Shown here: positions 1 through 64,000 of the stretch, piece by piece
Layout: each line of letters starts with the position of its first letter
How positions within the stretch are numbered: the first letter of the stretch is position 1
Assembly (NCBI GenBank): GCA_965601925.1
Contig: OZ271854.1
Coordinates: forward strand, 4,704,001 to 4,768,000
From: Alkalispirochaeta sp.
Lineage (GTDB): Bacteria > Spirochaetota > Spirochaetia > DSM-27196 > Alkalispirochaetaceae
Reading direction: 5' to 3'
DNA: 64,000 nucleotides
Notes under the pieces: generated by a model
Told to the model about the DNA's origin: nothing
Databases searched by the model: none
What the model saw: the letters and a program-made list of their open reading frames with translations, nothing else
Made by a program: the position numbers and the translations under genes

Positions 1-11
1 CATGATCCGGT

Positions 12-872
12 TCATGGTCGTTCTTCCTTTCCATGGTCCTGCACGTGGAGACCGCATTCTTCAACAAGGCCCCGAAATCGCGTCTCGCGTCCGTTCCCGT
101 CACCCTCGCGTACGGGGCGGCTCGAGTGAACGTCACCTACCGTAACGTACCCTTCCCGCTCCAGGGGATGGCGCGGCAGATCGTAAACCTTAAAGTACGT
201 CTCGATATCACGGTCGCTCCAGCGCAGAAGAGGGTGAATCTTGTAGACCCCCATGTGCACCTCTACGGTCTGCAGATGTGAACGATGGTTGGTTTGCTGA
301 GAGCGCACGCCGGACAGCCACGCTGTCGCGCCGACGGCCTCCAGAGCGCGCTGCATCGGTTCCACTTTTCGAATGCGATTGTATGCCCGCATATCGGCGA
401 CGTTCCCTCGCTCCCAGAGCCGTCCGTACACCGCCTCCATGTGCGCGGGACTCATGTCGGCCTGGTGTATTCGCACATCGAGATCGAGTCGTTCCGTGAG
501 TGTCCGAGCGTAACGATAGGTCTCCGCCGGAAGATAGCCGGTATCGATCCAGATAACCGGTGTCCCGGGCGCCGTTCTTGCGACCAGATCGAGGAGTACC
601 GCCGACTGAGTGCCGAAGCTCGTGCTCATCACGAGGCCTTCGCCGAACAGAAGCGCCGCTTCTCTCACTTGTTGCCACGCGTCGAGCGCCGTCAACTCGT
701 CCCGCAATCGATCCACGTGAACCGATGCGAAGGTGCGAATACCGGCATCCAAGCGGCGTAACTCGCGAAGTCTTCGTCTCCGCTCCCTAACTTTTCCGGC
801 CCGTCGTCGGAGTCGTCTAAGGCTTACCGGCCGATACGGCCGACGAATGAATCGTCGTAATCGCCTTGCCAT
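12..872 (-). CDS. cysH: Phosphoadenylyl-sulfate (PAPS) reductase with Arg-rich N-terminal extension
   Basis: Motifs STSFG, IDTGY, RKVEP, SGVR..Q, GYVTVGD and C-terminal EECGLH. ATG at 872 follows SD GGAGG. Confidence 0.92.
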   Translation of the reverse strand: MARRLRRFIRRPYRPVSLRRLRRRAGKVRERRRRLRELRRLDAGIRTFASVHVDRLRDELTALDAWQQVREAALLFGEGLVMSTSFGTQSAVLLDLVARTAPGTPVIWIDTGYLPAETYRYARTLTERLDLDVRIHQADMSPAHMEAVYGRLWERGNVADMRAYNRIRKVEPMQRALEAVGATAWLSGVRSQQTNHRSHLQTVEVHMGVYKIHPLLRWSDRDIETYFKVYDLPRHPLEREGYVTVGDVHSSRPVREGDGNGRETRFRGLVEECGLHVQDHGKEERP

Positions 873-1100
873 AACACCCCCTCCACCGTGAGAGAATCGT
901 CGCGACATGGTTACACTCAACGCGCGATGAGGTCAACCGCGACGTCGAACCGTGTGTATCTCTTCATACCTACACTATACGTTCCCGAGGAGCGAAATAC
1001 CACGACGGACTAAGACACCCGCCTCGCGTATATCGCCCTCAACGGCCTTCGGCGATGCGGCTCATTCTCTCGAGGCCGGCGGAGAACGTATGAGGCCTCC

Positions 1101-1129
1101 TTGACACTCTATGAGCCATCTGTTAGAAA
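1101..1129 (+). promoter_or_regulatory. Sigma70-type promoter for tRNA-Phe
   Basis: TTGACA (1101-1106), 17-bp spacer, TG-n-TAGAAA, about 20 nt before the tRNA. Confidence 0.6.
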
Positions 1130-1148
1130 TACGTTCATACCGTGATTC

Positions 1149-1221
1149 GCCGCTGTAGCTCAGTCGGTAGAGCAGTGGACTGAAAATCCACGTGTCGACA
1201 GTTCGATTCTGTCCGGCGGCA
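1149..1221 (+). tRNA. tRNA-Phe (GAA), CCA not encoded
   Basis: GCCGCTG/CGGCGGC acceptor stem, D arm AGCTCAGTCGGTAGAGC, anticodon arm GTGGA-CTGAAAA-TCCAC, T loop GTTCGATT. Confidence 0.97.
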
Positions 1222-1227
1222 CGGTCG

Positions 1228-1255
1228 GCCGGCTCCCCGTGAGCCGGCTTTTTTT
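1228..1255 (+). terminator. Rho-independent terminator of tRNA-Phe
   Basis: GCCGGCTC-cccgt-GAGCCGGC followed by T7. Confidence 0.85.
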
Positions 1256-1334
1256 ATGCGTTCACCGTTCCATTCGCCGGAGCTCTTTCGTAGATCGACC
1301 GTCGCGACCGCGCATCACCATCTCGCACGCCTAC

Positions 1335-1367
1335 AAAAAAACCGACTCCCCGATGAGGAGAGTCGGT
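1335..1367 (-). terminator. Rho-independent terminator downstream of ppdK
   Basis: ACCGACTC/GAGTCGGT stem with an A-run on the + strand (U-tract on the - strand). Confidence 0.75.
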
Positions 1368-1420
1368 CGTGATCGGCCACGCCGATCGATCGTGTCGTCG
1401 CCGCAGCGCGGCGGGACGGT

Positions 1421-4081
1421 TTAGCGATTCTTGATGACCGCTTGAGCCGCCGCAAGACGTGCGATCGGAACGCGGAAGGGCGAGCAACTCACGTAGTTGA
1501 GCCCCGTGCGATAGCAGAACTCTACCGATTTGGGCTCGCCGCCGTGCTCGCCGCAGATACCGACCTTGAGGTCCTTCTTGGTGCTGCGACCCCGTTCCAC
1601 GCCGACCTGGACGAGCTGCCCGACACCGGTCTGGTCCAACACGGCGAAGGGGTCGTACTCCAGGATACCGTCCTCGACGTACTGCGGGAGAAAGCTTCCC
1701 ACATCGTCGCGACTGTAGCCGAAGGTCATCTGGGTCAGGTCGTTGGTACCGAAGGAGAAGAAATCGGCAAACTCCGCGACCTCATTGGCGGTCAGCGCCG
1801 CTCGGGGAATCTCGATCATCGTACCGATCTTGTAGTCGACCGTTGCACCGGTCTCCGAGACGACGCGCTGCGCTACGGCCTCCGCGTTGTCACGCAGAAC
1901 CTTGAGCTCTTGGTAGGTGCCCACGAGGGGGATCATGATCTCCGGGAAGACCTTGACGCCGCTCTTCGCGACGGCCGCGGCGGCGCTCATGATCGCCTCG
2001 ACCTGCATGTCGTAGATCTCGGGATACGTAATACCAAGCCGGCACCCGCGGTGGCCGAGCATCGGGTTGAGCTCGTGGAGCGAGTCGATCTTGACCTTGA
2101 GCTGATCGACGGTGATGCCGCCGATCTTGGCGAGCTCTGCGATCTGCGCCTCTTCCTGGGGCACAAACTCATGAAGCGGCGGGTCGAGAAGACGCACCGT
2201 GACGGGGAAGCCGTCCATCGCCTTGAAGATGCCCTCGAAGTCCTTGCGCTGGAGGGGCAGCAACTTGGCAAGCGCCTTCTCGCGCGCCGCCTTATCCTCG
2301 GCGACGATCATCTCGCGGAAGCTGCGAATCTTGTCTTCCTCGAAGAACATATGCTCGGTGCGGCACAATCCGATGCCCTCGGCACCGTACTTGCGCGCCA
2401 CGTCGGCGTCGTGGGGCGTGTCGGCGTTGGTGCGGACCGAGAAGGTCTGCTCCGCGAGTCCCGCACGCTTGGCGCCGGCGCGAACCGTGTCGGTCCAGGC
2501 GAGGAAGCGATCGATATCGCCACTAACCTTGGGCTCCTGAAGCGCCATCTCGCCGGCAAAGACCTCACCGGTCGAGCCGTCGATGGTGATGAAGTCGCCC
2601 TCTTTGTACTGAACGCCGCCCACGGTCATGATCTTGTTGGCGATCTCTACCGCCTTACATCCGGCGACACAGGGAGTGCCCATACCGCGTGCGACGACCG
2701 CCGCATGGCTGGTCATACCGCCGGTTGAGGTAAGAATACCCTCCGCGGCGTGCATACCGCCGATGTCCTCGGGACTCGTCTCGCGACGTACCAGGAGCAC
2801 CTTCTTGCCCTCTTTGACCCACTCCTCGGCCTCGTCGGCGGTAAAGACGATCTGACCGGCCGCAGCGCCCGGTGAGGCGTTGAGACCTTTGGCGATCGCC
2901 TTATTCGTCTTCTTGGCCGCAGGATCGATCATCGGGTGAAAGACCTGGTCGAGCTGGTCGGGAGAGACGCGGGTGACGGCGACTTCCTCGCTGATGGCAC
3001 CCTCGGCAACCATGTCGACGGCGATCTTAATCGCCGCGGCGCCGGTGCGCTTTCCGTTGCGCGTCTGGAGAAGAAAGAGGTTACCCTGCTGAATGGTAAA
3101 CTCCATGTCCTGCATATCTTTGTAATGCGCCTCCAACTTGGCGCGCACGTCGTCGAGCTGCTTGTAGATATCCGGGCTCTGCTCCGCGAGACTCGAGAGC
3201 GTCTTGGGGGTACGGATACCGGCGACGACGTCCTCGCCCTGGGCGTTCATCAGATACTCGCCGTAGAAGACCTTCTCTCCGGTGGAGGGGTCGCGGGAGA
3301 AACAGACACCGGTTCCCGAGTCGTCGCCCAGGTTTCCGTAGACCATTGAGACGATGTTGACGGCCGTACCGACCAGACCTTTGATGTCGTTGATGCGTCG
3401 GTAGGTGACCGCCTTGGGGTTGTTCCAACTGCCGAAGACCGCGCCGATCGCGTCCCACATCTGCTTAACCGGATCTTGAGGAAAATCTTCGCCGGTCGCC
3501 TTCTTGTAGATATTCTTGTACTCGCCGGTGAGCGTCTTGAGGTCCTCCGCGTTGAGGTCGGTGTCCTCCTCCACGCCCTTGGCCTTCTTCGCCGCTTCCA
3601 AGGCGTGCTCGTACGGCTCGATGCTGGTGCCCTTCACCACGTCGCTGAACATCTGGATAAAACGACGATAGGCGTCCCACGCAAAGCGCTCGTTCCCCGA
3701 AACGTTGGCCAATCCTACGACGGCACCGTCGTTCATACCGAGGTTGAGAACCGTATCCATCATGCCGGGAAGCGATTCCGCGGCGCCGGAACGTACCGAG
3801 ACCAAAAGCGGATCGGCGGCGTCGCCGAGCTTCTTCCCCATCAACGTCTCGAGTCTACCAAGGTGGTCGGTCACCTCCGCTTCGAGACCGTCCGGATACT
3901 GTGAACCCGCCTCGAAGTACTCACGACACGTCTCGGTCGTGATGGTAAATCCCGGGGGAACGGGCACGCCAATACTGGACATCTCGGCCAGATTGGCACC
4001 TTTCCCTCCCAATAACTGCTTCATGCTGGCCGAGCCTTCGGCCTTTCCATCGCCAAAAAAATAGACGCGTTTGTCAGCCAT
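1421..4081 (-). CDS. ppdK: Pyruvate, phosphate dikinase
   Basis: LLGGKGANLAEM, PLLVSVRSGA, GGMTSHAAVVARG phospho-His motif, FSFGTNDLTQ, GICGEHGG; 886 aa. Confidence 0.98.
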   Translation of the reverse strand: MADKRVYFFGDGKAEGSASMKQLLGGKGANLAEMSSIGVPVPPGFTITTETCREYFEAGSQYPDGLEAEVTDHLGRLETLMGKKLGDAADPLLVSVRSGAAESLPGMMDTVLNLGMNDGAVVGLANVSGNERFAWDAYRRFIQMFSDVVKGTSIEPYEHALEAAKKAKGVEEDTDLNAEDLKTLTGEYKNIYKKATGEDFPQDPVKQMWDAIGAVFGSWNNPKAVTYRRINDIKGLVGTAVNIVSMVYGNLGDDSGTGVCFSRDPSTGEKVFYGEYLMNAQGEDVVAGIRTPKTLSSLAEQSPDIYKQLDDVRAKLEAHYKDMQDMEFTIQQGNLFLLQTRNGKRTGAAAIKIAVDMVAEGAISEEVAVTRVSPDQLDQVFHPMIDPAAKKTNKAIAKGLNASPGAAAGQIVFTADEAEEWVKEGKKVLLVRRETSPEDIGGMHAAEGILTSTGGMTSHAAVVARGMGTPCVAGCKAVEIANKIMTVGGVQYKEGDFITIDGSTGEVFAGEMALQEPKVSGDIDRFLAWTDTVRAGAKRAGLAEQTFSVRTNADTPHDADVARKYGAEGIGLCRTEHMFFEEDKIRSFREMIVAEDKAAREKALAKLLPLQRKDFEGIFKAMDGFPVTVRLLDPPLHEFVPQEEAQIAELAKIGGITVDQLKVKIDSLHELNPMLGHRGCRLGITYPEIYDMQVEAIMSAAAAVAKSGVKVFPEIMIPLVGTYQELKVLRDNAEAVAQRVVSETGATVDYKIGTMIEIPRAALTANEVAEFADFFSFGTNDLTQMTFGYSRDDVGSFLPQYVEDGILEYDPFAVLDQTGVGQLVQVGVERGRSTKKDLKVGICGEHGGEPKSVEFCYRTGLNYVSCSPFRVPIARLAAAQAVIKNR

Positions 4082-4146
4082 GTGTAGCTAACCCTCCGGT
4101 ATGTAAAATCTGTTAGGATCGAATGATACGATTGACACGCTAAATG

Positions 4147-4184
4147 AAAAAGGCCCCGCTGTCAACGTTGCGTTGAGCGGGGCC
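4147..4184 (-). terminator. Terminator between the sigma factor gene and ppdK
   Basis: GGCCCCGCT...AGCGGGGCC outer stem, TCAACG/CGTTGA inner stem, A5 on the + strand. Confidence 0.75.
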
Positions 4185-4210
4185 GGTCGTGCGTTTTGCT
4201 ATGGGAGGAT

Positions 4211-5092
4211 TTAGGCTACGTACGCTTCGAGATATTGGGCTCGTTTGGGATGCTGGAGTCTGCGCAGCGCTTTCTTTTCTATCTGGCGGATGCGCTCCTT
4301 TGTGAGACTGTAGCGGTCGCCGATCTCCTTGAGCGACAGCGGACTCCGTCCGTTGAGGCCGAAACGAAACTGAATGATCTCCGCCTCTTTTTCGGTGAGC
4401 GTGGAGAGCACCTCATTGATATCATCCTTGAGCGCGCGCTCGATCGTGAGCGCTTCGGGCTGAACGTAGTTGGAATCTTCGATGAAGTCCCCGAGTACCG
4501 AGGAATCCTTCTCGTTATAAACCGGCGTCTCCAACGATATGAGATCCCGCGAAATGTTTACCAGGTCCGCTACGTGGTCGGGATTCATATCCAACGTGCG
4601 CGCGATCTCCTGGAGCTCCGCCTCTTCTCTACGTGAGCCCTGGATCTCCTTACGCACCTTCTCGATCTGCACAAGCTCGTTCGCCCGGTTCAGAGGCAGC
4701 CGAATCATCCTGGATTTTTCGCAGATCGCCTTGAGAATCGCCTGACGAATCCACCATACGGCGTACGATATGAAATGATATCCCTTATCGACATCGAAGC
4801 GCTCGATCGCATTCATGAGGCCGATGTTGCCCTCGCTGATAAGATCGGAGAGGGGCAGGCCTTGATTTTGATACTTCTTGGCCACGTTCACGACGAAACG
4901 CAGATTGGCCTTGATCAGCGCATCCTTCGCCTCTTGGATTCCCTTGGCCGCCCGCCGGGCGTGGTAGTCCTCTTGTTCTCGCGTGAGAAGGGGGATTTTG
5001 TTTATCTCCTTGAGATACATAGAGAGAACATTTTCGTCGTCGGAACGGCGGGTGCCCGGTGATGTGTTAGGTCTCGTTACAGTTGCTGCCAT
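4211..5092 (-). CDS. RNA polymerase sigma-70 family group-2 (RpoS-like) sigma factor
   Basis: Region 1.2 YLKEINKIPLLT, ANLRFVVNVAKKY, DLISEGNIGL, FISYAVWWIRQAI, region 4 TKERIRQIE; lacks region 1.1. Confidence 0.93.
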   Translation of the reverse strand: MAATVTRPNTSPGTRRSDDENVLSMYLKEINKIPLLTREQEDYHARRAAKGIQEAKDALIKANLRFVVNVAKKYQNQGLPLSDLISEGNIGLMNAIERFDVDKGYHFISYAVWWIRQAILKAICEKSRMIRLPLNRANELVQIEKVRKEIQGSRREEAELQEIARTLDMNPDHVADLVNISRDLISLETPVYNEKDSSVLGDFIEDSNYVQPEALTIERALKDDINEVLSTLTEKEAEIIQFRFGLNGRSPLSLKEIGDRYSLTKERIRQIEKKALRRLQHPKRAQYLEAYVA

Positions 5093-5113
5093 TCTTTCCT
5101 CCGTAGATTACTA

Positions 5114-5130
5114 AGCAATAGCCATGCCAG
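5114..5130 (-). promoter_or_regulatory. Sigma54 (-24/-12) promoter of the sigma factor gene
   Basis: - strand reads CTGGCATGGCTATTGCT (GG-N10-GC, close to YTGGCACG-N4-TTGCW), followed by SD GGAGG and ATG. Confidence 0.85.
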
Positions 5131-5168
5131 CTTTCCACATCGGATTTCGTCGGCATTATGTGTATATA

Positions 5169-5181
5169 ATTCAAACAGTTA
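5169..5181 (+). promoter_or_regulatory. IHF-like binding site
   Basis: ATTCAAACAGTTA has one mismatch to WATCAA-N4-TTR and is preceded by an AT tract; it lies between the sigma54 promoter and the candidate UAS. Confidence 0.45.
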
Positions 5182-5226
5182 CACATACCGCTCGACAAGA
5201 GGGATAAGAACCGTTCCGAACAAATT

Positions 5227-5290
5227 CGCGTCAAAACGACCCACTTCTGTGTTTTCGTCCGAAAACAGGGTGAAAATGCCCCATTTTCAC
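5227..5290. promoter_or_regulatory. Candidate upstream activator sequences for a sigma54 enhancer-binding protein
   Basis: Related 17-mers CGCGTCAAAACGACCCA (5227-5243) and AGGGTGAAAATGCCCCA (5267-5283), plus palindromes TGTTTTCG-tc-CGAAAACA and GTGAAAATG-ccc-CATTTTCAC. Confidence 0.45.
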
Positions 5291-5318
5291 TTTATGAGCC
5301 CTCCCGGCGTAGTTTTTC

Positions 5319-5347
5319 TTGACCGGTTGGAGCGAGGTCGTTATATT
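5319..5347 (+). promoter_or_regulatory. Sigma70 promoter for groES
   Basis: TTGACC-N17-TATATT. Confidence 0.65.
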
Positions 5348-5406
5348 TCCTGCGGAATATTTCTCCACAGCTAATCAAACTTTGTAACGTCTAATAGGAG
5401 GACAGC

Positions 5407-5670
5407 ATGACTGTTAAACCGCTGGGTGATCGAATTCTGGTCAAAATAGATGAGGGAGAGGAAAAGACCAGGGGAGGTCTTTATATTCCTGAGACCGCCC
5501 AGGAAAAGACGCAAATCGGCACCGTCGTCGCGATCGGAAGCGACGAAGAAATCACCGTCAAGGCTGGCGATCGGGTGATGTTCGACAAGTACGCCGGTAC
5601 CACCGTCAAGATCGACGACAAGGATCACTTGATCCTCAGCATGGGCGACGTTCTCGCGACGGTAGCATAG
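5407..5670 (+). CDS. groES: Co-chaperonin GroES (no adjacent groEL)
   Basis: [47 protein letters not shown]. Confidence 0.97.
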
Positions 5671-5715
5671 GCGGTCTCAGTAGGCGCGAGTACCGCGTCA
5701 TTTTGACCCACACAT

Positions 5716-5749
5716 GGACGGGCATCCTATCGGGCGCCCGTCCTTTTTT
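5716..5749 (+). terminator. Terminator after groES
   Basis: GGACGGGC...GCCCGTCC followed by T6. Confidence 0.8.
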
Positions 5750-8210
5750 ATCCCTCGCCACTCAATCGCGACAAAAAGTCTCCCACCTCCTCGATCAGTT
5801 CCTCCCCCGAGGCGGTAAAAGGACGCGCCGGCGGCAGGCTGTTCCAGAAGACCCGCCCGTAGCTCTTGCGGATCATACGCGCATCGGCCACGACCACCGC
5901 GCCGTAGTCCTCACTGCGCCGCATCAGACGGCCGAATCCCTGTTTGAGTCGCATCACCGCTTGCGGCAGACTGAACTCCGCAAATGCGTTCCCGCCCGCT
6001 TGCTCGACCGCCTCGGAACGGGCGAGTTGAACGGGATCGGTCGGCACTCGAAAGGGGAGACGACACAGCACGACGAGACGCAAGGTCTCCCCGGGGAGGT
6101 CGATGCCCTCCCAAAAGCTATCGGTCGCGAACAGCACGCTCGCGATATCGGCACGAAATGACTCCAAGAGTCGCGCACGATCGTCGGTACCCTGGCGATA
6201 GCAGGAAAACCCGCGCTGTTCGAGCCCGGGAGCGATGACGCCGTAAATCTCCTGTAATTGGCGATACGAGGTAAACAGCACCAACGCTCCGCCCCCGGCC
6301 GCGTTCACCAAGCGCGGTATGAGAATCTCCAAATAGCGGTTGTAGTACGATTCCGTCGGCCCCGGCGCATCGGTCGGTACCGCAAGCATCACCCTCGAGG
6401 CGTAGTCGAACGGCGAGGCGAACCGCCCGGTACGGACGTCGTTCATCGACGGAAAGAGGCCGAGCCTCGCGCCCCAAAACTGAAAATCGTCGTTTATCGT
6501 CAGGGTCGCGCTCGTCATCACGATCGTTTCGTAGCGCTCAAAGACCGACTCCCGCATAAGGGGTCGAATATCGAGAGGGGTCGCATGGAGCGTCACGTAG
6601 GCGTTTCGCCGCCCGTCGAGACGCCGCTCCATCCACAGCACCATCTCATCGTCGGGCTCGGCGCGGGCAAATCGTTCGATCGCCGAAGCTATCGTCTCGA
6701 GCCGTCGTATGTACGCACCGAGCTCAAAAAAAACACCCTCTTCGCGAAACCGCTCTTCCACCGATCCGGCGATCTCCGCGAGTCGTGAAGCGAGCTCGAC
6801 AAGCGCGCCTCGCGCGTCAAAAAGCGCAACGCCGGCTCGGGAGCGAAGCTCTTCCGCCGTAGCATCCGTCAGGCGCCACGACGTCTCGTCTGCCAGGAAA
6901 GCGGAAAGCGCCTTATTGAGATCTTCGGCGATACTGCGCATGCGCTCCACGGCCGCCTCGGCTTTTTCGAGCGCCCCCTGTTCCGCGACGATCGCCGACA
7001 ACCGATCCATCAGACCGAATCGGCGCGCTCCGCGCTTTCTCAAGAGCCGTCCCGCCTGCCGAACGAGCCCCCAATAGCTCACCGATTCTGAAAAGAACGA
7101 GGTGGCGGCGCGTTCGAGATTGTGCGCCTCGTCGAAGATCAGCCGCTGGAAGGGGGGCAAAATGGCCGTCGCGTCCCAGCCCGCACCGGCCCTCCGCACG
7201 GCGAGGTCACTGAATACCAAGTGGTGGTTCGCAACGAGAATCTGCGCCCCCGCGGCGCGACGACGGGCGCGTAGAATGAAGCATCTCTCACGGTTGGGGC
7301 AACGCGAGACGGCGCACATGTCGGCCTCGCTGTTGACTCTCCCCCACTGCTCATCGGACAGGTGAAACGGCAGGTCGTTTCGGGAACCCGTGGGACTCGT
7401 ATCGGCCCATTCGGCGACGGCGCGAACCGACTCCCACTCCTCAAAGAGCGTCTCTCCCTCCGCAAACTCTTCCAACTGTTCGGCGAGGCGTCGCCGACAG
7501 AGGTAGTTACCGCGCCCCTTCACCAGCGCGACGGTGACGTCGGTACCGAGCGCGCGCTGTACCGTCGGTACGTCCTGGTCGACCAGCTGCTGCTGCAAAT
7601 TGATCGTCGCCGTTGCAATGACTACGCGCTCCCGGTTCTGCGCCGCCCACGCGACGGCCGGAATGAGATAGGCAAACGACTTCCCGACGCCCGTTCCCGC
7701 CTCGGCGACGGCGATCCCCGTCTCATTGAACGCCGCAGCGATCATGCGCGTCATCGCCACTTGGGACGGCCGTTCGCGAAACCCGTCGAGAAGACGCGCA
7801 ACTTCACCACCGTCTTCTAAGGCGCCCGCGAGTCGATCGATGTCGAGGTACGACACCTCCTCGGCGGGGAAGGGTTCGACCAGTACGTACATGTCCTCGA
7901 CGTCATTATCGACGATGGCGGAAGCGATTCCCATTTCGGCCAGGCGAGCCGAGACGGCGACATCGGCCTCGCTGGGACGCAGTACGCCGGACGGATGGTT
8001 GTGAATGACGAGGTCGCCGCGCTCACACAACTCCATCGGTGCGGCCACGGCCGACTCGCCGCCGCGGGCGTAGACTTCCACCGCGTACACCATCGTGTTG
8101 CGATCTACATGTCCGACGAAGAGCACCTCTTGTCCCTCCGCGCGTGCGATCTCCCGACGCATGAGGAGTCGCACGTCCTCTTCGATACGCTCCCGTGCTT
8201 TGATGCTCAC
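5748..8210 (-). CDS. dinG: DinG/YoaA-family Fe-S DNA helicase with N-terminal JAB/RadC-like domain
   Basis: EAGTGVGKS, KGRGNYLC, cluster Cys residues, DEAH, LVLFTSY, FWEGIDLPG, QGFGRLMR; N-terminal HNHPSG....S.AD. Confidence 0.9.
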   Translation of the reverse strand: MSIKARERIEEDVRLLMRREIARAEGQEVLFVGHVDRNTMVYAVEVYARGGESAVAAPMELCERGDLVIHNHPSGVLRPSEADVAVSARLAEMGIASAIVDNDVEDMYVLVEPFPAEEVSYLDIDRLAGALEDGGEVARLLDGFRERPSQVAMTRMIAAAFNETGIAVAEAGTGVGKSFAYLIPAVAWAAQNRERVVIATATINLQQQLVDQDVPTVQRALGTDVTVALVKGRGNYLCRRRLAEQLEEFAEGETLFEEWESVRAVAEWADTSPTGSRNDLPFHLSDEQWGRVNSEADMCAVSRCPNRERCFILRARRRAAGAQILVANHHLVFSDLAVRRAGAGWDATAILPPFQRLIFDEAHNLERAATSFFSESVSYWGLVRQAGRLLRKRGARRFGLMDRLSAIVAEQGALEKAEAAVERMRSIAEDLNKALSAFLADETSWRLTDATAEELRSRAGVALFDARGALVELASRLAEIAGSVEERFREEGVFFELGAYIRRLETIASAIERFARAEPDDEMVLWMERRLDGRRNAYVTLHATPLDIRPLMRESVFERYETIVMTSATLTINDDFQFWGARLGLFPSMNDVRTGRFASPFDYASRVMLAVPTDAPGPTESYYNRYLEILIPRLVNAAGGGALVLFTSYRQLQEIYGVIAPGLEQRGFSCYRQGTDDRARLLESFRADIASVLFATDSFWEGIDLPGETLRLVVLCRLPFRVPTDPVQLARSEAVEQAGGNAFAEFSLPQAVMRLKQGFGRLMRRSEDYGAVVVADARMIRKSYGRVFWNSLPPARPFTASGEELIEEVGDFLSRLSGEG

Positions 8211-8243
8211 TATCGTGCGAATGTATCACTAATGGATAATATG

Positions 8244-8272
8244 TTGACAGGCGGTGGCGGCTCATCTAACCT
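8244..8272 (+). promoter_or_regulatory. Sigma70 promoter for asd-lysC (probably leaderless)
   Basis: TTGACA-N17-TAACCT ending 8 nt before ATG 8281, with no SD. Confidence 0.65.
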
Positions 8273-8280
8273 TCGCGGTT

Positions 8281-9333
8281 ATGGACCGAATACCAGTCGC
8301 CGTCCTCGGTGCTACCGGCACCGTCGGGCAAAAGTTCGTCACTCTTTTGGAGGATCATCCGCAGTTCGAGGTCGTGGAGTTGGTCGCAAGCCCCAGAAGC
8401 GCGGGAAAGACGTACCGCGAAGCGTGTGCTTGGAAACAAGACAAGCCGATGAACGAGACGGTAGCGGGAGTCACGGTCGCGTCAACGGAAGCACCGTTGC
8501 GGTCACGCCTTCTGTTTTCCGGACTGGACAGCAGCGTCGCCGGGGAGGTCGAGGAGCAATACGCGCGCTCAGGTCACGTCGTGATCAGTAACTCGCGTAA
8601 CCATCGCATGGATCGATCGGTGCCGCTGATCATACCGGAGATCAACGCAGACCATTTCGCGCTCATCGACCATCAACCGTACAGCGGCGCGATCATCACC
8701 AACTCGAACTGTTCGACGATGTTTTTGGCCATGGTCCTCGCGCCGCTCGAGGAGCGGTGGGGTGTCGAATGGGTCCAGGTAACGACCATGCAGGCGATAA
8801 GCGGCGCAGGCTACCCCGGCGTCGCATCGCTGGATATCCTCGGCAATATCGTCCCGTACATTCCCGGTGAGGAAGAAAAGATGGCGGTCGAGGCGCAAAA
8901 GATCCTCGGCTCTCGGGTAGAGGATCGTATCGAACCGGCGACGTTTATCGTGAGCGCTGCGTGTAACCGCGTGCCCGTTTTCGACGGCCACACCGAGGCG
9001 ATTACGGTGCGCCTGCGTGAGGGCGTTCGTCCCCCGGTCGCCGAGATCGAATCCACACTGGCGGAATGGCGCGGTATGCCGCAGAAGAGGCATCTCCACT
9101 CGGCGCCGGATGCGCCGATCATCGTCTCCCCTGAACCGGACCACCCCCAACCGGCCCGCGATCTGTGGCTTAACGGCGGTATGTCGACGGTCGTCGGTCG
9201 TATTCGGCACGATACGATCGGCAGTGTGAAGATGGTAATCATGGGTCACAACACGATTCGCGGCGCCGCGGGCGCGGCGATTCTCAACGCCGAGGCGTTT
9301 CACGCCCTCGGTTATTACGATCGGTTTTCCTGA
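8281..9333 (+). CDS. asd: Aspartate-semialdehyde dehydrogenase (archaeal/fungal-like type)
   Basis: VLGATGTVGQ, NSNCST, TTMQAISGAGYPG, CNRVPVFDGH, HNTIRGAAG. Confidence 0.96.
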   Translation: MDRIPVAVLGATGTVGQKFVTLLEDHPQFEVVELVASPRSAGKTYREACAWKQDKPMNETVAGVTVASTEAPLRSRLLFSGLDSSVAGEVEEQYARSGHVVISNSRNHRMDRSVPLIIPEINADHFALIDHQPYSGAIITNSNCSTMFLAMVLAPLEERWGVEWVQVTTMQAISGAGYPGVASLDILGNIVPYIPGEEEKMAVEAQKILGSRVEDRIEPATFIVSAACNRVPVFDGHTEAITVRLREGVRPPVAEIESTLAEWRGMPQKRHLHSAPDAPIIVSPEPDHPQPARDLWLNGGMSTVVGRIRHDTIGSVKMVIMGHNTIRGAAGAAILNAEAFHALGYYDRFS

Positions 9334-10700
9334 TGGTCGTCCTCAAGTTCGGCGGGACGAGCGTGCGCGACGCCGAGTGGATCGGACGCGCACTCGACAT
9401 CGCATCGTCTCGTCTTACGGAGGCGGCGGTCATGGTCAGCTCCGCCATGGGCAAAACTACCGATCACCTCGTAGCGCTCGGAAAATCGGCACAACGGGGT
9501 GCAAGCGAGGAGGTCGACGCCGGCCGTTGTTCAATCGAAAGCTCCCATCGAGACACCCTACAGACGCTCACACCGGGGCTCTCGGACTCCCGACGCAGCT
9601 GGTGGCGCGCCCGGCTCGACGAATGCCTGGACGAACTGGAGGCGTTGCTCCGCGGCGTCCTTCTTATTCGTGACGTGAGTCCGCGTTCGTCCGACGCACT
9701 TCTCTCTTTCGGCGAGCGCTTATCGACGATCGTAATCGCCGCCGCCGCCGAAGCGCGCGATATCCCGACGACACTCCTTGACAGTCGCCGGTTAGTGCAT
9801 ACCGACGATGGGTACGGCTCGGCGCGCCCCGATTTCGACAAGACGCGTGACGCAATCGTCGAGGCGGTCCCCAAAAGACCGGGCCTGCTGTACATCGCCC
9901 AAGGATTTCTCGGCTCGACCGGGGACGGTATTACTACCACACTCGGCCGCGGAGGCTCGGATTTTTCCGCCACCATTTTCGGAGCATCCCTGGACGCCGA
10001 TCGCGTTGAAATCTGGACCGATGTGGACGGCATCATGACCGCCGATCCGCGTCTGATACCGCACGCGCGCACCATTCCGGAGGTGAGTTACGGCGAGGCG
10101 GCGGAGTTGGCGTACTTCGGCGCACGCGTCATACACCCCGCGACGATGGTGCCGGCGGTGGAACGCAAGATCCCCCTCATCGTTTGCAATACCGCCGATC
10201 CCGCGGGGCCGCAGACGCGAATCGTTGCGCGGCCCGAGACGACCGGTTTGCGCGCCGTCGCCGGGCGTACGGGTGTCACGATCATCACCGTGCACTCGAG
10301 CCGCATGCTCAACGCGTGGGGGTTCTTGAGCCGAATGTTCCGCGTATTCGAGAATCACCGGGTAAGCGTCGACTTAATCGCGACGAGCGAGGTTTCCGTC
10401 TCGGTGTCGGTCGACGTTCCGACGCCCCCTTCGGCCATGATCTCCGAGTTGGCGGAGCTGGGGCGCGTAACGATCGACTCCGACAAGGCCGTGGTATCGT
10501 TGGTGGGCGAACGGCTATGGCGCGATCCCGCACTGATTCGCGACGTGTTCGAGTCGGTTTCACGCACCGACGGCCCCCACGTCGAGATGGTCAGCCTCGG
10601 CTCGTCGGATACCAATCTCTCACTCGTCGTACCGCACCATATGTATAAACCGGTGATACGACAGTTGCACCAACGGTTTTTCGACTTCTCAGCGCGATAG
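9333..10700 (+). CDS. lysC: Aspartate kinase
   Basis: LKFGGTSV, SAMGKTTD, GERLS, TTLGRGGSDFSA, WTDVDG, two ACT domains; TGATG overlap with asd. Confidence 0.95.
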   Translation: MVVLKFGGTSVRDAEWIGRALDIASSRLTEAAVMVSSAMGKTTDHLVALGKSAQRGASEEVDAGRCSIESSHRDTLQTLTPGLSDSRRSWWRARLDECLDELEALLRGVLLIRDVSPRSSDALLSFGERLSTIVIAAAAEARDIPTTLLDSRRLVHTDDGYGSARPDFDKTRDAIVEAVPKRPGLLYIAQGFLGSTGDGITTTLGRGGSDFSATIFGASLDADRVEIWTDVDGIMTADPRLIPHARTIPEVSYGEAAELAYFGARVIHPATMVPAVERKIPLIVCNTADPAGPQTRIVARPETTGLRAVAGRTGVTIITVHSSRMLNAWGFLSRMFRVFENHRVSVDLIATSEVSVSVSVDVPTPPSAMISELAELGRVTIDSDKAVVSLVGERLWRDPALIRDVFESVSRTDGPHVEMVSLGSSDTNLSLVVPHHMYKPVIRQLHQRFFDFSAR

Positions 10701-10755
10701 ATTTCGGCTACTGTATACGTTCCACGGTAACGTCGTGCGGGGTGCGGTTTTGAGT

Positions 10756-11139
10756 ATGGATCTGTGGTATAAACTGGATACGATAGTACGTTCCTGGGTC
10801 GCGGAGACGAAATCGGATCCGACGGTGGAACCCGAAGCGTGGGCTGAACTAGAATCATTTTTGCGCCGAGAATTCGACTTCGGCAAAGCCGGCCAAACGG
10901 GAGCACAGTCCGGGCGCGCATACGCACCGCTACCGACGGATGTGCGCCAAGCGTTTCTTGATCTCGAGATCGAACCGGGGGCGAGTATACAAGAAGCGCG
11001 GAAGGCGTATCGGCGCCTTTTGGTGCAGTACCATCCGGATCGGCACAACGCGGACCCCGATCGGTACGACACCGCCGTGGAGATTACAAAAAGGCTGACC
11101 CTGGCATACCAGCGTATCTGCGTATACCATGGTAGTTGA
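10756..11139 (+). CDS. Small protein with C-terminal J domain
   Basis: RKAYRRLLVQYHPD (HPD motif). Confidence 0.85.
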   Translation: MDLWYKLDTIVRSWVAETKSDPTVEPEAWAELESFLRREFDFGKAGQTGAQSGRAYAPLPTDVRQAFLDLEIEPGASIQEARKAYRRLLVQYHPDRHNADPDRYDTAVEITKRLTLAYQRICVYHGS

Positions 11140-11151
11140 AGGAGGACCGGT

Positions 11152-12210
11152 ATTACAGCTCGCATCGCCGCAGTGAGTCTTACGGCTTTTCTGCTCAACG
11201 CTCTTCTAACGCCGGTGATACTGCACTTCTCGCACCGCTTCAAATGGTACGATGACCACAACTCCCGAAAAATACATACCGAAGCGACGCCGCGCATAGG
11301 TGGTATCGGCATCTTCATCGCATTCGTCGTTGCTTCGACGTTGGGGCTCGTCATGCTCCGGGACGCCGTCGCCCAATGGCCGCCCGCCCCGTCGATCCTG
11401 ATGTTGTTGGCGGGTCTCGCCTTAATACACGGTTTGGGTGTGTATGACGACTTCGTCAACCTGCCGGCAATCATCAAGTTCGTGGTTCAACTCGTGGCCG
11501 GCGGTCTCGTTGCCCTCTCCGGAGCGGTGCTCCGGGTGATAGAGTTGCCGATGGTTGGTACCATTACCCTCCCGAGCTGGCTGGCCGTTATCGCCACCGC
11601 CCTTTGGGTCGTCTCGATCGCGAACGCGGTCAACCTCATCGACGGCGCGGACGGTTTGGCGGGCGGGGTCTCGCTCTTCGTGGCCCTCTTCATGGGGTTG
11701 ATCGCCGCGGGGCAAGGCAACGTCGCCACCGCGATATTCGCCTTTGCGTTAGTGGGGAGTCTCGCCGGGTTTCTCCTGTTTAACTTTCCGCCGGCACGAA
11801 TATTCATGGGCGACGGCGGATCACTGACGCTCGGCTACCTTCTGGCGGTACTCCCCCTACTCGGCCTGCGGGGTGGGGAGCTCGGCACGACGCCGATCGC
11901 CATATTTCCGGTATTGACGCTCCTGTACGTCCCGATCGTCGATACGATTCTGGCGATCACCAGGCGAGCATTCCGTGGCCTCCCTCTGCACGCGGCGGAC
12001 AAGGAGCACATTCACCACCGTCTCATCGACCGTGGGTTCTACGGACGTCGTTTGCTGGCGGTCGTATATAGCGGGATGATTATTCTCGGCTTTACCGCGA
12101 TGGCGTGGTTCGTCGTTCCGCTCAGAATGGGTACGCTGATAACCCTCACGGTGTGGGTCGTCGCATTTGTATCGATCGCTCTCATCGACGGAAAGATGCG
12201 CCGCTCCTGA
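11152..12210 (+). CDS. MraY/WecA-family (GT4) undecaprenyl-phosphate GlcNAc-1-phosphate transferase
   Basis: RKIH..TPRIGG, GVYDD, NAVNLIDGADGL, NFPPARIFMGDGG, HIHHRL. Start is ATT 11152 (after AGGAGGA) or GTG 11173. Confidence 0.9.
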   Translation: MTARIAAVSLTAFLLNALLTPVILHFSHRFKWYDDHNSRKIHTEATPRIGGIGIFIAFVVASTLGLVMLRDAVAQWPPAPSILMLLAGLALIHGLGVYDDFVNLPAIIKFVVQLVAGGLVALSGAVLRVIELPMVGTITLPSWLAVIATALWVVSIANAVNLIDGADGLAGGVSLFVALFMGLIAAGQGNVATAIFAFALVGSLAGFLLFNFPPARIFMGDGGSLTLGYLLAVLPLLGLRGGELGTTPIAIFPVLTLLYVPIVDTILAITRRAFRGLPLHAADKEHIHHRLIDRGFYGRRLLAVVYSGMIILGFTAMAWFVVPLRMGTLITLTVWVVAFVSIALIDGKMRRS

Positions 12211-12228
12211 TCGGTCGCCAAGAGAGAT

Positions 12229-13578
12229 CTACTCGAGGCCGTATTCCACGATCTTGCGATGGAGCGTTTTACGACCGATGCCGAGCAGCTCGGCCGTTCG
12301 TGTTTTGTTTCCGTTCTGCGCCGCCAACGTGGAGCGAATGATCTCGCGCTCCGCCTCGTCGAGAGTGCTTCCCAGCGTGATTTTGATCGAATCGCTCTCG
12401 TCGGCGCCTCGATTGATCGAGGGCGGCAAGTCTTCGAGGGTAATGATCGTACCCTTGGCCATAACCACCGCACTCTCGACCGTATTGCGGAGTTCCCGCA
12501 CGTTTCCGGGCCAATGATACTTGTGCAGAGCGGCGCGCGCACGCGCGTCGATACCCTCTACCGGCTTATTGTTCTCCTTCGCAAACTCTTTTATGAATGA
12601 GGCGATCAAGAGCGGAATGTCTTCTTTGCGGTCGCGCAGAGGAGGAACGTGAATGTTGACGACATTGAGGCGATAAAAGAGGTCCTCGCGAAAGCGCCCC
12701 TCCTCAATTTCGGTGCGTAGATCGCGATTCGTAGCCGAGACGATTCTGACATCGACCGAAAGCGTCTCTTCGCCCCCCACACGCTCGAACTGCTTCTCTT
12801 GTATGACCCGTAGAATTTTGATTTGCACGCTCTGATTGATCTCTCCGATCTCATCGAGAAAGATCGTACCCGTATTCGCAAGCTCAAATCGCCCCCGTTT
12901 TCGGCCGATCGCACCGGTAAAGGCACCCTTCTCGTGGCCGAAAAGCTCGCTTTCCAGAAGGGCTTCCGAGAGGGCGGCGCAATGCACCTTGACCAGAGGC
13001 TTATCGGGACGATCGGAGAGGCGGTGAATCGAGTCGGCGATGAGTTCTTTCCCGACGCCGCTCTCCCCAGTAATGAGGACCGACGCCTTGGTGGAGGCCA
13101 CCTGTCTGACGACCTCCATGACCCGGTGCATCTCGGCACTCTTCCCGACGATGACCGACGCCTGGCGGTGGCTGTCCAACTCGTGCTGCAACTGCCGGTG
13201 TTGCAGCACGAGTTCCCGCGTCGAGAGGGCTCGCTTGGCCAAAAGAGAGAGTCGATCGAGCGAGACCGGCTTGGTGAGAAAATCGTACGCGCCGCTTCTC
13301 ATCGCCTCTACCGCGGTCTCGATCGTGCCGTGGCCGGTGAGAATGATGACCGGTACCGTCGGGTACTGATCCACGACACGGCGCAGGAGCTCTTCGCCGG
13401 ATATCCTGGGCATTTTGAGATCGGCGATCACCAAGTCGATCTCCTCGTCGCGCATTACGTTCAACGCCTCTTGGCCGTCGGCGGCCAGGAACGCGCGATA
13501 TCCGTCGAGCTCCAGTGCACGCGCGAGACCGGAGCGAATGTTTTTCTCATCGTCGACGATCAGCACATTGAATGTCAT
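12229..13578 (-). CDS. Sigma54-dependent NtrC-family response regulator (Rrp2-like)
   Basis: REC domain, GESGVGKE, ESELFGHEKGAFTGA, FREDLFYRLNV, WPGNVREL, Fis-type HTH; ATGA overlap with the kinase stop. Confidence 0.95.
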   Translation of the reverse strand: MTFNVLIVDDEKNIRSGLARALELDGYRAFLAADGQEALNVMRDEEIDLVIADLKMPRISGEELLRRVVDQYPTVPVIILTGHGTIETAVEAMRSGAYDFLTKPVSLDRLSLLAKRALSTRELVLQHRQLQHELDSHRQASVIVGKSAEMHRVMEVVRQVASTKASVLITGESGVGKELIADSIHRLSDRPDKPLVKVHCAALSEALLESELFGHEKGAFTGAIGRKRGRFELANTGTIFLDEIGEINQSVQIKILRVIQEKQFERVGGEETLSVDVRIVSATNRDLRTEIEEGRFREDLFYRLNVVNIHVPPLRDRKEDIPLLIASFIKEFAKENNKPVEGIDARARAALHKYHWPGNVRELRNTVESAVVMAKGTIITLEDLPPSINRGADESDSIKITLGSTLDEAEREIIRSTLAAQNGNKTRTAELLGIGRKTLHRKIVEYGLE

Positions 13579-14750
13579 GACGTCGGTGAGTCCTCCCACC
13601 CGATGAGATGCTTCTCCCGTTGCGGAAGCGGCAGGGTGATGGTGAAGGTCGTACCGTGCCCCTCTTTGGAAATCACCGAAATATCGCCCATATGTTCCTT
13701 AATCACCTTGTAAACCAACGTCAGACCGATGCCGCTTCCGAAATCCTTGGTCGTGAAATAGGGCTCGAAAATCTTGTCCCGTACATCGTCGCTCATTCCG
13801 ATCCCGTTGTCGCTGATACGTAACAGCGCCTGGTCTCCCCGCACCTGGGTGCTCACACGGAGCATACCCCCCTCCGGCATGGCCGAGATCGCATTCTTGA
13901 CGAGATTCATAAGCGCCTGTTTGAGATATTTAGGATCGATTCTGAGGCGCGGGAGCCGCTCGTCCAAGTCTTTGACGAGTTCAATCTCGGCCTGTTCCAA
14001 CTCGTACTGCACGAAATTGAGTAAATCCTCGACGAGCACATTGAGGTGTCCGTCTTCCAAATGGGTATTCATGGGCCGCACGGCAAAGAGAAAATCGACG
14101 ACGATTTTGTTAAGCCGGTCGATCTCCTCATCGATTACCGATAAATAGCTCCGTATCGGCGAGGCGTGCTCCTCGTCGATGCGCGCGACCACCTTCTCGA
14201 TCAGCTGCGTGTGGATACCGATCGATCCGAGGGGATTTTTGATCTCGTGCGCTACACCCGCCGCCAACGTCGTGAGGCTCGCGAGGCTTTCCGCTCGCCG
14301 GAGGCGCGCCTCGCGTCCGCGCTTCTCGGAGATATCTACGATTTGCAAGATGCTCCCCCTGATATGACCGGCTTGAACCAGTGGGATGATACTGCACGAG
14401 AGGATACGGGTAGTTCCGCCGCTATCCAAAGCAAACTCGCGATCCGAGACGGACTCGTCGTTCTCCAATGTGTCGTGCACGAAGGCGGCGATATCCTCGT
14501 CGGCGATGACGCGCCATATCGGCCGGTCGCCTATAATGCGGCCCGGTACCAACGGAATGAGTCGTTCCGCCGCCTTGTTGACCAGCATCAATCGGTGAGA
14601 TTCATCGACGACGATGACGCCGTCGTTCATCGAATCGAGTACGACCGCGATGCGTTCGTTTTCCTCCGCAACGGTCGCCAGCAGCTGTTCGACCTGCTTA
14701 CTGTCGAGTTTCGGCAGCTTCGCAAGGGCCCGACGTACAAAGCCCCTCAC
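13575..14750 (-). CDS. Soluble PAS-domain histidine kinase (Hk2-like)
   Basis: PAS-like region, AHEIKNPL H-box, NLVKNA, DNGIGM, PYFTTK..GSGIGL. Confidence 0.93.
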   Translation of the reverse strand: MRGFVRRALAKLPKLDSKQVEQLLATVAEENERIAVVLDSMNDGVIVVDESHRLMLVNKAAERLIPLVPGRIIGDRPIWRVIADEDIAAFVHDTLENDESVSDREFALDSGGTTRILSCSIIPLVQAGHIRGSILQIVDISEKRGREARLRRAESLASLTTLAAGVAHEIKNPLGSIGIHTQLIEKVVARIDEEHASPIRSYLSVIDEEIDRLNKIVVDFLFAVRPMNTHLEDGHLNVLVEDLLNFVQYELEQAEIELVKDLDERLPRLRIDPKYLKQALMNLVKNAISAMPEGGMLRVSTQVRGDQALLRISDNGIGMSDDVRDKIFEPYFTTKDFGSGIGLTLVYKVIKEHMGDISVISKEGHGTTFTITLPLPQREKHLIGWEDSPTS

Positions 14751-15973
14751 CGACTACCTCCGCCGATCGCGGTTTCCGCCGTCCGTTTCATCGACAGTAC
14801 GAGGGACGCCAACACGGATTGAGGATTCATATTGCGCACGGCGATGCGGTCCCAATGAACTTGGATAAGCCGACTCCACGCCGTATATCGACGACGCCCC
14901 TCCTCATCGAGGGCCGGAAGCTCGCCGCGCAGCTCTTCCGACAGAGCATCGAGGTAGTACTCCGCTCCGGCACGGGGCTGGACGGAGGCCATCTGAGAAC
15001 GAAGCCCCGACTCGATGTCCGATATTGAGCCGTCGCCGTACACAACGCGCAGCGTCCGCTGAGCAAGGTCGCGCCACGACCGCTCCGCTGCGCCGCGGCG
15101 ACGAAAAAAGTCCTGTAGCCGCGAATGCTCCGGCTCCTCTACGCGGAAAATCCGCCGCTGTACATCTTCCTGCGTCGAGACTGGGCGCTCCGGAAGTGTA
15201 TAGACTCGCAAACGCGAGAGAAGTGTCGGAATAACGGCCGAACGCCGAGAAGAGGTAAGAATGAAGTAGACGTCCGTCGGGGGCTCCTCGAGCAGTTTGA
15301 GCATTGCGTTCCGCGATCCTTCCTGCAGAGTGTGTGCCTCCTCGAGGATGAGGACCTTTTTCCCCGCCGCGGCCGATAGGTGTGCCCACGAACCGACGGC
15401 ACGAACCAGATCGACCGGTACCGGATCGTGAGGAAGGTTTCGGCGCAAACGGTCGGTGCTGCGCGATATCTCCTCGGCGAAGATGCTCAGCGCCTTGCCC
15501 TCCAGATGTTCCCACGGCGCGTCGGATATCTCCGACGGCTCGACACGCGCGAGCACCTCCTCGATACCGTCGACGACCGGACGCGCCTTGGAGAGTCGCG
15601 CCTCGGGCCACAGGAACGGGTCGAAGCGCCGAATCAGCTTACGAACGGCGCGCACCAGAAGAAATGCGGTACCGGAGCGCCGTTCTCTCCGAAACGCGTC
15701 GAGAGCGGCGTCGATCTCAAGGTCGAAGTACCGCTCCCCGGCAAGCACCGTATCGTGATGTTGGAGGGTGCGTTGTAATCGACACGACTTACACGTGCAG
15801 TTCCAACGGCCCGTCTCACGACATGTGAGGCCGCGAGCAACCTCGAAAGCGACTGAGGACTTTCCGCCGTACTTCGCACCGGCGATGAGAATCGCCTGGG
15901 GCAACCGACCGGATCGTATGTCGTGTTCGAGATCGCGCGTAACGTGGTCGTGACCGAGAATGTTTTCAAACAT
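14747..15973 (-). CDS. DNA polymerase III delta-prime-like AAA+ protein
   Basis: MFENILGH, degenerate Walker A, C..WNCTCKSC zinc motif, NAMLKLLEEPP, TLLSR. Confidence 0.8.
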   Translation of the reverse strand: MFENILGHDHVTRDLEHDIRSGRLPQAILIAGAKYGGKSSVAFEVARGLTCRETGRWNCTCKSCRLQRTLQHHDTVLAGERYFDLEIDAALDAFRRERRSGTAFLLVRAVRKLIRRFDPFLWPEARLSKARPVVDGIEEVLARVEPSEISDAPWEHLEGKALSIFAEEISRSTDRLRRNLPHDPVPVDLVRAVGSWAHLSAAAGKKVLILEEAHTLQEGSRNAMLKLLEEPPTDVYFILTSSRRSAVIPTLLSRLRVYTLPERPVSTQEDVQRRIFRVEEPEHSRLQDFFRRRGAAERSWRDLAQRTLRVVYGDGSISDIESGLRSQMASVQPRAGAEYYLDALSEELRGELPALDEEGRRRYTAWSRLIQVHWDRIAVRNMNPQSVLASLVLSMKRTAETAIGGGSR

Positions 15974-16452
15974 CAGGCGTGCATACTCATGATTCTTTCG
16001 GCGTACGGCAATAGCGGCAGCATGAAACCCGCAATCACACTATCGGATAATATACGCCCAGCGTCGAAAATCGGCTGCACCCGCAGCAACAGAACCGACA
16101 CGAATACGGCGAGGAGCCCCTCGGCGATACCGAGAAAAAAACCGAGCGCGCGGTCCAAACTCTCCAGGTTGATGCGCTCCACCAGACGGTTGAGCGCGTT
16201 TTCGAAGAGTTTGACGAGAATGTATACACCTAGAAACAACCCGAGAAAGGCGATAACCTGCGCCCAGGGCCCCTCTCCGAGCCATGGGCGAAGATACCCG
16301 GCGACCAGGCCCGAAAAGAGCACCGCGACGGCTATACCTGCAATAACCGCAGCCATGGACATGAACTCGCGCACGAAACCGCGGATGCCGGCTCGCAACG
16401 CGGCGAACACGGTAAGGGCTATAAACACGACATCGAGACCCGATAACTCCAC
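15973..16452 (-). CDS. cvpA: CvpA family membrane protein
   Basis: LDVVF...RGFVRE and LDRALGFFLG motifs, four hydrophobic segments; GTG start next to the murG stop. Confidence 0.88.
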   Translation of the reverse strand: MELSGLDVVFIALTVFAALRAGIRGFVREFMSMAAVIAGIAVAVLFSGLVAGYLRPWLGEGPWAQVIAFLGLFLGVYILVKLFENALNRLVERINLESLDRALGFFLGIAEGLLAVFVSVLLLRVQPIFDAGRILSDSVIAGFMLPLLPYAERIMSMHA

Positions 16453-16453
16453 C

Positions 16454-17590
16454 CTACGGCTCCTCTCCACCAGAAAGTACCGCCTTCGGACGGACGCGGA
16501 CAGCGATTTCCGCGGCAATGCGCTGCGCAGCGTCGCGTACGGGCCAATCGTACGCCGCCCGCTCCATATCGAGACGACGCTCATCGTCTCGGAGCAGGGA
16601 GCGTATCGCCGCCTCCAATGCGTCGGGCTCCAAGTCGGGGCTTTCCAACACGATCGCCGCGCCGGCGCGGCGATAACGCTCCGCGTTCCGCAGTTGGTCG
16701 CCCCGCGAAGAGCCTGCGGAGAGGGGAATGAGCACCGACGCACGCCCGCACACGGCGATCTCCCAGATCGTCCCGGCGCCGGCACGGGCGACGACCACGT
16801 CGGCACGGTGGAGTAACGCCGGAAACGACGCGTCGAACCGGCTCGCGCCGTGATATCTCCCGGGGTGCGCCCGGCGGGCGATTTCGGGAATCATAGATGA
16901 GCCCGCCTCGCCGGTCTGATGAACCACGACGGCGTAGCTCGTCACCCGGCTTACGATCTCTTGCACGAGAAGATTGATCTGCCGCGCTCCCAACGATCCG
17001 CCGGTGACGAGCACCACCGGCAGGCTATCCTCGGCAATACCGATGGAGGAGAGTGCGCCGTTCCGATCGACATCGAAAAACGCCTCTCGCACCGGATTAC
17101 CGCTTACCACGACGCGATCACGCACGCTACGCGGAAAGGCGTGAACCGAATCTGCGTACGGCACCAAGATCCGTTCCGCCAGCGGAGCGGTGATACGCGT
17201 TGCCAACCCCGGATCGGCGTCCGATTCGTGGATGAGGACGGGAATCCGCCGCACTCGTGCGGCGAGGACGACCGGCACGGCGACGAATCCACCCTTTGAG
17301 AACACGAGGCACGCGCGTAAGGTTCCAAGCAGACGCCATGCGGCGAGCACTCCGGCAATGACGCGAAAGGCGTCGAGGAGATTCTCGATATCGAAGTATC
17401 GACGGAGTTTGCCTGCGGGGACGGCACGATACTCGATCCCCGCCCGTCTCACGATTGAACGCTCGATCCCTCGATGCGATCCGATCCATACCACGCGGGA
17501 TTGTAAGGTTTGAGGAAGGGCGCGCACTACGGAGATGCCGGGAAAGACGTGACCGCCGGTGCCCCCTCCGGTAAAAACAACGGTTCTCAT
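16454..17590 (-). CDS. murG: Undecaprenyl-PP-MurNAc-pentapeptide GlcNAc transferase
   Basis: FTGGGTGGHVFP, GKLRRY, KGGFVAVP, HESD..PG, GGSLGA, RAGAGT, DQLRNA. Confidence 0.96.
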   Translation of the reverse strand: MRTVVFTGGGTGGHVFPGISVVRALPQTLQSRVVWIGSHRGIERSIVRRAGIEYRAVPAGKLRRYFDIENLLDAFRVIAGVLAAWRLLGTLRACLVFSKGGFVAVPVVLAARVRRIPVLIHESDADPGLATRITAPLAERILVPYADSVHAFPRSVRDRVVVSGNPVREAFFDVDRNGALSSIGIAEDSLPVVLVTGGSLGARQINLLVQEIVSRVTSYAVVVHQTGEAGSSMIPEIARRAHPGRYHGASRFDASFPALLHRADVVVARAGAGTIWEIAVCGRASVLIPLSAGSSRGDQLRNAERYRRAGAAIVLESPDLEPDALEAAIRSLLRDDERRLDMERAAYDWPVRDAAQRIAAEIAVRVRPKAVLSGGEEP

Positions 17591-17628
17591 ATTGTACCAG
17601 GATTCCGATCGTTGTACGGTACGGTACC

Positions 17629-18396
17629 ATGCGACACGTGAATACTGCAATTCTGATTCTGACGGCCGTCGTCGCGCCGTTCGTGCTCGAAGCTCAACAG
17701 AGCGGAGAAAGGCAACTTGCCGACGGACGGAGCAGTTTTTATCGCGACACGGTCGAGACCGCCCTGGCGCCCGAGTCTCCGTTTCTCGCGGAGATAAGGG
17801 ACGATCTCTCCGAGTTGGCGCCTGAAGTCGGTATCGAAATCTCGCTGCCCATTCCCGTCGACCCGATCGTATTCTCGGAGGGCGGCATCTTAGAGGTATA
17901 CAACATACTCAGGAGCGTCAGCACGATGGAGGGCATCGAGTACTACTCCGCGAGCCGCGATGAGATGCGCATCTTCTATCGGGAGAGCTACGCGATAGAA
18001 GACCCGGACGGTCGAGCGCGCATTCCCGATCCCTTTGTCGACGAAATCCCCGAACGCTCGCAGATTTTCGCCTACCAGCGCGACGGATCGTTCGGGCGCA
18101 ATGTGCAACGCTTGGAGTACGCGTTTCAAGACGGAGAGACGCTCCTGCGCATCGAAAACGTCACTACGATGACCTACAGAGTCTTTCCTCTTGTCGCACC
18201 GGGTAACTTGCGGACTTTTCTTCTGATACAGCCCGACCGCGAGGCGGGAGTACTCCACTTCTACGGTAATTTGGCGGTTCGCGTCCCGGCGCTGTTCGGT
18301 ATGGAGGAACGCTCTCAGAACAGCTTTTACAACCGCATCGTCGCACTCCACGCGTGGTTTACCGATCAGCTGGATAGTAGAGGCCTTCTACGTTAA
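17629..18396 (+). CDS. Exported hypothetical protein (resembles spirochaete DUF6675-type proteins)
   Basis: Signal peptide, STMEGIEYYSASR and SFYNR motifs; the family assignment is from recollection only. Confidence 0.65.
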   Translation: MRHVNTAILILTAVVAPFVLEAQQSGERQLADGRSSFYRDTVETALAPESPFLAEIRDDLSELAPEVGIEISLPIPVDPIVFSEGGILEVYNILRSVSTMEGIEYYSASRDEMRIFYRESYAIEDPDGRARIPDPFVDEIPERSQIFAYQRDGSFGRNVQRLEYAFQDGETLLRIENVTTMTYRVFPLVAPGNLRTFLLIQPDREAGVLHFYGNLAVRVPALFGMEERSQNSFYNRIVALHAWFTDQLDSRGLLR

Positions 18397-18431
18397 CGGA
18401 AATCTAACACGATCTTAACAGAGGACTTACT
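18393..18431 (+). promoter_or_regulatory. Pho box-like direct repeats upstream of pstS
   Basis: TTAACG (18393), CTAACA (18404), TTAACA (18415), CTTACT (18426): exact 11-bp period. Confidence 0.75.
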
Positions 18432-18497
18432 CGCACGCTATTGGATAGCGGTCGTACGCCGTAGGGCGGATTTACAATCCTTAAGGGGGATAGCTAC

Positions 18498-19481
18498 ATG
18501 AAGAAAGCTATTGTTGTGCTGAGCATGCTTTTGATTGCCGGGCTCGTATTTGCCGGTGGTCAGCAAGACGGTGGAGAGGCGGCCGAGGGCCCCTGGAGCT
18601 GGGTCATTGACGGAGGTGACTTCCCGCAGGTAAACGCCCTTGCCGTACAGGGCAACGTTATTACCGCCGGTAGTTCTACCGTATTTCCCGCCGCCGAGTA
18701 CCTGGCCGCGCAGTTCCAGGACGAAGGTTACAGCGGCAACATTACGATCGACAGCATCGGTTCCGGTGGCGGTTTCGAGCGCTTTACCAACGGAGAGACC
18801 GACGTTTCCAACGCCAGCCGCGCCATTCGCGACAGCGAAGTCGAGGCCGCACGTGCCATCGGTCGCGAGCCGATCGAGTTTCGCATCGGTACCGACGCCC
18901 TCGCGGTTGTCGTTAACCCCGAGAACGACTGGGTAGACAACGCGTCCATCGAGGATCTCGCCACGATCATGACCGCCGATCGTTGGAGCGACATCGATCC
19001 GAGCTGGCCCGACCAGCCGGTACTTAAGTTCATCCCCGGCACCGACAGCGGCACGTTCGACTACTTCGTAGAAGAGGTGTTCGACGAGGATGCCGAGCCC
19101 CTTCTCGCGTCCAACAACGTGCAGCTCTCGGAAGATGACAACATCCTGGTACAGGGCGTCGAAGGCAGCCCCTACGCGATCGGGTTCTTCGGATACGCGT
19201 TCTACGCCAACGAGGGTGAAGCGCTTAAGATCCTCAGCATCGAGGATGTCGTGGCCAACACCGCGAATGTAGATAACGGTAGCTATCCGCTGGCTCGCCC
19301 GCTGTTCATGTACAGCGACGCCACCATCATGCGCGAGAAGCCGCAGGTCGCCGCATGGCTCGCCTACGTGCTCAACAACGCTCGCGATGGTATGCTTGGT
19401 GTCGGCTACTTCGAAGCGCCCGCTTCCGCCATCGAAGAGGGTCGGCAAGCGTGGCTTGACGCCGTCGGCGACGCGTTCTAG
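18498..19481 (+). CDS. pstS: Phosphate ABC transporter substrate-binding protein
   Basis: Signal peptide, AGSSTVFP, GSGGGF, NASR, DSGTFDYF, YPLARPLFMY. Confidence 0.95.
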   Translation: MKKAIVVLSMLLIAGLVFAGGQQDGGEAAEGPWSWVIDGGDFPQVNALAVQGNVITAGSSTVFPAAEYLAAQFQDEGYSGNITIDSIGSGGGFERFTNGETDVSNASRAIRDSEVEAARAIGREPIEFRIGTDALAVVVNPENDWVDNASIEDLATIMTADRWSDIDPSWPDQPVLKFIPGTDSGTFDYFVEEVFDEDAEPLLASNNVQLSEDDNILVQGVEGSPYAIGFFGYAFYANEGEALKILSIEDVVANTANVDNGSYPLARPLFMYSDATIMREKPQVAAWLAYVLNNARDGMLGVGYFEAPASAIEEGRQAWLDAVGDAF

Positions 19482-19512
19482 TCCGGGATCGAATCCCAAT
19501 CTATCCTGAACG

Positions 19513-19540
19513 ACGGGAGGGCTTCGCCCTCCCGTTTTTT
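19513..19540 (+). terminator. Intra-operon hairpin/terminator between pstS and pstC
   Basis: ACGGGAGGGC-ttc-GCCCTCCCGT followed by a T-run. Confidence 0.75.
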
Positions 19541-19556
19541 GCAGGCGGAGGTTTTC

Positions 19557-20498
19557 ATGTCAGATACGACGCAGACAGTAACTCCCACAAAACCCAAGAT
19601 CGACTTCTCTCGACGTCGCAGGCCGCACGAGCAGATCATTCAGGCGTTTCTCTTTCTATGCGCCGCGATATCGATATTCGTGACCGTCGGGATCGTATTC
19701 GAGCTGGCGCAGGACTCACTCCTCTTTTTTCGCGATCCGCAAGTCACTTTTTGGGAGTTTATTACCGGAACGGAATGGCAACCGGTGATCGGACAATTCG
19801 GCATCTGGCCGCTTCTCTCGGCGACGATGATGACGAGTACCATAGCGATGTTGGTTGCCTTTCCGCTCGGCCTTATGGTCGCGATTTATCTCAGCGAGTA
19901 CGCCTCCGAACGCGTACGCGGCGTGCTCAAGCCGATCTTAGAGGTACTCGCCGGAATTCCGACGGTCGTATACGGCTACTTCGCGGTGACATTTATGACG
20001 CCGCTCCTTCAAAGCATCTTCGGCCGCGACGTCGTAGACGTATATAACACCGCTTCGGCCGGTATCGTCATGGGGATTCTCATATTGCCGTTAATCTCCT
20101 CCATGACCGAGGACGCTCTGAGCTCGGTACCGCGGAGCCTTAGAGCTGCGGCATTCGCACTCGGAGCGACTAAAATGGAGACCTCGATGCAAATCGTCGT
20201 GCCGGCCGCCTTCTCCGGCCTCGCCGCGGCGTTTATCGTCGCCCTTTCGCGTGCCGTCGGTGAGACGATGATCGTCGCGCTCGCCGCCGGAGCCGGCCCC
20301 AACTTGACCGCCAACCCATTCGAGGGCGCCGAGACGCTTACCGGGTACATCGTGCGCATCAGCGGCGGAGATATCAGCTACAACTCCGTCGACTACAATA
20401 GCATTTTCGCCCTCGGGCTGGTGCTTTTTACCATCACGTTGACCCTCAACATCATCAGTCGCCGCATCGTCGAGAAGTATCGGGAGGTGTATGAATGA
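19557..20498 (+). CDS. pstC: Phosphate ABC transporter permease PstC
   Basis: AIYLSEYA, LAGIPTVVYG, ALGATKME, SRAVGETM. Confidence 0.95.
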   Translation: MSDTTQTVTPTKPKIDFSRRRRPHEQIIQAFLFLCAAISIFVTVGIVFELAQDSLLFFRDPQVTFWEFITGTEWQPVIGQFGIWPLLSATMMTSTIAMLVAFPLGLMVAIYLSEYASERVRGVLKPILEVLAGIPTVVYGYFAVTFMTPLLQSIFGRDVVDVYNTASAGIVMGILILPLISSMTEDALSSVPRSLRAAAFALGATKMETSMQIVVPAAFSGLAAAFIVALSRAVGETMIVALAAGAGPNLTANPFEGAETLTGYIVRISGGDISYNSVDYNSIFALGLVLFTITLTLNIISRRIVEKYREVYE

Positions 20499-21757
20499 GC
20501 ACGATCCAGACCCGACACATCACCCACAAACACGACGAAATCATGGCGAACATCATGCGTCGCCGCCGTTCCGGACAGGTATGGCACGTCGCCTTCTACG
20601 TGGCGACAACCATTGCGATTCTCATGTTGATCGTCTTGCTCTTGAACATATTCAACAGCGTCTTCGGTTTTGTGCTCATCGAGAATGAGGTTCAGCCCGA
20701 AACACTCGTGGCGAGCGGCAACCTCGAGGATCTGAGTGCCGAGGAACTGGTGGCCATTTTGGAGACGAATCTCTCGGCGGGACTGATCAGACGCTTCAAC
20801 TTCGAGGATCCCCTCGCTGAACGGAGCGTCTCCGATCTCGCCGAACTCGTCCAGGAGCGGATCGTGAACCCGACGATCATCGAGGCGTGGTCGCTCGGAG
20901 AGTCCCTGTTCAGCCAAGACGCAATTCGCGCGGATCACGCGGAGTACCCCGACGCCGTCCTGCGCTTTCGCAGTTGGCTGAATCCGCATTTTCTCATCTC
21001 GGCCCAGAATCCGCGCCCGCAATTCGCGGGAATCCGGACCGCCTTTCTCGGTTCTCTTTGGATGATTCTGATCGTTATCGTCGTGTCGTTTCCGATCGGG
21101 GTGGCGGCGGCAATCTATCTCGAAGAATATGCCCGCGCCGACCGGTGGTATAACCGGATTATCGAGGTCAATATCTACAACCTCGCCGGTGTGCCGTCGA
21201 TCATCTTCGGTCTGTTGGGGCTTGCGGTGTTCGTTCGCGGTCTCGAGCCCTTTACCAGCGGCGCCATGTTCGGCATCGGCGATCCGACGACCGCGAACGG
21301 GCGTACGATCGTCTCCGCGGGCTTCACGCTGTCGCTGTTGATCCTACCGATTATCATCATCAACTCCCGCGAGGCGATTCGTGCGGTGCCGGGGAGCCTC
21401 AGAGAGTCGAGTTACGGCTTGGGCGCCACCAAATGGGAGACGATCTGGCACCACGTGTTGCCCGCCTCATTCGATCGCATTCTTACCGGAACGATTCTCG
21501 CGATCTCCCGGGCCGTGGGCGAGACGGCGCCGATCGTCGTAGTGGGGGCATCGACCTTCATTACCGTGGACCCGCGCACGCTCTTTTCCCGATTCACCAC
21601 GTTGCCGATTCAAATCTATCAATGGTCGGCGCGCCCCCAAAGCCAGTTCCGCAACGTCGCCGCGGCGGCCATCATCGTGCTGCTCGTTTTGATGCTATCG
21701 ATGAATGCGACGGCAATCATCATGCGCAATCGCATTTCCAAAAAGAGGAGAATCTGA
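20495..21757 (+). CDS. pstA: Phosphate ABC transporter permease PstA
   Basis: AIYLEEYA, LAGVPSIIFG, LGATKWET, RAVGETAP, TTLPIQIY. Confidence 0.95.
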   Translation: MSTIQTRHITHKHDEIMANIMRRRRSGQVWHVAFYVATTIAILMLIVLLLNIFNSVFGFVLIENEVQPETLVASGNLEDLSAEELVAILETNLSAGLIRRFNFEDPLAERSVSDLAELVQERIVNPTIIEAWSLGESLFSQDAIRADHAEYPDAVLRFRSWLNPHFLISAQNPRPQFAGIRTAFLGSLWMILIVIVVSFPIGVAAAIYLEEYARADRWYNRIIEVNIYNLAGVPSIIFGLLGLAVFVRGLEPFTSGAMFGIGDPTTANGRTIVSAGFTLSLLILPIIIINSREAIRAVPGSLRESSYGLGATKWETIWHHVLPASFDRILTGTILAISRAVGETAPIVVVGASTFITVDPRTLFSRFTTLPIQIYQWSARPQSQFRNVAAAAIIVLLVLMLSMNATAIIMRNRISKKRRI

Positions 21758-21760
21758 CCC

Positions 21761-22516
21761 ATGGACAATACCTTGGCAATGCAAACGAAACAGCTGGACT
21801 TCTTCTACGGAGATTTTCAGGCCCTTCACGAAGTGAACCTAAACTTCATCGAGAACCACGTGACCGCGCTGATCGGCCCGTCGGGATGCGGCAAGAGTAC
21901 GCTTCTACGCTGTCTCAACCGCATGAACGATCTCATCCCCGATACCCGCGCCGTCGGAGAGGTCTTTTTCCGCGATCAGAACGTCTACTCGGAGGATGTC
22001 GACCCGGTTGAGATTCGCCGCCGCGTGGGTATGGTCTTTCAAAAGCCGAACCCCTTTCCCAAGAGCGTGTTCGACAATATCGCATGGGGCGCGAAGATCA
22101 ACGGATACAAGGGCGATCTGGACGAGCTGGTGGAGACGAGTCTCAAAAAATGCGCTCTTTGGGACGAGGTGAAAGACAAGCTCAAACAGAACGCGCTGGA
22201 GCTCTCCGGCGGTCAGCAGCAGCGTCTCTGTATCGCCCGGGCGATCGCGGTAGAACCGGACGTCGTACTGATGGACGAGCCGACCAGCGCGCTCGATCCG
22301 ATCTCGACCGCCAAAATCGAGGACCTGATAACGGAATTGAAAGAGCGTTATACTATCATTATCGTAACGCACAACATGCAGCAGGCCGGACGCGTATCGG
22401 ATCAGACTGCATTCTTTCTTAACGGCTGGATTATAGAGGCCGGCGACACCAAAGACATCTTCTTCAACCCGAAAGAAGAGCGTACCGAGGCGTACATATC
22501 TGGTCGATTCGGCTGA
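21761..22516 (+). CDS. pstB: Phosphate ABC transporter ATPase
   Basis: [43 protein letters not shown]. Confidence 0.97.
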
Positions 22517-22533
22517 TACAGGAGGTATAGCCC

Positions 22534-23196
22534 ATGCAACCGCGACAACACTTTTCAGAACAACTCAGAGAGATGTACCAGGAAGTCCTTCAGATGGGGA
22601 CGTTGGTCGAGGAGGCGCTGCAGAAGGCGCTTACCGCAGTCACTAATCGCGACACGGCGCTGGCCGAATCGGTGAAAGAGAACGATCACGCGATCGACAC
22701 ATTGCAGTTCTCCATCGATAAGCGCTGTACGGAGATCATTGCCACCGAGCAGCCCGTCGCAACCGATCTGCGGGAGATCCTGGTCGCCATGAAAATCGCC
22801 TCGGACCTCGAGCGGATCGGCGACCACGCGCGCCATCTGGTCCGCGTCATGGATCAGCTGAGCGACGAGGTCTTTCGCGAAACGATGCCGCAATTTCGCA
22901 GGATGACCGAACAGGGCATCGAGATGGTACACGACTCGATCACCGCGTACGTGAACCACGACGCCGAGTTGGCTCGAACGGTAGCCCGGCGCGACGACGA
23001 TATCGATATCATGCACCGCGCCTTGTACAAGGAACTTCTCGCCATGATCGCCGCCAACCCCGATCGCGTAGAGACCGGCACTTCGTTGGTCTTTCTCAAC
23101 CGGTTTCTCGAACGTCTGGGCGACCACGTGACCAACATGTGCGAGTGGATCGTGTACACCAAGACCGGCGAGCACGTCGAGCTCAACAAAACGTAA
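22534..23196 (+). CDS. phoU: Phosphate signalling protein PhoU
   Basis: QPVATDLR, DLERIGDHA, LERLGDHVTN. Confidence 0.96.
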   Translation: MQPRQHFSEQLREMYQEVLQMGTLVEEALQKALTAVTNRDTALAESVKENDHAIDTLQFSIDKRCTEIIATEQPVATDLREILVAMKIASDLERIGDHARHLVRVMDQLSDEVFRETMPQFRRMTEQGIEMVHDSITAYVNHDAELARTVARRDDDIDIMHRALYKELLAMIAANPDRVETGTSLVFLNRFLERLGDHVTNMCEWIVYTKTGEHVELNKT

Positions 23197-23202
23197 GGCG
23201 CT

Positions 23203-23892
23203 ATGAGCCGGGATTTGATACTCGTCGTGGACGACGAGGTAGATATCCAGGAACTGATACGGTACAACTTGAAAAAAGAGGGCCTCTCCGTCTACGCAGT
23301 CGGTACCGGCGAGGAGGCCCTTACGGCCGCGGAGGAACTGCGTCCGGGGGCGATCGTGCTGGACCTCATGCTTCCCGGTATGGACGGTGTACAAGTGTGC
23401 AACCGGCTCAAACGGCAGGAATCCACCAAGACCATTCCCGTCGTAATGCTCACCGCAAAGTCCGAGGACGCCGATGTCGTCGCGGGCCTCGAAACGGGAG
23501 CGGATGACTATATCACAAAGCCGTTCAGCCCTCGCGTTTTGGTGGCGCGCCTGAGAGCCGTGCTGCGTCGTACCGAGACCGGTGGGCGTACCGACGAGAG
23601 TCGCCTGTCGGCCCACGGCGTCTTCATGGACCTCAGTAAACACGAGGTGAAATGCGGCGACCGCGAGGTACACCTGTCGGCGACCGAGTTCGCCATTCTC
23701 CAGTTTTTGATGCGTAACCCCGGCTGGGTATTCTCACGCGATAAGATCATCGACGCGGTCCGTGGGAAAGACTATCCGGTGACCGAGCGCTCGGTAGACG
23801 TGCAAATACTCGGACTACGCAAGAAGTTGGACGAGTACGGCTCGCTCATCGAGACGGTACGCGGCGTCGGCTATCGCTTCAAGGCAAAATAG
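23203..23892 (+). CDS. phoB: OmpR-family response regulator PhoB
   Basis: LDLMLPG, GADDYITKPF, RSVDVQI, ETVRGVGYR; pho context. Confidence 0.92.
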   Translation: MSRDLILVVDDEVDIQELIRYNLKKEGLSVYAVGTGEEALTAAEELRPGAIVLDLMLPGMDGVQVCNRLKRQESTKTIPVVMLTAKSEDADVVAGLETGADDYITKPFSPRVLVARLRAVLRRTETGGRTDESRLSAHGVFMDLSKHEVKCGDREVHLSATEFAILQFLMRNPGWVFSRDKIIDAVRGKDYPVTERSVDVQILGLRKKLDEYGSLIETVRGVGYRFKAK

Positions 23893-24213
23893 TGCTGCGC
23901 GTCTCCGATGGCGCACGTGTTAACCGGATCATGGATAGGCGACAACGTCGATCGCTCAGCAGGCCGAGTTGGTTGCGTTCCTCGTACCTGCGGTACGCAA
24001 CCGGCCTGAAGTCGCGCTCGTCGCCGTCACCTACCCGCACGTGATTTCACCCGCGCGCAGCGCCGTTTGATAGATCGTAGGGAGAAGGGGGCCGTCGGTG
24101 CGTTCTCGATGGATTGCGAGGGCGCGGAGGCCGTCCGCCGAGAGTTCTCGGGTCGGGGCTGGCGCACCGGCAGGACAGCGAATACAATACCTCTTCGGTA
24201 GGAACCGCTTCAC

Positions 24214-25965
24214 ATGTCACGCACACTCGTCCGTTATGTCTTCCCGCAGTTCGCCGTACGCCTCGTTGCGGTTGTACTGGTAATGGCCGGCGCGATCTTC
24301 TCCTTTGCTCGCTCATATCGCGCACAGACGCTCCTTAACCACCTCGACCGAGACGTTGTCGTACTCGAATCGGCGCTGAACCTCTACGAAGAGTCGTCCT
24401 CGCCGCGTATGCGACTTTGGCTCGATGGCGTCGCCGACGGTACCGATCTCGATGTCGTCCTCTTTGACGAGGCGGTTCGAACGGTGTACACGAGTAATCA
24501 CGGCGTCTCCTTGTTGGTAGCACCGCTTCTTGAGGAGGCGTTACGCGACGGTGAGCCGATCGTGAACGCGTCGTTCCGTCGCCGGCGGAGCGTGGCGGTC
24601 GTACGTCCCATTCAACTGGCGGGATGGGACGACGTTCGCTATCTATCGGTTGCGAGCACCCGTGAGCGCCTCGAAGACGAAACCACATCGCTCATCGTGT
24701 GGTTTGCCGTAACGATCGTCGCGGGTCTCGGCATCGTACTCCTCGTCAGTTATCGTATCGTCGACGGAATTAACGCCCCCTTGCGCCATCTGCAACTCGC
24801 TGCGACCCGATTCGCCGAAGGCGACTTGGGATATCGATGCTTCTTGCCCGAACCGCTCGAGTTCGCCCGCCTCGCCGAGACGATGAACAGTATGGCTTCC
24901 CAACTCACCGCTCGTATCGAGGCGATCAGGAGCCAACGCAAACAGTTGGAGGCGATTCTCGGGAGTATGGTGGAGGGCGTCGTACTCATCGATGCACAAC
25001 TCAGGGTTCAGTCCATGAACGTCGCGGCGCGGAAGCTCTTCGACGTATCTTCGATCAAAACCGAATTCGGAGAGCCGCGAACGCTCCTGGAGGTAATCCG
25101 CAACAGCGATATCTACAACTTCATTCGCCACACGATGGAGACCGGGACCAGCCAGGAGCACAACGTCGTGATCTATACGAATCCGCCGCGGTACATGCAG
25201 ATTCACGGAACGGTAGTAACGATCGAGGAGGAGCGCGGCGTACTGGTCGTGCTCAACGATATCACTCGGCTCCAGGAGCTCGAAACGGTGCGCAAGGAGT
25301 TCGTAGCGAACGTCTCCCATGAACTCAAAACGCCCATCACATCGATCCTCGGCTTTGTCGAAACGCTCGTCGACGGCGCGTTGGACGAACCGGAGGAGGC
25401 GATGCGATTTCTGGAAATCATCACCAAACAGGCCCACAGACTCAGTGCGATAATCGAAGACTTGCTGCAACTCTCGCGCTTAGAGCAGGGCAAAGAATCG
25501 ATCGCCACGGAGCGAGTTCGCGCAGAGGACATCGTCGCGGCGCTCCGCAGGACCATGCAGAGCCGGGCCGATGAAAAGTCGATCGCTCTACGCGACCACT
25601 ATCGAGGATCGACGGAGATAGCGGTCAACGCCAGCCTCATCGAGCAAGCTCTCACGAACTTGGTTGACAATGCGATTAAGTACAGTCAGTCCGGAGCGGT
25701 AGTCGATATCACCTTCGCAAATCGATCACGGCAGCTACTCATCACCGTAGCCGACAACGGGCCGGGAATCCCGGAATCCGATCAACCGCGCCTTTTCGAA
25801 CGTTTTTTTCGGGTGGACAAAGCGCGTAGTCGTACCCTCGGCGGAACGGGATTGGGATTGGCAATCGTAAAACACATCGTTCAGGCACACGGTGGAACCG
25901 TGTCGGTAGAGAGCGCGCCCAACCGCGGGGCGCGTTTTCTTCTCGACATACCGCAACCGGAATGA
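24214..25965 (+). CDS. phoR: Sensor histidine kinase PhoR (TM-HAMP-PAS-HisKA-HATPase)
   Basis: FVANVSHELKTP, NLVDNAIKY, FERFFRVDKARSR..GGTGLGL. Confidence 0.92.
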   Translation: MSRTLVRYVFPQFAVRLVAVVLVMAGAIFSFARSYRAQTLLNHLDRDVVVLESALNLYEESSSPRMRLWLDGVADGTDLDVVLFDEAVRTVYTSNHGVSLLVAPLLEEALRDGEPIVNASFRRRRSVAVVRPIQLAGWDDVRYLSVASTRERLEDETTSLIVWFAVTIVAGLGIVLLVSYRIVDGINAPLRHLQLAATRFAEGDLGYRCFLPEPLEFARLAETMNSMASQLTARIEAIRSQRKQLEAILGSMVEGVVLIDAQLRVQSMNVAARKLFDVSSIKTEFGEPRTLLEVIRNSDIYNFIRHTMETGTSQEHNVVIYTNPPRYMQIHGTVVTIEEERGVLVVLNDITRLQELETVRKEFVANVSHELKTPITSILGFVETLVDGALDEPEEAMRFLEIITKQAHRLSAIIEDLLQLSRLEQGKESIATERVRAEDIVAALRRTMQSRADEKSIALRDHYRGSTEIAVNASLIEQALTNLVDNAIKYSQSGAVVDITFANRSRQLLITVADNGPGIPESDQPRLFERFFRVDKARSRTLGGTGLGLAIVKHIVQAHGGTVSVESAPNRGARFLLDIPQPE

Positions 25966-26026
25966 CCCGTCGCGGGTATACAACGCGCGTTCGTATCCCA
26001 ACCGGTCGCGCGCGCTCGGGACCGAC

Positions 26027-26704
26027 TCAGCTCTTTCTGTCGGGAAGGAGCTTGCTCAACAGCCCGGCAAATCCGCGTAGATTGCGCGATTGGATCCAGA
26101 TACGTCCCGGCCCCTGGAACTCCGCGACGAGTCCTTCGCCGGACGTTACCGTACTGAACAACCCTTTGCTCGCCGTTTTCAAACGGTAGGTCACCGACTC
26201 CTCAAAGGCGAGCATGTGACCGGTGTCGACGATATAGGTCTCGCCCGAACCGAGATCGCGCGTAAAAATCGCTCCGTAGCACGAAAGAAAGAGCGGTCCC
26301 GTTCCGGATACGGTCTGGAGAAAGAGCCCCTCGCCGGAGAACATCGCCTTGAGCGAGCCCTTGGTACCGAGCTCCAACTCGGAAGCGCCGGCCAGATATG
26401 CACCGCTTTGCGCGTAGACCGTCTGATTCTGGAGCGCGAACTCCACAACATCCCCCGGCACGGCCGGTGCGAGGACGACTTCACCGGGACCTCCGGCGGC
26501 GGTAAACTGACTTGCGAAGATCCCCTCGCCTCCGACCGCCGCACGCAAGATTCCTCCGAGCCCCTTGCCCTGCGTCTTGGCCTCCAACTCGACGGTCGGG
26601 CTCATCGAGACCATTGAACCCGCCTCGGCACGGAAGTGCTCCCCTTGATTCAAGGCCACGGTGAGCGTTGTGAACATCGGTCTGTTGTCAATCGTCGTTT
26701 GCAT
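26027..26704 (-). CDS. AIM24/TIGR00266 family protein
   Basis: AEAGSMV, GGEGIF, SGEGLF, VDTGH..AF, GPGRIWIQSR. Confidence 0.88.
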   Translation of the reverse strand: MQTTIDNRPMFTTLTVALNQGEHFRAEAGSMVSMSPTVELEAKTQGKGLGGILRAAVGGEGIFASQFTAAGGPGEVVLAPAVPGDVVEFALQNQTVYAQSGAYLAGASELELGTKGSLKAMFSGEGLFLQTVSGTGPLFLSCYGAIFTRDLGSGETYIVDTGHMLAFEESVTYRLKTASKGLFSTVTSGEGLVAEFQGPGRIWIQSRNLRGFAGLLSKLLPDRKS

Positions 26705-26782
26705 ATCGGTTCCTCCTCATTGTCCAAGTGTATACGATTCATGACCGCCGGTGCATTCTGCGAAACGGGCGATAGCCGACCG

Positions 26783-28105
26783 TTATGTTAATCCCAAAAC
26801 GCGCAAAAGAATCTGTACCGCGCCGATTGCGGCCCCAAGCAGTGCACCGAAGAGATTGATCCACGTGAGATGACGTTTGACGATGATGAGAATCAACGCT
26901 TCGACGCGTTCGATATCCAACTCGTTGATGCGGTTCACCACCACGCGGTAGACATCAAGCTGCTCGACGAAGGCGCTCGCGGCCGTCGCCAGTACGCTAC
27001 GCACCCTCTGGGCGCCCCACCGGCCGATCGACGCCCTGCGGCTCTTAAGCTCCGGGAAGAGGTCCGCCAACGGCACGGCGGCGTTGCGGTCGAGAGAACT
27101 CCTCACGGTATCGAAGCCGCGGCGGACCAACCGACGACACTCCTCGCCGTCGCCGCGAGCGCGTAGGAACGACCGCAACGCCCCCTCGACCGCTTCCCGA
27201 TTCGATATGACGCCGGCGATCAACTCGCGCAGCCGGGCCGAACCGTCGGCCCCCACGAGCTCCGCAAGCGTTCGCTCTCGTCTTACGTCGATCCAGCTGA
27301 ACACCGCATCCGCGATGCGAGATTGCATCGCCGGTTCGTCGAGGGTGAGAGATATCTCATCGGTAATCCGCGCGACGATCGCCGGTATTCGCGCCTCCAA
27401 CTGACGATCGTACTGCGCAGCGGAGACGAACAATCGCTGTAACGAGGAAAGCTGATCGAGTGAGTATGTGAGAACGCGCCGAGCCCGAAAATGAAGCTCT
27501 CCTTGAACGGTCGATGAACGCAGCACCTTCTCCGCTTCGCCACGAAGGTGGGGCCATGCGATCTCGAAGAGGGTATCCACACGGCCTTTGTCGACCGCGT
27601 GTAGTATCCTACGCTCCTGAACGGCGCCGACGAGCCACTGCGCGATATCGCGGGCGTTCTCGATCAGCACATCGCCGATAATCGATGATAACGGGAAATC
27701 GTCGGCATCACCCTCGCAGAAACGCCGTTCCATATACGATTGTGCAGCACGTAACGCCTCATCGATAAGCGCGCGTGATCTGAGCTCCTCCACCCGTATC
27801 GTACCGAGCCGATCGACGAAGGAGACGATCGCGCGGGCGAGGGTTCGTCCGAACTCACCGCTTTCGAAACGCTGAGAAAAGACCTCGGACGTAAGAAGCT
27901 CCGTGGATACCATACGACCGATGCGCTCGGCGAGTTCTTCCCGTTGCCTTGGAATGACGCCGGGTGTGAATGGAACGCGCACACCGAAAACACGCCACGG
28001 CCTCAGGGGGCGAAACAACATTCGTATGGCGAGCGCGTTTGTCAGATATCCTATGACCGCACCGAGCAGGGGCGGCAGTATCCACGGCAGGACAAGAGAC
28101 GGCAC
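26783..28105 (-). CDS. DUF445 family membrane protein
   Basis: GAVIGYLTNALAIRMLFRP...PGVIP and C-terminal INLFGALLG. Confidence 0.88.
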   Translation of the reverse strand: MPSLVLPWILPPLLGAVIGYLTNALAIRMLFRPLRPWRVFGVRVPFTPGVIPRQREELAERIGRMVSTELLTSEVFSQRFESGEFGRTLARAIVSFVDRLGTIRVEELRSRALIDEALRAAQSYMERRFCEGDADDFPLSSIIGDVLIENARDIAQWLVGAVQERRILHAVDKGRVDTLFEIAWPHLRGEAEKVLRSSTVQGELHFRARRVLTYSLDQLSSLQRLFVSAAQYDRQLEARIPAIVARITDEISLTLDEPAMQSRIADAVFSWIDVRRERTLAELVGADGSARLRELIAGVISNREAVEGALRSFLRARGDGEECRRLVRRGFDTVRSSLDRNAAVPLADLFPELKSRRASIGRWGAQRVRSVLATAASAFVEQLDVYRVVVNRINELDIERVEALILIIVKRHLTWINLFGALLGAAIGAVQILLRVLGLT

Positions 28106-28123
28106 AGAACGACCCGGCCGGCG

Positions 28124-28503
28124 TTACCGCGTTCGAGCGTGTCGAGCGTTGAGCGCCTGCTCGCGGCTTGAGAAGAGCACGAGGTCTTCCATGACGATCC
28201 ATCCCCGCATGTCGGGCGCATCGACTTCGACCCAACGAAGATTCGCGGTACGCCCCACCACCCGCAACACATCGCCTCTCCGGCCATGGGAGAGTATTAC
28301 GGCGTCCCGATCGGGACGGTCGAACAGACGCGTATACTCGGCCTCGACAAGGGCGTAACTCCCGCGCCCCGACAGCACCGGTGTCTCGGGCAACGTTAAC
28401 GATGGGGTTCGATCGCTACACGCACCGAGAAAGGCAACCGCACCCAAGACGATGCACAATCCGACGATTCGTCGCCTACGGTATACAGAGACGTTGTCGA
28501 GCA

Positions 28504-28507
<4 letters not shown>
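28124..28507 (-). CDS. Putative lipoprotein with SH3-like domain
   Basis: FLGAC lipobox-like motif, RRGDVLRV...GWI. Confidence 0.65.
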
Positions 28508-30486
<1,979 letters not shown>

Positions 30487-30489
30487 ACC

Positions 30490-31686
30490 TTAGTCCCATT
30501 GGAAACGTGTCGGACGCTCGCTGAGTACGATTTCGGCTTCCAAACGCCGACGTCCCCGGATGTACTCGATGGAGACCGTCTCCCCGGGACGATTGTCTTC
30601 GAGCGCCTCGTACAGGTTCGCGATCGACGAGACCGCCATCCCGTCGACAGCCGTAATGATGTCGCCCCCGAGGTAAATCACCGTGCGTCCGTAGCGCACT
30701 GCGTCGTCACGATCGCCGCCGCGCAAACCGACCTCCGCCGCATTTCCTCCCGGAACGACTTCACTGATCAATAGCCCCTCTTCCACCGGCATGCGCGCGT
30801 ATTGGACGAGACGGGGAAAGAGCTGCCGCGGTATCACGTCGATCCAGCCGCGCTGTACGACACCGAACTCGATCAGATCGGGTATCACTCGTCGCGCGGT
30901 ATTCACCGGAACGGCGAATCCGATCCCGACCGAACCGCCGCTGGGCGAAAAGATCATCGTGTTAATTCCGATCATCTCGCCTTGGGAGTTGAGTAGCGGG
31001 CCCCCGGAGTTCCCGGGATTGATCGACGCGTCGGTCTGGATCATATCCCGAATGACCAGATCGTTGCGCGCCCGGATCGGTCGTCCCAGACCGCTCACGA
31101 TACCGATGGTAAGTGTGCGATCGAGTCCGAACGGGTTGCCGATCGCCATGACCCGTTGGCCGATCCTCAACGATTCGGACTCTCCCATGGGAACCGTCTC
31201 GAGTCGTCGCCCTTCGGGATCAAACCGAACAACGGCCAGATCGTTCTCCGCGTCCTGACCGACGACCTCACCGTCGAGACGCTCGCCGTCGGCGAGCGTC
31301 ACGTATACGCGGGCGGCACTCTCGACTACATGGTTGTTGGTCAGCACATATCCGCGCTCGTCAATGATAGAGCCCGATCCCGAAGTACCTTCGCGAGGAA
31401 TCGGCTCGAGAAACCAGTTGTACGCCACCGTTTCGGTATTGATGTTCACCACGGCGCGGTTACGCTCCTCGTAGATCCTGATCGTATCGCGCTCGTCGTC
31501 GGCAAGGGACACCGAACGGGGGATAAGCACATCCTCGTCGCCGTCGGTGTCGGACAACAGCTCGATGTCGTCTCCGTCGGCGGGCGAAGACTCTGCGGTA
31601 CGTTCCCACCGGCGACCGCCGAACCACCCTACCGCAACGGCAAGAAGGATAATCAATATGGGACGAATATGGCGAAACGAGTTCAT
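30490..31686 (-). CDS. htrA: HtrA/DegP-family serine protease with PDZ domain
   Basis: N-terminal TM, TNNHV, DLAV, QTDASINPGNSGGPL, PDZ; start set at ATG 31686. Confidence 0.93.
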   Translation of the reverse strand: MNSFRHIRPILIILLAVAVGWFGGRRWERTAESSPADGDDIELLSDTDGDEDVLIPRSVSLADDERDTIRIYEERNRAVVNINTETVAYNWFLEPIPREGTSGSGSIIDERGYVLTNNHVVESAARVYVTLADGERLDGEVVGQDAENDLAVVRFDPEGRRLETVPMGESESLRIGQRVMAIGNPFGLDRTLTIGIVSGLGRPIRARNDLVIRDMIQTDASINPGNSGGPLLNSQGEMIGINTMIFSPSGGSVGIGFAVPVNTARRVIPDLIEFGVVQRGWIDVIPRQLFPRLVQYARMPVEEGLLISEVVPGGNAAEVGLRGGDRDDAVRYGRTVIYLGGDIITAVDGMAVSSIANLYEALEDNRPGETVSIEYIRGRRRLEAEIVLSERPTRFQWD

Positions 31687-31735
31687 GTACGTTGAGTATA
31701 CGGAGATGACCGTCGCACCGCCAAGAGATGGTACG

Positions 31736-33205
31736 TCACTCCGGGCCGATACTACGCAACGACGCGGCCTCCAGGATATCCCCCTCTCCGATCTGATCCC
31801 GATCATCCATATCGGCCAACGTACGCGCCACGCTTCTGACGCTCGATGCGGCGCGGTCCGATAGGCCGAGTTCCTTCATCCGCTCTCCCAGCAGGGATGT
31901 CAAATGACGCGTGAGGGGCAGCAACCGGTCGACCGCCTCCGGTGGAATCAGGCCGTTGCGTCGCCACGGTCGGCCCACAGTACGTCGCCGTTGCCGCTCG
32001 ATCGCGCGACGAACCGAGAGGGCGAGATCGGCGTGTTTGGGCGAGTCCGACGAGCGCTCTCGGTAATACGTGCGAACGCGAATATCGACCCGATCCAGCA
32101 GAGCCGAGCCGAGACGCCTCCAGTATCGCTCTACCTCACGGTCGCTACACATACAGCGCGATTCCGGTCGTCCCAGCTTGCCGCACGGACACAGATTGCT
32201 GGTGAGCACCAACTGAAACTGCGCCGGGAACTCCTCGGTAAGGCCCGCTCGGCTCACGGTCACCGATCGACGTTCCACCGGCTCCCGCAACGCCTGTAGG
32301 ACGTGGGGGCGAAACTCGGCGGCTTCGTCCAGAATCATGATTCCCAGGTGCGACAGGCTCACCTCGCCCGGAAGGTGGCCCTTTCCGCCGCCGAGCAGCC
32401 CCTCCATCGACGCGCTGTGATGCGGCATTCGCACCGGCGGTCGCGATCCGCTGAGTCCGCCCTCCAGACCGCGCATGGAGTAAATCCGCGCGACTACACG
32501 AGCGTGCTCGTCCGGCATGTCGGGTAACAATGAGGAGAGTCGCCGCGCGGCCATCGTTTTTCCGCTTCCCGGGGGGCCGACGAGAAGGAGGTTATGAAAT
32601 CCGGCCGCGGCAACCGCAGACGCCCATTTTAACGCCGGCTGCCCGCGAATATCGTCGAATGAAACCGCCTCCCGTTCCCGATTCGTTTGAGCCTCGATCT
32701 CCGGTCGCGAGAAACCGCCGCGTTTCAACTCGCCGAGGGTATCGACTACCAGGAGGCCGCCGTGCGCAGCCTTACCGGCGTACAGCTCGCGCACGGCGCG
32801 ACGCGCGACCACGACGTGGGGAACGCCCAGCTCCTCGGCCGACAAGACCGCCGAGAGCGTACCCCGCACGGGTACGACATCGCCCTGTATAGAGAGCTCG
32901 CCGCTTGCCAATACGTCGCCGGGGAGGGTCACTTGTCCGCTCTGCTCCAGCACCGCCAGGGCGATCGCCAGATCGAATCCCGCCCCAATTTTGGGGACTT
33001 CCGCGGGGGAGAGACTTATGAGAATCCGCTCGGACGGGTACTCGAATCCGCTGTTCCGAATAGCGACCCGTACCCGTTCGCGCGCCTCGCGAACCTCGCT
33101 CGATGCGAGGCCGACGATATCCGTTCCCGGGAGGCCGCGTCGAATGTCGACCTCGACACGAACGGGAAGCCCCATCGCTCCGAATGGAGAAAAGCCGTAC
33201 ACCAT
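31736..33205 (-). CDS. comM: YifB/ComM family Mg-chelatase-like AAA ATPase
   Basis: EARERVR, FDLAIA, GPPGSGKT, PHHSAS, LREPVE, CPCG, LLDRVD. Confidence 0.92.
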   Translation of the reverse strand: MVYGFSPFGAMGLPVRVEVDIRRGLPGTDIVGLASSEVREARERVRVAIRNSGFEYPSERILISLSPAEVPKIGAGFDLAIALAVLEQSGQVTLPGDVLASGELSIQGDVVPVRGTLSAVLSAEELGVPHVVVARRAVRELYAGKAAHGGLLVVDTLGELKRGGFSRPEIEAQTNREREAVSFDDIRGQPALKWASAVAAAGFHNLLLVGPPGSGKTMAARRLSSLLPDMPDEHARVVARIYSMRGLEGGLSGSRPPVRMPHHSASMEGLLGGGKGHLPGEVSLSHLGIMILDEAAEFRPHVLQALREPVERRSVTVSRAGLTEEFPAQFQLVLTSNLCPCGKLGRPESRCMCSDREVERYWRRLGSALLDRVDIRVRTYYRERSSDSPKHADLALSVRRAIERQRRRTVGRPWRRNGLIPPEAVDRLLPLTRHLTSLLGERMKELGLSDRAASSVRSVARTLADMDDRDQIGEGDILEAASLRSIGPE

Positions 33206-33252
33206 GAATCCCCCTCATCGCCGAGTATGACGGCACGGGGAGGTACGACGCT

Positions 33253-33723
33253 TTAGCGAGGCTTGGACTGTGCGGCAATCGCCCGTTGAACGAGACGATC
33301 ACACGCTTCATTGTGCTCGTGGCCGGAGTGCCCGGGCACCCATGCCCAACGCGGACGCAAGCGGTCGTTGAGGAGATCCAAGGTTTTCCACAACTCGTCA
33401 TTGCGAACCGGTTTCTTGGCGGCGGTACGCCATCCGTTCCGCTTCCATCCGGTGATCCACTCGGTGATACCGCGACGGACGTATTGGCTATCGGTCATGA
33501 CGCTCACGCTCGCATTGCGGTGCCGGCCCTCTACATATTCCAGCCCCTCGATGACCGCAGTCAACTCCATGCGGTTATTCGTCGTGGCCGACCGGTATCC
33601 CGCGTCCTCGGCCAGGACCGCTCCGCGATCGGAAATCAGTCGCCACGCCCAACCCCCGGGCCCCGGATTACCGTGGCATCCTCCGTCGGTATACAAAAGC
33701 AGTCGGTCGGAATCACTGTCCAT
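33253..33723 (-). CDS. rnhA: Ribonuclease HI
   Basis: YTDGGC.GNPGPGG, TTNNRMEL, TDSQYV, GHSG..NEACD. Confidence 0.96.
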   Translation of the reverse strand: MDSDSDRLLLYTDGGCHGNPGPGGWAWRLISDRGAVLAEDAGYRSATTNNRMELTAVIEGLEYVEGRHRNASVSVMTDSQYVRRGITEWITGWKRNGWRTAAKKPVRNDELWKTLDLLNDRLRPRWAWVPGHSGHEHNEACDRLVQRAIAAQSKPR

Positions 33724-33836
33724 GTTCAACTCCCCAGTGTAGCTGCACAACGTGTCGCCCCCCAATGTACGATGCGGTAGTCGGGAAGGCGGTATGAAAC
33801 GGTGTCGTCGCGTCCGGCATGCGGTCGGTGGGCTCG

Positions 33837-36800
33837 TTACACCGCACGAGGCACGATATCGTAGCGCATCGTGAGGTCCATCAAACTATCGAAGGGGCGG
33901 GAAAAACCCACCATGAGATAGCGTCGTGCTCCGGTGTCCCTGAGCGGCAACAACAGCCAGCTATTGACCGATACCAGCTTGCTCGCGTGGCAAGTATCGG
34001 CGAAATCGCGAAAAAACGACAGGGGTCGCTTGAGAAGGGCGACACGGCGAAAGGCGACGACATTCCGTACGAGGTCGCAATCGGGCTCGAAAGAGAGACT
34101 CGAATCACACTCTTCGCTCAACCCGATCCCGAAACTACCCTGCATACGCCCGTCCGCCAACTCATCGAGTACAAGGGCTACCCTCGCGTTCCAACGGCGC
34201 GTTATCTGCACCAACTCGCGATACACTTGACGAACTCCAACGTTACCCGAATCGACTCGTATCGGAAACTCGAACCCACCGGACACGATGCGAAGGGCGG
34301 TGTCTTGATGGTCGGCGGAGGATTGTTCCGATTCGGCGTCGTCAAAAATGTCGTCAAAATCGAGATCATCGAACGCCGTTTTGAGTACATCGTCAATGCT
34401 CGACAGGTCGTGGTGCAGGAGAATCTGTTCGGCCAGCAGCTGCACGCGCTGATCGATGTCGCGGTACTCCGCAAAGTACGCCGCCGCCCGGATCTGTATG
34501 AGTCCGTCCCGCTCCTCGAACACGCTGTGCCGACGACCGGCTGAAGCAAAGAAATCCTCAATCTCCATGATATGGTGCGTTTCGGTGTTCTCGATTCCGC
34601 GCACGACGATCTCGTCGGGGAGCGTTTCCTTCCGTATCGGTACTGTCGGCGCCGGACCGTCGGTGGAAGACGGCAGGGAGTCGCGAATGCTCGATGCGCC
34701 TCCGAATGAGGAAAAGGCGCTGACAAAGGACGGAGCACCCTCACCCACCTCTTCTATGGGTAGCGCCTCGGCGGAATCGAACTGCACTTCGTCGAGCTCT
34801 TCGATGAGCTCCTCCGACGCAACGGTGCCCCGGACCGGTGAGAGGTCCTCGACGTCGACGGGTTCCAGTTCCTCCACCGGTTCGAGCGCTCCCGATCCCG
34901 GTTCATCCGACTCCGCTATCTCCTCAAGTGCTTCGAGTTCTTCCGGATCATCGACGTCGACGATCTTCGGCAATCCGAACGTAGCCTCGTCCGGGTCGAC
35001 CATGGAGGCGTCGTCGGTTTGCGCGGCCTCCTCGAGCGGCGACGACGGAGCAAAATCGAGCGCGGCACGGTCTCCGGCCGGCTCAGGGATGAGCCTTTCA
35101 TCCTCGGACAGCTCCGGAGGTGTCGTGGAGACGGGCAACCAGTCTTGGGTGCGCGAAGCGGTCGCTCCCTCGGCACCGTCCGGAGATAGGTCGGCGTCCG
35201 AGCGCACGGTGTCGGGCTCATCTCGTACGGCATATCCGGCAAGCCAATCGGCCTCGGGCACGAGCGGCCCTATCTCCTCTTCGACGACGATTTCACCGAG
35301 AAACGGTTCTTCATCGATGCCTTCGACAATACCGATCGCAAGCGTTCCACCGGAGCCGTCTTCGCCGTACTCGGTTTCTTGCGGCTCGTCGACGGGGCCG
35401 GCCTCGTATGCCTCGTCGTCGGACTCGGCATCCGCGATCTCCGCCGATACGTCGTCGACGGCGACCGCCTCGTCCAGTTCGCCGTCGACGACCTCTTCGA
35501 GTTCGTCGATCGGCTCGGCTTCGACCATCTCCTCCACCACATCGAAAAACCTCGTGGGCGCTATATCCCCGGGCGCATCGGCGAGCTCCGCGGCAAGCTC
35601 CAGGTCTGCCGTCCCTTCAAACTCGTCAAGGCCTCCGGTTTCATCAGGCCGGCCGACCTGAACTTCATCGTGAACCCGACCCTCATCGGTCTCTATGAAC
35701 TCTTCCAGTTCGTCGACGGGCTCCGCATCCTCGATCCCCTCAAGCTCGTCGATCGGTTCGGCGTCAGGTATCTCTTCCGGATCATCGACCGGCTCGACAT
35801 CCCCGACCTCTTCCAGTTCGTCGACGGGCTCCGCGTCCTCGATCTCCTCAAGCTCGTCGATCGGTTCGGCGTCAGGCATCTCTTCCGGTCCGTCGACCGG
35901 CTTGCCGTCCCCGACCTCTTCCGACTCGTCGACGGGCTCCGCGTCCTCGATCTCCTCAAGCTCGTCGATCGGTTCGGCGTCAGGCATCTCTTCCGGATCA
36001 TCGACCGGCTCGACATCCCCGACCTCTTCCGACTCGTCGACGGGCTCCGCGTCCTCGATCTCCTCAAGCTCGTCGATCGGTTCCGCGTCAGGCATCTCTT
36101 CCGGATCATCGACCGGCTCGACATCCCCGACCTCTTCCAGTTCGTCGACGGGCTCCGCATCCTTGATCTCCTCAAGCTCGTCGATCGGTTCGGCGTCAGG
36201 TATCTCTTCCGGATCATCGACCGGCTCGACATCCCCGACCTCTTCCAGTTCGTCGACGGGCTCCGCGTCCTCGATCTCTTCCAACTCGTCGGATCGATGT
36301 CGTCTCGCCGGTTGCGACGCGACGTCCGACTCAGGATGCGTCGTTGAGGAAGCCGAGAGCCTCCCGTAGCGCGACAACGTGCGCTCGATAATCGCCTCGA
36401 TTTGCTTGAGGCTGACCGGTTCGAGCTCAGCCCGTTGCGCGTCGCCGCGGGTGCCGAAGAGGTGATAGAGCTCGTCCCAATTGCGACTCATCTCTTGTTC
36501 GAGTCGCCGGCGAGACTCCTCGTTCACGCGTCCCAAGCCGCGTTGCAACTCGTTATCGATGCGTTCGCGTCGTCCGTCAAGCTCCTTCTTCCACAACTCC
36601 GGCTCGACGGCACGTCCTTCGCGCAGATAATCGCGGACCACGGCCTGTTGAAATCGACGGAACCGCTCGGCGACGATGATCGTCGGGTCCTGACGAATAT
36701 TGAGAATTAAGTAGCTCACCAAGAAGGTCGCCACGAATACCGCGGCGAGAAGAATGACACGCAGGCCGTTGTCCATATGGAGTTCGGCCTCCCGTATGAG

Positions 36801-37619
36801 CATGACACCGACCGGAACGAACTCGCTCTCCTCCCGCACTTCGACGGCGAAGGTTGCACCGATCGCACTCTCGAGGATGGGTACCGAATCGCCGCGAGCG
36901 ACCGCCGTGTCGATGTGCGACAGATCCTCCCGGTTGAAGTGGCGCGGCGCGTTGAACACCAACACGCCGCCAGGTGTTAGGCGAACGCGTTGCGAAGGGC
37001 CGATGATTCCCTGATCAACGAGGCGCGAGAAGAGGCCGCTACTACCGGCCCACGCAACGAGGACACCCCGCGGTATGGAGAAGCCGTCGACTATGGGCGC
37101 CGTTACCCGCACCCCCCCGCGCTCCGGAATCCACTCCACCCCGCGCTCTTCTTCCGGCGTTTGCGGGAGAAACAACGGCGGGTCGAGGGCCTCAACCGGT
37201 TGGTACTCGATGCTGACGTCACTACGCGACCGAATGTCCGCATCGAGTGAGCTGAACCACAACCGTCCCCGTTCATTGTCGATGATTCGTATATAGTCGA
37301 TTTCCGGGCGCGACTCCGATAACCGACCCATCAACCGAGCGCGTTCTTCCGTGTCGGTACGGCTCTGATTGATGAGAAACACGGCGCCGACGGACCGCTC
37401 GGCGGCCAGCGAGCCGATGTCGCGAAGGAGGGCGCGCGAATACTGCGCAGTGACGCCCGCGGCCTCTTCCATGAGGGCGCGCGTCGTCGATCGTACCCGT
37501 TGATTGTAAAACCGCGTATCGATGAGGTCAAAAAGCCCCGAATAGGCGGCCACGGCGAAGCCGGTGAACACAGCCGTGGCGAGAAGGAAGCTTAACAGGA
37601 CCTTTTGAAATACTTTCAT
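33837..37619 (-). CDS. Large membrane protein: two TM segments flanking an extracytoplasmic domain, then a long acidic repeat region and a C-terminal globular domain
   Basis: 1260 aa ORF; hydrophobic segments at about residues 7-30 and 285-305; D/E-rich central region. Confidence 0.8.
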   Translation of the reverse strand: MKVFQKVLLSFLLATAVFTGFAVAAYSGLFDLIDTRFYNQRVRSTTRALMEEAAGVTAQYSRALLRDIGSLAAERSVGAVFLINQSRTDTEERARLMGRLSESRPEIDYIRIIDNERGRLWFSSLDADIRSRSDVSIEYQPVEALDPPLFLPQTPEEERGVEWIPERGGVRVTAPIVDGFSIPRGVLVAWAGSSGLFSRLVDQGIIGPSQRVRLTPGGVLVFNAPRHFNREDLSHIDTAVARGDSVPILESAIGATFAVEVREESEFVPVGVMLIREAELHMDNGLRVILLAAVFVATFLVSYLILNIRQDPTIIVAERFRRFQQAVVRDYLREGRAVEPELWKKELDGRRERIDNELQRGLGRVNEESRRRLEQEMSRNWDELYHLFGTRGDAQRAELEPVSLKQIEAIIERTLSRYGRLSASSTTHPESDVASQPARRHRSDELEEIEDAEPVDELEEVGDVEPVDDPEEIPDAEPIDELEEIKDAEPVDELEEVGDVEPVDDPEEMPDAEPIDELEEIEDAEPVDESEEVGDVEPVDDPEEMPDAEPIDELEEIEDAEPVDESEEVGDGKPVDGPEEMPDAEPIDELEEIEDAEPVDELEEVGDVEPVDDPEEIPDAEPIDELEGIEDAEPVDELEEFIETDEGRVHDEVQVGRPDETGGLDEFEGTADLELAAELADAPGDIAPTRFFDVVEEMVEAEPIDELEEVVDGELDEAVAVDDVSAEIADAESDDEAYEAGPVDEPQETEYGEDGSGGTLAIGIVEGIDEEPFLGEIVVEEEIGPLVPEADWLAGYAVRDEPDTVRSDADLSPDGAEGATASRTQDWLPVSTTPPELSEDERLIPEPAGDRAALDFAPSSPLEEAAQTDDASMVDPDEATFGLPKIVDVDDPEELEALEEIAESDEPGSGALEPVEELEPVDVEDLSPVRGTVASEELIEELDEVQFDSAEALPIEEVGEGAPSFVSAFSSFGGASSIRDSLPSSTDGPAPTVPIRKETLPDEIVVRGIENTETHHIMEIEDFFASAGRRHSVFEERDGLIQIRAAAYFAEYRDIDQRVQLLAEQILLHHDLSSIDDVLKTAFDDLDFDDIFDDAESEQSSADHQDTALRIVSGGFEFPIRVDSGNVGVRQVYRELVQITRRWNARVALVLDELADGRMQGSFGIGLSEECDSSLSFEPDCDLVRNVVAFRRVALLKRPLSFFRDFADTCHASKLVSVNSWLLLPLRDTGARRYLMVGFSRPFDSLMDLTMRYDIVPRAV
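35706..36281 (-). repeat. Intragenic tandem repeat: 16 x 36 bp with a 108-bp higher-order period
   Basis: Units EEIEDAEPVDEL / EEVGDVEPVDDP / EE(I/M)PDAEPIDEL repeated five times plus one unit (576 bp). Confidence 0.95.
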
Positions 37620-38114
37620 CTTCGATCAATCAACACGTCGGGCATAGGTAATCTCCTAACAATTGTCGGTTATGGCAAGGGGCTTATTAATTGCAACCCG
37701 TCACATTACACTCCGGACTCTGCCGCTCTCTCCGACTACTACAAGTATGACGCGCATTGGACGAATATCTTCTCTACGGCGATCCAATTGGCGCGCTGTA
37801 TGAGGGTAGGGACGGGAGCGTGCCGATATGTCCTACGCGCTCTTCACGCGGTCGGCGCGTTGCCGCCGTAACGGAGGCGAGCCGAAGGGGGACGCGCGTA
37901 CAGTATGCTCCTCGATCTCGATACCAACGACACGCGCGCTCGTCCCGTGTTACAAGAGACGCTTCGGACGGCAAACACTTGTGACCGGTGCGGGCTCGCG
38001 AGATTTCGACGGATCGGCCGTCGAGGCGTCGGTTCGGCGACGCTCCGGACGACGCAGGGGCGTATCGCCGGTGAGCCGCGAATCGACGTACGACGACCGG
38101 CATGGGGAGGAGCG

Positions 38115-38975
38115 ATGGACGCAACTGAGAGGCGATCGACGGTAGCCCAAGAGCTGGTTATGCGGGCGGGACGGCGCGCGCAAGAGCTACGCGACGGTGG
38201 CGTGTCGCGGGACGTAAAGGGTCGTCACGACTTCGTTACCGACGCCGACCGCGAGATCGAGGAGACGTTACGCAGCGAACTCCACGCCTCGTTTCCCGCG
38301 GACCGCTTTCTGGGCGAGGAGACGGGAGTTCGAGAGCCCGAGGACGAACTATCCGGTAACGGCGCGGTGAATGCGTCCGATGGTACGGCGCGGGGCACCG
38401 GCCTGTGGATTCTCGATCCCGTCGACGGCACCGCAAACTTCGCCGCGGGACTCGATGTGTGGTGCGTATCCCTGGCGTGGGTGCGCGACGGTGCGGCGCA
38501 CCTTGGAGTCGTCTATGCACCCGACTGCGACGAACTGTACGTCGCGCGGCGAGGGGGCGGGACGCGCCTCAACGGACGGCCCCTCTCCATCACCGACACG
38601 ACGCCGGTAGAACACTCCCTCATTATGACCGGTCGCGGCGCGTCGCTCTCGGTGGAACACCACCTAGAGATCCTTCGACGAATCTTGGCGCTCGGGTTCG
38701 AGTACCGCCGTCTCGGTTCCGGAGCGTTGGGAATTGCACGCGTCGCCACCGGCCGAATCCAGGGATACGTGGAGCCGGCGATGTATCCGTGGGACGTTGC
38801 GGCCGCCCGTTTGGTAGTAGAAGAGGCCGGTGGGGCGCTCTCGCCGTACCCGTTCGATGCTTCGGCACAGGAGTTGGGACCGCCGGTCGTTGCGTGCCGC
38901 CGAGACCTCCTCTCGATGCTTACGACGACCGTCACCGCTCTGGATCCGATCTCCGAAACGGAGCACTCCGTGTAG
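38115..38975 (+). CDS. Inositol monophosphatase family protein (SuhB-like)
   Basis: DFVTDAD, LGEE, WILDPVDGTANF, RRLGS, PWDVAAA; SD GGAGGAG before ATG 38115. Confidence 0.92.
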   Translation: MDATERRSTVAQELVMRAGRRAQELRDGGVSRDVKGRHDFVTDADREIEETLRSELHASFPADRFLGEETGVREPEDELSGNGAVNASDGTARGTGLWILDPVDGTANFAAGLDVWCVSLAWVRDGAAHLGVVYAPDCDELYVARRGGGTRLNGRPLSITDTTPVEHSLIMTGRGASLSVEHHLEILRRILALGFEYRRLGSGALGIARVATGRIQGYVEPAMYPWDVAAARLVVEEAGGALSPYPFDASAQELGPPVVACRRDLLSMLTTTVTALDPISETEHSV

Positions 38976-39065
38976 GATCGGTGTGGCGGACCGGCCGAAC
39001 CTCGATGTGTTCCCCTCGATCGAGGCCGTCCGCTGTAACCATTCGTCGGCTACGCTCCGAGTGAA

Positions 39066-41438
39066 CTACCGGTAGTCCGGGAGCGCGATGCGTTGTCCCG
39101 GAACGATGATGGCAAACTGCTCCAGCTGAGGATTGGCCTCGAACACGTCCAGGATGTATTGAAGCCACGTTACGTCCGGCGAAACCGAGTACGGAGTACC
39201 ATCCGCGGTAGCAATGGAAGCGTCCGAGGCGCGGCGGAACAGGTCCCACGCGGTCTGTCCCGCCGCGACGGTCCACACGAACCCGTCCTGGCCGCCCTCG
39301 ATACGATAGATCGCGACCGCGCCCTCCTCGCCTCGTCGACCCTCCCGTCGATCCGAGGCCGACGGGCTCTGCGCGTTGCGCCGAGGCTCGGTGTCGGAAC
39401 GCGACGCCGCGGAAGGCTCGCCCGTCTCGATGAGAGTATCGCCGTCGCCGGATCGACGAGTGATCACCTCCCCGTGGTCGCGCCGGTTGCCGCGGACTAT
39501 GAGCACCAGCACGGATAGAAGCGCGACTCCCACCGCGACGATTGCGCGAAACGGCACCCGTCTCCCGCGCGAAGGTCGCCGCCCGCCGCCGGCCTCCCGA
39601 TCGCGAGGTCCCGTCGCGGCGTCACTCGCCGGCGCGAGGGGCGTTTGTTCGACGGCGTCGCGTGGTTTCACGTCCGTTTTGCTCGTTGTCGCGTTAGCTC
39701 GGCTCGCGTCGGCCGCGTCGAGAGCTGAAGCGGTTTCCGGCTCCGACACGCCCGTACGCGACGGTCCATTCTCCACTTCATGGGACTCTCCGCTCTCGAC
39801 GCCTTCGACGACGAGTTCCACCGGCGATGCGTCGCCGACGGATGAGGAGGGCTGCGCGGGTTCTGCGTCGGTGGGGCCGACTGCAGTCCCGCCGGTATCG
39901 TCCGCGGCGCGACCGTGCTCCTTCGGCGATGCCGGAGTCGACTCGCGGCGTTCTTCTCTCCCGGGCCGCCCCTCGCCGGATGCCTCGGGTGCCGGCGTTC
40001 GCATGTCGGGCGATACGGCCCGGTCTTTGCGTTCCGTGCGGCCCGCCTTGCTCGTTCGACCGGCACTCGCCGGACTGGGAGCGGCCGCGTCGCTCTCCCC
40101 CGCGCGGCCGGCTGCAGGCGGCCCGATCGTCTCGTCGGCGGGTGCGTCGGTATGGGTCGCCGTCTCCTCTCCGTCGACGTCGGCGCCGTCTATCCCTTCG
40201 ATGATCCGCAAGAGTTCACTCAAGTTACGATTAAAGTGGATGGTGTAGTCAGAGGTCGCCTCCTCTCCGGACGCGCCCCGGGCCTTGTACCCCGCCGCAC
40301 CGCGGCCCGACTCCGCGGAAGCCTCGATGTTCCCCGCGACCGTGCCGAGCCGTTCTCCCAAGTCACTCCGACTCTCATCGGCCGACGCCTCGGACCGCAG
40401 TCGGTCCGCATCGCCTTCTCGCGCGCCCACGGGATCCGACAGACGCGTGCCGGCGACGATGTCGGCTTCCGTTACAGGGAACGGATGTGCCGGTTGCGGC
40501 GCCCGGGAAGACGAGTCGATCGGCGCGCCGTCCCCGCGCCGATCGCGATCGCTCGTACCGTCGACGGCGAAACGGCGAGGTCGGTCGGCCTCGGCTCCGC
40601 TTTCCGGGTAAAGGGCGGCCGGGCCTCGCCGGTGCGGCGCTCCCTCGGGCGTCCCGGACGAGGGAGCTCTTTCGGTGTCGGGCGTTTGCTCGTCATCGGC
40701 CGTATCGGGGCTGCGGATCGAGCGCTCGATGGACCGTTCGGCACCGTCGGGCGAAACGGTATCGCCGATCGTCGGCTCCTCGGCGTAGTTAAACTCGCCG
40801 GACAGTGCGGCGTCGCCTTTGCGTTCCAGCTCTGCGATAATCGCCTTCAGACTGCGAAGATACGCAAGCGTGCCGGCGACGACGTTGTCCGGTAGGCGCG
40901 CATCGATACGGTACATCAAGAAGCTCAGCATCGCACGATTCTGTTCGTGTAAATCGACGCGACACATGATCATCGTGAGATATAGCGCAACCTCGGCGGG
41001 AGTGAAGGTCGATTGCACGGTCCGGATCTTCATTCCATGGCTAATCGCCCGCCGAAAGGACAGATACGCGCGACTCCCGATATCGTAGGTCACATCGGAG
41101 GGGAGCGGATGACGACTACGAAAGAGGTGCGCGCGAAGAACGTTCTCGTCGGCGAGGTCCAACCGTCCGCGCAATCGCGCAAAGAGCCGTTCGGTCGTAA
41201 CGAAGTTGCTCTCACCCAACTTCGCCGTCAACAGGAGCGCCAGGACGAGGTGTTCTTTGGGTCCCGACGGATCGGCGTACTCCTCTTCTACAATCGCACG
41301 AACGCGCGCGCGGTCCCGCCCGTCGTGGAGCGCGAGAAATGCAGCGATGCGTTCATCGAGCTGCGTACACCACTTGTGAATGTGCGCGAATGCAAAGAGT
41401 GCCTGCAGCTCGTCTCGAATTTCGTCGTCACGCGCCAT
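39066..41438 (-). CDS. Hypothetical single-pass membrane protein: helical N-domain, long low-complexity linker, TM, LysM-like C-terminus
   Basis: TM AIVAVGVALLSVLVLIV; C-terminal WTVAAGQTAWDL...ANPQL....IVPGQRIALP. Confidence 0.7.
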   Translation of the reverse strand: MARDDEIRDELQALFAFAHIHKWCTQLDERIAAFLALHDGRDRARVRAIVEEEYADPSGPKEHLVLALLLTAKLGESNFVTTERLFARLRGRLDLADENVLRAHLFRSRHPLPSDVTYDIGSRAYLSFRRAISHGMKIRTVQSTFTPAEVALYLTMIMCRVDLHEQNRAMLSFLMYRIDARLPDNVVAGTLAYLRSLKAIIAELERKGDAALSGEFNYAEEPTIGDTVSPDGAERSIERSIRSPDTADDEQTPDTERAPSSGTPEGAPHRRGPAALYPESGAEADRPRRFAVDGTSDRDRRGDGAPIDSSSRAPQPAHPFPVTEADIVAGTRLSDPVGAREGDADRLRSEASADESRSDLGERLGTVAGNIEASAESGRGAAGYKARGASGEEATSDYTIHFNRNLSELLRIIEGIDGADVDGEETATHTDAPADETIGPPAAGRAGESDAAAPSPASAGRTSKAGRTERKDRAVSPDMRTPAPEASGEGRPGREERRESTPASPKEHGRAADDTGGTAVGPTDAEPAQPSSSVGDASPVELVVEGVESGESHEVENGPSRTGVSEPETASALDAADASRANATTSKTDVKPRDAVEQTPLAPASDAATGPRDREAGGGRRPSRGRRVPFRAIVAVGVALLSVLVLIVRGNRRDHGEVITRRSGDGDTLIETGEPSAASRSDTEPRRNAQSPSASDRREGRRGEEGAVAIYRIEGGQDGFVWTVAAGQTAWDLFRRASDASIATADGTPYSVSPDVTWLQYILDVFEANPQLEQFAIIVPGQRIALPDYR

Positions 41439-41632
41439 TCCGCGAACTCTTTCACCTCCTCCCTACAGCATAAGCCAGCGGCAAAAACTCTTCCCCTTCG
41501 ATACCGATCTCGGTGATCAGCGTAGAAAGCGTTGCCGATACGCCCAAAGAGGACCATTCGGTTCGAATTTGCAATTTCGTCGTGCATGACCGAAGGTCTT
41601 ACATGGGAAGAAGTGATTCGAGGAATCCTGAT

Positions 41633-42376
41633 ATGACCGACGTGTATCCCGAATCTGAGTTTGATGCGATCGTTCGAGAGCATCGCCATATCATTCTCGA
41701 CGGCGTCTTCGGTACCGCCACTCCTATCCAAGTCGGATCGAGTATGGCGTTCGCCAGGTACTTGAGTCACGTCGGTATAACGCCGAAGAACTATCTGCTG
41801 TTCTTGAGAGTGATCGAAACCAACAACAAATGGGTCGTCGATGAACTCGTCGGAACGCGCGACCCGCGTCTCTTCTTCTCGACGATCCGTCCTAACCCCG
41901 GGCTCGTCCGTCGGGCGTTCGAGCTGTTGTCCGCCTGGCATCCCGGCCAAATCTACTCGAAGGTGCTGCTCACCGTGTTGGGAATCATCGAATACTCGTA
42001 TCACAAACCGGACGACGGATTTCGGATATATCCGATAGGGATCACCGATTTGCATAACCTGGGTAAATTTCTGGACGCAACATTGGACCAGATGGATCCG
42101 ACCAACGCCACGGTCCTCGAGATTCTCGATCGCATTACGCGGCTGGGCGAGTACGATGGGGGAACGGAAAAGATCACCATCTCCAAACACGCCTTCAACA
42201 TTCGCGATTCATTTTTCGACAACACGAAGACCTTGATGGACACGATCCCCAAAATACTACTGGTACGCCTTAACAGGGAGGAGCATGAGGTCGCTCCCTC
42301 CCGAGAATACATCGACCTCGCGGCAAAGATTGAGGCACATATCGAAACTACATCATCGGAAGGACGAAAGGCATGA
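41633..42376 (+). CDS. Unknown-family protein, paralogue A of four
   Basis: SD GAGGA before ATG; aligns by eye along its length with the ORFs at 46404, 47171 and 47980. Confidence 0.85.
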   Translation: MTDVYPESEFDAIVREHRHIILDGVFGTATPIQVGSSMAFARYLSHVGITPKNYLLFLRVIETNNKWVVDELVGTRDPRLFFSTIRPNPGLVRRAFELLSAWHPGQIYSKVLLTVLGIIEYSYHKPDDGFRIYPIGITDLHNLGKFLDATLDQMDPTNATVLEILDRITRLGEYDGGTEKITISKHAFNIRDSFFDNTKTLMDTIPKILLVRLNREEHEVAPSREYIDLAAKIEAHIETTSSEGRKA

Positions 42377-43275
42377 GTATGACGGTGTCGGACATCAAAA
42401 AAGTCATATCGATTGTCGAGACCAACGCCAACAGGCCCACAAGCAGTACGGGCATTCCGGGCGGGCTTTTGGACTACTCCGCGGACGAGCGGCCGGTCAT
42501 CGTTATCGGCGATCTCCACGGGGCGATCGACAATTTAAAGGCGATTATCGAGCACAACGACAATCGCACCAAGCTGGAGCGCGGCGATATACTCGTCGTT
42601 ATTCTCGGCGACGGCATCCACAACGATCAGACGGGCCAAATGCTGGAGATGGACTCGTCGCTGGAGGTCCTGGAGGAGGTCTTTCGCCTGATTTTGACGT
42701 ACGGCGAAAACGTCATCTACATCCGGGGCAACCACGACACGTTCGACGAGAACATCGCCAAGAGCGCCGTCAAACAGGGGCTCGAGTTTCGAAACTACCT
42801 GGCGGTTCATCGCGACGAGAAGTACATCGCGGCGGTCGACGAGTTCTTCGAGGCGCTGCCGATGTTTATCATCGGTAACGGCTACGTGATCACTCATGCG
42901 GGTCCGGTTCGTCACGGGTGTACCCGCCGGGAGCTCATCGACGTTAAAGACAATCCGGATTACTACCGCCAACTCATGTGGAACCGCCTGCACGAGTTTC
43001 GTGGGACACCGAGCCTTAAGGAGTACGGAGAACAAGACATCCAACGGATGCTGGAAAAACTGAACCTACCGACCGATACCCCGTTCATCGTCGGACACAA
43101 CCCCATGTGGCGATCGGGCAATGAGACGGGAATTTGGCGGGACATCATCGGGATTAAGAATCACATCATTCTCTATTCGAATCTGCAGACGCGCGGGCCG
43201 TATCTTGTGGTGGAGGGCGGACAGATTCACGAGTTCTATGCCGTGCCGGACACGCCGGAGAGGTTTTATGTCTGA
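42373..43275 (+). CDS. Calcineurin-like (PPP-type) metallophosphoesterase
   Basis: GDLHG, LGDGIH, RGNHD, THAG, LMWNR, VGH; ATGA-coupled to paralogue A. Confidence 0.88.
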   Translation: MSMTVSDIKKVISIVETNANRPTSSTGIPGGLLDYSADERPVIVIGDLHGAIDNLKAIIEHNDNRTKLERGDILVVILGDGIHNDQTGQMLEMDSSLEVLEEVFRLILTYGENVIYIRGNHDTFDENIAKSAVKQGLEFRNYLAVHRDEKYIAAVDEFFEALPMFIIGNGYVITHAGPVRHGCTRRELIDVKDNPDYYRQLMWNRLHEFRGTPSLKEYGEQDIQRMLEKLNLPTDTPFIVGHNPMWRSGNETGIWRDIIGIKNHIILYSNLQTRGPYLVVEGGQIHEFYAVPDTPERFYV

Positions 43276-44197
43276 AAAAAACAGTAACATGCTGATTGCC
43301 GATACCATTCACGATGAAGCGGTGCGACGCTATCTCTATCTCGATCTGTCCATTGACCAACTGATTACCAAGCTGAGCAGCGTAGAGCTGTCGGATATCG
43401 GGGACGAGCAACTCACCCCCTTCTTTGCCAAGGTGCGGGGCTACACGGGCGCACACGACGGCGACGGTGATCCGTGGCTCGTAAAGGAGATACCCGCCTC
43501 CGAGGGTCCGAGCCACAAGATCCAGGAGATCGCCTATTACGTGGATTTCCTGCTGAAAACGCCGGCGGCGCCGACCGTTCTCCTACGCCAGGACGGGAAG
43601 GTGTACCGGGCGACGAAGCTCATCACCAGCGCAATGCAGATCGGCAGCTACAACTACTTGGAGCAGCCGTTCATAAAGATGCTGGCCAACGACCTCCTGA
43701 ACCGCTGGCTCTTTTTCGACGAGGATCGCAACCCCAACAACTATCTGGTGAAACACGACACCGATGGAGAGCCGTACATCGTCGTCATCGATTATAACAA
43801 GGCCGACCTCGAGCACCCGGACATGAAGATCACCGGTACCGACGACCATTTCGGGTGGTATCGTGAAGAGAAGACGCGCTTTTTGACGCTCCTGAAACCC
43901 GAAAACTTTCAGGTGCTGAACATCGACGACTTTGAGGAGCGTCTCACACTCATGAAAGGACTCGAGGAGTCTACGCTGTTCGGAGTGTGCAAGAAGGTCT
44001 TCTCGGGCGACATATTCGACGATCCGGACGGTGTAGCGCACACCATTGCGTCGAATCTCGTCGGCCGCATCGCGTATCTCGACGGCTACTTTCGCACATG
44101 GTTCAAGGAACGAAACATATCCAAGGAAGAAGAGGTGGACGATCGCTACTCGGGACTCGGTCAATCGTTTCTTAACTACTACAAACGAAAGACGTAA
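43268..44197 (+). CDS. HipA/PI3-PI4-kinase-like atypical kinase
   Basis: WLVKE (ATP Lys), QEIAY (alphaC Glu), DEDRNPNNYL catalytic loop, VIDY Mg-binding loop; overlaps the phosphatase stop. Confidence 0.75.
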   Translation: MSEKNSNMLIADTIHDEAVRRYLYLDLSIDQLITKLSSVELSDIGDEQLTPFFAKVRGYTGAHDGDGDPWLVKEIPASEGPSHKIQEIAYYVDFLLKTPAAPTVLLRQDGKVYRATKLITSAMQIGSYNYLEQPFIKMLANDLLNRWLFFDEDRNPNNYLVKHDTDGEPYIVVIDYNKADLEHPDMKITGTDDHFGWYREEKTRFLTLLKPENFQVLNIDDFEERLTLMKGLEESTLFGVCKKVFSGDIFDDPDGVAHTIASNLVGRIAYLDGYFRTWFKERNISKEEEVDDRYSGLGQSFLNYYKRKT

Positions 44198-44217
44198 ATC
44201 GTGGGGACGGTGCCGGT

Positions 44218-46338
44218 ATGCCGCAATCGGGAGAGACCATAAACGGTTGCTATACGTTACAAGAAAAGGTGGGAGAAGATCGCTTCTTCTCCACGTGGCG
44301 CGCAACGGCTCTCTACTCGCCCAATAGCTTCTCTCTCACCTTTCTGACGTTTCCATACAAGAGTGTCCCGAAACGCGCATTCGATGAGTTCCGCCGTCTC
44401 TTTCTTTCGCTCTACACACTTCAGAACCCGTACGTTCTCACGCCGTTTGAGTATGACGAGTCGGGGGAGACGAAGTATCTCGCGTCGCACTGGATTAATG
44501 GTTATTCGCTTCGCGAGGCGATCGACAACGGTGACTTCTCCGAGAAGGACCAAGTTATCAACACCGCGATTCACATCCTCCGCGGTCTTGCAGAACTGGA
44601 GCGAATCGGTGTTCGACACGACGTACTCACGCCAAAATCACTGTTATTGAGCAGCTTGAACTCCGACTACGACGTTCCCAGAATACGCAACATCGGCTTC
44701 TCTCTGTTCATCGACGCGTTGGGAGCCGCTGCGGAGTACCGCGATCTGCCGCGCTATCGCACCGAATCACTGAGGGAGGAGACGCACGAGCGAGATCTCT
44801 ATGCGGCCGGGGCGATCATCACCGAACTCGTGTCGGCCGTAGACACCGCCGATCTCTCGACCTTGGCCGACATCGGTCGCGCATTCTGCGCCGACACGGC
44901 CTCGTTTACCTCGGTCAACGACGCATTGGCGTACTTCCTAACGCAATACCCTGAAAAGCGAACCGTCGACTTGATTCAAGAGCACGTCGCGGATGTCCAG
45001 ATCGACGACACGATGAGCCGGGACCTCTACCGCAGTATCGAAGCGCGCTACCTGGCGACCAAGGAGTCCGCGGAGGAAGGGAGCTTCCGCGCCGCTTTTG
45101 CGGAGTCGCCTCCTCCGCGGCGCTCGGCTCGTGGGAGGGCTGCCGGGAGTGCTCCATCGGGTGACGCCGCCTACGAAGAGCCACCTGAGGACGCACGCGC
45201 CGAAGATGACGACGAGATTGCCGAACTCCTTCCCGTCGATCCCGACGGTGTCGAGGAGGCTCCCAAGGGATTTCTGGCGCGAGCGGTCTCGGCGGTACGC
45301 CGTCTCTTTGCGCGCCGCTCCAACAAACACGCCGCGCCTCAGGACGAGACGGCGAGCGAAGCGCCCGTCGCCGATACCGGACCCCCGGGCGGCGGCGACT
45401 CAGGTGAAGCGTCGCCGACGCCGAACGACGCCGCGCTCGAAGGTTTCCGCAAGGGTGCGCCGTCGGACCCCGCGCCGGTGTTGTCGCATCCCGAGTCCCA
45501 CGAACCCCAAGAGGTCGATACCTCGCGCATATTCGAGATATTCCGACAACTCAAGGAGCACTTCATACGTACGATTCGTCCCGAGGAACACCGCCTCCGA
45601 CTCGACCACGGCGGATCGCGGCCGCAAAAACGATCGCCGTGGCACGGTGCCCTCAGGGCACGTTCGGGATCTGCGGAAGAGGCCCTCGATACATCGGCCG
45701 AGCGGCAAGCCGCTCCCAAATCGAAAAAAACCCGGTCTCGCACCGCCGCCGGCGAAGCGGGTCCCTCGGTGGATACCGGAGAGCATGAGAATGCCGCTCC
45801 GTGGAGCGTTACGCGGGACACCGAAGGAGAGGGAAAGGATTACGACTTCAAGCCGGGCCCGGACTACGCGCCGGGTGAGCGTCGCGGTTTGGATGATGAG
45901 ATCGGAGAGCCGGGGGATATCGACTTCGGTTCGAGCGCGCTACGGACCGATCGCGAGGCGCCGACCGACTCCGAGGGAGACGATGAGGCGTTACACGACG
46001 ACATCCGTCGAGGGCAAACCGCAACGCGACACGACGCGCTCGACGACGACGCGGCCGCACCGGATCAGGCTACAGCGAGCGCGACTCCGGTCGATAGTGC
46101 CGCCGCCGAGCGGCCCGACGCCGACCGTGTAGGGCCGGACACCGATGGTGGAGACGGTTCCCGCCGCAAGAGACGGCGCCGCGCCGCCGAGGCCGCCCCG
46201 ACTCAAGGGAGTCATGGAATGCAAAACGGTGGCCGGGAGGCGTCGGAACGTCGCCCTAAATGGTTTTGGCGTCTTGTTGCACGAGCGCAATCGATCGTGC
46301 GCCGCCTCGGAGATACGATCTTCCGACGGGAACAGTGA
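44218..46338 (+). CDS. Hanks-type Ser/Thr pseudokinase with long disordered C-terminal tail
   Basis: GETINGCYTLQEKVG, QNPYV, G.SLRE, ILRGLA, RHDVLTPKSLLL, IRNIG; catalytic K, HRD and DFG are all substituted. Confidence 0.72.
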   Translation: MPQSGETINGCYTLQEKVGEDRFFSTWRATALYSPNSFSLTFLTFPYKSVPKRAFDEFRRLFLSLYTLQNPYVLTPFEYDESGETKYLASHWINGYSLREAIDNGDFSEKDQVINTAIHILRGLAELERIGVRHDVLTPKSLLLSSLNSDYDVPRIRNIGFSLFIDALGAAAEYRDLPRYRTESLREETHERDLYAAGAIITELVSAVDTADLSTLADIGRAFCADTASFTSVNDALAYFLTQYPEKRTVDLIQEHVADVQIDDTMSRDLYRSIEARYLATKESAEEGSFRAAFAESPPPRRSARGRAAGSAPSGDAAYEEPPEDARAEDDDEIAELLPVDPDGVEEAPKGFLARAVSAVRRLFARRSNKHAAPQDETASEAPVADTGPPGGGDSGEASPTPNDAALEGFRKGAPSDPAPVLSHPESHEPQEVDTSRIFEIFRQLKEHFIRTIRPEEHRLRLDHGGSRPQKRSPWHGALRARSGSAEEALDTSAERQAAPKSKKTRSRTAAGEAGPSVDTGEHENAAPWSVTRDTEGEGKDYDFKPGPDYAPGERRGLDDEIGEPGDIDFGSSALRTDREAPTDSEGDDEALHDDIRRGQTATRHDALDDDAAAPDQATASATPVDSAAAERPDADRVGPDTDGGDGSRRKRRRRAAEAAPTQGSHGMQNGGREASERRPKWFWRLVARAQSIVRRLGDTIFRREQ

Positions 46339-46342
46339 TACC

Positions 46343-46377
46343 AAAAAAAATCGTCCCGCATGGGATATGCGGAACGA
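46343..46377 (-). terminator. Terminator of the three-paralogue operon, between convergent units
   Basis: - strand TCGTTCCGCAT-atccc-ATGCGGGACGA followed by T8. Confidence 0.82.
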
Positions 46378-46403
46378 CATCGATTTCATCGTTACGATTG
46401 CGG

Positions 46404-47090
46404 TCAGGCCGTCGCAGGGGCAATCTCCAGCTTCGTATAATCCTCGATTTGCAGCAGGAGATCGGGAATCGCCTCGTTAAGGGATTTGTTCATATCCAAA
46501 AACTTTCCGCGAATGTTGTTGGCCTGAATGGCAACCGCCATCACCTCTTCCTCTTCGTCAGGGCGACCGGGATCTACAAGAGCAGCAACTTTATCCAATA
46601 TATCTAAAATACTGGCGTTGAGTGGGAATCGCTGATCCTGTTTCTCATCCAGGTGTTTGCCCATATTGTTGATATCGGTCGTCGTCAACGGATAGACGCG
46701 ATATCCCTCGACCGAGTTCTCATAGGTGACTTTGAGAATACCCAGATAGGCCAACAAACTCTTTGGATAGATTCCCCCCCGATAGGCTTGGTCCAGCGCC
46801 CGGAAACACTCCTTGAGAATGAAGTAGTTCGGCTGCACGGCGTTGAAGTACGTCTCCGGTTGCGCGTCACCGAGCAGCGCATCGGTCACCCAGTGGTTTC
46901 GCAAGCTGATAAGCTTCAGGAAGATCGGATAGTTGTCGGGATTGACGCCGACCTTTTGCAGGTAACCGGCGTATGCGATCGCCGCACCGACACCTATGGG
47001 ATCATCCACTCGAAGAATGCTGGTGAGGAAGGACAGCTCGAGCTTATCGAGATCTTCCTGGCCCCAACCGTTTTCTTCCCATCGTTTCAC
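46404..47090 (-). CDS. Unknown-family protein, paralogue D
   Basis: AAGGAGG SD then GTG 47090; shared motifs NYPIFL, NHWV.D, GGIYPK, DINNMGKHL, ILDILD. Confidence 0.85.
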   Translation of the reverse strand: MKRWEENGWGQEDLDKLELSFLTSILRVDDPIGVGAAIAYAGYLQKVGVNPDNYPIFLKLISLRNHWVTDALLGDAQPETYFNAVQPNYFILKECFRALDQAYRGGIYPKSLLAYLGILKVTYENSVEGYRVYPLTTTDINNMGKHLDEKQDQRFPLNASILDILDKVAALVDPGRPDEEEEVMAVAIQANNIRGKFLDMNKSLNEAIPDLLLQIEDYTKLEIAPATA

Positions 47091-47112
47091 TGACACCCTC
47101 CTTTGTTGAGAT

Positions 47113-47143
47113 CCGATGGGAGGAGAGCACGCCCTCCCATCGG
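47113..47143. other. Perfect 11-bp intergenic hairpin inside the paralogue operon
   Basis: CCGATGGGAGG-N9-CCTCCCATCGG with no U-tract. Confidence 0.7.
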
Positions 47144-47170
47144 CATTCATGCGGAACGGTCACGCAACGA

Positions 47171-47953
47171 CTACGTCTCTCCGTTCTTGGGCGCCTCTTT
47201 TGCGGCCGCCTTGGCGGCGGGCTTGGCCTGCTTGGGGGTCGACGCGGGCTTCTCAACTTCGGCGAGGGGCTTTCGATTCCTGGGATCCATCTCGGGATCC
47301 AGTTTTACCTCGGTCCGCAGGAGAACGGTCGGAATAACCTGGCGCAGACTCTTGGTGGAGTCGAAGAAGTTGTTCCGAATGTTATGGGCGTGGACCGCCA
47401 GGTCCTCCATCTCCTCGTCCCTGTTCTGGCCCTCCAGCTCGGAGAGCTTGTCGAGGATATCCAGGATACTGCGGTTGAGGAGGTCGTCCTGTCCCTTTTC
47501 CTCGATCAGGTGCTTTCCGAGACTGTTCACATCGGCGATCGTCGGCGCGTAGATGTTGTACCCGTCGAGAGGATTGTTGTACGTCGCCTGAAAAACACCC
47601 AGAATAATTCCCAAAGTCTTCGAGTAGATCTCAGCGGGATGGTATTTCGCCAGAAAGCTAAAGCACGTAGCGACAATAAAATAGTTCGGCTGGATCGAGC
47701 TCATGAACAGGAAGGGGTCGCGCGTTCCCAAGAGAGAATCGATCACGTGATGGTTGCGCACGCCAAGCACCTTCAGAAAGACCGGGTAATTACTGCTCGT
47801 GATCCCGATGCTATTGAGGTAGTTGGCGTACATCATCGCCGCCTCGACGGCCTCCTGTGTTCGTACACCCATCAGCCCCTGAAGCAGACTGTATTCGATG
47901 CTCGCGATCTCCGATTGCGACCATGTTTCTCGTTTCTCAAACAGTTCTTTCAT
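47171..47953 (-). CDS. Unknown-family protein, paralogue C, with K/A/P-rich tail
   Basis: Shared family motifs; start is ATG 47953 or GTG 47971. Confidence 0.85.
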   Translation of the reverse strand: MKELFEKRETWSQSEIASIEYSLLQGLMGVRTQEAVEAAMMYANYLNSIGITSSNYPVFLKVLGVRNHHVIDSLLGTRDPFLFMSSIQPNYFIVATCFSFLAKYHPAEIYSKTLGIILGVFQATYNNPLDGYNIYAPTIADVNSLGKHLIEEKGQDDLLNRSILDILDKLSELEGQNRDEEMEDLAVHAHNIRNNFFDSTKSLRQVIPTVLLRTEVKLDPEMDPRNRKPLAEVEKPASTPKQAKPAAKAAAKEAPKNGET

Positions 47954-47979
47954 CGTGACGTATCCTTTCACTCAATCCT

Positions 47980-48675
47980 TTAGGCAAAGAGCATATCGGG
48001 GGCTACTTCTTTGGCGATGTAGTCCGACTTGACCAACAAGACCTGCGGAATGATCTCTTCCATCTTCTTTCGCTTGTCGAAGAAGAACGTCCGAATGCTA
48101 TTTGCCTGGCGAGCCATCTGCTCGATTTCGGGATTCTCCGTCGTACCGGCCAGCGATCCGAGACGATCCAGAATGTCGAGAATAACGCGATTATTCGGAT
48201 CGTCCTGCCCCAACTCCTTGTTCAAGTGCTTGCCCAGATTATTGACATCGTTAATGCTCACGGCATAAATTCTATAACCGTCTTTCGGCGAGCTGAACGC
48301 AGCCTGCAGCACACCCAGGATGATGGCGAGGGTCTTCGGGTAGATTCCGCCCGGGTGCCAATTCGTGAGTAGCTTGTACGCACTCAGAATGAGATAGTTG
48401 TTCGGATGGATCGAGCTCAAGAGCAGGAACGGGTCCTTTTCGCCGATAAGCGAGTCGATAACCCAGTGGTTTTCCACCTCGAGTAACCGAAGAAAGAGCG
48501 GGTAATTGAAGGCGGTCAACCCTGACATACGGAGAAATCTCGCGTAGCTGATGGATGCTCCTACGGCCTCGACCGTGCGACACCCTATCATGCGCTCGAT
48601 AATGTTGATTTCTACGTCCATTATCGATTCACGAGTCCAAGCGTCCTCGATCACTTTTTCCTGTTGTTCGTCCAT
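47980..48675 (-). CDS. Unknown-family protein, paralogue B
   Basis: Strong SD AAGGAGGA; shared family motifs. Confidence 0.87.
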   Translation of the reverse strand: MDEQQEKVIEDAWTRESIMDVEINIIERMIGCRTVEAVGASISYARFLRMSGLTAFNYPLFLRLLEVENHWVIDSLIGEKDPFLLLSSIHPNNYLILSAYKLLTNWHPGGIYPKTLAIILGVLQAAFSSPKDGYRIYAVSINDVNNLGKHLNKELGQDDPNNRVILDILDRLGSLAGTTENPEIEQMARQANSIRTFFFDKRKKMEEIIPQVLLVKSDYIAKEVAPDMLFA

Positions 48676-48733
48676 TCATTCCTCCTTGTGGTATACATTT
48701 GACCGAACAAAGAAACTCAACCTCACGAAAAAA

Positions 48734-48762
48734 AGTCTCGAAGGCGCGATACCGTTTGTCAA
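48734..48762 (-). promoter_or_regulatory. Sigma70 promoter for the paralogue B-C-D operon
   Basis: - strand TTGACA-N17-GAGACT, about 60 nt upstream of the start. Confidence 0.6.
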
Positions 48763-48963
48763 GGCTGGGAGGAATGTTTGTCGTATTTCGACTACGTCAC
48801 CCGTGATAGACGGCGTGGACCTTTACAAAATACGAGATAATCGAGGTCCAATTCGTCGATACGCTCTGCAGACGGCGTCAGAACGAGATTATCGCCCGTA
48901 CACGGGAGGCATTCGCCGCCGCGATCGTGCAGTCCCTACGGTTTTGAGACGACCGCCGGTACT

Positions 48964-49158
48964 ATGGAAAGGAGCGCGCGCGCCATGAATCGGGAGATCA
49001 TTACAGAAGCCCTCAAAGCGGCCAAAGGCGGCGACCAAGAGACCATCGAACGGATTGTTTCGGATGGATTTTCCGTTAACCGGACGGACGAGCATGGATT
49101 CACCCTGCTGATGGAGGCGGCAGCGTCCGGGGTTCGGATTACGCGGGTGTCCCCATGA
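48964..49158 (+). pseudogene. Truncated ankyrin-repeat gene fragment
   Basis: ALKAAKGGDQETIERIVSDGFSVNRTDEHGFTLLMEAAASG is about 1.3 ankyrin repeats, then the frame runs into the yjbQ 3' end. Confidence 0.6.
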
Positions 49159-49567
49159 CGGTTACCGCTATTCTGCGGCTTCCGCCGGAGTTGCGAAACT
49201 CGCAGAGATAAATCCCCTGCCATGTACCCAACAGGAACCGTCCGTCGCGCACCGGGATCGTTACGCTATTTCCGGTCAACGTAGCTTTGGCGTGGGCCGG
49301 CATATCGTCGAGCCCTTCGATCGTATGTACGTAGTCGGGACTCCCCTCGGGTACGAGAGCGTCGAATATCGTCGCCATGTCGATCCGCACGTCGGGGTCG
49401 GCGTTTTCGTTCAGGCTCAGTCCGGCGCTCGTATGGAGTATCATGACGTGCGCGAGTCCCTGCTCAACCGCGGCGAGTTCCGGTAGGGCCGATTCTATGT
49501 CACGTGTAACGAGATGAAATCCTCGTTCCCGTGGTCGCAACGAGAGCACACGTTGAATGCAAATCAT
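49139..49567 (-). CDS. yjbQ: YjbQ/UPF0047 family protein
   Basis: HTSAGL..NENADPDV, DDMPAH, LGTWQGIYLCEF. Confidence 0.92.
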   Translation of the reverse strand: MICIQRVLSLRPRERGFHLVTRDIESALPELAAVEQGLAHVMILHTSAGLSLNENADPDVRIDMATIFDALVPEGSPDYVHTIEGLDDMPAHAKATLTGNSVTIPVRDGRFLLGTWQGIYLCEFRNSGGSRRIAVTVMGTPA

Positions 49568-49639
49568 TCCACATTCTAACGATATTTTCACATATATTGT
49601 CTATCTGATCTGTAAAGAAAGTGGGAGGGGTGTCCGACG

Positions 49640-50719
49640 ATGATGACGGTTGCGCTGTCTTGCACGGGTGAAGGGTTCGGCCACGCGGCGCGTTCGGTAG
49701 CGATCGCTCACGTGCTCAGGTCCAACTATCGAGTCGTAATTTACTGCCCGCCCCATCTGTTTCCGTTCATGAGGGAAAATCTCGGGCACATCGACCTCGA
49801 GCCGATTCCCTATTTCTCTTTCGTTAAGCAACGGGAGCGGATAGATTATGCCAGAACGACGCTCCGCAACCTTCCCACGGCACTCAACTTTCCGATCTCG
49901 ATCTCGCGGATCTCACGATCGCTGAAGCGCCGAAAGGTGAAGGCGCTAATCTCCGATTACGATCCCTTCGGCGCATACGCCGCCGATCGCCTCGGCATGC
50001 CGATTCTCCAGATCAACCATCCGGCGGTCGTCCTCAGGCAGCGGGAGTTCTCTCTGGAGTCGTGGCTTGCGCGGATCATCTCAATGCTTCTGATGGGGAA
50101 ATATCATCGAAAGCTGGTAGTGTCTTTTTACGACGGCGACCTCGGACCGGTGGTACGCCCGAGTCTGGCGCAACAAGAGTCCTCACGCGAAGATTTTTTC
50201 GTGGTCTATCTCAAGCCGAGTTATCGCAAGATCATGCTCCGAGCGCTGAAAAAACTCTCGATCCACAACGTGCAAGTATTTCCCGATCCGCGGAAAAACA
50301 TCGTCGATTACCTCGCCCGCTGCAAAGGTGTCATATCCAGCGCAGGACACCAATTCATGACCGAGGCGATGGTACTCAAGAAACCGGTATTCGTCGTGCC
50401 GCAGACCGGTCAATATGAACAGCTGCTCAACGCCCGGATGCTGGAAGACTCCGGATGGGGAACGTGGGCGCGCGTGGAGGAGTTGGAGACGAAGCTACAG
50501 GAGTTCGTGTGCAACATCGATCGGTATCCGTTGCCGCCTCGCAACCCGACGGTACGTTATCGCTTCTCCAACGACCTGCCCAAGGCGGTCGAACGGATCG
50601 AGCGATTTCTCTTGGACGTGAAGGCCGAGCGCGTACGACCGCGTCGGATCATCGACCGCATCGCCCTTGCGTATCCGGCGGCAAGGGAGCGCGAGCGTTT
50701 CAGACTCCCAGTCGCGTGA
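49640..50719 (+). CDS. GT-B glycosyltransferase (MJ1255-like)
   Basis: GEGFGHAARS, ISDYDP, SSAGHQFMTEA, VPQTGQYEQ..NA. Confidence 0.85.
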   Translation: MMTVALSCTGEGFGHAARSVAIAHVLRSNYRVVIYCPPHLFPFMRENLGHIDLEPIPYFSFVKQRERIDYARTTLRNLPTALNFPISISRISRSLKRRKVKALISDYDPFGAYAADRLGMPILQINHPAVVLRQREFSLESWLARIISMLLMGKYHRKLVVSFYDGDLGPVVRPSLAQQESSREDFFVVYLKPSYRKIMLRALKKLSIHNVQVFPDPRKNIVDYLARCKGVISSAGHQFMTEAMVLKKPVFVVPQTGQYEQLLNARMLEDSGWGTWARVEELETKLQEFVCNIDRYPLPPRNPTVRYRFSNDLPKAVERIERFLLDVKAERVRPRRIIDRIALAYPAARERERFRLPVA

Positions 50720-51218
50720 CGACGAGCTCGACGATCTCATCCGGACGATACCGCTCGGTATCGATCGTCATATCGGCAAAGTCGTGCACATCGATATCGA
50801 TATCGTATAGACGAAGATAGCGGGCGCGGTCCCGCCGGTCGCGCTCGTCGGTCGCTGCAAGAACGGCGTCGAAGTCGCCGCCCTCGCGCGTGCGGATGCG
50901 CTCGGCTCGGACTGCACTGGAGGCGGTGAGGTAGACCGTAAGATCGGCCTCCGAGAGGAGCCAAATAGCAAGTCTCGAGCCGAGCACGCAACTCTCCTCG
51001 CGAGCCAACTCGACTTGTTTCTTGTCGAGATAGCGATCCCATGAGTCATCCTCTTCCGCCATGCGGCACATTTGCTCGAACGTGATGCCCTTCTCCTCGG
51101 CAATGGAGTGAAATGTGTAGTTTATAAGACGGATACCCAGTCGCTGCGCGAGATTTCGGCTGACGGTGCTGTTACCGCACCCGCTCTTACCCGATATTGC
51201 GATGCGCAGTTCAGTCAT
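50700..51218 (-). CDS. cmk: Cytidylate kinase (archaeal-like short type)
   Basis: IAISGKSGCGNST, GSRLAIW, RD..RY..LY.ID. Confidence 0.88.
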   Translation of the reverse strand: MTELRIAISGKSGCGNSTVSRNLAQRLGIRLINYTFHSIAEEKGITFEQMCRMAEEDDSWDRYLDKKQVELAREESCVLGSRLAIWLLSEADLTVYLTASSAVRAERIRTREGGDFDAVLAATDERDRRDRARYLRLYDIDIDVHDFADMTIDTERYRPDEIVELVVTRLGV

Positions 51219-51252
51219 GCGTGTTGTCGCTCCTTGAGTCGGTGTACACGAT

Positions 51253-52125
51253 TTATTCGATGTTTCGCAGCTGCTCACGGATCGCCTCAACGGCGTCCTT
51301 TGCCTCTATGACCGCGTCCTGAACCGCCGAGAGGATCGTCTTGCTTCCCGTGGTGTTGATCTCACGGTTCATTTCCTGGCAAATGAAATCCAAACGTTTT
51401 CCAATGCTGCCCCCGGCGTTGAGGAGACCGGCGAAACTGTCGATGTGGCTCTGCAGGCGCACAACCTCCTCGCTCGTCGCGTGCTTGACCATGAGAACGG
51501 CCGCTTCCGCGTATACCCGCTGCTCGTCGGCATCGTCTCCCAATACCTCCCGGAAGCGTTTACGTACGGCGTCGAACACCATCGTTTCGATCTCGTCGGC
51601 GCTCTCGGCGAATACACCTACGCAACGGCGTAACCGGTCGAGGTGACGTGTCAGGTCGGCCGCGGTTACGCGTCCCTCGGCCTCGCGCGTCTCGTTCCAC
51701 GCCGCCAATGCTTTGCGCAGCGCTTCTACCACGTCGTCACGATACGTCTCCGCGTCCCGCCGGCGCTCGGTTTGAATAACGCCGTCAAAGGCGAGAATGT
51801 CGCGATAGCTCGGCTCGGCTGCGATGTCCGCAAGTCGCCCGATCTCCTTGAGCGCGGATTTCGCCGCCTCCACGGCGCCGTCGTCGACGTGAATGTGTAC
51901 GCTGCTCTGATATTCGCGCAAACGGACGGCGACCTCCACTTTGCCCCGAGAGGCGACACCGGCAACGAGTTGCTTAATCTCCGGCTCCAGAGGGTTGAGA
52001 AAGCTCGGTAGCGACGTGTATACATCAAAGTAGCGGTTATTGAGGCTTCGGACCTCTACCGTCAGATCGCGTTCGCCGCTGTTGTTCTCGACGTAACCGT
52101 AACCGGTCATACTCCTAACCTTCAC
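51253..52125 (-). CDS. yicC: YicC/YloC family endoribonuclease
   Basis: RSMTGYG, NNRYFD, EEVVRL.SH, GKRLDFICQEMNREINT, REQLRNIE. Confidence 0.94.
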   Translation of the reverse strand: MKVRSMTGYGYVENNSGERDLTVEVRSLNNRYFDVYTSLPSFLNPLEPEIKQLVAGVASRGKVEVAVRLREYQSSVHIHVDDGAVEAAKSALKEIGRLADIAAEPSYRDILAFDGVIQTERRRDAETYRDDVVEALRKALAAWNETREAEGRVTAADLTRHLDRLRRCVGVFAESADEIETMVFDAVRKRFREVLGDDADEQRVYAEAAVLMVKHATSEEVVRLQSHIDSFAGLLNAGGSIGKRLDFICQEMNREINTTGSKTILSAVQDAVIEAKDAVEAIREQLRNIE

Positions 52126-53585
52126 GCTTCCTCCCGTGTTTGCAGACGCCGCAGTACATCAGTTCCGATACGGAAATTGTCTCCGGCGCCCATCGTGACG
52201 AACAGATCGCCCGGCCTCAAAGAGGCCGCTATGTCCCGCGCCGCCTCGCCGAAATCGGGCCGATAGTGGACGTCGTTATGTTCCAGCCGGGTTGCGCGAA
52301 AGAGGGTTGTACCGTCGATACCGCCGGGATTCGTCTCCCGTGCAGAGGCGTATATGTCGTTGAGATAGACGCGGTCGGCGGCGGTAAACGATCGGGCGAA
52401 CGCATCGAGGAGCGCCGCAGTACGCGAATAGGTATGGGGCATGAAATCGACCACCAAACGACGTTCCGGCCAGAACGCCTTGTAACCCTCCAGGGTGGTG
52501 GCAATGGCGCTCGGATGGTGCGCGTAATCGTCCATGACGAGCACACCACTCGCCTCGCCCACGATTTCGCTCCGTCGCCGCGTACCGGAGAAACGCGCGA
52601 GCGCGTCCTGCCACTGCCGAAGGCGCTCGTCGTCGGGCGGGCCTACCAATGCGACCAGGGCGTTGAGTGCGGCGGCGGCGTTGGCCGCCATATGGCGTCC
52701 GGGTACCGGAAGGGTCCACTGCGTAGTCCTTCCCGGTCCGTCGGCGTCGGGAAGGATTACCGCGAAGCGTTGACGCCCGGATTCGACCACCGGCTCTCCG
52801 ACACCGCCTACTCCCTCCACGCTGAATCCGTAGGGCCGCACCGCGAGTGCGGGCCGCTCGTCCGTAAGCCTTCGGGCCACCTCGGTAGCGCCCCGGTCGT
52901 CGGCACAGTAGATGAGCGTCCCGTCGTCGGGCAACTGCAGCCCGAACTCATAAAACGCGTCGAGGACATCGTCAAGGTCGCGAAAGTAGTCCTGATGGTC
53001 GGCCTCGATGCCGGTAATGAGGAGAACACACGGAGAAAAATCGAGAAAGTGTCGCCGATACTCGCACGTCTCGGCCACCAAAAACTCGTTCCCGAGGCGG
53101 AGCGTCGCCGAGCCGCCGAACGCTTCAACGGCGCTCCCCACGACGACCGTCGCCGGCGTTCGATCGACGGCGATCATGGAACCGATCATCGCGGTGGTGC
53201 TCGTCTTACCGTGTACGCCGCTCACCGCCAAACTCCGGCGAGTTCGAGAGAGCGAGCCGAGCATCTCGGTGTAGCTGAACTGGGGAATACCGCGCCGCGT
53301 CGCCTCGACACGCTCGGGGTTCGTCTCGTCGTACGCCGCTGAGTAGACCAACACATCGGTTCCGATCGGTACGTGTTGGGCGGCAAATCCGACGGACGGC
53401 GCAACGCCGATACGTTCGAGCAACACATCGGTATAGAAGCGCTCTCCAACATCGCTTCCGGTGAGTTGTGCGCCCTCCTCGGCGAGGACTTCGGCGAGGG
53501 CCGCCATCCCGGTGCCCTTTACACCGGTCATGTGGATGCGCGCATTGTGTATCGATACGGTGGTACGGTCCGCAATACCGGACAT
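52122..53585 (-). CDS. murC: UDP-N-acetylmuramate--L-alanine ligase
   Basis: GVKGTGMAALA, GVHGKTSTT, AETCEY, DHQD, DDYAHHP, PHTYSRT, TMGAG. Confidence 0.95.
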   Translation of the reverse strand: MSGIADRTTVSIHNARIHMTGVKGTGMAALAEVLAEEGAQLTGSDVGERFYTDVLLERIGVAPSVGFAAQHVPIGTDVLVYSAAYDETNPERVEATRRGIPQFSYTEMLGSLSRTRRSLAVSGVHGKTSTTAMIGSMIAVDRTPATVVVGSAVEAFGGSATLRLGNEFLVAETCEYRRHFLDFSPCVLLITGIEADHQDYFRDLDDVLDAFYEFGLQLPDDGTLIYCADDRGATEVARRLTDERPALAVRPYGFSVEGVGGVGEPVVESGRQRFAVILPDADGPGRTTQWTLPVPGRHMAANAAAALNALVALVGPPDDERLRQWQDALARFSGTRRRSEIVGEASGVLVMDDYAHHPSAIATTLEGYKAFWPERRLVVDFMPHTYSRTAALLDAFARSFTAADRVYLNDIYASARETNPGGIDGTTLFRATRLEHNDVHYRPDFGEAARDIAASLRPGDLFVTMGAGDNFRIGTDVLRRLQTREEA

Positions 53586-53636
53586 GGGGGGAGTGTAGCC
53601 GCTTTTAGGCCGGCGGTCCACCGATCCGCATATTCG

Positions 53637-54458
53637 TCAGCGGCGCTCTCCGGCGTGAAGCGCGGCGAGCACGGCCGCTTTTCTCCGGCGAAACTCCTCG
53701 GACAGGAGCGTCGTCTCGCCCCTGGGTCGGGACAGCGGAATCGGTAACGTCTCCACGATCCGCGCCGGACGCGCCGAAAGTACGACGATCTCATCCGATA
53801 ACAGAAGCGCTTCGTCGACGTCGTGGGTCACCAACAAAACGCCGGGCCGTATCTCGGCGAGGAGCGAGAGGAGCCACTCGTGCATGCGGGTGCGGGTGAT
53901 CGTATCCAACGCCGCGAACGGTTCGTCCAACAGAATCGTGTCGCCGCTGAAAAGATACGTTCTGAGAAGCGCCGCCCTCTGTCGCATCCCCCCGGAGAGC
54001 TGAAACGGAAAGTGCCGCTCGAACCCCGCCAACCCGAAACGCTCGAAGTACGGCCCGGCAATCTCGCGAGCCTTACGACGCCCATACCCTTTGAGCTCCA
54101 ACGGCAGCGCGACGTTGTCGATGATACGCAGCCACGGCAAAAGCAGATCCTTCTGCTGCAGATAGCTGACGCGCCCGGTTTCTCCGGTAATCGTCTCGCC
54201 GTGCAGACGCACCGAACCCGCATCGGGAGCGATCAGCCCCGCACAGATATGGAGAATGGTACTCTTACCGCACCCGGAAGGCCCCAGAACGCCGATGACC
54301 CGTCCCGGCTCGATGGCAAGCGATACACCGTCCAAAACCGGCAAGGCACCGAACGATTTCCGAACTCCCACGACCTCGAGGCCGACGCCGACCGAGTCGG
54401 GTGCCGCAGGCGTCGTCGGATCGTCGCGGCGCGGAATCGAGAGACGGGAGCCGTTCAC
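53637..54458 (-). CDS. ABC ATPase, NitT/TauT family (ThiZ-like)
   Basis: [48 protein letters not shown] overlaps the permease stop. Confidence 0.9.
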   Translation of the reverse strand: MNGSRLSIPRRDDPTTPAAPDSVGVGLEVVGVRKSFGALPVLDGVSLAIEPGRVIGVLGPSGCGKSTILHICAGLIAPDAGSVRLHGETITGETGRVSYLQQKDLLLPWLRIIDNVALPLELKGYGRRKAREIAGPYFERFGLAGFERHFPFQLSGGMRQRAALLRTYLFSGDTILLDEPFAALDTITRTRMHEWLLSLLAEIRPGVLLVTHDVDEALLLSDEIVVLSARPARIVETLPIPLSRPRGETTLLSEEFRRRKAAVLAALHAGERR

Positions 54459-55273
54459 GCCGTTGCTCCCCCGCCCGCGTTGCCTACGGCCCGTCGGTGC
54501 GGACTCGCAACGTATTGGGCGGCAACGATGACGCCCAGGACCGCCAGGCTCAAGGCCACCACGACGAGAATCGCGGCGAAGAGGCGATCCAGAGCGAACG
54601 CCTTTTGGGCGCGGACCATATAGACGCCGAGACCCCGGGTGCCGCCCAGCCACTCGCCGATCACGGCCGCCATAACGCTGTAGGTTGCCGCGATACGCAA
54701 GCCCCCGAAGAGGTAGGGAATCGAGGCCGGAACGCGGGCGCGCGTGAACACATGCAACCGACGTGCGCCCATCGAGCGCAAAAGGTCGATCGTATCGGTG
54801 TCCACCGCGGCCACCCCTTCGGTGAGGCTCACGACGATGGGGAAAAAACAGACGAGGGCGACGACCAACACCTTCGGGAGGAGCCCGAAGCCGAACCAGA
54901 TTACGAAAAGCGGTGCCAACGCAACGAGCGGAACAGTCTGCGAGACGACGAGGAGCGGGTACATCGCCGAGCGAAGGAACGGGAAGGTGATCATCGCGAA
55001 GGTCAGGATCACCGCCGATACGAGGGCGATCCCGAGCCCTGCAAGCGTCGCTGCGGCGGTAACGGCTATGTGGGGCGCCATCGCCCCGAACTGTGTCACC
55101 GTTGTCCGCAAGACGGCAAAGGGCGACGGCAGCACAAATGCGGGAACGATTTCGGCGGCTACCACGAACTGCCACGCGACGAGCACGAACGTGACCGCCG
55201 CCGCGGGCGCGACGATGGCCGCCCCGTTCTTGCGAGTGGTGACTGTCGGTTGTTGTATGTCGGATAGTTTCAT
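54455..55273 (-). CDS. ABC permease, NitT/TauT family (ThiX-like)
   Basis: LPSP, SQTVP..ALAP, WFGFG..PK, GLRIAATY, IGEWLG...GLG. Confidence 0.9.
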   Translation of the reverse strand: MKLSDIQQPTVTTRKNGAAIVAPAAAVTFVLVAWQFVVAAEIVPAFVLPSPFAVLRTTVTQFGAMAPHIAVTAAATLAGLGIALVSAVILTFAMITFPFLRSAMYPLLVVSQTVPLVALAPLFVIWFGFGLLPKVLVVALVCFFPIVVSLTEGVAAVDTDTIDLLRSMGARRLHVFTRARVPASIPYLFGGLRIAATYSVMAAVIGEWLGGTRGLGVYMVRAQKAFALDRLFAAILVVVALSLAVLGVIVAAQYVASPHRRAVGNAGGGATA

Positions 55274-55278
55274 TGCGG

Positions 55279-55363
55279 ATCCCTTCGCCGGCATTATCCG
55301 GATCAGGTGTACGGGTCGAAGCTACGCTTCCTCTCAGCCGGGCGTCGCCCAGCTCCCCCTGGT
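55279..55363 (-). ncRNA. TPP riboswitch
   Basis: - strand GGGGAGC...GGCTGAGAGG...GACCCGT-ACACCTGATCCGGATAATGCCGGCGAAGGGA, the canonical THI element. Confidence 0.95.
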
Positions 55364-55397
55364 CGAAGTGTAAAGTACGGCCTTACGCCGCCGGACG

Positions 55398-56000
55398 TCA
55401 ATCCCGCGGTTGCCATCGGTCGTTAAGGAGTACGTAGTGGTCGTGGTCCTCCCAACGCCCTTGAATGCGCAGATAGCGGCGGGACCGCCCCTCGAATACG
55501 AATCCGAGCCGCGTCACCAGACGAATCGAACGCTCATTGATCGGCATGATGTTGGCCTCGATGCGATGCAATCCCTCGACCTCAAACATGTACGAGACCG
55601 TTGCCGAGAGCGCCTCGGTCATGAGCCCGCGTCCCTCCACCGATGCAGCGAGGCGGTATCCGACGAAACACGACTGAAGGGGTCCGCGAACGATGTTGCT
55701 ATAGGCGATCACTCCGTCCGTCGGCCGGTGGTACGCCGGGCGGCCGCCCGTATCGGAGAGCGAGAGGCCGAACTGCACGATTCCGGCGTCGCTCCGAAGG
55801 CGACGGAGCAGCCGGCGTTGAAAACGCAGTGTGTAGTACTCCGCTCCCCGCGTGGGCTCCCAGCGTTCATGGTACCACCGATTGCGCGTATTGAACTCGT
55901 GCACGGTCCGCGCATCGCGAGGGCGGAGCTCTCGAATACGGAGGCGGTCGGTGTGCAGCTCTATCCTATCGGCTGAGGATGATCTCGCCATAGCCGTCAA
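55398..56000 (-). CDS. RimJ/RimL-family GNAT acetyltransferase
   Basis: NIVRGPLQSC.VGY, GRGLMTEA, LHRIEANIMP.N.RS, WEDH. Confidence 0.88.
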   Translation of the reverse strand: MTAMARSSSADRIELHTDRLRIRELRPRDARTVHEFNTRNRWYHERWEPTRGAEYYTLRFQRRLLRRLRSDAGIVQFGLSLSDTGGRPAYHRPTDGVIAYSNIVRGPLQSCFVGYRLAASVEGRGLMTEALSATVSYMFEVEGLHRIEANIMPINERSIRLVTRLGFVFEGRSRRYLRIQGRWEDHDHYVLLNDRWQPRD

Positions 56001-56084
56001 GGGTGCCCGCCGGCGGGCGGACGGTCAACCCGTCGATGAGTGCCGTAGCGTAATCCGTTCCCGTTCCGCGGTCAGACGTTCCGA

Positions 56085-56810
56085 TCAAGGCGTCGCCAAG
56101 GTCGCGCACACCGAGCCGCACAGGAGGATCGTCGCCGTCTCGGTTCTCAGAACCGACGAGCCCAACGCGACGGCCCGGAACCCGTTGCCGAGGAGCAAGG
56201 CCTCTTCGTCGACGGTGAATCCGCGCTCCGGGCCGACACACAGATGAATCGGTCCCGTCTCGCGCTCCGAAGCGATCTCGTCCAGAAGGGCCGCCAGAGA
56301 GGTCGTGCCGCCCGGTAAGGCGACGATACGCCGCCGACCGTCATCCGTTTCGGCGATCGCGGAGGCAAGATCATCGACGCGGTGCACGACCGGTAATGCG
56401 GTATGCCCGCCCTGACTCATTCCCTCCCACACGGCCCGTTCGCAGCCGTCCCACACGGAACTCTTGAGATATGAGCGCTCCGAGAGTTCGCCGATAAACG
56501 CGGTGATCGAGGCGACGCGCATCGACGCAAGATCGCGCCATAAACGGCGGAGCACCGGGGGGCGCGGATGCCCCAACAGAACATGCACGTCGAGAGGACG
56601 TTGCGACGACTCGCCCCACCGGGCGTCGAGCACCACACCCGCTCGATCGATCGAGCGGAGCGTGGCGATTCCCGTGGGGCCGTTTATCACGCCGACGCGC
56701 AATTCGTCCCCGGGACGGGAGCGGAGCACGGAGCGAATGTGCCGCGCCCTATGGTCGGCCGAAGGAAGGCGATAGGTATCCTGAGTATCCGAAAAGAGGA
56801 TCAGATTCAC
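56085..56810 (-). CDS. rsmE: 16S rRNA m3U1498 methyltransferase (RsmE family)
   Basis: VNLILF, HIRSVLR, VGPERGF, LGSSVLRTETA; GTG overlaps the tetR stop. Confidence 0.88.
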   Translation of the reverse strand: MNLILFSDTQDTYRLPSADHRARHIRSVLRSRPGDELRVGVINGPTGIATLRSIDRAGVVLDARWGESSQRPLDVHVLLGHPRPPVLRRLWRDLASMRVASITAFIGELSERSYLKSSVWDGCERAVWEGMSQGGHTALPVVHRVDDLASAIAETDDGRRRIVALPGGTTSLAALLDEIASERETGPIHLCVGPERGFTVDEEALLLGNGFRAVALGSSVLRTETATILLCGSVCATLATP

Positions 56811-57388
56811 CGCGGAGCGTTGACTCGCCCGGCGAGGTCGAAGTATCCCGCAATCGCATCGATCGGCAATGGGTCCACGCCGATAAGGCGCTGCAGAATG
56901 AGCCCGTCGATCGTAGCGAGGAGGACACGAGCCATCGTTTCGTACTCGCCGTTGTCCCCGTACACGCGGGCGAAACCCTGCTCGATGATCTCGCGCCAGC
57001 GCGCATACTCCTGCACGAAACGCTTCCGGAGACTCGGATTCTCCGTCAGTGCTTCTTGAATCAAATAGACGTGAATCTGGCCGCGACTGCGGGAGTGCAT
57101 CACGGTGTCGAGAACCATGCGATAGACGGTGCGAGGCGGCAGATCGGTCCCGCTCTTCTCCAGCCATCGGAAAATACGATCGGTCATGTTGGTCATGTGC
57201 CGATCGGCAATGTCGAAAATAAGGTCGCCCTTGGTCGCGTAGTAGTAATACAGCGTTCCCTTGCTTATGCCCGCCGCTACGGCGATGTCCGCGAGGGTAG
57301 TGTTGGCGATACCTCGCTCACGAATCAACTGTGAGGCAGCCTGGATAATCTTTTCGCGATTCGCGGGGGTGGTCTTTCGCTGGCCCAT
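56807..57388 (-). CDS. TetR/AcrR family regulator
   Basis: TTLADIA..AGISKGTLYYYY.TK.DL HTH. Confidence 0.93.
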   Translation of the reverse strand: MGQRKTTPANREKIIQAASQLIRERGIANTTLADIAVAAGISKGTLYYYYATKGDLIFDIADRHMTNMTDRIFRWLEKSGTDLPPRTVYRMVLDTVMHSRSRGQIHVYLIQEALTENPSLRKRFVQEYARWREIIEQGFARVYGDNGEYETMARVLLATIDGLILQRLIGVDPLPIDAIAGYFDLAGRVNAPR

Positions 57389-57494
57389 GGCAAGTAAGGT
57401 ACTGCATGATCGAGGTTTAGGTCAATTTGTCGGTTCTTGACCGCATCATAGATCGCTCTTGTCCGGTGAACATGAATCAATTTATACTACCCTC

Positions 57495-57713
57495 ATGTCC
57501 GATACGGGTTCGCCGGAGCAAAAAAAGTTGTACCGGAGTCGTCGCGATCGTAAGCTCGCCGGCGTCTGCGGCGGTATGGGCGAGTATTTCGGTGTAGATG
57601 CCAATCTCATACGACTGGGGTTCATCGTCGTCGCTCTGTTCACGATGGTGTTTTTGGTCACGGTCATCTACTTCGCCGCGGCCATGATACTCGACGACGA
57701 CCCCACCCAATAG
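57495..57713 (+). CDS. PspC-domain protein
   Basis: KKLYRSRRDRKLAGVCGGMGEYFGVD...IR. Confidence 0.9.
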   Translation: MSDTGSPEQKKLYRSRRDRKLAGVCGGMGEYFGVDANLIRLGFIVVALFTMVFLVTVIYFAAAMILDDDPTQ

Positions 57714-57749
57714 CCGAGTCCGCCGTACTCGCACAGAAGGCACGAATCG

Positions 57750-59126
57750 TTGGAGGACCGCCGTGCGATCCACACTCCTTCCGATCGCATCGATGCGCTC
57801 CGAAGGGCTATCCGTACTCCGACCGTCACGTCTCCCGCAAACGACACAACGGGACATGAAATGCTGTTTCGATGGCAGCGGACGATGGTCGACCTGTTTC
57901 CCGCGGTTCACCGTCATCTCCGTTACGATGCCCCGGATCCCTTTCGCCTGACCTATCGTTGGTATCCCGAGGAGCGCGACGACCGCAGACCGGTGCTGTT
58001 GATGGCGCACTACGACGTAGTGCCCGCCTCGCCTGAGGGCTGGACGTGCGACCCTTTCGGTGGCGACATTCGCGACGGCGCGGTGTGGGGACGCGGGGCG
58101 ATTGACGACAAACTGTCGCATATTGCGATACTCAGGGCGGCGGAAGAGCTCCTTCAGGAGGGGTTTCGCCCGACGCGCCCGTTCCATTTCGCCTTCGGCG
58201 GCGACGAGGAGACCGGCGGACGGCGCGGTGCGGCGGTGATCGCCCGCAGCTACGCCGAGGAGGGCGTGCGCTTTGCAATGACTCTCGACGAGGGGGCCAT
58301 CGTCGCCCGCGGAGCGCTCGCCGGACTCGACGCGCCGGTGGGGCTGATCGGATGCGGCGAGAAGGGTCATATCAACGTCCGCCTGTCGGTTCCCGGCGGT
58401 GGAGGCCATGCGGCCACGCCGACGCGCTTCGATGCCTCGGTCGCACTCGCCGAGGCGTTGAGACGATTGTTCGCACACCCTCTACCGACGCGTCGCACCG
58501 CCACGGTCGACTCCTTTGTTCGAACGTTGGGTCGCTACCTGCCCGGGGCGCGCGGCCTCCTGTTACGAGTCTATCCGGCGACCGCCCCCGCGGTGCGTGC
58601 CGTCCTGAGCCGCACGCCCGAAACCGATGCCATGCTTCGCACCACTCGCGCGGTCACGATGCTCAGTGGGAGCGACGCGCCCAACGTTCTTCCTCGTCGC
58701 GTATCGGCCACCATCAACCTCCGCCTCCTACCGGGGCAGACGATCGACGAGACGTTGGCGCTCCTACGTCGACGCGTTCGCGGGCGCCACCGACCCGTTG
58801 AGATAGCGCTTGCTCCGGGATGGGACAATAACGAGGCGCCGTCGGAGAGCCCCACGGACGGCCCGTGGTACGACCTCGTGAGACGTTCGATCCTCAATAT
58901 CTGGCCGGACATTCCGATCCTCCCGTATTTGGTGACCGCCACGACCGACAGCCGGCACTATGCGGCGGTAAGCGATTGTACGTATCGTTTCCTGCCTTTC
59001 GAGCTCTCTCCGGACGACCTCGTCGGTATTCACGGAGTCGATGAGCACATCGCCATTGAGAACATCCACCGCGCCGTCGAGTTCTATCGGCGCTTCATAG
59101 TCCATTGCGACGAGATGCGTGTATGA
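57750..59126 (+). CDS. M20/M25/M40 family metallo-hydrolase
   Basis: MAHYDVVP, WGRGAIDDK, GGDEE, DEG, GGHA, TDSRHY, IHGVDE; start uncertain. Confidence 0.9.
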   Translation: MEDRRAIHTPSDRIDALRRAIRTPTVTSPANDTTGHEMLFRWQRTMVDLFPAVHRHLRYDAPDPFRLTYRWYPEERDDRRPVLLMAHYDVVPASPEGWTCDPFGGDIRDGAVWGRGAIDDKLSHIAILRAAEELLQEGFRPTRPFHFAFGGDEETGGRRGAAVIARSYAEEGVRFAMTLDEGAIVARGALAGLDAPVGLIGCGEKGHINVRLSVPGGGGHAATPTRFDASVALAEALRRLFAHPLPTRRTATVDSFVRTLGRYLPGARGLLLRVYPATAPAVRAVLSRTPETDAMLRTTRAVTMLSGSDAPNVLPRRVSATINLRLLPGQTIDETLALLRRRVRGRHRPVEIALAPGWDNNEAPSESPTDGPWYDLVRRSILNIWPDIPILPYLVTATTDSRHYAAVSDCTYRFLPFELSPDDLVGIHGVDEHIAIENIHRAVEFYRRFIVHCDEMRV

Positions 59127-60565
59127 GCGAGAGCATGATCCGTATCGGCGCGCGCGCGTTCGTACTCGCCTTTTCTATCATCTTTGCGTTAATGGTCGTC
59201 GCCGGCGTTCTGACGCGCGTCGTCCCCGCCGGAGCGTACGAACGCATCGAGGTAGACGGTCGTTCGCAGGTAGTGCCGGACTCGTTCGCCTACGCCCCGG
59301 CGCCTCACTACCCGGCATGGCGCTGGTTTACCGCTCCGGCGGAGGTATTGGCGGCCCCGGGGAACGTGGCGGTGATCACGATCATCCTTTTTTTGGTGTT
59401 CGTGGGCGGATCCTTCACCGTTTTGGAACGGGGAGACATTCTGGGTGCCCTTCTCCGCCTGATCGCATCGAAAATGCGCCACCGACGATTTCTCCTTATG
59501 GCGTTGATGCAGCTCTTTTTCATGGTGAGTGCGGCGGTACTCGGCATCTTCGAGGCGATGGTCCCGCTGATCATCTTCGTCGTCCCGTTGAGCCACATGC
59601 TGGGGTGGGACTCGCTGACCGGCCTCGGCATGAGTCTCCTGCCCTTGGCATTCGGATTCGCGGCTGCGGTGACCAACCCCTTTACCATCGGTGTCGCCCA
59701 GACGATCGCCGAGCTCCCGCTCTTCTCCGGCGCATGGCTGCGGATCGCCTTTTTTGTCGTCGTGTACGCCGCGGTCTTTCTCTTCGTCCTTCGCCACGCC
59801 CGTCGCGTCGAGCGCGATCCGCGCACGTCGTACGCGTATGAGCGTGACCGCTCGCTGCGGGAGAGCGCCGCCGCGGCCGAGCGCGTCGACGAGTTGACCG
59901 TACCGTTGAGGAGCGCGCTCACGTGGTTCGCCGCGACAATGGGAATCGCCGTCGTATTCATCATCGCGACCGCGCGTCTCCCGGCACTTTCGACGCTCGC
60001 ATTTCCCCTTATGGCGCTGCTCTTTCTGGTGGGCGGGTTGGGCGCCGGTCGCCTTAGCGGGCTCACCTGGGATCGGATCGCCCGCGCCTTCGCCGGCGGA
60101 AGCAAGAACATGGTCCCCGGCATTCTCCTCATCTTGATGTCGATGAGCGTCAAGCACATCGTCGAGACCGGCGGCATCATGGATACGATTCTCTTCTCGG
60201 CCGCCGAGGCGATCGCCGGCCGCCCACCGGTCGCCGCGGCGTTCCTCATGTACGCCCTCACGCTGGCAATGAACTTTTTCGTGGGGAGCGCGTCGGCCAA
60301 GGCGTTTCTGATGATGCCCATCCTGACACCGCTGGCCGACCTCGTCGGTATCACCCGTCAGACGGCGGTACTCGCCTTCGGGTTCGGCGACGGATTCAGC
60401 AATATGCTCTATCCGACCAACGCGCTTCTGCTGATCGGCCTGAGTTTCACGACCGTCGCATATCCGACGTGGCTGCGGTGGACGCTACCGCTCCAGGTCG
60501 TCATTGCAGCGGTTACCGGCGTCTTTCTCGTCGTGGCGGTAGCGACGAGCTTCGGACCCTTCTGA
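59123..60565 (+). CDS. YfcC family membrane transporter
   Basis: PAGAYER, NPFTIGVAQ.IAELPLFSG, SASAKA..MPI..PLAD, GDGFSN..YPT. Confidence 0.9.
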   Translation: MSESMIRIGARAFVLAFSIIFALMVVAGVLTRVVPAGAYERIEVDGRSQVVPDSFAYAPAPHYPAWRWFTAPAEVLAAPGNVAVITIILFLVFVGGSFTVLERGDILGALLRLIASKMRHRRFLLMALMQLFFMVSAAVLGIFEAMVPLIIFVVPLSHMLGWDSLTGLGMSLLPLAFGFAAAVTNPFTIGVAQTIAELPLFSGAWLRIAFFVVVYAAVFLFVLRHARRVERDPRTSYAYERDRSLRESAAAAERVDELTVPLRSALTWFAATMGIAVVFIIATARLPALSTLAFPLMALLFLVGGLGAGRLSGLTWDRIARAFAGGSKNMVPGILLILMSMSVKHIVETGGIMDTILFSAAEAIAGRPPVAAAFLMYALTLAMNFFVGSASAKAFLMMPILTPLADLVGITRQTAVLAFGFGDGFSNMLYPTNALLLIGLSFTTVAYPTWLRWTLPLQVVIAAVTGVFLVVAVATSFGPF

Positions 60566-60578
60566 AAGAGCACGAGCG

Positions 60579-61184
60579 CTACTCGATGATGCCCCGCATG
60601 AAGGATACGAGCACCTCAAGCGCCTTTTGATTCTGTCCGCCCTCGGGCACGATGAGATCGGCGTGCGCCTTTGTCGGTTCGATGAACTCATAGTGGCCGG
60701 GTCGTACCGTCTCCATGTACTGATCGATGACCGACTGGACGGTTCGCCCCCGCTCGTGTATGTCACGCGAGAGGCGCCGGATGAACCGTATATCGTCGGG
60801 CGTATCGACGTAAATCTTGAGGTCGATGAGGTCACGAACCCGGGATTCGAAGAAGATCATGATCCCCTCCAACACGACGACTTTTCCCGGTTCGACGTAA
60901 ACCGACTCCTCTCGGCGATGGTGGTGGACGAAGTCGTACTGCGGCATCTCGATGGAGCGCCCCGCGCGCAGAGCTTCGAGGTGTTCGATCATGAGATCCG
61001 AGTCGAAGGCGCTGGGATGATCGAAGTTGAACGCGTTAATGTTGCTGTTACTGACGAACTCGGCGGATCGATAGTAGTTGTCTTGGGGGATGAAGGTAAA
61101 ATCGCCTACGATCTCGGAGATTTTGCGCACGATAGTCGTCTTTCCCGAACCCGATCCGCCGGTAATTCCGATGATGCGTGCCAT
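60579..61184 (-). CDS. udk: Uridine kinase
   Basis: [36 protein letters not shown]. Confidence 0.95.
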
Positions 61185-61273
61185 ATGCACGCCAGACTAT
61201 AGGCGTTGCGACACCCTTGGCAAGCTGATCGTCACGGGCCATCGTCGCGATGTCGGACCCGATCCGCCGGCGG

Positions 61274-63223
61274 TTACCGTCGACCGTACTGCGAGAGCGC
61301 CACACTCAGCGCGCGTCGTATTTCCGGCTCACCGAACGGTTTACGCAACACGAACTGGAACCCCGCCTCACGGTACGGCGGAATGTCGTCGCGGTGGAGT
61401 ATTCCGGAACTGAGCACCGCGGGGATATCGGGGTCGAGCTCGCGCACACGCTGCAGGAGTTGGACGCCGTTGTTGTGCCCCGGCATCGCCAAGTCGGTAA
61501 TCAAGAGATGAAAATAGCGCTCCTCGGCGAGCTCCTGTCGAAACAACTCAATAGCGCGGTCGCCACTCTCCACGGCGGTCACGATACACCCGACCGACTG
61601 CAGGGTACGCTCCATTGAGCGTCGTACGAGCGGATCATCTTCCACCAACAATACGCGAGCATCTTCAAAAGAGTCGCGATCGGGCACGGGGCTTTTTATC
61701 CATGCGTCGGTATCCTCCAGTGCCGAGGCGATCATAGCGACGGACGGAATATACATGTGCACCGATGTACCGAACCCCGGTTCGGTCTCTATTTCCAATC
61801 GCCCGCCGTGAGCCTCCACGATCGAAAGCGTGACCGTCAGCCCCATGCCGATCCCCTGCTCCTTCGTGGAGAAATACGGTTGGAGCACTTTGTCGACCAG
61901 GCGCGGATCCATGCCGTGTCCTTCGTCACGCACCGTGATGATTATGCCGCTGTTGTTCTCGGGCTTACGGAGTTCCATATGCACGATTCCACCGACATCC
62001 ATCGCGTCGACGGCGTTAATCAGCACGTTGAAGAGCGCCTGCGTGAGCGCCGTCGGCGATATCGCAATGGTCGGAAGGGAGGACTCGACGGTGAAACTCG
62101 TGCGGATACCGGTACCGTTTAGTGCCAACGATACCGTATCTTGGATCGTCTCATTGAGGTCCGTGGGAGTGAGCTGATCCTCAGAGTTGGGGACGAAACG
62201 TACGCGCGAGTCGGGTACGATTCCACCGAACCGTTCGAGCTGCAGACCGAGGCGCCGAATGCGCCGAATCGCCGAGTGGGCGTGTTTCAACTCCTCCGCC
62301 CCACCGGGAGAGAGCGCCGGAGTCGTCCGTTCGAGGAGGTCGAGGCGACCGATCAGGGCGGTTACGCTATTGTTGAGCTCGTGGGCGAGACCGACGGCCG
62401 CACGCGAGATGTCGTGAGCGTGTTGCACGCGCTGGAGGTCACGGCGCACGCGGCTGCGTTCGCCGATAGCGGCTACGGTGAGCACCGTTGCGGGAGTGGT
62501 GCCGTCCGATTCTCCTTCTTCGAAAATCGGATAAATGGATACTTCTACGTCGATCTTTTCTCCATTTGCCGCCGTCGCCCGAATATCCGACGACAGTGTA
62601 AGGTCCTCGCGATGAGTCCGGGCCTTGGCGATCAACTTATGCAACGGAAAGGGCCGCTCGGCCTGTTCGAGCCGTAGCAAATCACCCGCATCGCTACCGA
62701 TCCATTCCTTCGACGGCGTTACCCCGTCCCCGGCCTCGCCGAACAACGTTTCGAGAGCGCCGTGGTCAAGAATCGTTCCGGCATGATCGAGAACCACGAC
62801 GGTTGCTGCGTTACTGCGCATCAGTGCATCGTTCACGCGCCCGCTCGCCGGCGACGTGCGACCGGGAGGAGCCGCGATCGTGTCGCATACGTGCCCGCCG
62901 ACAAAGGTCAGCAGCGAATGTTCGCCTCGACCGTCCAGCAACGCTATCTGGACCGGCGACGGCTCCTGGGAGTTCAGCAATACATTTGCGCCCAACACGA
63001 GTGCAGCCCGATCGGCCGTCCATTCGCCGCTCGGCCGCCATGGAGAGTCGTCGGCGACGACCGTAGCGAGAAACTCCTCGATCGGCAGCGGCGAGAACGC
63101 GTCGTAGTCCATGCCGCATATGCGGGCGCACGAGACGTTGACGGCGGTGACCCACCCCGACATTTCGAGCACCGCCGCACCGTAAGACATGTTCGCAATC
63201 GTAGCGTGGATATCGGTCACCAT
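61274..63223 (-). CDS. Soluble hybrid histidine kinase (PAS-like regions, HisKA, HATPase, REC)
   Basis: LAHELNN, NVLINA, DEGHGM, PYFSTK..GIGMGL; REC LVEDD...TDLAMP...KPF. Confidence 0.9.
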   Translation of the reverse strand: MVTDIHATIANMSYGAAVLEMSGWVTAVNVSCARICGMDYDAFSPLPIEEFLATVVADDSPWRPSGEWTADRAALVLGANVLLNSQEPSPVQIALLDGRGEHSLLTFVGGHVCDTIAAPPGRTSPASGRVNDALMRSNAATVVVLDHAGTILDHGALETLFGEAGDGVTPSKEWIGSDAGDLLRLEQAERPFPLHKLIAKARTHREDLTLSSDIRATAANGEKIDVEVSIYPIFEEGESDGTTPATVLTVAAIGERSRVRRDLQRVQHAHDISRAAVGLAHELNNSVTALIGRLDLLERTTPALSPGGAEELKHAHSAIRRIRRLGLQLERFGGIVPDSRVRFVPNSEDQLTPTDLNETIQDTVSLALNGTGIRTSFTVESSLPTIAISPTALTQALFNVLINAVDAMDVGGIVHMELRKPENNSGIIITVRDEGHGMDPRLVDKVLQPYFSTKEQGIGMGLTVTLSIVEAHGGRLEIETEPGFGTSVHMYIPSVAMIASALEDTDAWIKSPVPDRDSFEDARVLLVEDDPLVRRSMERTLQSVGCIVTAVESGDRAIELFRQELAEERYFHLLITDLAMPGHNNGVQLLQRVRELDPDIPAVLSSGILHRDDIPPYREAGFQFVLRKPFGEPEIRRALSVALSQYGRR

Positions 63224-63258
63224 TGAAATTCTTCACCTGCCTTGATCCAATTGCAAGG

Positions 63259-64000
63259 GTGTACGACATAATCGGCGATATTCACGGGCATGCCGACGCA
63301 CTCGAAACACTTTTGCGTAGTCTCGGCTATCGATACCGGCGCGGCGCGTGGCGTTTTCCGAATGCGAGACGGCACGCGATCTTTGTCGGGGACTTTATCG
63401 ATCGGGGACCGCGCATACGAGATACGATCGCGATCGTGCGCGGAATGGTCGAGGCCGAAAGCGCCTCGGCGGTGGCGGGGAACCATGAGTACAACGCCTT
63501 GGCGTGGCATACCCGCGACGAGGCGGGCCGCTGGCTGCGCAGTCACACCGACGCGCACTACGCGCAACACCGCGCTACCCTCGACGAATACGCGGCCTAC
63601 GCTCCCTCCGAGCTTACCGCGCTCCTCGAATGGTCGGCGACGTTGCCGCTTTTCTTCGAAAATGGAGATCTTCGCGTAGTGCACGCCGCCTGGGACGACG
63701 CGTTGGTCGACCTTTTTTCTCATGACACGGTTCCGCTCTCAGATTACTCCTTTTTGGTGAACAGCGCCCAGTCCGGAACGCGGGAAAATAGTGCGATCGA
63801 GGTGCTCCTGAAGGGCGTTGAAATATCGATGCCCGACGGTACCGCGTACGTGGACAAAGATGGAACGGTGCGGCGTCGCACACGCGCCCGTTGGTGGCTT
63901 GACGGCGCGGAACGCAGGACGCTCCTGTCTTCGCCGTCGGGCATCACCATGGCGTCGGTCGCGATGCCGCCCGCCGATCGCATCGCCCCCGATGCGCCGG
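63259..64000 (+). CDS. Metallophosphoesterase (ApaH/PrpA-like), truncated by the window end
   Basis: Manual translation from GTG: YDIIGDIHGH, FVGDFIDRGP, GNHEYNA, VVHAAW; absent from the ORF track, consistent with running off the window end. Confidence 0.9.
   Translation, partial: MYDIIGDIHGHADALETLLRSLGYRYRRGAWRFPNARRHAIFVGDFIDRGPRIRDTIAIVRGMVEAESASAVAGNHEYNALAWHTRDEAGRWLRSHTDAHYAQHRATLDEYAAYAPSELTALLEWSATLPLFFENGDLRVVHAAWDDALVDLFSHDTVPLSDYSFLVNSAQSGTRENSAIEVLLKGVEISMPDGTAYVDKDGTVRRRTRARWWLDGAERRTLLSSPSGITMASVAMPPADRIAPDAP

Follow-up and report, generated by a model that had tools for sequence, protein, structure and literature searches.

A Spirochaetota-restricted gene module combining four paralogues with a predicted atypical kinase, a metallophosphatase and a pseudokinase

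The segment 39066-48762 of the window (the whole 64,000-nt stretch of DNA analysed here) carries eight genes (Table 1). An eight-gene locus had been proposed in a preliminary description, and all of its ORFs were found again at these positions. The proposed arrangement also held, with a plus-strand operon of overlapping or near-adjacent genes converging on a minus-strand operon: paralogue A overlaps the phosphatase gene by 4 bases, and the latter overlaps the gene of the atypical kinase (hereafter K) by 8 bases. The longest ORF for K begins at 43121, upstream of the internal ATG used here. The true start of A is probably the ATG at 41603 or 41633, since alignments with homologues begin only at residue 37-41.

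Table 1. Genes and predicted signals of the locus (positions in the window)
Feature	Coordinates	Strand	Remarks
Membrane protein	39066..41438	-	790 aa ORF
Paralogue A	41513..42376	+	ORF; first in plus operon
Metallophosphatase	42373..43275	+	ORF
Atypical kinase K	43268..44197	+	ORF from internal ATG
Pseudokinase PK	44218..46338	+	ORF
Hairpin terminator	46350..46378		Between convergent operons; minus-strand T-run after it
Paralogue B	46404..47150	-	ORF; last in minus operon
Paralogue C	47171..47971	-	ORF
Paralogue D	47980..48675	-	ORF; first in minus operon
Possible D-C-B operon promoter	48734..48762	-	TTGACA, 17-nt spacer, GAGACT; read from sequence

Just beyond B, the minus strand carries a strong hairpin (46378-46350) with a T-run next to it, in agreement with the terminator suggested for the minus operon. 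The promoter suggested for the same operon stood only in part: the TTGACA element (48762-48757) is perfect, but the -10 element is weak (3/6) and a sigma-70 scan made no call at this candidate. As described before, no integrase or transposase lies near the module. Both flanks consist of housekeeping genes, with UvrB, HtrA, a ComM-like ATPase and inositol monophosphatase on one side and UPF0047, a glycosyltransferase, cytidylate kinase, YicC and a Mur ligase on the other. GC content is 52-56% in the core genes versus 59-66% in the flanks.

The paralogy of the four genes was clearly supported. B, C and D share 34-38% identity with A, and 49 columns are invariant in the A-D alignment. When D was used as a query against its own 5.05-Mb genome, the other three copies were retrieved at E 5e-49 to 2e-65; A-D are exactly four and the sole copies there. 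In a 227-sequence tree, A, B, C and D of the window each fell in a clade of their own, which also matched gene position. In a second tree A, C and D were monophyletic (SH-aLRT 93, 60 and 94, respectively) and B was not. The A clade draws 42 sequences from 42 loci, and in 36 cases the phosphatase gene comes immediately after; the B, C and D clades comprise 50 sequences from 44 loci, 62 from 57 and 68 from 63, respectively. D and C are the two most conserved members (mean column identity 67%), D orthologues being 56-95% identical across the phylum and C orthologues 48-86% identical to the window protein. The four paralogues are ancient and non-redundant, and form four separate orthologue groups. 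The A-D alignment contains no invariant Ser or Thr, so that the paralogues may not themselves be phosphorylation substrates.

The predicted model of D is all-helical (pLDDT 95.4). Its best structural match was the DID of mDia1 (Z 8.5, rmsd 3.4, 136 aligned residues), and many ARM/HEAT proteins came next at Z 7-8; the structure-comparison tool cautions that, for helical repeats, values of Z under about 13 may reflect a common arrangement only. Foldseek gave no match to the D model at E <= 1e-3 (best E 0.06). The paralogue fold is thus possibly a helical repeat of the armadillo-like type, without close matches, for which Z 8.5 may reflect that common arrangement.

The genes recur together in other genomes, as had been anticipated. 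Co-occurrence was scored in 24 related loci in which K is present and both flanks extend for 5 kb or more. The phosphatase is present in 24/24 of these well-flanked loci, always with at least four paralogues (four paralogue places in 21/24, five in 3/24), and PK is found in 20/24.

K (309 aa) had been described as HipA-like. No family match was obtained in Pfam, NCBIfam, PADLOC or PHROG; at E <= 1, Pfam returned only a chance match to MuF_C and no PI3_PI4_kinase, HipA or Pkinase, and a PDB profile search with the K sequence found no kinase. With the predicted model (pLDDT 87.8), Foldseek placed PI4KII alpha and beta on top (E 3.7e-5). In structure comparison, type II PI 4-kinases were matched at Z 15.3-14.7 over 227-232 aligned residues (PI4KIIbeta, Z 15.3, rmsd 4.0, 227 aligned). 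PI4KII and CtkA matches together span Z 15.3-14.2 (CtkA, Z 14.8), and lower values were obtained for Golgi casein kinase (Z 13.7), actin-fragmin kinase (Z 11.1) and HipA (Z 10.8), with identities of only 10-15% throughout. The fold of K is thus closer to PI4KII and CtkA than to HipA, and no HipA family match exists in Pfam or NCBIfam. The fold of the catalytic domain is common to type II PI 4-kinases, while the sequence falls outside their family. Among 40 aligned K sequences, FDEDRNPNNY and I-D-[YF] do not vary, conservation of K73 and E79 is at least 90%, and the catalytic-loop and metal-site motifs fall where the model predicts. K is predicted to be an active member of the PI4KII/CtkA/Fam20/actin-fragmin-kinase fold group.

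The phosphatase matched Pfam Metallophos (PF00149, E 1.6e-15) and the PHROG NinI-like Ser/Thr phosphatase (E 3.2e-11), its best family match being this phage enzyme; NCBIfam matches were all far below cutoffs, the weak ones being nucleotide and DNA phosphoesterases. At least 97% of 36 homologues keep the motifs GDxHG, GD..H.D, GNHD, H.GP and GHNP. The earlier assignment to the PPP type was upheld as to the Metallophos fold and the GDxHG and GNH[DE] motifs, but not as to the canonical second motif. The PPP consensus at this place is GDxxDRG, whereas the window protein carries GDGIHND, which has conserved G, D, H and D residues but no DRG. The enzyme is predicted to be an active lambda/NinI-like metallophosphatase with intact metal-binding motifs.

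In PK, a degenerate Hanks-type domain covers residues 1 to about 270 and is followed by ~390 disordered aa and a C-terminal helix. Its Pkinase (Pfam) score of 19.9 bits (E 5e-4) does not reach the gathering threshold of 31.7, while a kinase relationship at the level of fold is clear from 109 matches to PDB kinases at E <= 1. At the catalytic positions, the window protein has T for the beta3 Lys, V for the HRD Asp and S for the catalytic Asn, and NIG in place of DFG; PK is a pseudokinase because these residues are lost, as the preliminary description had it for the fourth plus-strand gene. Across 36 homologues beta3 is mostly R, DFG mostly KPG and the HRD Asp not conserved; the beta3 K and DFG D are kept only in loci L050 and L060. 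The linker contains 84% disorder-promoting residues. The C-terminal helix is basic and amphipathic (hydrophobic moment 0.72, charge +5) and conserved in the window-type clade.

The membrane protein consists of a cytoplasmic helical N-domain of ~215 aa, a low-complexity linker of ~400 aa, one TM helix at about residues 630-650 (best hydrophobic window at residue 630, KD 2.73) and a C-terminal LysM-like domain. The maximal KD of the remaining module proteins is at most 1.32, and that of K is 1.14, with no hydrophobic segment. The N-domain is kept across 13 homologues and shows no relationship to the paralogues (hhalign probability 0.2%). Of the TM-LysM protein first described, the single TM helix stood. 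The LysM identity of the C-terminus is a weak call: Pfam LysM (PF01476) gave no match at E <= 1 in 13/13 proteins (window protein and 12 homologues), TIGR02899 matched partially (E 0.019), and language-model features pointed to LysM clusters (0.86), which we take as a lead only. Nor does the protein belong to the module core, since it is confined to the window-type subclade and occurs in only 8/24 well-flanked loci.

Because the best structural matches of K are lipid kinases, its substrate may not be a protein. K could then be a PI4KII-type lipid or small-molecule kinase opposed by the metallophosphatase, the two modifying some component of the membrane or envelope while the helical-repeat proteins serve as carriers or adaptors. 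The Metallophos superfamily does hold non-protein phosphoesterases, to which the weak NCBIfam matches belong, the module has membrane-linked components, and in the window an inositol monophosphatase gene adjoins it. However, this neighbour is not conserved, since a fifth paralogue takes its place in loci L009, L014 and L017; K lacks a hydrophobic segment, and the best family match of the phosphatase is a Ser/Thr phosphatase. Protein kinases, moreover, come within 1-2 Z units of the PI4KIIs, and the structure paper on PI4KIIalpha lists CtkA, Golgi casein kinase and actin-fragmin kinase as closest analogues, giving the insertions I1-I3 as unique to PI4KIIalpha (PMC3974213). We regard a lipid or small-molecule substrate as distinctly unlikely.

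Paralogues also occur outside the complete module. Twelve loci hold a D/C pair with no K or phosphatase nearby. A lineage within Treponemataceae/Rectinemataceae has only this pair, in an operon-like run with an RsbW-like HATPase_c_2 kinase, STAS proteins and a SpoIIE phosphatase. The same RsbW-like kinase lies upstream of the pair in L071 (81%-identical), while in L041 (67%-identical) the partner-switching neighbourhood is absent and the flanks contain no kinase at all. The partner-switching link comes essentially from one lineage, since D-like proteins are 87-100% identical in 10/12 of the two-paralogue loci.

These observations bear on the possibility that the paralogues are regulatory or targeting subunits, steering K and the phosphatase to other cellular substrates instead of being targets themselves. 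HEAT/ARM subunits steer PP2A in this way. The overlaps of A with the phosphatase gene and of the latter with K would suit such a role, as would the joint occurrence of kinase, pseudokinase and ARM-like proteins and the lack of a Ser or Thr invariant across A-D. A further likeness is to LKB1-STRAD-MO25, where the pseudokinase STRAD and MO25 reportedly activate LKB1 (PMC2686265). Against this, the 12 two-paralogue loci, including L041 with its kinase-free flanks, keep D and C away from the enzymes they would steer. Four paralogue-positive genomes also lack K, though their completeness is only 83-94%. A regulatory or targeting role of this kind appears to us rather unlikely.

Within a phylum sample of 401 Spirochaetota genomes, paralogues occur in 16 and K in 12, all within those 16; K was found in 0/385 paralogue-negative genomes. 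The module is present in 0/40 relatives, of which 16 are of the same genus. The module is restricted to some Spirochaetota and patchy, which is unusual for core cell machinery. This patchiness could be that of an anti-phage defence or conflict system, in which the kinase would sense infection and the paralogues act as effectors or decoys; the lower GC of the core genes and the weak similarity of PK to the defence kinases MkoA (1.9e-10), PD-T4-6 (1.2e-7) and MAD6 (1.1e-7; 30.8 bits versus a cutoff of 460) point in the same direction. A PADLOC search, proposed at the outset, nevertheless gave no match at E <= 0.1 for 7/8 proteins and generic kinase-domain matches only for PK. Pfam and NCBIfam searches revealed no domain of a nuclease, protease, NADase or pore-forming type, and neither viral contigs nor plasmids yielded relatives of K or D. 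The flanks are housekeeping genes, and the conservation of D and C and the stability of the four orthologue groups were judged unlike what is seen in fast-evolving defence genes. Defence is, in our opinion, very unlikely. No match in Pfam, NCBIfam, PADLOC, PHROG, phage, plasmid or literature searches names the system, which matches no described operon or defence system, as first proposed, nor anything else described.

The explanation that we favour, tentatively and at somewhat less than an even chance, is a Spirochaetota-restricted module in which four ARM-like paralogues form a cytoplasmic scaffold whose state is set by phosphorylation. It draws on gene content and order, the strict co-occurrence of K and paralogues, the four orthologue groups, the folds, the intact motifs of K and the phosphatase and the residue loss in PK. 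It gains some support also from the gene overlaps in the plus operon, from the TM helix and the conserved PK tail, and from the operon-like run that joins the D/C pair to a different phospho-module in one lineage. A, D, C and B would build the scaffold; K would add phosphate and the metallophosphatase remove it. A, phosphatase and K, possibly made in fixed ratio from their overlapping genes, would act on or through the D, C and B proteins, and PK, with its long disordered region, may be an adaptor or itself a target of phosphorylation. Within the window subclade, the amphipathic helix of PK could hold the assembly at the inner membrane and the membrane protein, through its LysM-like end, could link it to the cell wall. 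A bolder version, which we consider unlikely, is a phosphorylation-switched scaffold or condensate of four ARM-like proteins and PK, with PK as a disordered adaptor, in free-living spirochaetes, membrane-tethered, wall-anchored in some lineages, and written and erased by K and the metallophosphatase. If true, bacteria would have an equivalent of the kinase-pseudokinase-ARM and PP2A-type holoenzyme logic of eukaryotes, and perhaps a cytoskeletal or polarity system of a new kind.

Several known systems resemble parts of the module. K shares its predicted fold with PI4KII, CtkA, Fam20/Golgi casein kinase, actin-fragmin kinase and, at the lowest Z, HipA, the structural group also described in the PI4KIIalpha paper (PMC3974213), but differs from them in its low identity, its small size and the lack of any Pfam or PDB sequence match. 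LKB1-STRAD-MO25 and PP2A are analogous in associating a kinase or PPP-type phosphatase with a pseudokinase and ARM/HEAT scaffold subunits; they have no sequence relationship to the module, whose ARM-like call is itself weak. RsbW/SpoIIAB kinase-STAS-PP2C/SpoIIE partner switching flanks the D/C pair in two-paralogue loci, whereas the window contains no such genes. The lambda phosphatase/NinI-like and ApaH-like metallophosphatases share the Metallophos fold and the GDxHG and GNHD motifs with the module enzyme, which differs in its second motif and whose NCBIfam scores are all far below cutoffs. The resemblance of PD-T4-6, Mokosh MkoA and MADS MAD6 is limited to weak kinase-domain similarity to PK, which lacks catalytic residues, and their other components are absent here. 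PknB/PstP and PrkC/PrpC are bacterial operons of a Ser/Thr kinase and a phosphatase. As in the module, a kinase and its opposing phosphatase are co-encoded, implying reversible phosphorylation. In the module, however, the kinase is of the PI4KII/CtkA-like fold and not Hanks-type (no Pkinase match), the phosphatase is a metallophosphatase and not a PP2C, and four ARM-like paralogues (24/24 K loci) and PK (20/24) are added to the pair.

The region 39066-48762 holds eight long ORFs, in the arrangement given by the preliminary description. They encode four paralogous proteins with a predicted helical-repeat fold (A, B, C and D), a metallophosphatase, an atypical kinase (K), a pseudokinase (PK) and a membrane protein; D, C and B on the minus strand converge on the A-phosphatase-K-PK run of the plus strand. 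The terminator proposed for the minus operon was found as a hairpin followed by a T-run. The promoter proposed for the same operon stood only in part: a perfect TTGACA is present, but the -10 hexamer is poor and was not called by a consensus scan. Translation of A most likely begins at one of two ATG codons, since its homologues align only from residue 37-41 and purine-rich stretches lie 5' of both.

Features of the locus and its left flank (window coordinates)
Feature	Position	Strand	Remark
1260-aa ORF	33837-37619	-	~1.4 kb upstream of the left edge of the module
Membrane protein, 790 aa	39066-41438	-	divergent from A
Long antisense ORF	41288-42190	-	over paralogue gene
Paralogue A	41513-42376	+	
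Candidate starts of A (ATG)	41603; 41633	+	
Metallophosphatase	42373-43275	+	4-base overlap with A
Kinase K	43268-44197	+	8-base overlap with phosphatase
Pseudokinase PK, 706 aa	44218-46338	+	
12-pair hairpin, then T-run	46378-46350	-	directly after B
Paralogue B	46404-47150	-	
Paralogue C	47171-47971	-	
Paralogue D	47980-48675	-	
TTGACA	48762-48757	-	

The flanks consist of ordinary chromosomal genes, with no mobile-element genes among them, in line with the reported absence of an integrase or transposase. GC content is 52-56% in the core genes and 59-66% in the flanks, with segments of the disordered regions reaching 62-70%. To the left, an inositol monophosphatase gene separates the module from the 1260-aa ORF, for which no Pfam family was found at E <= 1e-3. 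Long antisense ORFs over the paralogue genes also occur in many related loci; their clustering between loci is no more than a by-product of sense-gene conservation. The sole Rfam match, to CRISPR-DR25 within gene C, was sub-threshold (28.1 bits versus 36) and was taken as chance. Four sequencing runs from a single study contain the locus, and none of them is recorded as RNA.

Relative to A, the other three paralogues show 34-38% identity, and 49 columns are invariant; the genome (5.05 Mb, single contig) carries exactly these four copies. The family gave no meaningful match in Pfam, NCBIfam, PADLOC or PHROGs, and a PDB sequence search with its profile returned chance matches only. Among 1.84 billion representative proteins, the four-paralogue profile recovered only 212 clusters (50% identity), whose named members are all ‘hypothetical protein’ and spirochaete-labelled wherever a taxon is given. 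The D model, built from 67 homologues, has 12 helices and a pLDDT of 95.4. Foldseek found no match to it at E <= 1e-3, and an ESM Atlas search with D gave a top score of 0.82 with inconsistent families. An exhaustive structural aligner returned armadillo/HEAT-type repeat proteins, with mDia1 DID as best match (Z 8.5, rmsd 3.4, 136 aligned) followed by p120 catenin, CNOT9 and AP adaptors. ‘Armadillo-like alpha-solenoid’ is therefore a description of the D model and not a family assignment, since Z scores of 7-8.5 between helical repeats may, by the aligner's own caution, reflect merely a common arrangement.

In a tree of 227 paralogues, every window copy fell in a separate clade and the clades followed gene position. 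The A clade (42 sequences, 42 loci) lies directly before the phosphatase gene in 36 cases, while members of the D (68 sequences, 63 loci), C (62 sequences, 57 loci) and B (50 sequences, 44 loci) clades are typically first, second and third after K. A second, maximum-likelihood tree of 129 rows recovered A, C and D as monophyletic (SH-aLRT 93, 60 and 94, respectively) and B as not. Three loci that are the window's nearest relatives carry a fifth, shorter paralogue of ~190 aa beyond the membrane-protein gene (L009:7014-7514, L014:7320-7820 and L017:7472-8023), forming its own clade (P0086-P0129). It was not found in the window or its genome, where the inositol monophosphatase gene lies on that side instead.

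Scanning one genome per species turned up 135 relatives, and the best 80 of these 135 matches correspond to 67 loci, labelled Spirochaet-, Treponema-, Rectinemataceae-type or plain ‘bacterium’. When the eight window proteins were mapped onto them, the commonest gene order was A-phosphatase-K-D-C-B-PK on a single strand; the arrangement of the window, in which the membrane-protein gene diverges from A, PK follows K and the D-C-B triplet is inverted, was seen in about a dozen. Twenty-four loci carry K with 5 kb or more of sequence on either side. Every one of them contains the phosphatase and four or more paralogue places (four in 21 loci, five in 3); with the window protein as query, PK was detected in 20, and the membrane protein is present in 8. 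In four loci (L035, L047, L056 and L067) and in the sampled genome G356, the D-C-B triplet occurs twice, ~8.1-8.2 kb apart and with 99.2-100% DNA identity (L067: 4787-6985 and 12940-15138). The two copies enclose PK, ~2.5 kb of other sequence, A, phosphatase and K. Four separate assemblies show the duplication, and three of these are whole-chromosome records. At 11 loci, all with the commonest gene order, PK is followed closely on the other strand by a gene for a GGDEF diguanylate cyclase of ~250 aa (cluster c6; for example L025:15296-16042, minus strand). This synteny could be due to chance or reflect a connection with c-di-GMP signalling.

Among 401 genomes drawn evenly across the phylum (153 genera), 16 from 14 genera carry the paralogue family. 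K was found in 12 of these 16 and was absent from the 385 genomes that lack paralogues; the remaining four paralogue carriers are 83-94% complete. The family was absent from all 40 nearest relatives of the window's genome, 16 of which belong to the same genus and are 78-97% complete. This ‘genus’ is diverse, flanking orthologues being just 42-73% identical. In congeners the flanking inositol monophosphatase and glycosyltransferase genes were on different contigs or not found, and no clean empty site could be defined. Across the phylum, D is 56-95% and C 48-86% identical to the window protein, with mean column identities of 67% for D and C, 58% for B and 48% for A. Although their family has no sequence relative in Pfam, NCBIfam or the PDB, D and C rank among the most strongly conserved proteins to be expected across a phylum. 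Taken together, the phylum counts and the conservation of D and C show that the module is patchy, yet strongly conserved wherever present.

Patchy distribution would be in keeping with a role in defence, which the preliminary description had entertained. That reading is weakened by the very high conservation, by the lack of a detected effector domain in the module or a PADLOC match for seven of the eight proteins, and by the collections of viral contigs and plasmids, in which no relatives of K or D were found (the D alignment being used for D).

The paralogues, K and the membrane-protein N-domain are three families without a Pfam, NCBIfam or PDB sequence relative. In agreement with the earlier failure to match the locus to a named system, no description of the module was found in the literature searched. 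The module is real, conserved and undescribed. Four fixed, ancient paralogues with a private kinase, phosphatase and pseudokinase suggest an undescribed cellular machine, in a phylum noted for unusual cell architecture.

Outside the module, 12 loci carry only one D-like and one C-like gene, and ten of these are closely related (87-100% identity). In these ten the pair is part of a run of genes on one strand: the gene of an RsbW-like HATPase_c_2 kinase immediately precedes it, those of two STAS proteins and a hydrolase follow, and those of a SpoIIE phosphatase and a ParA-like ATPase are close by. L071 (81% identical) retains the HATPase_c_2 kinase and the ParA-like gene; L041 (67% identical) has neither. 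In the latter, the D/C pair is immediately followed by a ParD/ParE-like toxin-antitoxin pair (L041:8731-9359). Six clusters of unknown neighbours of the two-paralogue loci (c7, c21, c10, c9, c19 and c6) gave hhalign probabilities of <=1.1% against K, phosphatase, PK, N-domain and paralogues. In this second context the D/C pair is accompanied by genes of partner-switching type, a second Ser/Thr phospho-module not homologous to K and the phosphatase. This neighbourhood fits a link between the D/C pair and phosphorylation; we give it modest weight since it represents essentially one lineage.

The enzyme assigned to the PPP phosphatases matches Metallophos (1.6e-15) and, most specifically, the phage NinI-like Ser/Thr phosphatase family (3.2e-11), and its five metal/phosphate motifs are kept in 97% or more of the 36 homologues compared. 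The PPP label fits less well at the second motif, which reads GDGIHND and differs from the consensus GDxxDRG. PK has a weak Hanks-kinase domain with other residues in place of the beta3 Lys, HRD Asp, catalytic Asn and DFG Asp, in the window protein as in most of 36 homologues; by these residues it is a pseudokinase, as first proposed. A linker of ~390 residues, 84% disorder-promoting, follows from about residue 280. The C-terminus is a basic amphipathic helix in the window-type clade (hydrophobic moment 0.72, net charge +5) and a different small conserved domain in the commoner arrangement. Three basic amphipathic segments within the disordered region or at its end (residues ~350-370, 437-454 and 680-700; hydrophobic moments up to 0.77) could be membrane-binding or peptide-docking motifs.

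The membrane protein begins with a conserved N-domain of ~215 aa that is not related to the paralogues (hhalign probability 0.2%). A long low-complexity linker leads from it to the module's only transmembrane segment (residues ~630-650, KD 2.73), which is followed by a conserved C-terminal domain of ~90 aa. Of the protein's description as TM-LysM, the TM part is supported. For the C-terminal domain, none of 13 homologues had a Pfam LysM match, a SafA-type match was partial (E 0.019), and a language-model resemblance to LysM clusters of 0.86 is by the tool's own account a lead only; the chances that it is a LysM domain are roughly even.

Our favoured reading is that the module would form a phospho-regulated scaffold, each step from assembly onward being inferred. 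The four ARM-like subunits, none redundant with another, would come together in the cytoplasm, with K adding phosphate to either the assembly or the disordered PK and the phosphatase removing it; both enzymes would be produced together with A, their genes overlapping. In the subclade of the window, the scaffold would be tethered to the membrane and connected with the wall. The paralogues could instead form a holoenzyme with K and the phosphatase, steering them toward other substrates. If true, a phospho-regulated scaffold would represent a new type of bacterial intracellular organisation and a prokaryotic example of pseudokinase/ARM-repeat regulation. With eight genes, clear orthologues and enzymes predicted active and dead, the module is testable.

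K had no family match in Pfam, NCBIfam, PADLOC or PHROGs, its profile gave only chance matches to PDB sequences, and its family (530 clusters at 90% identity) is entirely unnamed and without Pfam domains. The model (pLDDT 87.8) has a protein-kinase-like fold. FDEDRNPNNY and I-D-[YF] are invariant among 40 homologues, with conservation of 90% or more at K73 and E79. In the model, the conserved residues lie on a beta strand, the next helix, the loop after a long helix and a strand end. We read them as the expected positions of the ATP lysine, its Glu partner, the catalytic loop and the metal-binding Asp, and K is accordingly predicted to be active. The best structural matches were type II PI 4-kinases (Z 15.3-14.7, rmsd ~4.0, 227-232 aligned; Foldseek 3.7e-5), followed by H. 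pylori CtkA (Z 14.8-14.2), Golgi casein kinase/Fam20 (Z 13.7-13.0), actin-fragmin kinase (Z 11.1), HipA (Z 10.8) and class I/III PI3-kinases (Z ~8.5). HipA, after which K had been described as HipA-like, is among these matches, but type II PI 4-kinases and CtkA score higher. Resemblance to PI4KII would also suit a module acting on lipids or small molecules rather than a phospho-regulated scaffold. According to the PI4KIIalpha structure paper (PMC3974213), the closest structural analogues of that enzyme are CtkA, Golgi casein kinase and actin-fragmin kinase. Since the same kinases are all among the matches of the K model, K is placed by its predicted structure in this group, to which it would add a compact bacterial branch beside PI4KII, CtkA and Fam20.
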